A stretch of DNA of 32,000 bases from Ktedonobacterales bacterium. GTDB taxonomy: Bacteria > Chloroflexota > Ktedonobacteria > Ktedonobacterales > JADMIN01. Shown in pieces: positions 1-32,000 of this stretch (the stretch's first letter is position 1; the number at the start of each line of letters is the position of its first letter). A model generated the notes under the pieces. The model had not been told where the DNA came from, did no database searches, and was given only the letters and a program-made list of their open reading frames with translations. The stretch is from contig CP126532.1 of NCBI GenBank assembly GCA_030167145.1, positions 360,001-392,000 of the forward strand. Reading direction: 5' to 3'. The position numbers and the translations under genes are program-made.

Positions 1-158
1 TGCTGAAAGAGAATCAAGATGGTCATGATCTCACTCGGACGCAGTCGGGTCACACGCTTGCGCCGCCGCTTCCCTGCGGCGACCAGTTCGCGTTCCCAGA
101 GCGGCGCAAACTGCTGCCAGAACGTATCCACCGAACAGTACAGGTCGAGTATACTCAT
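1..158 (-). CDS. IS982-family transposase, N-terminal ~52 codons only (gene runs off the left edge)
   Basis: My own minus-strand translation from the ATG at 158-156 gives MSILDLYCSVDTFWQQFAPLWERELVAAGKRRRKRVTRLRPSEIMTILILFQ. This N-terminal pattern (LD..C.VD.F...F.P.W ... SEIMTILI.F) is characteristic of IS982-family transposases. A GGAGG-like SD lies on the complement of 165-170. It is absent from the ORF track because there is no stop inside the window. Confidence 0.65.
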   Translation of the reverse strand, partial: MSILDLYCSVDTFWQQFAPLWERELVAAGKRRRKRVTRLRPSEIMTILILFQ

Positions 159-272
159 GCTAATGCCTCCGGGTAGGGACTGATGGGTCGGGATAGACCG
201 CATCATATCCCTGCCGTAGGCATTTCGCTTATCCAGAATTCACGTCGTGTTATTCTTGGCGCAATCTGCCCC

Positions 273-301
273 TTGACAAAGCAATGCGTTCAAGGCATTC
301 T
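273..301 (+). promoter_or_regulatory. Candidate sigma70-type promoter for the LacI-family gene
   Basis: A perfect TTGACA at 273-278 is followed by a 17-nt spacer and a weak -10 CATTCT at 296-301, ~75 nt upstream of the ATG at 377. A 6-bp inverted repeat CCTTGA-N13-TCAAGG (271-295) overlaps the -35. Confidence 0.3.
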
Positions 302-307
302 TGTCGT

Positions 308-343
308 GAGCGATTCCGGGAGCGATTCCGAGGCATTTCGAAT
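308..343. repeat. 12-bp tandem repeat (2 good copies plus 1 degenerate) in the regulator leader
   Basis: The copies are gagcgattccgg (308-319), gagcgattccga (320-331) and a degenerate ggcatttcgaat (332-343). The motif aggcatttcg also occurs at 218-227. Confidence 0.85.
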
Positions 344-376
344 TGAGGGATGCGCCGCGAGAGTGAAGGGGGCAGC

Positions 377-1489
377 ATGGCAAAGAGACCAACGATCGAA
401 GATATTGCACGGTTGGCGGGGGTCTCGCGCACCACGATTTCACGCGTCTTGAATCACCGTCCTGATGTGGATCGTGCCACACGTGAACGTGTTTTGCAGG
501 TCATCGAAGAGCAGGGCTATGTGCCGAGTCTGACGGCTGCGGGGTTGGCAGGAGGACGCAATCGGCTGCTGGGCATGCTGTTGCCAGTCTTCACCTGGCC
601 GATCATTCCCGATCTTATCCGTGGCATCAGCGAAATCTTGAAGCAGACTCCCTATGAACTGGTCCTCTACACCTTCAATGATGAAGACTTGCATCGCGAC
701 CGGCGTGACGTTATCAACCGTTTGCTCGCGACCAACCTGACTGCGGGACTGCTTGGAGTGTTTCCGGGCGCATTGTCCGCGCAATTGACAGAACTGTATG
801 ACCACGGCGTGCCAGTGGTCATCATTGACGACCAGCAAGCACAGACCACGCCATGGGTACGCGCGGACAACGTTACCGGAGCCTATGAGGTGGTACATCA
901 TCTGACCGTGCTCGGGCATCGCCGGATCGCCCACATCCAGGGGCCGGCTGAATATCTTGCCTCGCACGACCGCCACCAAGGCTATCTCCGTGCTCTCGAG
1001 GAGACAGGCATAGTGCCGGATCCCGCGCTCATCCTCGAAGGGGACTTCCTGCCGCAATCTGGCTACGAGGGCGCCAATCGGCTCTTTGATATGCCGCCCG
1101 AAACACGGCCTACCGCCATCTTTGCCGCTGCGGACCAGATGGCGTACGGCGTACTGCGCGCAGCCGAGGAACGCAACATTACGATAGCGAAAGATATCGC
1201 GCTGGTCGGTTTCGACGACGACGCCCCTTCAGCCCATGTGCTGCCACCATTGACGACAGTTCGCCAACCATCCTTTGAAATGGGACAGGAGGCCATCAAA
1301 CTGCTGCTCGATTTGGTCGCCCAGGCGGAAGGGCAAGCCTCCGGGCGTGATAGCGCCGTATCTGCCTACGACAAGGGCGAACACAGACCACTGCAGATTG
1401 TCCTGCCAACGTCGCTTATCGTGCGTGCCTCGTCGGGCGCACCCGATCCTGTTTCTCCTGTTCCAATCCAGCAGCCTTCAATCATGTGA
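377..1489 (+). CDS. LacI/GalR-family transcriptional regulator
   Basis: The ORF track lists 350..1489; I take the ATG at 377, which follows a GAAGGGGG SD. The N-terminal HTH MAKRPTIEDIARLAGVSRTTISRVLN is the canonical LacI signature, followed by a periplasmic-binding-protein-like sugar-binding core (GFDD motif). Confidence 0.9.
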   Translation: MAKRPTIEDIARLAGVSRTTISRVLNHRPDVDRATRERVLQVIEEQGYVPSLTAAGLAGGRNRLLGMLLPVFTWPIIPDLIRGISEILKQTPYELVLYTFNDEDLHRDRRDVINRLLATNLTAGLLGVFPGALSAQLTELYDHGVPVVIIDDQQAQTTPWVRADNVTGAYEVVHHLTVLGHRRIAHIQGPAEYLASHDRHQGYLRALEETGIVPDPALILEGDFLPQSGYEGANRLFDMPPETRPTAIFAAADQMAYGVLRAAEERNITIAKDIALVGFDDDAPSAHVLPPLTTVRQPSFEMGQEAIKLLLDLVAQAEGQASGRDSAVSAYDKGEHRPLQIVLPTSLIVRASSGAPDPVSPVPIQQPSIM

Positions 1490-1557
1490 CATGAAGGCAT
1501 ATGAGCCTGAGCCTGCGGAGGCAGGCAACATTGCGCAGCCTCGTTGTCCGTCGCCCC

Positions 1558-1578
1558 GGGGAACACCGTTCGTTCCCC
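1558..1578. promoter_or_regulatory. 21-bp inverted repeat (candidate operator or RNA hairpin) in front of the transporter genes
   Basis: GGGGAAC (1558-1564) and GTTCCCC (1572-1578) are perfect 7-bp arms separated by 7 nt. They lie 10 nt upstream of the GGAGG SD (1589-1593) of the SBP gene. No T-tract follows, so it is not a classical terminator. Confidence 0.35.
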
Positions 1579-1599
1579 ATCTGACACTGGAGGTGTGTT

Positions 1600-3279
1600 G
1601 TGGCAGGTCCTCATTTCGCCCGGCGTAGGCCCAGACTTGGATTGTTCCTTTTCGCGTCCTTGCTCGTGATGTCGTTACTGCTTTCCGCTTGTGCCAGCGC
1701 CACAAAGCACGTGGCGCATCGCAACTACGTGACCATCGTGGCAAATGCATCTGGCGATTACACGCAGAACTTCAACCCGTACAACACGTCAAATCTGACG
1801 ACATCGCAGGGAGTGATCTACGAGACGCTGCTCTTCTTTAACCGCGGTGATGAGAGCGTCACGCCATGGCTGGCCTCGAATTATCAGTATTCGAGCGACC
1901 TGACCCAGATTACGTTTACGATGCGCTCAGGAGTGATGTGGTCAGACAATCAGCCGTTCACCAGCGATGATGTGGCGTTCACGCTCAATCTGCTCAAGAA
2001 ATATCCAGCCATGGATCTCAATGGCCTGTGGAACACGATCACCAGCGTCACCGCGCCTGATCCCACAACCGTCGTCGTGAAGTTGAATGCGCCATTCACC
2101 CCACTCCTGTGGTATCTGGGCGGCCAGACATGGATACTGCCCAAGCACATCTGGGCGACGGTTGGCGACGGCAGCCAGTATACAGATCCCAATCCAGTGG
2201 GCACTGGGCCATACGTGCTGAAGTCGTTCACACCGCAACTCGTTGTGCTGTCGAAGAATCCGAAGTTCTGGCAACCGGGCAAACCGCTCGTCCAGGAACT
2301 ACACTATCCTGCCTTCGATTCGAACACCAGTGCAGAACTCGCAATGGATCAAGGCACCGTAGACTGGGCAGGCATCTACACCGCCGACATCCAGAAGACC
2401 TATGTCAACCGCGATCCGGCGCACAACCACTATTGGTTCCCGCCAAGCGACATCCTGATGCTGTTCGTCAATACCGCGAAGTACCCGTTCAACCTCTTGC
2501 CTGTGCGCAAAGCGCTCAGCTTTGCGATTGATCGCCCCAAGCTCTCCAAGATTGCTGAAAGCGGATATGAACCGCTCGCCAGCCCAACCGGCCTGGTGTT
2601 GCCATACGACCAGAAATTCCTTGCGCCACAGTATCAGAACCTTCAGTTCACGACCGATGCCAATGCCGCGCAGCAGCAACTTGAGAGCGCCGGATTTACC
2701 AAGGGCGCTGGTGGCATCTACGTGGACAAGAATGGCAAGAAACTCTCGATGACACTTGATGTCGTCTCTGGTTTCACGGATTGGATCACTGGCGCGCAGA
2801 TCATTGCGAGCAACCTCACGGCGCTCGGTATCGAGGTCAACGTCAATACGATCTCGCAGGATGCGTGGTCAAATAATCTGGCCACGGGGAGCTTCGACAT
2901 CTCGCTGTGCTGGACCAACCCAGGCCCATCACCGTACTTCATCTTTGATGCCCTGCTGCGCAGCACCAATTCGGCGCCGTTGGGCCAGACGGCCAACTCG
3001 AATTACGAGCGCTGGAGTGACCCCGCAGTTGACACGATGCTCAATCAATTTGCCCAGTCGAACGACCTGGCGACCCAACAGCAAGCGATGGCCGGTATTG
3101 AGCAAGTTATGGTTGAGCAATTGCCGAGCATCCCGCTACTGAACGAGCCATACTGGTACGAATACAACACGACCAGTTATGTCGGCTGGCCGGATGCCAA
3201 GCACCTGTACGCTGAGCCATCGCCGTATTCATATCCAGATAACGAGGTCGTGCTGCTGCATCTGCAACCAGCCAGCTAG
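1600..3279 (+). CDS. ABC transporter substrate-binding protein, family 5 (Opp/Dpp/peptide-nickel type), lipoprotein-like signal
   Basis: 559-aa ORF with a GTG start 6 nt after GGAGG. The N-terminus RRRPRLGLFLFASLLVMSLLLSAC fits a signal peptide with a lipobox cysteine. The length and sequence are typical of SBP_bac_5 proteins. Confidence 0.9.
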   Translation: MAGPHFARRRPRLGLFLFASLLVMSLLLSACASATKHVAHRNYVTIVANASGDYTQNFNPYNTSNLTTSQGVIYETLLFFNRGDESVTPWLASNYQYSSDLTQITFTMRSGVMWSDNQPFTSDDVAFTLNLLKKYPAMDLNGLWNTITSVTAPDPTTVVVKLNAPFTPLLWYLGGQTWILPKHIWATVGDGSQYTDPNPVGTGPYVLKSFTPQLVVLSKNPKFWQPGKPLVQELHYPAFDSNTSAELAMDQGTVDWAGIYTADIQKTYVNRDPAHNHYWFPPSDILMLFVNTAKYPFNLLPVRKALSFAIDRPKLSKIAESGYEPLASPTGLVLPYDQKFLAPQYQNLQFTTDANAAQQQLESAGFTKGAGGIYVDKNGKKLSMTLDVVSGFTDWITGAQIIASNLTALGIEVNVNTISQDAWSNNLATGSFDISLCWTNPGPSPYFIFDALLRSTNSAPLGQTANSNYERWSDPAVDTMLNQFAQSNDLATQQQAMAGIEQVMVEQLPSIPLLNEPYWYEYNTTSYVGWPDAKHLYAEPSPYSYPDNEVVLLHLQPAS

Positions 3280-3306
3280 GTTGCCCCGACTCGACACCCG
3301 CAACTT

Positions 3307-3341
3307 CATAGGGGAGCGGCCCTGGCAACTACTCTCCTATG
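3307..3341 (+). other. Intercistronic stem-loop between the SBP and permease genes
   Basis: CATAGGGGAG (3307-3316) pairs with CTCTCCTATG (3332-3341) as 10 bp including one G-U, with a 15-nt loop. No U-tract follows. The position (after the SBP gene) is typical of mRNA-stabilising or attenuating hairpins in ABC operons. Confidence 0.4.
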
Positions 3342-3380
3342 AGGACCACGCGGGGATACACCGCGACGAGGAGAAGCCTG

Positions 3381-4376
3381 ATGCGTCACTTGTTACGACG
3401 CGCGGCCTTTTATGTGGTTGCGCTATGGGCTGCCGTAACACTCAATTTTCTCGTGCCGCGCCTCTCGCCCGGCAACCCTGCTCAGGCGATGCTGAGTCGC
3501 CTGCACGGGAAAGCGTCGCCGCAGGCGATTCATGCCCTCGAAATCTTGTTCGGAGTCAATACGCACGACTCGCTCTGGACACAATATCTTCAGTACCTGA
3601 ATAACCTGTTGCACGGCGATCTAGGGGTCTCCATCACCTATTTGCCAGCGCCCGTCACGCAGGTGATAATGCGAGACCTGCTCTGGACACTCATCCTCGT
3701 CGGCGTAACGCTGATCATTAGTTTCGTCATTGGCACACTGCTCGGCGCTGTGGTCGCCTGGCGCCACGGCTCCATGCTGGACTCCATACTCCCACCGGTG
3801 TTCACGTTTCTGTCGGCTATTCCCTATTTCTGGTTGGCGTTGATCTTCCTCTATATCTTTGGATTTACACTCGGTTGGTTTCCCATCTACGGCGGGTATG
3901 ATGCCGACTCAACTACTCCAGGAATGAACATTGACTTTCTCGTCAGCGCATTGCAGCACGCGATTCTGCCGGCGATTACCATCGTCATCGGCTCCATTGC
4001 GGGCTGGATCCTCGGCATGCGGAACACAATGATTTCCACACTCTCGGAAGATTACGTCCTCATGGCGGAGGCGAAAGGGCTGTCAGAGCGGCGCATCATG
4101 CTGACCTATGCGGCACGTAACGCAATTCTGCCCAACATCACGAGCTTCGCCCTCTCGCTCGGCTTCGTCGTCAGCGGCGCATTGCTCACCGAGATCGTGT
4201 TCTCGTATCCCGGCATTGGCTACGCGCTGCTGCAAGCTGTCGAGAACCACGACTACTCCTTGATTGAGGGCATATTTCTGCTGATCGTCATCGCCGTGCT
4301 GGCCGCAAACTTTCTCGCTGATATTGCCTATGTCGTGCTCGACCCGCGCGTGCGTCATGAGAGGGGACGCGCATGA
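3381..4376 (+). CDS. ABC transporter permease (OppB/DppB type)
   Basis: The ORF track lists 3339..4376; I prefer the ATG at 3381, which follows a GAGGAGAAG SD. The protein is multi-TM with the BPD_transp_1 signature region (LSEDYVLMAEAKGLSERRIMLTYAARNA). Confidence 0.9.
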   Translation: MRHLLRRAAFYVVALWAAVTLNFLVPRLSPGNPAQAMLSRLHGKASPQAIHALEILFGVNTHDSLWTQYLQYLNNLLHGDLGVSITYLPAPVTQVIMRDLLWTLILVGVTLIISFVIGTLLGAVVAWRHGSMLDSILPPVFTFLSAIPYFWLALIFLYIFGFTLGWFPIYGGYDADSTTPGMNIDFLVSALQHAILPAITIVIGSIAGWILGMRNTMISTLSEDYVLMAEAKGLSERRIMLTYAARNAILPNITSFALSLGFVVSGALLTEIVFSYPGIGYALLQAVENHDYSLIEGIFLLIVIAVLAANFLADIAYVVLDPRVRHERGRA

Positions 4377-5323
4377 ATCAACCATTGACCCTCTTCACGG
4401 ATAAACTCTCTGCCGCATGGCGATTTACCGCGCAGAACCGGAAAGTCAGCGTCGGTATCGCTGTCGTCGCATTCTTCGTACTGATGGCCATCTTTGGGCC
4501 GGTGCTGGTCCATCAGGATCCAACGGCATTTACCGAAGACCTTCTTCTGCCGCCGTCAGCGGCGCACTGGCTCGGCACTACCCAGAATGGGCAGGATGTC
4601 TTTGCCCAGGTAGTGTATGGTTCACGGGTTTCGCTCGCTCTTGGCTTCATCGTGGGCATCCTGACCACGGCTGTATCGGTGGTGGTTGGGGTGGTATCCG
4701 GCTACTTCGGCGGCGTGATTGATGAGCTATTTTCACTTGTCACCAATGTCTTTCTGGTGCTGCCAACACTGCCACTGGCTATCCTGCTGGCAGCGTTCTT
4801 GCCTTACAAGGGCCCACTGACTCTGGGCATTGTCATTGGCGTCACTGGGTGGTCGTGGGGCGCGCGGGTCATGCGCTCGCAAACGCTCTCGATGCGGGGC
4901 CGCGACTTCGTTGAGGCAGCCCAGGCGCGGGGCGAAAGCCCATTTCGCATCATCTTCTTTGAGATCTTGCCCAACGAAACTGGGCTGGTGGCGGCAGAAC
5001 TGCTGGGCACGGTGATCTACTGTATCCTGGCTCAAGCGGGACTTGAGTTCATTGGGCTAGGAAATCCAAGCAGCGTCAGTTGGGGAACGATGTTCTTCTT
5101 CGCGCAGAATAGCGACGCGCTGCTGCTGGGCGCGTGGTGGTGGTTCCTGCCCCCTGGCATCTGTATCGCGGTGTTGGGAGCCGCGCTTGCGCTCGTCAAC
5201 TTCGGCATTGATGAAATTGCCAACCCTCGTCTGCGCACTGAGCGCGCACGCAAGCCATCGCTGCTCAACCGGGCGCTCGGCACGTCCCAGACCTCAGCAC
5301 AACTACAGGAGGATTTGGCATGA
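4373..5323 (+). CDS. ABC transporter permease (OppC/DppC type)
   Basis: ATGA start/stop overlap with the upstream gene. The N-terminus is OppC-like and the EAA-loop region reads DFVEAAQARGESPFRIIFFEILPN. Confidence 0.9.
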   Translation: MNQPLTLFTDKLSAAWRFTAQNRKVSVGIAVVAFFVLMAIFGPVLVHQDPTAFTEDLLLPPSAAHWLGTTQNGQDVFAQVVYGSRVSLALGFIVGILTTAVSVVVGVVSGYFGGVIDELFSLVTNVFLVLPTLPLAILLAAFLPYKGPLTLGIVIGVTGWSWGARVMRSQTLSMRGRDFVEAAQARGESPFRIIFFEILPNETGLVAAELLGTVIYCILAQAGLEFIGLGNPSSVSWGTMFFFAQNSDALLLGAWWWFLPPGICIAVLGAALALVNFGIDEIANPRLRTERARKPSLLNRALGTSQTSAQLQEDLA

Positions 5324-6501
5324 CTTTGCCACCTGGATCACTACCCTCCGACTCTGCCAATATCCTGGAGATCAAGCATCTGAGCGTCGAATATGCGTCG
5401 GCCAGCGGGACAGTTCGCGCCCTCAATGACGTCAGCATTGCTCTGCAACGAGGTCAGATTTTGGGACTCGCGGGCGAAAGTGGGAGTGGCAAGACAACGC
5501 TTGGACACGCGATAGCGCGCCTGCTCCATCCCCCCGCCGCTATTACCGGTGGGCAGGTATTCTACTATCCCGCCCAGGAATCTCAGCATGTCAGGGCAGA
5601 GAAGACCACAGGCGCCGACCAGCCAGTTGACGTCCTGCGATTGACTGCCAAACAACTGCGGGTTGTGCGGTGGAGCACGCTGGCCATTGTCTTTCAGAGC
5701 GCGATGAACGCGCTCAACCCGGTACTGCGGCTCAGCAGCCAGATAGACGATGTCATCAAGGCGCACCGGCCAGTGATGACCGTGCAGGAACGGCGGGAGC
5801 GCGCCAACGAACTCTTGCGGCTCGTTGGCATATCGCCTGACCGCATCAAGAGCTATCCGCACGAACTGAGCGGCGGCATGCGACAGCGCGCTATCATCGC
5901 CATAGCCCTGGCGCTGTCGCCAGAAATCATCATCATGGATGAGCCAACCACGGCGCTAGATGTGGTGGTGCAGCGCGAGATTCTCATGGAAATCGCGCGG
6001 CTGCGGGAGCGCTTCAACTTCTCGGTAATCTTCATCACCCATGACCTCTCGCTGCTGCTTGAGCTTGCCGACAAGATTGCCATCATGTACGCCGGCCGCA
6101 TCATCGAAACGGCCACCTGCGACGAACTCAAGCGGCAGCCACGACATCCCTATAGCTATGGCATGCTCCATTCGTTTCCCACGCTTCATGGCCCACGGCG
6201 CAGAATGACGGGCATTCCCGGCTCACCGCCTGATCTGCGTGAGATACCTACTGGCTGTGCGTTTCATCCGCGCTGCCCTATGGCATTCGCTCCATGCGCC
6301 ACGGCTCTGCCAGCGGTGCGCGCTTCCAGCGCCGAGACTCCCAAACAACTGGTCGCGTGCCATCTCTACGATCCAGCGCATACGAGCGGACCACTGCCGA
6401 CGAATGCCGATTTGGGAGCACGCTACGAGGAAGTCTACGCGCAGGTCGGCGTAAAGCCAAAGGGCACGTACAAGCGCGCGCCGGTGGAGGAAGTTCGATG
6501 A
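5320..6501 (+). CDS. ABC transporter ATP-binding protein (OppD/DppD type)
   Basis: Contains Walker A GESGSGKTT, the signature LSGGMRQR, Walker B IIIMDEPTTALD and a C-terminal oligopeptide-type extension (HPYSYGML...GCAFHPRCP). ATGA overlap with the upstream gene. Confidence 0.9.
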   Translation: MTLPPGSLPSDSANILEIKHLSVEYASASGTVRALNDVSIALQRGQILGLAGESGSGKTTLGHAIARLLHPPAAITGGQVFYYPAQESQHVRAEKTTGADQPVDVLRLTAKQLRVVRWSTLAIVFQSAMNALNPVLRLSSQIDDVIKAHRPVMTVQERRERANELLRLVGISPDRIKSYPHELSGGMRQRAIIAIALALSPEIIIMDEPTTALDVVVQREILMEIARLRERFNFSVIFITHDLSLLLELADKIAIMYAGRIIETATCDELKRQPRHPYSYGMLHSFPTLHGPRRRMTGIPGSPPDLREIPTGCAFHPRCPMAFAPCATALPAVRASSAETPKQLVACHLYDPAHTSGPLPTNADLGARYEEVYAQVGVKPKGTYKRAPVEEVR

Positions 6502-7661
6502 ATGCGGAAGATACGACCATGAATAGTCCAACCGAAGCCGCCAGAGCCGCTGAAACGCGCCCAATTGCTAATCCACTGCCCGCCGGGGTGGGGGCCGCGA
6601 CCACCTACATGCCCCCGAGAGGGGCGCCAGTGCTAGAAGGCACGCATCTACACAAACAATTCGCGTTGCGGCAATTCAGGATTGCGGGTGGTCAACAGGT
6701 TGTCCATGCGGTCGAGAATGCCAGCCTCGCCCTCTATCCAGGACGTGCGCTTGCTCTGGTGGGTGAGAGTGGTAGCGGCAAAAGCACCCTTGCGCGTATG
6801 TTTGCACGTCTGTATGCGCCAACCTCGGGCGGCATTGCGTTTGAGGGACAGCCAGTTCTAGGCGCGATGGGCAGTACGCGCTCAGCTTTGCGGGCGTACC
6901 GGCGACAGGTACAGATGATCTTCCAGGATCCGTTCGCCTCGCTCAATCCGGTGCATAGTGTGCGTTACCATTTAAGCCGGCCACTTCGGCTCTACGACCA
7001 TGCCAGAACCAAGCGGCAGGAAACAGAGCAGATACTGGCGCTGCTCGACCGCGTCAGTCTGAGTCCAGCAGAACAATTCATCCAGAAATATCCGCATCAG
7101 TTGAGCGGCGGGCAGCGTCAGCGGGTGGCGATTGCCCAGGCGCTGGCGGTCCGCCCAAAGGTCATCCTGGCCGATGAACCTGTCTCGATGCTAGACGTTT
7201 CAATCCGGCTGGACATTCTCAATCTGATGCTGGCCCTGAAAGACGAAGAGCAACTCGCCTATCTGTTCATCACACACGATATCGCCAGTGCGCGGTACTT
7301 CGCGGAAGACACCATGATTATGTATGCGGGGCAGGTCATGGAAGGCGGGCCAAGCGATGCCATCATCCAGCAGCCGAAGCACCCCTATACGCAATTGTTG
7401 ATTTCCGCGGCGCCCGATCCTGACCGCCCGACAGATGTTCAGTTCCAAGCGCGTGGCGAGATTCCCAGCCTGATTACTCCGCCGACTGGCTGCCGCTTCC
7501 ACCCGCGTTGCCCGCATGCCATGCCAGTCTGTCGAGAGCGATTCCCTGACCGCACAGACCTGGGCAACGGCCAATGGACCCACTGCTTCCTCTATGGAGA
7601 GGGCAACGACACCACATCTACGCAAGCATCCATCGCACCCACTGCTGCGCAGCATTCCTGA
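6498..7661 (+). CDS. ABC transporter ATP-binding protein (OppF/DppF type)
   Basis: The ORF track starts at 6294, inside the previous gene. I take the ATG at 6498 (ATGA overlap with the stop of the previous gene). Contains Walker [29 protein letters not shown] and GCRFHPRCP. Confidence 0.9.
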
Positions 7662-7678
7662 GACTGGAGTTTCCTGTA

Positions 7679-8983
7679 ATGGCACGCATCAAACTGGCTT
7701 ATATCGGCGGCGGAAGCACACGCGCCGCAGGCACCATGGCGTCCTTCATCTGGCAGGGCGCGCAATTCAATGGCTCCGAGGTCGTGTTGATTGACCTCGA
7801 CAAAGAGCGACTGATCACTGTAGAAACTATTGCACGCAAGATGGCGCGCGCGCGCGGGCTTGACCTGACGATCAGAGCCACCACGAACCGACGCGAAGGG
7901 TTGCACGACTGCGATGCTGTGCTTACCAGCTTCCGGCCAGGCGGATTCGAGGCGCGCTATCTCGATGAGAGCATTCCGCTCAAACATGGCGTCATTGGAC
8001 AGGAAACGCAGGGACCGGGCGGATTTTTCATGGCGCTGCGATCAATCCACGTGATGAAAAGCATCGTCGAAGATATGGAGGCGGTCTGCCCGAACGCACG
8101 TCTGTTCAACTATACGAATCCGGTCAATATTGTCTCTGAAGCGGTCACACATCACACCGCTATTGCGACGGTGTCGCTCTGCGAAGGGCCGATTGTCTCA
8201 AATCGCGAGTATGTATCGCTCGTTGGCTTGGATCCCGATGCATTGGACGCGGTCTCAGTGGGGCTGAATCACGGCTCGTGGACCGTGCGCCATCTGTACG
8301 ACGGGCAGGATGTGATGCCGCTGCTGCGCGCTGGATATGCGCGACTGCGCCAGGAGAAGAGCACAAGCGTGGCCAGTGAGGATATGCGGCTGCTGGATCT
8401 TGCCTGCCGCATGGATTCGCTGCCCAGTTCCTACTTCCAGTATTATTACTTCAAGGACGAGATATTGGCGGAGCTGCAACACAAGTCCAGCACGCGCGCG
8501 CAAGACATCATGGCCAGCGTGCCGGACTATTGGGCGCACTATCGCGAACAGGCCGACCGCGACGAGCCGGAGCTTGATCCCGCTCGTTCACGTGGGGGCA
8601 TCCATGAACTGGAATTGGGCATTGATGTGATGGACGCGATCTTCAATGACCGGAAGGAGGTCTGGTATGTCAATGTGCCGAATCGTGGTTCACTTCTGGA
8701 CTTCCCGGATGACATGGTTGTGGAGACAGTGGGCTTTGTTGATCGCAATGGTGTCAGACCGCTGGCAATGGGGCATTTGCCGCGTCACGTGGTGGGGCTA
8801 GTCAAGATGCTCGGTGAATATCAAGCATTGACTGCCGAAGCGGCATGGAGCGGCACGCGGACCGATGCCATTCGCGCACTTGCAAGTCATCCACTCGTCT
8901 TCTCGCTGGCGAAGGCAGAAGATATCTACAACGAACTCGCCGCCGCTCATCAGCGCCTTCTGCCAGAGCGTCTGCTCACGTGA
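7679..8983 (+). CDS. Glycoside hydrolase family 4 (NAD+/Mn2+-dependent glycosidase or 6-phospho-glycosidase)
   Basis: Taking the ATG at 7679, the N-terminus MARIKLAYIGGGSTRA is the GH4 Rossmann/GGGS motif. It also has a conserved NYTNP and a Cys in the segment SLCEGP. The length (~434 aa) fits GH4. Confidence 0.85.
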   Translation: MARIKLAYIGGGSTRAAGTMASFIWQGAQFNGSEVVLIDLDKERLITVETIARKMARARGLDLTIRATTNRREGLHDCDAVLTSFRPGGFEARYLDESIPLKHGVIGQETQGPGGFFMALRSIHVMKSIVEDMEAVCPNARLFNYTNPVNIVSEAVTHHTAIATVSLCEGPIVSNREYVSLVGLDPDALDAVSVGLNHGSWTVRHLYDGQDVMPLLRAGYARLRQEKSTSVASEDMRLLDLACRMDSLPSSYFQYYYFKDEILAELQHKSSTRAQDIMASVPDYWAHYREQADRDEPELDPARSRGGIHELELGIDVMDAIFNDRKEVWYVNVPNRGSLLDFPDDMVVETVGFVDRNGVRPLAMGHLPRHVVGLVKMLGEYQALTAEAAWSGTRTDAIRALASHPLVFSLAKAEDIYNELAAAHQRLLPERLLT

Positions 8984-8999
8984 GAGGACACTTCACCCT

Positions 9000-9770
9000 A
9001 TGCGCCTCATTGTTGCCAAAGATTATGCGGAAATGAGCCGCTGCGCTGCGCTTCTGGTCGCCGAAGCAATTGCCAAGCGTCCGTTCGCGAATATCGTCGT
9101 GCCAGTTGGAGCAACACCTATCGGATTCTACCGTGAACTGACGACATTGCATCGGCAGGGTATCTTCGATGCCTCGCGCTTGCGCGTATTTCAACTCGAC
9201 GAATATGGGGGCGTCGCGCGCGATGATCCACGAGCCTTCTCTGGGTGGATCGCCCGCACGTTCCTTGAGCCACTTGGCATTCCGCCCGCGCATGTCGTGC
9301 TACTTGATGGCGAAGCGAACGATCCGCATGCCGCTTGTCAGGAGTACGATGAGACGGTAACGGCAGCTGGTGGTTTCGATATCGCTGTGCTGGGACTGGG
9401 GGCCAATGGTCACATTGGCTTCAACGAGCCGCCCGCCGATCCTGACTCACCCAGCCGCGTCGTTCGCCTCAGCGCCGAGACACGCGCCGCGAATGCGCTG
9501 TACTGGGGGGAGCGGACACCCGTGCCGACGCACGCGATGACCTGCGGAATGGCGCATCTGCTGGCGGCGCGTCAGACGTTGCTGCTCGTTGCGGGAGCAG
9601 GCAAATGCGCGATTCTGCGGCGCGCAGTAGTTGGACCGGTGACGCCAGATGTGCCAGCATCCTACGTGTGCGCGAGTGAGCAGGTGACGATCCTTGCTGA
9701 CGCAGCCGCATGGCCAGAGCCAATTGATGGGGGTTGGGCGTCTGCGATTGTGGAATGTGGAGATATATAG
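9000..9770 (+). CDS. nagB: Glucosamine-6-phosphate deaminase (NagB/Pgl fold)
   Basis: Taking the ATG at 9000, the protein begins MRLIVAKDYAEMS. It carries the motifs FQLDEY and LGLGANGHIGFNEP, which are typical of NagB-type deaminases. Confidence 0.75.
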   Translation: MRLIVAKDYAEMSRCAALLVAEAIAKRPFANIVVPVGATPIGFYRELTTLHRQGIFDASRLRVFQLDEYGGVARDDPRAFSGWIARTFLEPLGIPPAHVVLLDGEANDPHAACQEYDETVTAAGGFDIAVLGLGANGHIGFNEPPADPDSPSRVVRLSAETRAANALYWGERTPVPTHAMTCGMAHLLAARQTLLLVAGAGKCAILRRAVVGPVTPDVPASYVCASEQVTILADAAAWPEPIDGGWASAIVECGDI

Positions 9771-9771
9771 C

Positions 9772-10791
9772 ATGCAGTGTGTGCTGGCCGTTGACGGCGG
9801 CAACTCGAAAACGCTAGTCCTGGTCGCCGCACTTGATGGCAGCATCATGAGTGTGGAGCGTGGTGGGTGCGGTGACATCTATAACGCGACGCCGAGCGAG
9901 ACTTCGCCTGATCCCACGGCGGCTGCGCTGGAGAATGTGGGGCGTGCGATAACGGCTGCGCTCGACGCGGCCCACATGTCGCGCGAGGACATCGTGACAA
10001 CTGTATTGAACATGGCTGGAGCCGATTGGCCTGAGGATATTGCGTTCTGGCGCGAGGCGATGGTTGAACGAGGTGTTGGCCAACAGGTAAGCGCTCAAAA
10101 TGACGCGCTGGGTGTGCTCTATTTAGGCGGACCAGACGCTGTGGGAGTCTCTATCGTTTGTGGAACGGGAGCAGCTACCGGCGCACGCGCTGCCGATGGC
10201 CGCACCTGGCACAGCAGTTACTGGCAAGATGAGTGGCATGGGAGCGTGCATCTGGGCCAGAAGGCACTATTTGCAGTGTATCGTTCCGCGCTGGGGCTGG
10301 AGCCGCCGACGACACTGACGGAGCGTATCCTGGCCCACCTTGATGCGCCTTCAATAGAGAATGTGTTGCATCGCTTCCATAATCGGCAGCATACGAGCAC
10401 GCCAGGGCAGGTTGACCGTCTGACGCCGATCTTGCTGGATGAGGCTGATGCGGGCGATACGGTGGCGTTACGAGTAGTGCGGGAGCATGGGGCAGGATTG
10501 GGAAAGATTGCGCGGGCAGCTGCCTACAAAGTTGGACTCGAAAATGCAGCGTTTCCGCTTGTGCTGGCAGGCGGTGTATTCCGCCACTCCGCAGCCGCGC
10601 TTGAGGAGGCCATTGTCGCCAGCGTGCGTGCTGGCGCACCTCATGTGCGTCCGGTGCGCAGTCCGGCTGAGCCGGTGATTGGTGTCTTGCTCCAGGCGCT
10701 CAACATGGCAGGGGTAACACTTGATCATGTGGTGCGTGATCGAGTGATGAGTACTACGCCTTCTGGCTTGCTGATGCGCCGCGGTCACTAG
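9772..10791 (+). CDS. BadF/BadG/BcrA/BcrD-type ATPase (N-acetylglucosamine/amino-sugar kinase family)
   Basis: The ATG at 9772 lies 1 nt after the nagB stop. The N-terminus is MQCVLAVDGGNSKT (the ASKHA phosphate-1 motif DGGxSKT), followed by CGTGA and a C-terminal LAGGV motif. Confidence 0.75.
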   Translation: MQCVLAVDGGNSKTLVLVAALDGSIMSVERGGCGDIYNATPSETSPDPTAAALENVGRAITAALDAAHMSREDIVTTVLNMAGADWPEDIAFWREAMVERGVGQQVSAQNDALGVLYLGGPDAVGVSIVCGTGAATGARAADGRTWHSSYWQDEWHGSVHLGQKALFAVYRSALGLEPPTTLTERILAHLDAPSIENVLHRFHNRQHTSTPGQVDRLTPILLDEADAGDTVALRVVREHGAGLGKIARAAAYKVGLENAAFPLVLAGGVFRHSAAALEEAIVASVRAGAPHVRPVRSPAEPVIGVLLQALNMAGVTLDHVVRDRVMSTTPSGLLMRRGH

Positions 10792-10832
10792 TGTGGAGTC
10801 TTGGGCCAAATTCGGGTGTTCATAGGCACGTT

Positions 10833-10864
10833 TTGGCACGAATACCGTGGCTGCGTCTCTACTC
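10833..10864 (+). pseudogene. Orphan 11-codon copy of the replisome-organiser gene start
   Basis: ttg gca cga ata ccg tgg ctg cgt ctc tac tc encodes (L/M)ARIPWLRLYS. The gene start at 12634-12665 encodes MSRIPWLRLYS. The two are 27/32 nt identical, and the last 20 nt are identical. Similarity stops abruptly after 10864. Confidence 0.45.
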
Positions 10865-10933
10865 AATGCGTGCATTGATAAGAAGCTGGCGACGGTGGCG
10901 CTTGCCAAGCGCGGGGTGTGGGTAGTTTGATGG

Positions 10934-11200
10934 GTGTGGTGGTATCGGGCGCTGCTGGGGCTGCGGCTGTGGACGTGGAAAGGTAGTGCGCTCTCGCCCG
11001 AGAACCTGGCCGCGCTGCAACGCTATGTGGAGCCGATCACCGAGATGCCAGACGTGGTGGCGGTGCAGAGTCTGGTAACGGTGGATCACGCGTTGGGGCT
11101 GGCCGACTATCAGCAGCTCTGCGTGCCGCCCAGTGTGAACCCACAGATTGCGGGGGTGGCGGCGCAGCTGAGGAGTTGTGCTGATGAGGAGTTGTGCTGA
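10934..11200 (+). pseudogene. Isolated internal fragment of a larger gene (MMPL/YdfJ-like extracytoplasmic segment?)
   Basis: The 88-aa ORF (...ALSPENLAALQRYVEPITEMPDVVAVQSLVTVDHALGLADYQQLCVPPSVNPQIAGVAAQL...) resembles a loop-domain stretch of MMPL-type transporters. It has no N-terminus, TM segments or C-terminus, so it looks truncated on both sides. The family call is from memory only. Confidence 0.3.
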
Positions 11201-11207
11201 TGAGGAG
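11170..11207. repeat. 16-bp tandem duplication (2 full copies plus 6 nt)
   Basis: gaggagttgtgctgat occurs at 11170-11185 and 11186-11201, and gaggag follows at 11202-11207. The repeat ends 5 bp from the inferred IS110 end. Confidence 0.9.
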
Positions 11208-11224
11208 AGCAACTGTGTTGCCCG

Positions 11225-12430
<1,206 letters not shown>

Positions 12431-12433
12431 AAG

Positions 12434-12507
12434 GGGCAGGTGGGACAGGAATCGAACCTGCAACCTGCGGTTTTGGAGACCTGGGCGCGTTATCCAATGC
12501 GGTCCAG
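12434..12507 (-). tRNA. tRNA-Trp(CCA)-like 3' fragment / pseudo-tRNA (no 5' acceptor strand)
   Basis: The minus strand reads ...GCATTGGATAACGCGCC CAGGT CTCCAAA ACCGC AGGTT GCAGG TTCGATT CCTGT CCCACCT G CCC. It shows a T-arm with a canonical TTCGATT loop, a 5-nt variable loop, an anticodon loop CU-CCA-AA closely resembling E. coli tRNA-Trp, and a D-loop with GG. However, no sequence complementary to CCCACCT is present upstream, and the anticodon stem has 2 mismatches. Confidence 0.5.
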
Positions 12508-12553
12508 ATGTGTTCATCGCATCAGTTTCACACCCCATTTTTAGCTCCTTTCT

Positions 12554-12605
12554 GTCTAACCGCGTCTAACCATGTTGAGCGGCTAAGTGGTCAATTTAGT
12601 GGTCA
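12554..12605 (+). promoter_or_regulatory. Two pairs of short direct repeats upstream of the replisome-organiser gene (operator-like)
   Basis: gtctaacc occurs at 12554-12561 and 12564-12571 (10-bp spacing). agtggtca occurs at 12586-12593 and 12598-12605 (12-bp spacing). Both pairs lie 30-80 bp upstream of the ATG at 12634. Confidence 0.3.
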
Positions 12606-13003
12606 CATCCGCGAACGGTGAGGCGGTAGTGGTATGTCGCGTATCCCGTGGCTGCGTCTCTACTCGGAGGCGCGCATGGATGCCAAATTGCGTGCGCTTA
12701 GCGATGCCGAGCATCGGGTGTGATGTCATTTGCTGTGTCTTGCTGCCGAGCAGGAGGGCGACGAGCGCGGCTCCATCGCGGGCTATGATGATGAGTTGCT
12801 TGCGGTCGAGGTCTGCAATGGCGATGCGGCACTGCTGCGATCCACGATAGATCACCTGAAGAAGCTGCGCATTCTCTCAGAGGATGAGACGGGTGTCGTT
12901 ACCTTCTGCGCCTTTGAGAAGCGGCAGTATGATAAGCCGTCTGATGCGCCGGAGCGTGTGCGTGTACGTGTCGCGGCCCATCGAGCGCGGACTCATGATG
13001 ATG

Positions 13004-13070
13004 GTAACTCGGATGTAACGCCATGTAACGCCTCGGTAACGCCTGGTAACGCGTTGAAACATGGTGTAAC
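13004..13070. repeat. Phased GTAAC iteron array (7 copies, 10-11 bp spacing), a candidate replication-origin binding site
   Basis: GTAAC starts at 13004, 13015, 13025, 13036, 13046 and 13066, with a degenerate GAAAC at 13056. Three copies are the identical GTAACGCC. The intervals are 11, 10, 11, 10, 10 and 10 bp. Confidence 0.6.
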
Positions 13071-13077
13071 GAAGAGA

Positions 13078-13155
13078 GGAGAAGGAGAAGGAGAAGGAGA
13101 AGGAGAAGGAGAAGGAGAAGGAGATACAGATGCAGATGCAGATGCAGATGCAGAT
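13078..13155. repeat. Adjacent hexanucleotide microsatellites (GGAGAA)x7.8 and (GATRCA)x5
   Basis: GGAGAA runs from 13078 to 13124 and encodes (GE)7. gat aca followed by gat gca x4 runs from 13123 to 13155 and encodes DTDADADADAD. Confidence 0.95.
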
Positions 13156-13741
13156 CTCTCCTCTCCAGCAGTGGTTACGAAAGATGATGATGGTGATATA
13201 GGCGGCGGAGGCGGAGAGAACGCGCGCACACGCTCGCGCGAGGAACATCCCGTTCGTCCTGCTGTCCCCGCTGTCGCTGCGCTCCCCGCCGCCGCTGCCG
13301 CCAGTGCTCGATCTCCATCAGCAGAAAATGGTGAGCCAAAGAAGGGGGACCCCAAGCTGACGCAGCAAGCCAGGATGGAGCGCTCCGAGCTTCGAGACCT
13401 CACCGGAGCGGTGGCGCGAGCGGCAAAACTTGCGGCCTATGATGCGGCGGCGCTGGAAACGCTGGTCAGCCGCTACGAGCAGCATGGGCGGGCGTGGCTG
13501 CTGGATGAGGCGTGCGCCGCCGCCGACTGGATTGCGGGCGAGCGGAATAAGAAGTTGAAGGAGAAGCAGCGGCGGATGAATGTGGCGTTCTTGCGCAACT
13601 GGTTCAAGAAGTCCGAGGAGGGGTACGCCGGTGGGCAACATGGACACGCAACCAATCAATCATCAACAAGCGGGCAACAATCAATCGCTATCGGTTCCGC
13701 GTCGGCGGTTTCGGGACCTGGCGGGGTATCACCATCTGTCT

Positions 13742-13824
13742 CAGGCGCTCTCCCAGGCGCTCTCCCAGGATTCCCAGCAGGATTCCCAGCAGGATTCCCA
13801 GCAGGATTCCCAGCAGGATTCCCC
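13742..13824. repeat. 12-bp tandem repeats: (caggcgctctcc)x2 then (caggattcccag)x4.9
   Basis: The units start at 13742, 13754, 13766, 13778, 13790, 13802 and 13814. They encode GALPGALPGFPAGFPAGFPAGFPAGFPG in the organiser frame. Confidence 0.9.
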
Positions 13825-13990
13825 GGCAATGGACGAGGCCGGTACAGCGGGCCAGGATCATTCGGGGGACGGGTCGAGCCAGGGTCGCGGGAATATTGGG
13901 CGCTGCGCAGGCAAATCCGGGAGGAGCGCGAGCGACAGGAACGACAGGAAGCCGCCGCTGCCGCTGGCTCAGCCTAACTCTGGTAGCTCG

Positions 13991-14731
13991 GTGGTGCGCT
14001 TCGCCTGCGATGCGTGCCACGACACGGGTTGGGTGCGGGCGGGAGCGTTCGGTTCCGACACTGGCTGGAAGGCTGATGTGGTGCGGTGTGGCTGCCAGCG
14101 GGAGGCGGATCAGCGGCGGGTGTGGGAGCGGTCGCAGCGGATGAGCAATCTGTCGCCGGAGATGCGGCGGCTGGCCTTTGACGGGTTCGATGCCGGGCGG
14201 TCGGTGAGCATTCAGCAGGCGTACACGGTGATGCTCCGGTTTACCGAGCAGGTGACGGGGTGGGTGGTGCTGAACGGGGCGAGCGGGTTGGGCAAGACGC
14301 ACTTGCTGGCGGCGGCGGCGAATGCGCTGCTGGCGGCGGGGCATGCGCCGGTGTATGTCGTCGCGGTGGACTTTCTGGATTATCTCAAAGCGGCCATGCG
14401 GAGCAGGCAAAACGGCGAAGAATCCGGGAGAGACGCCGATGATGGGTTCGAGACGATGGAGCGGCGGATGGAGCAGGCGCGGACGTGCGAGGTGCTGCTG
14501 CTGGATGATTTGGCGGCGGAGCGGGAGACGGAGTGGTCGGTGGAGCGGTTCTATGCGCTCTTGGAGTATCGCTACCGGAATGCGTTGCCGACGGTGCTGG
14601 CGAGCAACCTGCATCCCGATGACTTTCCGGCGCGGGTGGCGTCGCGGCTGCAAGACCGGCGGTTGTGCCGGGTGGTGGAGATGACTGGTGATGATTATCG
14701 GTTGCGTGCCGAGAGGAGAAGGGGAGCGTGA
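13991..14731 (+). CDS. DnaC/IstB-like AAA+ ATPase (phage helicase-loader type)
   Basis: The Walker A reads LNGASGLGKTHLL and the Walker B reads VLLLDDLAAE. The C-terminal region NALPTVLASN...ASRL is typical of DnaC/IstB. A Cys-rich N-terminus (CDACHDTGW...RCGC) is present. The start is uncertain: the frame is open from 13580, and I take the first GTG after the upstream stop at 13977. Confidence 0.8.
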   Translation: MVRFACDACHDTGWVRAGAFGSDTGWKADVVRCGCQREADQRRVWERSQRMSNLSPEMRRLAFDGFDAGRSVSIQQAYTVMLRFTEQVTGWVVLNGASGLGKTHLLAAAANALLAAGHAPVYVVAVDFLDYLKAAMRSRQNGEESGRDADDGFETMERRMEQARTCEVLLLDDLAAERETEWSVERFYALLEYRYRNALPTVLASNLHPDDFPARVASRLQDRRLCRVVEMTGDDYRLRAERRRGA

Positions 14732-15210
14732 GGGATATGCGAGCGAACAGAAAAGCAATGGTGAAGGCGAAGATGTGGCGTGAGTGGCGCACGGTGTGGG
14801 CGGTTGATGCGGCATGCCAGGTGCGGCAGGTGACGGTGCATAGCTGTCTGGCCGAGGAGGTCGGGGAGGCGAGCGAGGAATCTGAGGCGGTGTCTGCGGC
14901 GGACGGTGCGGGGTGGTGGTATGCGCCGTCGCTGGCGTTCAGTTCGCGGCTGGATGGGCAGCAGGATAGCTTCTTCACGTCGGAGGCAGCGGCGGTGGCG
15001 GCGGCGATCCGGCGGGCGCATGCGCGCATCGTGCTGGCGAACCGGCAACTGGACCGGCTGTATCAGCGGCGGGCGGTGCTGGCGCTGCTGGCGCAGAAGG
15101 CAGAGCGGGCGTGGGGGAAGGCAGGAAAGGGGGGGAAGGCAGGAGCAGAGGAGGAGGACGCAGCCGAGTGTGCGGTGGACGAGTTCATCGAGACGTTGAA
15201 GGGGGCATGA
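14728..15210 (+). CDS. Hypothetical protein (prophage module)
   Basis: 160-aa ORF whose GTG overlaps the DnaC-like stop (GTGA), which suggests translational coupling. An alternative ATG lies at 14737. I recognise no family. It is a GC-rich region, so the coding call is moderate only. Confidence 0.45.
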   Translation: MRDMRANRKAMVKAKMWREWRTVWAVDAACQVRQVTVHSCLAEEVGEASEESEAVSAADGAGWWYAPSLAFSSRLDGQQDSFFTSEAAAVAAAIRRAHARIVLANRQLDRLYQRRAVLALLAQKAERAWGKAGKGGKAGAEEEDAAECAVDEFIETLKGA

Positions 15211-15445
15211 AGCAGGGGTGTGAAGCGGCGGGTGAGCATGGCTCGCGCAGGGGGCTGAGGAGATGCGCGGGGTCGGGGTGTGATTGGAAAGCGAGCGTAC
15301 GTCAGAATGCATCACGTTTGGCGCTCCGTACGTGCGCGCGAGGGTGATGAGGAGGAAGAGGAGGAAAGCGAGAAATCATGGGACGTTGCGCGTGTTCCAC
15401 ACAGGGAGAGGCATGATACCTCCCCCTTGAAGAAAGGCTGAAATC

Positions 15446-15880
15446 ATGGGCGATGATACCGTGCGTGCGCTGTTTAAGCCGATTGAGCAGGAGACGATTC
15501 CCTTCTACGGGCATGATCTGGTGGCCGTACGCTTGGCCGATGGCCGGATCGCGGCGGTCCTCCGGTGGCTCTTTGAAAGCCTGCATCTGGACCGCGCTGG
15601 CCAGATGCAACGTATCGAACGCAAGTCGGCGCTGCGCGACGGCCTCATGGATCCTTATTGATGCGGAAGTGGCAACGGCTGGCGGCCCGCAGACGATGCC
15701 CGCGCTGACCTTGGATGTGTTGCCTGGCTACCTCTTCACGATTGATGAGCACCGCGTGAAGCCAGAGGCACGCGCCGATGTGGTGGTCTTCCAGCGCGAA
15801 TGCGCACAGGTGCTCGCTAGCCACTTCACCCGCAAGCATCAAGCGCATCAAGCGCATCAAGCCCATCAAGCCCTGGTGTC
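15446..15880 (+). pseudogene. P22 Ant-like antirepressor N-terminal domain (P22_AR_N type), frameshifted and 3'-truncated
   Basis: Frame 2 (15446-15661) gives IPFYGHDLVAVRLADGRIAAVLRWLFESLHLDRAGQMQRIERKSALRDGL and then stops. The domain continues in frame 0 as EVATAGGPQTMPALTLDVLPGYLFTIDEHRVKPEARADVVVFQRECAQVLASHF. Together these fit the P22_AR_N pattern, so a frameshift lies near 15640-15662. Downstream sequence becomes antisense to the IS630-like fragment. Confidence 0.65.
15837..15872. repeat. 9-bp tandem repeat x4 (catcaagcg/catcaagcc)
   Basis: The units lie at 15837-45, 15846-54, 15855-63 and 15864-72. They encode HQAHQAHQAHQA. Confidence 0.9.
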
Positions 15881-16147
15881 TCTGGCGCCCATGCCAGCGG
15901 AGGCGGCGGAGGTGGCGGAGGCGGCTTCCAGCCGCGCGCGCAAACTGGCTTCCTGCTCCGGGCCAATGCGGCGCGGGCAGCCGGGAATCGGTTTGCGCTC
16001 CAGGGAACCCGTCTCGCGCTGTTGCACCACGGCGCGTTTCACCGTATTCACGGCCACTCCAAAGCGGCGCGCGGCTTCTCGCATGGGCTGACCCGCTGCC
16101 ACCGCGCGCACCAGGCGTTCTTTCAGGTCGGTCGAATAGGCACGCAT
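15866..16147 (-). pseudogene. IS630/Tc1-type transposase, N-terminal HTH fragment only
   Basis: From the ATG at 16147 the translation is MRAYSTDLKERLVRAVAAGQPMREAARRFGVAVNTVKRAVVQQRETGSLERKPIPGCPRRIGPEQEASLRARLEA. This is the typical IS630-family N-terminal HTH/winged-helix region. Similarity is lost after ~15905 and no DDE domain follows. Confidence 0.7.
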
Positions 16148-16198
16148 ACCTGGGAGCTCCGCATAACCCATGCCTGCCATTGCTTCTCGCAAGTTGCT

Positions 16199-17698
16199 CT
16201 AGCGCGCTGGCGCGAGGCTAATGATGTTGGTCTGGACGCGGACTCGCGCGGTAAGGCCGCCGCCGAAGAGCGTCACCCAAATGCTAAGATGACCGCTGTT
16301 CCAGGCTGCGCCCTGAATCGTGGCGTTGGGGGGGATAGTGTAGGGGAGTTGCGCCCAGGTGTGCCCTGCGGTATCCCAGTACCAGATATGAAATTCGGGC
16401 AAGATGATATTGGGGGTACTGGCAGTGGCCGAACGCAAATAGAGCAGAGAGCCACCAGGTCCTTCACTCGCGTCGGCGAGCGATGTGCCCCACGGCCTGC
16501 CACCGGTGAAGATGTTTCCGGCTGGCGCAGGTGGAACGGGTGTCCAGCGCAGCGCGGGCGCGCCAAAGGGGTGAACCATCCAACTTGGAGGCAATGTGGC
16601 CGTCGCGATGGCGGTGGTGGTCAGTTTCGTAGCGCCAGAGCCAGTGACGACGCTGGTGAGCAGATAGATGCGCCCCCAGCCGAGCGTGGCAACGTCTCTC
16701 GGAGCGCTGGACAAGAGCACTCGCGGGCTGGTTCCGGGAAGGCTGGCAAGCACTTGCCAGGTCAGGCCGCTATCCCAACTCTGCCAGAGCAGGTTCTCAT
16801 TGAGCACTCCGCTGCGCGCGGTCTGGGCCAGGATGCCGCCATCAGGGCGGAAACCGAGGACCGTCAAATCGCTTGCGCTGTCTATGCCGATATCTGCCGC
16901 GCGCCATGTTGCTCCAAAGTCGCTCGTGGTGAGGATGCGTCCCGCAGCGCCCGCTGGCAACTGGCTAGCGGCGAGCAATGGCGTATTAGCATAGATGTAG
17001 AGGCGTTTCGCTACCAGAGCGAATCCGAGGTCACAGGTGCTCAGCACGCTCGACGGCCACAGTATGGGGCGCCAGTTCGCGCCGCGATCCGTGGTGGCAT
17101 AGAGGGCGGGAGGCGGACATGTGTCGCTGTTGATAGAGATATTCTTGACGACAAGAATTGCGGAATCCTCGATGACCGTGTCGGATCGTATGTCACAGCC
17201 AAAGGCGTTGGGCGCGGGTCCGCGCAGATCGCTCCAGGGGTTCGCGACTGAGGTCGCGGGATTGTACAGCGCGAGTTGAAGCGGCCCGACCTGCACGCCA
17301 AGCGCCCTACGTGGGAGGTTGATCCAGCAAGCATAGGCCAAGGCGGAGGGGCCATTCGCTGGGGCAATGCGGATCTGCGGATTGGCGGCGGCACTGGCAG
17401 GAGCATCGAAATGCTGCCAGCCAAGGTTGCCAGGAGGCGCGGCGCTGAGCCGTGAAACCGCCGGAGCCGACTGGGTGAGCAGACGAGCGACGGTGGCTGG
17501 ACCGCCAAGGAGCACGACCGCCAGGGCAATAAGACTCGCAACGGCAAACGCTCCACGACGCAGTTTGCCGCGTGGAGTGAGCCGGCGCTCCCATGAGGGG
17601 ATGCCGGTGTCCCATACTAGGTCGTCATCGTCGCCGGCGTCGCCCTCAGCGGCATCGGAATACCAGTCGGGATGCCAGTTCGCAACCGGTTTGTTCAT
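16199..17698 (-). CDS. Membrane-anchored BNR/Asp-box repeat (beta-propeller) protein
   Basis: The ORF track lists 16199..17737; I take MNKPVANW at 17698 as the likely start. The protein has an acidic N-terminus and one TM helix (AFAVASLIALAVVLLGG). It then carries repeated S/T-x-D-x-G-x-T/N-W Asp-boxes (TTDRGANW, TSDFGATW, SWDSGLTW). Confidence 0.7.
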   Translation of the reverse strand: MNKPVANWHPDWYSDAAEGDAGDDDDLVWDTGIPSWERRLTPRGKLRRGAFAVASLIALAVVLLGGPATVARLLTQSAPAVSRLSAAPPGNLGWQHFDAPASAAANPQIRIAPANGPSALAYACWINLPRRALGVQVGPLQLALYNPATSVANPWSDLRGPAPNAFGCDIRSDTVIEDSAILVVKNISINSDTCPPPALYATTDRGANWRPILWPSSVLSTCDLGFALVAKRLYIYANTPLLAASQLPAGAAGRILTTSDFGATWRAADIGIDSASDLTVLGFRPDGGILAQTARSGVLNENLLWQSWDSGLTWQVLASLPGTSPRVLLSSAPRDVATLGWGRIYLLTSVVTGSGATKLTTTAIATATLPPSWMVHPFGAPALRWTPVPPAPAGNIFTGGRPWGTSLADASEGPGGSLLYLRSATASTPNIILPEFHIWYWDTAGHTWAQLPYTIPPNATIQGAAWNSGHLSIWVTLFGGGLTARVRVQTNIISLAPAR

Positions 17699-17936
17699 GA
17701 TCCCATCCCTCGACATTGAGGCAGGACTCGGCACCATACATGGCTAGAAGCGTACCAGCATGGCGCAAGTGCATCAGCAACTTGACCCCACATCACTATA
17801 CGCGGTACGATACGTCGGCAACATTAACGCTTACGTGAATGTTTATACCGGCTCAAGTCAGCTATAGTTCGTTCGTTCGCGCCTGGTGGATAAGCCGCGC
17901 CGATGACGATATGGGGATGAGTGAGGATATTTGGTG

Positions 17937-19448
17937 ATGGCACGCAACACAGCAATTGGGATGAAGGCGAGACGGGGGGAAGTAGCCAGAGGTGAGACAG
18001 CAGGCGCTTATAAGTGGATGGCGCTCTCCTGCACAAGCCTGGGCACGCTGCTCGCCACACTCAACAGCGGAACACTGATTATCGCGCTACCGGTGCTGTT
18101 GCGTGAACTCCATACGGACCTGATTACGCTGGTGTGGGTGCTGCTTTCGTATATGCTGGTGCAGACGGTGCTGGTGTTGACGGCGGGGCGACTCTCGGAT
18201 ATGGTCGGGCGCAAGCATCTGTTCGTACTCGGCTCAGCGGCCTTTGGAGTGGCGTCGCTGATCGCGGGATTCGTCTCGACGGGAGGCGAGTTGGTGGCGG
18301 TGCGCGTGCTGCAAGGCGCGGCGGGGGCGTTGATGATGGCGACGAGTTCGGCTATCGTCACGGACGCCTTTCCCAAGCGACAGCTCGGCGTGGCGCTCGG
18401 CACGAACATGATTGTCGCGGCGGTGGGCAGCATCCTGGGCACGATTCTCGGCGGCTGGCTGACGCTATTCGGCTGGCAATGGGTCTTCTGGTTCAATGTG
18501 CCGTTCTCGGTCATTGGCACGATCTGGGCATGGCTCAATTTGCGCGAACAGGGGCAGATTGACCGCCATCAGCGCTTCGATATTCCCGGCACGATCACCT
18601 ACCTCATCTCGATTACCGGGCTGCTTCTGGCACTGACCATCGGCGGCATCGAGGGTTGGACAACGCCATTGGTGATCGGCGGGTTCATCGCGGCAATCAT
18701 CTTTCTGCCGATATTCATCGTGCGCGAGTTGCATGCGCGGCAGCCACTGCTGGATCTGAGCCTCTTTCGCGACCGCCTGTTCGCGATGGGCAATCTGAGC
18801 GCGTTCTTGAATTCGCTGGCACGGCTGGCGGTGACATTTCTGTTCGTCTTCTATTTTCAGGGGCCGCTACAGAAAGACGCGCTGACAGCGGGTATATTGC
18901 TCACGCCTATTGCCCTCGGCATGCTGATTACCTCGCCGATCTCCGGCTATCTGGCCGATCGCCACGGCTCGCGGCTGCTGGCGTCGCTGGGGCTGGTAAT
19001 CGCGGCGGTGGGGCTGGCGGGGATGGCGCTGATCCAGATAGATACGCCGTATTGGTACACCGCTACCGTGATGTTCGTGATGGGCGCGGGATCAGGCCTC
19101 TTCAATTCGCCGAATACGAGCGCGATTATGGCGAGTGTGCGTCCGGGGCAGCGTGGCATCGCGGCGGGTACGCGCACGATGCTGATGAACACGGGCGGTG
19201 TCTTTAGTATCGCCTTCGCCCTGGCGATTGTGGCTAGCACATTACCGGCGTCGGTGATGTTCCAGATTTTCGCAGGAGTGACGGCGGGCGTGCCAGCAAG
19301 TGCACTGACCTCGTTTATGAACGGGCTGCATATCTCCTTCTGGCTGATGGCGGCAATTTCGTTGCTGGCGGCGGTGGCATCGGCGATGCGTGGGTCGGCG
19401 CATCCAGGAGGCGTGACGGAGGAGGATGCGGTCGCAGATGTGGCGTAA
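17937..19448 (+). CDS. MFS transporter, DHA2 (EmrB/QacA-like, 14-TMS) type
   Basis: The frame is open from TTG 17931, and the ATG at 17937 follows a GTGAGGA SD. It contains the MFS motif GRLSDMVGRK and about 14 hydrophobic segments over ~500 aa. Confidence 0.88.
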   Translation: MARNTAIGMKARRGEVARGETAGAYKWMALSCTSLGTLLATLNSGTLIIALPVLLRELHTDLITLVWVLLSYMLVQTVLVLTAGRLSDMVGRKHLFVLGSAAFGVASLIAGFVSTGGELVAVRVLQGAAGALMMATSSAIVTDAFPKRQLGVALGTNMIVAAVGSILGTILGGWLTLFGWQWVFWFNVPFSVIGTIWAWLNLREQGQIDRHQRFDIPGTITYLISITGLLLALTIGGIEGWTTPLVIGGFIAAIIFLPIFIVRELHARQPLLDLSLFRDRLFAMGNLSAFLNSLARLAVTFLFVFYFQGPLQKDALTAGILLTPIALGMLITSPISGYLADRHGSRLLASLGLVIAAVGLAGMALIQIDTPYWYTATVMFVMGAGSGLFNSPNTSAIMASVRPGQRGIAAGTRTMLMNTGGVFSIAFALAIVASTLPASVMFQIFAGVTAGVPASALTSFMNGLHISFWLMAAISLLAAVASAMRGSAHPGGVTEEDAVADVA

Positions 19449-19524
19449 GTCTTGTTGCCAGGGCGCGACATAACAGATAATCTCCTCAAGGGCGCGTCAG
19501 GAGCAGGGCGCCGGGGAGGGTGCT

Positions 19525-20235
19525 GTGATTTCACTGCCACTTGGTCATTTTTTGGTGCGGCTCGCGGTGGCGATGGCGCTCGGCCTGCTGGTGGGCATCG
19601 AGCGCGAGCGGCGGCGGGTGTGGCGCGCAGCAGGGATGCGCACGCTGACGCTGGTTTCGATGGGATCGGCGCTCTTCACGATGATCTCGGCCTATGGCTT
19701 TGTGGAGTTCAGCGGCAATGACTACGCCAAGCTGGATCCGTCGCGCATTGCCGCGCAGGTGGTGACGGGCATTGGTTTCCTTGGCGCGGGAGCGATTCTG
19801 CTGAGGAATAAGGGAGTACGCGGGCTAACTACCGCAGCTTCGGTCTGGGTGATTGCCGCGATTGGCATGGCTTGTGGGCTAGGGCTGCTACTTCAGGCGA
19901 TCGCGGCGACAGTGCTGGGTTTGCTGGTGCTCGCGGCGTTTCGTCCTATCGAACGCTGGCTCTTTTCTGACCGCGCGCATTCGCGGGTGCGGATGCGCCT
20001 CAAACCCGGCGCGAGCGGCGATATTCTCGAAGACATCTACGCTGTGTGCCATGAGTCCGGTGTGACACTGCGCGGACTTGAACTTCACAGAAGTACACGC
20101 GGCGACCTGATCGAACTACGCTACACGGCGAAAAAACGCGCGGATTCGATGGTCCTGCTCAGCAAGCTCAGGCAAATGCCGCAGGTGCAGGCGGTGCGTG
20201 CTGACCTGCACGTGAATGACCTCACGCAAGAGTGA
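19525..20235 (+). CDS. mgtC: MgtC/SapB family membrane protein
   Basis: GTG start after a GGGGAGGG SD. Conserved MgtC-family motifs are LLVGIERERR...AGMRT, QVVTGIGFLGAGAIL and GLTTAASVW. A C-terminal ACT-like soluble domain is present. Confidence 0.88.
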   Translation: MISLPLGHFLVRLAVAMALGLLVGIERERRRVWRAAGMRTLTLVSMGSALFTMISAYGFVEFSGNDYAKLDPSRIAAQVVTGIGFLGAGAILLRNKGVRGLTTAASVWVIAAIGMACGLGLLLQAIAATVLGLLVLAAFRPIERWLFSDRAHSRVRMRLKPGASGDILEDIYAVCHESGVTLRGLELHRSTRGDLIELRYTAKKRADSMVLLSKLRQMPQVQAVRADLHVNDLTQE

Positions 20236-20272
20236 GGCGATGCGCCCCACTCAGATGTCTGCCTGGTATGGC

Positions 20273-21028
20273 TCAACCGTTACTGCTTGTTGCGGGTGGC
20301 GATGGAAAGATTGGCGCGGTTCGCGCGGCTTGCGTTGCCTTCTGATGGCGACGGAAGTGCGCGGTGATGCGGTGAAGGCCTAGCCGGCCCCAGAAGTGGT
20401 GCAGCACCAGGATAAGGACAAGGGCGCCTATGGCGATGGCAATGCCGGTAAAGCCAAGCGAGTTGAGCCAATTGAGGGGAGCGACATAGTTCTTGCCAAG
20501 CGCAAAACCTAGCACCATAAAGACGCCACAATAGAGCAGTGAGCCAATGAATGTGCCGATGGCGAAGGTGGGGAAGGGAATATCCGCCGCGCCCATGATG
20601 AAGGAGCTGTAGGTGCGCACCATGGGCGTCTCGCGGGCGATGATCACGCCAGCCGCGCCGCGATGACGCAACCATAGCTCGATGTGATCGGCACGCTGCT
20701 GATTGAGGCCGACGAAGCGCCCAATGCGGGTAATCGCGGGCGTGCCGCCGCGCATACCTATCAGATAGGCAAGGGAGGAGAATATCAGGCAACCAAGCGT
20801 GGTGGTGAGCAGGCCAAGTGGTAAGTTGACCCGCCCTTGCTCCGCGAGCGAGCCAACGAAAAGCAGCATGATTTCGATGGGCACGCCGATGCCCGCGCTC
20901 TCCAGGCCGAGCCAGATGGCGGCGATCAGGTAGACCAGCACACCGGGCACCGTATCGAGCAGATGAATGAGATTCGTGACGAGTTGCTCCACAATCCACT
21001 CCCTACCGGAGTTTGCCCCGGCTAGCAT
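20273..21028 (-). CDS. DedA/SNARE-associated (VTT domain) membrane protein
   Basis: 251 aa. The sequence shows the DedA-family pattern: ESAGIGVPIEIMLLFVGSLA...GRFVGLNQQRADHIELWLRHRGAAGVIIARETPMVRTYSSFIMGAADIPF. Confidence 0.88.
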   Translation of the reverse strand: MLAGANSGREWIVEQLVTNLIHLLDTVPGVLVYLIAAIWLGLESAGIGVPIEIMLLFVGSLAEQGRVNLPLGLLTTTLGCLIFSSLAYLIGMRGGTPAITRIGRFVGLNQQRADHIELWLRHRGAAGVIIARETPMVRTYSSFIMGAADIPFPTFAIGTFIGSLLYCGVFMVLGFALGKNYVAPLNWLNSLGFTGIAIAIGALVLILVLHHFWGRLGLHRITAHFRRHQKATQAARTAPIFPSPPATSSNG

Positions 21029-21316
21029 TCACAGTACGCATGTGCTGCTATCCTAGCATCTCTGGCTGATTCGCGCTAGAGGGGAAAATCAGAGGGTGTA
21101 AAGATGTTGTTGTGCCAATGCGCTCTTGTTGCTTAGCTAAGCTTTCTATGTTGTGCCGCCAGGGGAAATGGCCGAACAGGGGTGGCTGAAGAGCTTTGTG
21201 GCATCTCAAAGCGCGACAGGGGCAAGCGGATGCCGTCACAGTGGCAGAATCGCAACTATTTGCTGCTGTGGGGCGAGCAGCGGAGACTGCACTATGAGCG
21301 ATTGTTCGATGCGTTT

Positions 21317-22507
21317 TCAGGCCCTCCGCGTATGATGCGACGACTTCGTAAACGTAGCAGTCGAAACACTGTCCGTTCTGTGTACGGCACGATGGCCGTC
21401 TATTATCTCCTCATACGTGTCTTCCAGCATTTGCATGACGGTATCCCAGGTGTACTGGCGTGCATACTCGCGCGCGTTCCTGCCCATACGCGCACGCTCA
21501 TAGGGATGTGCAAGTAGCGCATCTATAGCCTCATGCAAACCTGTTGTGGACGTAGGTGCGCTGAGCATGCCCGTCGTGCCATGTATCACATTGTCACGCA
21601 CACCCTCGGCATCATACGCGGCCACCGGCAAGCCGCTCGCCATAGCTTCCAACACTACCTGACCGAAGGTCTCTGTGGTCGAGGGAAATACAAATAGATC
21701 GGAAGAGGCATATGCCTCAGCAAGTTCTACACCTGTGAGATAGCCAGTGAAGGTCACAGGTTGCTGAGCTAGCATCGTTTCTAATTCCGGGCGTGCTGGC
21801 CCATCGCCTACCAGCACGAGGCGCGCGTTCCGGTAGCGCCGAGCAATGAAGGCCGAGACGAGCGCGCCCAGATTCTTCTCCCATGAGAGCCGACCCACAT
21901 ACAGTGCAATAGGCGTATCGGGGTCGCCTGAGATAAGGGAACGCCAGACACGGGAGCGCCGCTCAGGAGAGAAGAGCGCGCTATCTACACCGCGCCGCCA
22001 GACACGCAGGTGCTGAAAACCTTGTTGCTCGAGTTGTATTATCGTCGAGAAAGAAGGGGCGAGTGTCACGGCACAGTGATTGTGCAGCCAGCGGCGGTAG
22101 GCCCATGCAGGAGCGGTGAGCCATCCGAGTCGAAAATAGTCACAGTAGGCGGCGAGATTAGTGTGATATGAGGCTACAATCGGCGCATGCAAACGCCGTG
22201 CCCAGAAGATGCCAGCGGAACCAAGGAGTATTGGGTCCACTACATGCACTACATCGGGGCGGAAGTGCGCCAAGCGGTGTTCTAGGCGGCGTGAGGGGAA
22301 AAGCGCACGAATTTCTGGGTACATGGGTAGCGGCACTCCGCGCGCCGCGTAAACACGCGCCCCAGCATACCGATGAGGTGCGCCTTCTGGCCCAAGAACA
22401 ATAGCCTTGTGCCCACATCGTTGGAAATGCTCAAGCATCGTTGCCAGTGTGCGTGTGACGCCGTCGAGCTTGGGTAGAAAGTTTTCGGTTACGATTGCGA
22501 TGCGCAT
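21317..22507 (-). CDS. GT4-family glycosyltransferase (SqdX/MgdA-like lipid glycosyltransferase type)
   Basis: The N-terminus MRIAIVTENFLPKLDGVTRTL closely resembles SqdX-type GT4 enzymes. The C-terminal EX7E region reads FVFPSTTETFGQVVLEAMASGLPV. Confidence 0.85.
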   Translation of the reverse strand: MRIAIVTENFLPKLDGVTRTLATMLEHFQRCGHKAIVLGPEGAPHRYAGARVYAARGVPLPMYPEIRALFPSRRLEHRLAHFRPDVVHVVDPILLGSAGIFWARRLHAPIVASYHTNLAAYCDYFRLGWLTAPAWAYRRWLHNHCAVTLAPSFSTIIQLEQQGFQHLRVWRRGVDSALFSPERRSRVWRSLISGDPDTPIALYVGRLSWEKNLGALVSAFIARRYRNARLVLVGDGPARPELETMLAQQPVTFTGYLTGVELAEAYASSDLFVFPSTTETFGQVVLEAMASGLPVAAYDAEGVRDNVIHGTTGMLSAPTSTTGLHEAIDALLAHPYERARMGRNAREYARQYTWDTVMQMLEDTYEEIIDGHRAVHRTDSVSTATFTKSSHHTRRA

Positions 22508-22625
22508 GGAGGTTCCCTCTTTCCAGAGGAAACCGTGCCATACGCTCGTTAAATAGCCGAGAAGGCTGCGTTAAAGTATTGTGCGCGTGGAATCCACGGG
22601 GGAAAGCAAGCGCATTTCCAGTGCG

Positions 22626-23627
22626 CTATATCTCCATGCCATATTTTGCCGCACCGAGGAGGGCGACTTTGGGGTTGAGGATGACGTGTATGGGGATGTC
22701 TTGGAGCAGGTCGGCAAAGCGCCCTTTCTGGGTGAAGGCGCGCAGCAATTGCGGCTCACGCAGGAATGGCAGGATACGCGGGGGAATGCCGCCACCGATG
22801 TAGACGCCGCCAGTCGCCAGCACCTTGAGGGCGAGGTTGCCGGCCTCCGCACCGAGAATGGAGACGAACATACGTATGGTGCGGATGCAGATCTCGCATG
22901 GGCGCGCCGTATCGAATGCGGCGGTGATGATTACTGGTGTGTGGTCATGGGTCGCGGCAAGTTGTTCAGCCAGCCATGCGGGTTCGGGCGCTGCGCCGCT
23001 ATCTTTTAGATAGGCGTAGATGTTTGAGATGCCGATGCCCGAACAGGCACGCTCGTAACTGACATGCCCTTCGCGGGACTGAAGATAGCGCAGCAAGCCG
23101 ATTTGAACGTCATCGGTCGGCGCAAAATCGCTGTGGCCACCTTCGGAGGGATGGACGCGAAGCGCAGGTCCGTCGTATGTGATGTAGGTTTCGCCTAAGC
23201 CGGTGCCGGGCGCGATTACCGCGATGGGCGCGCCTTCCGCAGGGACGCCCGCGTTGAGGGTAGAAATGTCAGCGGGCTGAAGCGCAGGAATGCCATGGCC
23301 GATGGCAACCAGGTCGTTCAGCAGATGAACAGTGGGGATACGCAGCGCATGGCTGAGATGCTCCTCAGTCAGAATCCAGGGAAGATTGGTGATGGTGGCA
23401 CGGCCCGCGACGACTGGCCCTGCCACGCCAAAGCTGGCTCGTTCGATAGGCAGCGCGACCTTGGAGAGGAAATTCTGGGCGAGCGCTTCAAGACTGGGAT
23501 AATCGGCGCTAGGAAGCGTTGCTTCGGCGAGAGGCGCGGCTAGTCCGGACTCGCGCGAGAAAATTGCCAGGGTGGTCTTGGTGCCGCCGATATCGCCAGC
23601 AAGTAGCATCGGGTGATTCCTCTTCAT
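22626..23627 (-). CDS. glk: Glucokinase (Glk family)
   Basis: The N-terminus MLLAGDIGGTKTTLAIF is the Glk/ASKHA phosphate-1 motif. It also has GPVVAGRATITNLPW and a C-terminal GGVYIGGGIPPRILP. The start may be the internal Met at 23609. Confidence 0.85.
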   Translation of the reverse strand: MKRNHPMLLAGDIGGTKTTLAIFSRESGLAAPLAEATLPSADYPSLEALAQNFLSKVALPIERASFGVAGPVVAGRATITNLPWILTEEHLSHALRIPTVHLLNDLVAIGHGIPALQPADISTLNAGVPAEGAPIAVIAPGTGLGETYITYDGPALRVHPSEGGHSDFAPTDDVQIGLLRYLQSREGHVSYERACSGIGISNIYAYLKDSGAAPEPAWLAEQLAATHDHTPVIITAAFDTARPCEICIRTIRMFVSILGAEAGNLALKVLATGGVYIGGGIPPRILPFLREPQLLRAFTQKGRFADLLQDIPIHVILNPKVALLGAAKYGMEI

Positions 23628-23834
23628 CGCTATCGCATCGCTTTGACAGTTGAGATTTCATTGTAGCCGATGGCGAATGGGGTATGGGAGGCTATGGCCA
23701 GTGGGAGCGAACAGGGCCTACGATTCAGAGGACATGGTAAGGCTTGCGTAAGGTTTGCCGTGTACGCTAGTGGCAAGAAAAGGCCGTTCTAGAAGAGGGC
23801 GCTACGAAATGCGCGCGATACATTCGTTTGAGGC

Positions 23835-25550
23835 ATGGTTATGAACGAGAGCAGCCACGAACAGCAGGATCATGGTGTTGGTTCGGGAGCATCAGTAACG
23901 CAGGCGCCGCAGCCGACCAGGATGTTCCCGACGGTGTTCGCTAGCGCGTTAGTCGGGGCGGCGTGTGGCGCGGTGGCAGCGCTGGTGGCGCGCTATTTCG
24001 TTGGCATCCCGACATCCGCAGAGCTATTCGGCGACCGGCTCACCGCGCTTGTGCCGCTCCCGCTCTTTGAGACGTTGCTCAGGATCTTCGGCAGCAATGC
24101 CAAGCATTTCTATTTTGGCGGGGTGCTCATCGGACAGTGCCTGCTGACGGCAGTCGCAGGCACACTCTACTGGTTAGGGCGCGTGCGGCTGATGAACCGT
24201 GCAGCCAGTTCGCGGAACGTAACGGGCAGGCAGCGACCTGGGGTACTCGATGTGCTGGCGCTGGTGCTGGGATTGTGGCTGCTTTCCGCTGGAGTATTGG
24301 CAGCGCTCATCGGTGGCGGATGGTTTGGCGCCGACCTGACGGGGGGCGCGAGCACCGTGTTTGTGAGCGAACTGCCAGCAAATATCGTCTTCGCGCTGGT
24401 ATTCGTCTGGATGTTGCGGCGCGAGCGGGTGGCGCAGCCCGCAACGGAATTGACTGAGAAGCAATTGGCACGGCGCACACTGCTGAAGCAAGGGCTGTTT
24501 GCGGCGGCGGTGCTGACAGGAGGCGCAGTGCTGTGGGAAGCGCTCTCATCTGGTTTGGGTAGTATGCTGGGCGTACCGGGGGCACGCCAGACACAACTAC
24601 AGTTGAAAGATACACCCAGCCGGATTGTGCCACCGCCCACACCTGAATATGGGCCATGGCAGGCGGTGCCAGGACAAACACCAGAAGTGACGTTCGCCGG
24701 GGATTTTTACTATGTCTCGAAGAATCTGGTAGGCGATCCACAGATTGACGCAGCCAACTGGCAATTGGCGATTACTGGGCAGGTGAAGACGCCATACTCG
24801 CTGAGCTATGATGAGCTGCGGCAGTTGCCGCAAATTCAGCAGTATCACACCCTGGAGTGCATCAGCAACGAAGTGGGCGGTGATCTGATGAGCAATGCGC
24901 TCTGGACTGGTGTGTCGCTCGCGGATGTGCTGAATCGCGCGGGCATCCAGCAGGGAGCGAGCGAGGTCATTTTTCGCGCCGCCGATGGGTATAGCGACGC
25001 GCTGCACTTGAGTCAGGCGCTAGATGAGCGTTCGCTCATCGTGTATCAGATCAATGGCGCGCCATTACCACACGCGCATGGTTTCCCGGCTCGGTTGCTG
25101 ATCCCCGGATTGTATGGCATGAAGAACGGCAAGTGGCTTACCTCGCTCGACGTGGGGCCAGGCAGCTATGCGGGCTATTGGGAGCAGCGTGGCTGGACGC
25201 CAGAGGCGCTGGTGAAGATGACGTCGCGCATTGACCTGCCACACGATGGCGATTTATTGCTGGCGAAGCCAATGTATATCGCGGGCGTTGCGTACAGCGG
25301 GGACAAGGGTATCGCGCGGGTTGATGTGAGCACGGATGGCGGGCAGACATGGCAGCAGGCGAACTTGAAGCGGCCACTGGGTGAACTGACCTGGGTGCTG
25401 TGGGAGATGGCCTGGACGCCAGCAAGCGGTTCCTATGCCATCGTCGCGCGTGCAATAGATCTGGATGGGAACGTGCAGACGCCTGCCTATGCTTCGACAC
25501 TGCCGGATGGCGCATCGGGATATGATGCGGTGAGCGTCGTTGTGCGGTGA
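23835..25550 (+). CDS. Molybdopterin-dependent oxidoreductase (sulfite-oxidase/YedY fold) with an N-terminal multi-TM domain
   Basis: An N-terminal ~230 aa carries several hydrophobic helices. It is followed by the Oxidored_molyb core YHTLECISNEVGG...GFPARLLIPGLYGMKNGKWL and a Mo-co dimerisation-like C-terminus. Confidence 0.82.
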   Translation: MVMNESSHEQQDHGVGSGASVTQAPQPTRMFPTVFASALVGAACGAVAALVARYFVGIPTSAELFGDRLTALVPLPLFETLLRIFGSNAKHFYFGGVLIGQCLLTAVAGTLYWLGRVRLMNRAASSRNVTGRQRPGVLDVLALVLGLWLLSAGVLAALIGGGWFGADLTGGASTVFVSELPANIVFALVFVWMLRRERVAQPATELTEKQLARRTLLKQGLFAAAVLTGGAVLWEALSSGLGSMLGVPGARQTQLQLKDTPSRIVPPPTPEYGPWQAVPGQTPEVTFAGDFYYVSKNLVGDPQIDAANWQLAITGQVKTPYSLSYDELRQLPQIQQYHTLECISNEVGGDLMSNALWTGVSLADVLNRAGIQQGASEVIFRAADGYSDALHLSQALDERSLIVYQINGAPLPHAHGFPARLLIPGLYGMKNGKWLTSLDVGPGSYAGYWEQRGWTPEALVKMTSRIDLPHDGDLLLAKPMYIAGVAYSGDKGIARVDVSTDGGQTWQQANLKRPLGELTWVLWEMAWTPASGSYAIVARAIDLDGNVQTPAYASTLPDGASGYDAVSVVVR

Positions 25551-25555
25551 CGCGC

Positions 25556-27088
25556 TCAGGGCACAGATGGCACGAATCGCGGCGGCTTGCGGACCTGCGT
25601 CGCCTGCTCGAACGCATAGGCGAGGGCGATCAATTTCGGTTCGCTGAAGGCGCGCCCCATGAAGGTAATGCCCACCGGCAGGCCAAAAGTATAGCCAGCC
25701 GGAACGCTGATGGCGGGGTAGCCCGCCAGGGCTGCTGGCTGTGAACTGCCACCCAGACCGTGATCGCCGTCAATGAGGTCAATCTTCCAGGCGGGCGCAC
25801 CCGTCGGCATAACGAGCGCATCCAACTGGTGTTGCTCCATGACGGCGTCAATTCCTTCTTGACGCGAGAGGCGCTGGTTTTCTTCGAGCGCGTTGAGATA
25901 GGAGAGGTCGGTGAGCGGCCCTTTCGCCTGGGAAGCAACCAGCAATTCCTGCCCAAAGTAGGGCATCTCCTGCTCTACGTGAGCGGTGTTAAAGGCGATC
26001 AGTTCTTCCAGCGAACGGACAGAAGCGCCAGGCAAATCACTCAGATAGGCATTGAGGTTTGCCTTGAATTCGTAATACAGCACCTCAAGTTCGGATTGCG
26101 ATTCGTTCATGCGTTTGGCGGTGGGAATGTTCGCGGGATCTACAAGGACCGCGCCAAGCGCTGTGAGTGTTTCCAAGGCAGCCTCTATGATGGCATCAGT
26201 CTTTTCGCTGTAGCCGAAATAGACTTCACGCGGGATGCCGATGCGCACGCCACGCAGCGCGTCTTTGCTCAAGAATTGTGTATAGTCGGTGATAGATCGT
26301 GTTGCGCTGGCAGCGGTGGCGGGGTCACGTGGGTCTGGGCCGGCAATGACATTGAGCAGAGCGGCGGCATCAGCGACGGTACGCCCGAACGGTCCGACGG
26401 TATCCTGGCTATGGGCGATTGGAATGACGCCAGCGCGGCTGGTAAGACCGACGGTTGGCTTGATGCCAACCACACCATTCGCGGCGCCAGGGCAGAGGAT
26501 CGAGCCATCGGTCTCCGTACCCAATGAGGCTGCAGCGAGACTGGCGGCTACCGCCGAAGCGGAGCCTGAACTGGAGCCACACGGAGTGCGGTCCAAGGCG
26601 TAGGGATTCAGCGCCTGACCACCACGAGCGCTCCATCCGCTGGATGAGTGAGAAGAGCGGAAGTTCGCCCACTCGCTCATATTAGCCTTACCGAGCAGGA
26701 TCGCACCCGCAGCGCGAAGGCGCGCCGCGACAAAGGCGTCACGTTGGGGACGCGCACCTAGCAACGCCAGGGAACCCGCTGTGGTGTTCATGCGATCCGC
26801 GGTATCAATGTTGTCCTTGAGCAGAATGGGGATGCCGTGAAGCGGGCCGCGGGATCCCGTGAATGCGCGTTCGGTATCAAGCGCATCGGCGATGCTCAGG
26901 GCGTCGGGGTTCGTTTCGATGATCGCGCGGATAGTGGGACCGTTGGTGTCGAGCGCTTCAATGCGGGCCAAGTACATCTCAACAAGTGCGCGTGCGGATA
27001 ACTGTCCGTCGGTCATTGCCGCCTGAAGACTGGCAATCGCTGCTGTCTCCAACTCAGGAAAGGGCGCCGAATTGCCAGGTGTTCCCAT
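25556..27088 (-). CDS. Amidase-signature (AS) family amidase
   Basis: 510 aa with the AS signature region GGSSGGSA-like (CGSSSGSASAVAASL), the catalytic Ser-cisSer-Lys context (LLKDNIDT ... GTETDGSI) and typical length. Confidence 0.9.
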   Translation of the reverse strand: MGTPGNSAPFPELETAAIASLQAAMTDGQLSARALVEMYLARIEALDTNGPTIRAIIETNPDALSIADALDTERAFTGSRGPLHGIPILLKDNIDTADRMNTTAGSLALLGARPQRDAFVAARLRAAGAILLGKANMSEWANFRSSHSSSGWSARGGQALNPYALDRTPCGSSSGSASAVAASLAAASLGTETDGSILCPGAANGVVGIKPTVGLTSRAGVIPIAHSQDTVGPFGRTVADAAALLNVIAGPDPRDPATAASATRSITDYTQFLSKDALRGVRIGIPREVYFGYSEKTDAIIEAALETLTALGAVLVDPANIPTAKRMNESQSELEVLYYEFKANLNAYLSDLPGASVRSLEELIAFNTAHVEQEMPYFGQELLVASQAKGPLTDLSYLNALEENQRLSRQEGIDAVMEQHQLDALVMPTGAPAWKIDLIDGDHGLGGSSQPAALAGYPAISVPAGYTFGLPVGITFMGRAFSEPKLIALAYAFEQATQVRKPPRFVPSVP

Positions 27089-27186
27089 AGCGCAGGTTCC
27101 TTACCACTATGTGGGTACATCAAGAGATACGTCACGAAACAACGCTCCGTAACGACGCGCGCGCATGTATGGCTAGACCCTCGTGC

Positions 27187-27396
27187 TTACTGGTCGGAGG
27201 ATGAGCGTTCAGCCGTGGTGGCTGGTGGCGGAAGTTGCGCGGCTGGCGAATTGCTGTCTTCGCTGAGTGATTTCTTGAACTCTTTGATGGTCTTGCCGAC
27301 GGATGAGCCAAGCTCGGGAAGCCGCTTTGCCCCGAAGACGAGGACGACGACCCCCAATATGATCAGCAATTCGTACCAGTGTAGACCTAGAGGCAT
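27187..27396 (-). CDS. tatA: Twin-arginine translocase subunit TatA/E
   Basis: 69 aa. An N-terminal TM helix plus amphipathic helix (LLIILGVVVLVFGAKRLPELGSSVGKTIKEFKKSL) forms the canonical TatA motif FG..KLP..G...G. Confidence 0.9.
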   Translation of the reverse strand: MPLGLHWYELLIILGVVVLVFGAKRLPELGSSVGKTIKEFKKSLSEDSNSPAAQLPPPATTAERSSSDQ

Positions 27397-27463
27397 TGGA
27401 TGTCTCGCTTTCGTAGCGTCCGGGCTGCGCCCAGACAGGTTCGCGTAAGATGCGTGTGGCCAG

Positions 27464-27474
27464 AGTATACCATG
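27464..27474 (-). promoter_or_regulatory. Candidate extended -10 promoter for tatA
   Basis: The minus strand reads caTGgTATACT (the complement of 27464-27474), ~70 nt upstream of the tatA ATG. I found no convincing -35. Confidence 0.3.
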
Positions 27475-27513
27475 CTGGGGAAACTAGACTACGAGGCTCT
27501 CACCACATGTACG

Positions 27514-28089
27514 TCAATGTGTCGTGGTTGGATTACCAATCTCGTCGCCAGGCGCAACCACTGTCTGCATGCCGATACTGGCGAGTTGTGACGCAGATAG
27601 CAACCATACCAGTGCGCCGCTAGCCAACAGTTTGCTGTTGTCATGAGCGGCGGATGCGATGGCTTTATCGGCGATGTCTATCCGACAGCAGGCGCCTTTC
27701 TTCATTTTGACATGGGCGCCTGAAGGCCCGGCGATCAATTCACCGATTATCTCACTGAAATCTGGCTCGTGGCCAACAAGCATGACGCTCTGACTTGTGG
27801 CATACGATGCGAGCACCGGGCCAATATCAGCCAGCAGGCAACCGGGCGCTAGGGAAGAGACGGTTGTGACAGGCACGCCGAGCGCATTCGCAATGATGTC
27901 GGCGGTTTGCGCGGCGCGTGCCAGCGGGCTGCTCAAGATGGTTGCAAGCCCAAGCTGGAATGAGGCGAGGCCGCGCGCCGCAGCAAGCATTTCGGCGCGA
28001 CCATCCTCAGTCAGCGGGCGAAGTTCGTCGTTGCTGGTCCAGGTCTCGCTATCGCCAGCCTTGCCATGACGCACGAGATAGAGTTTCAT
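27514..28089 (-). CDS. sixA: SixA-type histidine phosphatase (phosphohistidine phosphatase family)
   Basis: The N-terminal catalytic RHG motif reads MKLYLVRHGKA, and the second His motif reads MLVGHEPD. The size (191 aa) is slightly longer than SixA. Confidence 0.78.
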   Translation of the reverse strand: MKLYLVRHGKAGDSETWTSNDELRPLTEDGRAEMLAAARGLASFQLGLATILSSPLARAAQTADIIANALGVPVTTVSSLAPGCLLADIGPVLASYATSQSVMLVGHEPDFSEIIGELIAGPSGAHVKMKKGACCRIDIADKAIASAAHDNSKLLASGALVWLLSASQLASIGMQTVVAPGDEIGNPTTTH

Positions 28090-28110
28090 GCAATCCGCTC
28101 CTTCCAGAGA

Positions 28111-29631
28111 CTAGAGATTGATGATGATCGTCGCGAGTTGCCTACGAAATTGCTTGCCGCTGAGTTGACGCCAGATGTCGGGAAACGCGGCACGCAATTG
28201 GTCACGTTCAGAGGCGAGCGCGGCGGCATAAATGGCAAGGCCCTGATGGTCTGGGTGCGCGTCGCTCACCTCCATGACCTGATCGCGCATGACCACGGCA
28301 TCATGGTATGCGCCAAGGATATCTTGCGTTTTCACTAGCAGCTTGAGCAAAGGCTTAACGCCTTCGCCGAGCTGATCTTCGAAGAGTTCAAGCGTGTAGC
28401 GCAGCTTCTTGCACGTGATGCGGATCTGGTGTAGTTGTTGTGCGGTGGCATCGGGCAACAGGGTTTCGTAGCGGAGTACCGCCTCATAGGCTTCCCAGAG
28501 TGCGCTCCCGGCAAAGTGGCGCACGAGCGTGAGTGGTTCATCTGAGGGGGCATCTTCGCAGTGGCGGGTAAAGTCTTCAAGGTGGCTGAGCGCGCGTGCA
28601 AGTTTGGGGCCGTCGAGGAAGTGAGTGAGCCTGGCACGGGCATCACCGCGGCGCGCTTCGAGCGCCTGCTCGTAGAGATCGAGGTCGTCGGCAAGATCAG
28701 GTTGCTCCTGGGCATAGGCTCGCTCATGTTCGAGGAGCACATCAAGGTCGCGCACGCTACCAAGGTCGCGCGCCAGCCCACGCAGGCGGCGCCGCAGCTT
28801 GCCAAGTACTTTCGCGTCGAAGCCTGGGGCGTCGGCAAGAATCTCGAAGACAGTACGCAGGCGGCGGGTGGCAACTCGCATGTCGTGGACGCCCTCTGGA
28901 TCCGTTCCCTCGCGCGCAATCGGAGCATTTTGGCGGATTTTGTGCATTTGCCGACGGGTTTTTTGGCGGGCGAGCGCGGCAAGTGGGGTATGGCCGCCAA
29001 GGATGTGGCCCTCACCATCGCTCACCAGGGCAAGCCCGCGCTCAAGTTTGCTCTGTCGCTCAGGCTGGAGTGGCAGGGTCGCTTGCAAGCGTTTGGTGAC
29101 GGCGTTGAGGTCTTTGCGCGTGCCGTTACCCTTTAGCTCAACTTCAAGCTCGTGAACTGCTGTCTCGTGGACACCGGCACTGATGGTGCCCTGGTCAAGC
29201 GCCAGCTCTGCGACGGTTGCGCCCGCGCGTCGCACGGCCCAGGTGCGGCGAAGGACTACCACTTCCACAAGTGGTTCAAGGCGTTCTTCGCCAGCGATGG
29301 GCAGCACGTGGATTGCAATCTCAGTCGGGAGGTGGCGTACATCATCGCCTGGATCAACGGAAAGCTCCGCCTCAATTTCTTCGCGCTCATGCACGCCCTG
29401 TGCGCTAGTGTTCGGACCCTTCCAAGTGGCGAGAATGTGTCCATTGGTGTGGCGAATGCGCAACGCATGATGTGAGGAGGTGATGGCACGGACTGGTGTG
29501 TCGAGGATGACATCAAAGTGGCGTTCCTCACCGGTGGCGTGAAGTGTGTAGGCCGATAGATCCAGTGAGTTGAAGATTGAAGGATCTATGGGACTGGTAA
29601 CCGCGAACTTTGCCTCGATTTCCATCTCCAT
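28111..29631 (-). CDS. CYTH (triphosphate tunnel metalloenzyme) + CHAD domain protein
   Basis: The N-terminus MEMEIEAKFAV carries the CYTH ExExK motif. The C-terminal ~280 aa are helical and His/Arg-rich with VHDMRVATRRLR and CKKLRY repeats, typical of CHAD (polyphosphate-granule-associated) domains. Confidence 0.85.
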   Translation of the reverse strand: MEMEIEAKFAVTSPIDPSIFNSLDLSAYTLHATGEERHFDVILDTPVRAITSSHHALRIRHTNGHILATWKGPNTSAQGVHEREEIEAELSVDPGDDVRHLPTEIAIHVLPIAGEERLEPLVEVVVLRRTWAVRRAGATVAELALDQGTISAGVHETAVHELEVELKGNGTRKDLNAVTKRLQATLPLQPERQSKLERGLALVSDGEGHILGGHTPLAALARQKTRRQMHKIRQNAPIAREGTDPEGVHDMRVATRRLRTVFEILADAPGFDAKVLGKLRRRLRGLARDLGSVRDLDVLLEHERAYAQEQPDLADDLDLYEQALEARRGDARARLTHFLDGPKLARALSHLEDFTRHCEDAPSDEPLTLVRHFAGSALWEAYEAVLRYETLLPDATAQQLHQIRITCKKLRYTLELFEDQLGEGVKPLLKLLVKTQDILGAYHDAVVMRDQVMEVSDAHPDHQGLAIYAAALASERDQLRAAFPDIWRQLSGKQFRRQLATIIINL

Positions 29632-30002
29632 CCTCGATTTCTGCCCATGCTGGCACTGGCACTAGGATGTCCATGTAGCAAGAACGCAACCAGACTGAAA
29701 GAATATTCCTGGCTTGCGGACGATAGCGATCAGGTGGTGAGGTGAATATGGCACATCTCATGCTACATGTCGGACTTGCATCCGTTGTTCCACAACGAGA
29801 TGCAGGCGCGCCAACACGCAGGTTATCTCCATCTGAATTATGATATACCTGGACCAGACATCGCTAGCACACGGAGTCTGGGTGATCCCATATCCTTCGC
29901 TACCGGCGAGTCATCACAGGTAAGTGCTGCTCCACATTTTCAGTATGGAGTGCGCTTCGGCTTACCACGCGACACTTGCAGATGAAGAACGGGAAGTTAG
30001 CC

Positions 30003-32000
30003 ATGCCCGATAAGGCTCCCCACGCAGACAAGTCCCCTCACAAAGGGCACACAAGCACACGACACCGGCTGAATGCCCCAGACCTCTATATCAACCGCGA
30101 GATCTCGCAACTCGCGTTTATTCGGCGCGTGTTGGAAGAGGCGCAATCCGAACGCCATCCGCTGCTGGAGCGGATCAAGTTTCTGGCATTCGTGAGCTTG
30201 CAACTCGATGAATTCGTGAGTATTCGGGTCGCTGGTCTGTACGATCAGTTGGAAGCTCAGGTGCGAGACTCTGGGCCTGACGGCATGACAGCCGAGCAGT
30301 TGCTGCCGAAGCTTCGCCCGCTCATCGAGAGCTTAGCGCGCGACCAATCGGCATATTTTAAGCACACACTCTTGCCGAATCTGTTGAATGCGGGGATTGA
30401 GATCGTAGATCATGCGCATCTGACACGCGGGCAGAGGGAATCGTTGACAACCTACTTCAAGCGCGATGTGTTGCCAGTGCTGACACCGCTTGGATTGGAT
30501 TTAGCGCACCCGTTTCCCCATATTTCCAGCCGAAGTCTCAATTTAGCAGTTACATTGCGTGATGCGGATGCTGGCGAGCTGTTTGCGAGAGTGAAGGTCC
30601 CAGCGACGTTGCCACGGTTGGTGCCTGTGCTGATGAATGGCCATGAGCGCAACGGGAATGGTAAGTCGCGCACGCAGAACCGGTACGTCTTCGTCTGGCT
30701 AGAGCAACTCATTGCCGCGCACCTTGGCTTGCTTTTTCCTGGTATCAAGGTGATTGCTTCGTATCCGTTCCGTGTCTTGCGCGATGCTGATCTGGAGATT
30801 CAGAACGATGAGGCTGACGATTTGTTGGTGACAGTGGAGGAGGGGCTACGTCAGCGACGCTTTGGCTCGGTCGTCAGTTTGGTGGTGCAGTCGGAGATGC
30901 CGGCGAAAGTGCGTGAACTCCTGAAGGAGCATCTCGAAATCGGTGCGGATGAGATGTACGAGATGGAAGGGCCGCTTGGCCTGGGCGACCTGATGCAACT
31001 ACTGGAATTGAATCGGCCTGATCTGAAAGATGCGCCGATTAGCGCACGAGTGCCCGTGGAACTGCGGTATGGGCAAGATCCGTTCGCCGTGATCCGCAAA
31101 GGCGATTTGCTGCTGCATCATCCCTATGATGCCTTTAGCTCCGTATCTGAATTCATTGAGGCTGCCGCGCGTGACCCACAAGTGCTGGCGATCAAGCAAA
31201 CGCTCTATCGTGTTGGGAGCAAGTCGAGGATTGTTGATGCGTTGATGGAAGCCAATGAGCGCGGCAAGCAAGTGGCAGTGTTGGTGGAGTTGAAGGCGCG
31301 CTTCGATGAAGAGAACAATATTGAATGGGCACGTGCTTTGGAGAAAGCTGGGGTGCATGTCATCTACGGGCAGGTAGATCTGAAGACACATGCGAAGGTG
31401 GCCCTGGTTGTGCGGCGCGAGGCAAACGGACTGCAACGTTATGTGCATCTGGGCACAGGCAATTATAACGCCTCGACGGCACGAGTGTATGAGGACTTCG
31501 CATTGCTGACCTGTCGGCCAGATATTGGCGAGGATGCTACACAACTCTTCAACGCGCTCACGGGATTCGCACGCGGGCTTATCTATTCTAAATTGCTGGT
31601 GGCGCCGGGGTCGCTACGGCAGGGGCTGGTGCGGCGCATCGAGCGCGAGATCGAGCGACATAAGGCGGGCGGTCAGGGGCATATGATTCTCAAGACGAAC
31701 AATCTGGTGGATGCCGGCATTATTCAGTGGCTGTATCGCGCGTCTCAGGCGGGAGTACGAATTGATCTGATTGTGCGCGGGATCTGCTGCTTGCGTCCAG
31801 GCGTGCCGGAGGTGAGTGAGAATATTCGCGTGGTGAGCCTTGTCGGCAGATTTCTGGAACATAGTCGCATCTACTATTTCGCGAATGGCGGGATAGGTGA
31901 TGATGAGGTGCTGACAGGCAGTGCGGACTTGATGCCGCGCAATCTCGACCACCGGGTCGAGGTGGTATTCCCCATCGAGGATCGCGGCTTACGTGGGTAT
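30003..32000 (+). CDS. ppk1: Polyphosphate kinase 1 (PPK1), C-terminally incomplete (runs off the right edge)
   Basis: My own translation from the ATG at 30003 gives ...LYINREISQLAFIRRVLEEAQSERHPLLERIKFLAFVSLQLDEF...VLTPLGLDLAHPFPHISSRSLNLAV...YPFRVLRDADLEIQNDEADDLL... It also contains both PLD-like HKxxxxD-type segments (THAKVALVVRRE). The frame is open for 666 codons to the window end. It is absent from the ORF track because no stop is present. Confidence 0.92.
   Translation, partial: MPDKAPHADKSPHKGHTSTRHRLNAPDLYINREISQLAFIRRVLEEAQSERHPLLERIKFLAFVSLQLDEFVSIRVAGLYDQLEAQVRDSGPDGMTAEQLLPKLRPLIESLARDQSAYFKHTLLPNLLNAGIEIVDHAHLTRGQRESLTTYFKRDVLPVLTPLGLDLAHPFPHISSRSLNLAVTLRDADAGELFARVKVPATLPRLVPVLMNGHERNGNGKSRTQNRYVFVWLEQLIAAHLGLLFPGIKVIASYPFRVLRDADLEIQNDEADDLLVTVEEGLRQRRFGSVVSLVVQSEMPAKVRELLKEHLEIGADEMYEMEGPLGLGDLMQLLELNRPDLKDAPISARVPVELRYGQDPFAVIRKGDLLLHHPYDAFSSVSEFIEAAARDPQVLAIKQTLYRVGSKSRIVDALMEANERGKQVAVLVELKARFDEENNIEWARALEKAGVHVIYGQVDLKTHAKVALVVRREANGLQRYVHLGTGNYNASTARVYEDFALLTCRPDIGEDATQLFNALTGFARGLIYSKLLVAPGSLRQGLVRRIEREIERHKAGGQGHMILKTNNLVDAGIIQWLYRASQAGVRIDLIVRGICCLRPGVPEVSENIRVVSLVGRFLEHSRIYYFANGGIGDDEVLTGSADLMPRNLDHRVEVVFPIEDRGLRGY

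Follow-up and report, generated by a model that had tools for sequence, protein, structure and literature searches.

A phased GTAAC word array and purine-rich tract within a disrupted replisome-organiser gene of a prophage remnant: a candidate origin of the SPP1 oriL type

The window analysed here, the whole 32,000-nt stretch from a Ktedonobacterales bacterium, carries a short block of phage genes. Because the genes on either side of it are ordinary metabolic and transport genes, we regard the phage segment as a ~3.6-kb remnant. An IS110 transposase gene (11225-12196, minus strand) abuts it upstream, next to a partial tRNA-like sequence (12443-12505, minus strand) that comprises a T-arm and the 3' acceptor half. 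This sequence is a weak Rfam match, the only relevant one in a scan of 11000-17000, and ARAGORN called no tRNA. Lying at the left edge of the remnant beside IS110, it may be what is left of an old attachment site; we found no convincing att-like direct repeats bounding the remnant. Further in are a disrupted replisome-organiser (origin-binding initiator) gene (12634-13977, plus strand) and, downstream of it, a gene for a DnaC/IstB-like AAA+ helicase loader (13991-14731, plus strand; phrog_50, E 5.5e-40; PF01695 and PF00308), whose start codon is likely GTG 13991. A small ORF separates the loader gene from an antirepressor (Ant) gene that is split by a frameshift (15446-16091; P22_AR_N in the ORF 15446-15661, phrog_524 in the ORF 15453-16091) and that contains the in-frame repeat (GCATCAAGC)x4 at 15836-15871. 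Of the remnant ORFs examined, none was recognised as coding for a replicative helicase.

The organiser gene, recognised by homology, encodes an N-terminal DNA-binding domain, a linker that bears the putative origin, and a C-terminal domain without a Pfam type. Its reading frame is interrupted: in the alignment of homologues, an in-frame TGA at 12721-12723 (GAG CAT CGG GTG TGA TGT, plus strand) takes the place of the TGG codon of an invariant tryptophan, Trp30, the residue of that column in 12/12 homologues. Restarting the frame at TTG 12730 would cost 13 invariant residues. Either the codon has mutated to nonsense or the TGA is an error of sequencing. A first-pass annotation of the bare sequence had placed a candidate phage origin inside the organiser gene; homology to organisers and the location of the repeats in the linker bear this out, but the gene is not intact.

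The N-domain is 43-77% identical to its homologues, the nearest being encoded in Ktedonobacterales MAGs (76-77%), and a tblastn search with it against 50,697 INPHARED phages gave no match in cultured phages. Looking up the exact protein of the window ORF returned no record. Eight of 13 family members match PF09681 (Phage_rep_org_N; best E 3.5e-7). The window domain itself falls below the cut-off of this model (E 0.065, 13.7 bits, cut-off 23.3) and is also a weak, below-cut-off match to TIGR01714 (E 0.048); its link to PF09681 is transitive, via P0007 and P0010. A Pfam scan of the C-terminal half of the organiser gave no match, DnaD-like PF07261, PF09524 and PF06926 included. This C-domain is common to P0001/L109 only, and since its type varies across the family it is not strictly defining. 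The gene also carries, at 13742-13823, the perfect in-frame tandem repeats (CAGGCGCTCTCC)x2.3 and (CAGGATTCCCAG)x4.8, which encode ALPG/FPAG; the copies are fewer in the L109 paralogue, so the gene is slippage-prone.

An AlphaFold2 model of P0002, a close homologue that is 77% identical to the window protein across the N-domain, predicts a confident alpha/beta domain (residues 6-91), a mostly confident helix at residues 106-122 (pLDDT mostly 55-76, as means of 10-residue blocks) and disorder from residue 125 to 223, which is the part encoded by the repeats and the purine-rich tract described below. In the window, the helix corresponds to the basic segment PERVRVRVAAHRARTHD, encoded by codons 106-122 (12949-12999, plus strand) directly 5' of the repeats, and is a candidate recognition helix. 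The coding frame would tolerate the DNA elements because, as modelled, they fall in a disordered linker between domains. Foldseek comparison of the model with the PDB returned weak winged-helix matches (MarR, CodY, CggR and the RepA_N-type plasmid initiator 4pta; all E >= 0.07), which are consistent with a DNA-binding fold and are no evidence of family.

The repeats themselves form a phased array of short words at 13004-13070 (plus strand), candidate iterons for the organiser N-domain. Exact GTAAC words start at 13004, 13015, 13025, 13036, 13046 and 13066 and a degenerate GAAAC at 13056, the steps from word to word being 11, 10, 11, 10, 10 and 10 bp. Three of the words, at 13015, 13025 and 13036, belong to identical octamers, GTAACGCC. 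All the positions and one-turn steps noted in the first pass for seven motifs, the three identical octamers and the odd linker peptide quoted there, DVTPCNASVTPGNA, could be reproduced from the window sequence and its translation. This peptide arises because the words alternate between two reading frames, GTA ACG CCn giving Val-Thr-Pro and nGT AAC GCn giving x-Asn-Ala. Since GTAAC occurs just 29 times on both strands of the 32-kb window, with 20 expected, six copies on one strand within 67 bp lie far beyond chance (Poisson estimate ~1e-12 per 67-bp window, ~1e-8 to 1e-7 window-wide).

The palindrome AACGCGTT at 13048-13055, between word 5 and the degenerate word 6, is the sole short palindrome of the array and resembles the abutting direct and inverted copies (GTAACGTTAC) found in arrays of Firmicutes phages. 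The inverted copies of the word (GTTAC) that flank the array at 12898 and 13174 were rejected as boundary sites, since the homologues compared have no conserved GTTAC at either place; nor did we adopt a functional hairpin for the array region, as its single-strand fold (z=-3.6) stems from pairing among the repeat copies. No DnaA box (up to one mismatch to TTATCCACA) was found within several kb of the array, and a search for GTAAC revealed no second phased array in the window. Promoter and terminator scans of 12400-14100 were empty, which leaves an internal-promoter explanation unsupported.

Directly after the last word begins a purine-rich, A+T-enriched microsatellite tract (13071-13155, plus strand), composed of (GGAGAA)x8 and (GATGCA)x5-6, which is a candidate DNA-unwinding element and also a candidate junction for module exchange. 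Tandem Repeats Finder resolves it, with copy numbers as in the assembly, into (AGGAGA)x8.0 at 13077-13124 (100% matches) and (AGATGC)x5.7 at 13122-13155 (96% matches), so that the microsatellites reported in the first pass are where they were said to be. A pure-purine run of 54 nt covers 13071-13124, the runner-up in the window being 20 nt long. The duplex stability of the tract is low (z about +2.8): it is the minimum of the whole remnant and belongs to the three stretches of 80-100 bp with the lowest stability in the 32-kb window. The unit and length of the tract vary among relatives, and its profile is shared. With 82 loci aligned at the point where the last word ends, the ~50 bp that follow fell 0.25-0.28 kcal/mol per step below the mean stability of the locus, with A+T higher by 16-17 points and a coding-strand purine fraction of 0.69-0.76. 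The proposal that the tract serves as an unwinding element is thus favoured by its low stability and by the family-wide profile, but with an A+T content of only ~50% it is not a classical AT-rich element.

We gathered 108 homologous loci from genomes, IMG/VR and metagenomes, of which 87 non-identical ones were used for phasing. A locus was counted as phased if a 5-mer recurred with at least two consecutive steps of 10 or 11 bp within 240 nt after the conserved RQY anchor. This was the case in 91% of the 87 loci, compared to 0.2% of codon-shuffled sequences and 0.8% of other 240-nt windows from the same loci. Chains comprise 3-12 copies with a mode of 4 (7 in the window), and steps of 10 bp (167) and 11 bp (125) give a mean of 10.4 bp. 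There are two main classes of word: (A)TGTAACG[A/C]C was counted at 139 sites, (A)TGTCACGC at 181. Their core is 96-100% conserved and the flanks are variable; the G at -1 (96-97%) and the G at +5 (96%) lay outside the searched tetramer, so their conservation was not required by the search.

What these words encode varies. Within open ORFs the core GT[A/C]ACG is read in all three frames (162, 137 and 93 times), yielding the peptides VT, [C/G/S/R]-N/H-A and x-S-R; in the window, the words switch between two of them. Codon choice follows the word: the Val-Thr codons of the linkers are GTA or GTC in 88% and ACG in 89% of cases, compared to 43% and 26% in the N-domain, and Asn or His is preceded by Cys, Arg, Gly or Ser, for which the codon is almost always TGT, CGT, GGT or AGT. 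The ORF stops short of the array in L008 and L019 and within the second word in L067, so that all or most of the words, together with the purine tract, persist as non-coding DNA. From the phasing, the three frames, the forced codons and the non-coding persistence, we conclude that the conserved object is the DNA word and not the peptide. The suggestion made in the first pass, that selection acts on the DNA rather than on the protein, is upheld by this comparison of periodicity and peptide among homologues (91% phased against less than 1% in controls).

Loci with shortened organisers form a subtype of their own (L008, 4355-4480; L019, 3868-3985; L067, 843-975; L074, 3360-3478). Their ORFs encode the N-domain only, and what follows is a series of phased words (4-5 copies), a purine tract, either AAAGGTCTTTA or AGAAAGACCTT as a conserved element, and perfect DnaA boxes (TGTGGATAA), one or two per locus. 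These boxes lie 49-77 nt after the array in the four loci, while the remaining ~300 kb of loci contain a single perfect box. This subtype may represent a hybrid origin that uses a phage initiator together with the host DnaA.

The family is large. At E<=1e-3 a profile search recovered 6,146 cluster representatives, of which 1,684 remained at E<=1e-10, and the peptide footprint of phased words was present in 124 of the 146 best new representatives (85%). Searching at the DNA level for three phased GTAACG words returned at least 120 IMG/VR contigs. Among 127 arrays from this search, 68 come directly after a detectable N-domain homologue and 51 are in viral contigs without a detectable adjacent N-domain gene, so the GTAACG word is not exclusive to organiser genes. 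Outside the 68, some arrays are reverse-strand matches of palindromic arrays or precede purine tracts within organiser-like genes whose divergence is too great for the HMM used, and others are intergenic. In five IMG/VR loci (L131, L157, L186, L196 and L229) phased GTAACG words occupy apparently intergenic DNA, some with inverted copies or long runs of GTAACGTTAC palindromes, and no organiser N-domain was detected near these arrays. Such arrays might serve as second origins or as operators, or be targets of other proteins.

The layout in the window has a close counterpart in the Bacillus phage SPP1. In SPP1, oriL consists of iterons (AB boxes) bound by G38P and an adjacent AT-rich DNA-unwinding element, and oriL-dependent replication in vitro requires a 356-bp StyI-HindIII fragment, which also suffices for it. 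Gene 38 contains the words GAAACG/GAAAAAG at nt 361, 372, 382, 393 and 405, followed by (AACAATGAT)x3; the StyI (CCAAGG, nt 224) and HindIII (AAGCTT, nt 580) sites bound the 356 bp, and words and repeat fall inside nt 225-580. As in the window, the origin is within the initiator gene, directly 3' of the N-domain, with words phased at 10-12 bp, an A-rich tandem-repeat tract after them (the unwinding element in SPP1) and a helicase-loader gene downstream, to which SPP1 adds a helicase gene. The degenerate word of the window, GAAAC, equals the core of the SPP1 word. The analogy with SPP1 drawn in the first pass therefore extends to the position of words and AT-rich repeat in gene 38 and within the minimal oriL. 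There are also clear differences: G38P has no detectable homology to the window N-domain (hhalign probability 0.2%, E 0.36), its own N-domain gave no match to PF09681, and its C-domain is PF09524, whereas that of the window has no Pfam match. The SPP1 unwinding element is truly AT-rich, in contrast to the purine-rich window tract with its 54-nt pure-purine run and ~50% A+T, and SPP1 has a second site, oriR, of which the window shows no equivalent array. Judged from the sequences, the resemblance is architectural and not by homology of the initiators.

Homology of the N-domain, transitive as noted above, points instead to phages with Phage_rep_org_N organisers (PF09681/TIGR01714), in which GTAACG words also sit in a low-complexity linker. 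Streptococcus phage Javan393 (PF09681, E 5.9e-49) and Enterococcus phage VEsP-1 have four GTAAC(G) words each, at steps of 10-12 bp and followed by purine-rich hexanucleotide repeats (GAAGAA, GATAAA). In Listeria phage A500 the copies at this position are clustered more loosely and run in both orientations. Pairing of a direct with an inverted copy (GTAACGTTAC) is frequent in the Firmicutes arrays, whereas every copy in the window array is direct. These phages also differ from the window in their C-terminal domain; the window lineage is Chloroflexota-like and GC-rich. The TIGR01714 description reportedly takes the low-complexity region to reflect direct repeats in the DNA that can serve as a phage origin.

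The lambda origin, inside gene O between the parts coding for the N- and C-domains, likewise sets initiator repeats beside an easily unwound region, and the O N-domain and its iterons form a specificity cassette. Lambda has four iterons of ~19 bp with internal dyad symmetry, bound by O dimers; the window words, in contrast, are 5-8-bp direct repeats at 10-11-bp steps, and the O protein is unrelated. Of the parallel with lambda and SPP1 put forward in the first pass, repeats inside the initiator gene beside an unstable tract remain, but dyad iterons of the lambda type are absent.

Phages of the lactococcal P335 group resemble the window in using direct repeats in their own organiser genes as origin. 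For Tuc2009 (Rep2009) and TP901-1 (ORF13), a review describes experiments in which the organisers bind direct repeats within their own genes and these repeats are the origin; the annotation of the Tuc2009 rep gene reads 'contains origin of replication'. ORF11 of r1t was assigned as an organiser by sequence similarity, and we find in it GGAACC words in phase and, after them, an AT-rich repeat of 15 bp, (GATAAGAATAGATTA)x2. Unlike the window, these phages have other N-domain families, other words and AT-rich genomes.

The words are conserved at the DNA level in the family, an unstable tract adjoins them, word and N-domain co-vary (see below) and the layout is identical to that of SPP1 oriL; we therefore consider it likely that 13004-13155 is a replication origin of the SPP1 oriL type, belonging to a (pro)phage replication module and located in the linker of the organiser gene. 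The comparative data (91% of 87 loci phased, layout shared with SPP1 oriL) hence speak for the candidate origin first proposed from the bare sequence; that this DNA is bound, melts and acts as an origin is what we infer from them. The design with the origin in the initiator gene is already known from SPP1, and the window is a further case of the SPP1-oriL or Phage_rep_org_N type. In the mechanism we envisage, the winged-helix-like N-domain of the organiser and its basic helix 106-122 would bind the seven GTAAC(G) words, whose 10-11-bp spacing would place them all on one face of the helix and give rise to a one-sided oligomeric protein filament. The strain from this filament, together with negative supercoiling, would melt the adjoining 85-bp purine-rich, A+T-enriched tract, onto which the organiser C-domain and the DnaC-like loader encoded downstream would place the replicative helicase.

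If this reading holds, one-turn GT[A/C]ACG words and a purine-rich tract after a Phage_rep_org_N-like domain would provide a rule for finding origins of uncultured phages and prophages from sequence alone, and the origin-inside-initiator design of SPP1 and the lactococcal phages would extend to elements associated with Chloroflexota. The family also provides a clear example from nature of coding sequence overprinted, in all three frames, by a DNA signal.

The words could have a regulatory role instead, as an autoregulatory operator or roadblock through which the organiser throttles transcription of its own gene or of the loader gene, replication starting elsewhere. Sites inside the organiser's own gene could indeed affect transcription in cis, and the intergenic phased GTAACG arrays with inverted, operator-like copies (L157, L186 and L196) would suit such a role. 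We nevertheless find it improbable: a low-stability purine tract is always coupled to the array, and in four loci DnaA boxes lie beside it, for which an operator would have no need; the same layout is a proven origin in SPP1 and in lactococcal phages, and there is no promoter-like site nearby.

Whatever its past function, the copy in the window is probably, from the state of the sequence, an inactive relic in a decayed prophage, as indicated by the TGA at the invariant Trp30, the frameshifted antirepressor gene, the ~3.6-kb extent of the remnant and the flanking IS110. With its organiser gene interrupted by the TGA, the origin cannot fire from its own initiator, and because the element is a decaying remnant the biological consequence for the window itself is small. 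One could ask whether the array is kept in the chromosome as a decoy that titrates the organiser of incoming related phages, in the manner of lactococcal Per (phage-encoded resistance). The window words are intact and number 7, against a family mode of 4, next to a dead initiator gene, and in lactococci a Per phenotype is conferred by cloned phage origins. However, that phenotype came from cloned origins supplied in trans, whereas one chromosomal copy would titrate little; the neighbouring genes are decaying too, suggesting neutral erosion, and the nonsense mutation may be recent. We therefore give the decoy very little credence.

Comparison with the L109 locus shows how the replication module is put together. 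DNA homology between the two starts at 13116-13119, within the purine tract, and runs through the loader gene, defining a module of organiser C-terminal domain and helicase loader (13116-14701, plus strand; blastn, 85-88% DNA identity). Upstream of this junction L109 has only a distant homologue of the window N-domain (hhalign 95.6%, E 1e-8) and a different word in its linker (6330-6390), GTCGCAA x5 at steps of 11, 11, 11 and 10 bp. Since L109 differs 5' and matches 3' of 13116-13119, N-domain and words move as one cassette with the junction in the purine tract. This location, and the differences in tract unit and length among relatives, would also be expected if the microsatellite were mainly a hotspot for recombination and module shuffling, its low stability being incidental. 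That explanation is hard to sustain, as A+T excess, purine skew and a length of ~50 bp are kept across 82 loci from several phyla and the tract persists where it is non-coding; a role as junction is, besides, compatible with one as unwinding element.

Least probable of all, and largely refuted, is the idea that the region is merely a low-complexity, disordered protein linker whose periodicity comes from tandem duplication of a 7-codon unit: the predicted disorder, the recent perfect 21-bp tandem duplications in L015, L029-L031 and L034 and the perfect window microsatellites, suggestive of recent slippage, agree with it, but one DNA word is read in three frames and fixes the codons, the amino acids at the NGT position (C, R, G, S) are chemically unrelated, words outlast the end of the ORF in L008, L019 and L067, and the core stays 96-100% conserved as the flanks drift.

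The class of the word can be predicted almost perfectly from three residues of the basic helix, 109, 113 and 116 (mutual information up to 0.91). Organisers with GTAACG words have V/V/H at these positions, those with GTCACG words T, K or Q, and Q or S. The overall identity of the N-domains is nearly the same within word classes (0.417) and between them (0.397). In sequence comparison, this co-variation suggests direct read-out of the word and points to possible determinants of specificity, although it may come in part from shared ancestry, which is a confounder here along with the overprinting of some helix codons by the DNA signal. The residues at i, i+4 and i+7, V/V/H for A and T/K/Q for C, may amount to a reprogrammable recognition code. 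A broader proposal joins these elements: N-domain, G-T-[A/C]-A-C-G words and purine tract would form a portable specificity cassette present in thousands of organiser genes across phyla, with one basic helix reading the central base of the word, and the truncated subtype would be a hybrid origin of phage initiator and DnaA. We put this joint proposal forward as tentative, and all its parts holding together is rather doubtful.

The L109 locus holds one more domain of this kind: just upstream of its paralogous organiser gene, the gene at 5423-5965 encodes an HNH endonuclease with a fused domain that resembles Phage_rep_org_N and, at 24.3 bits, exceeds the PF09681 cut-off.
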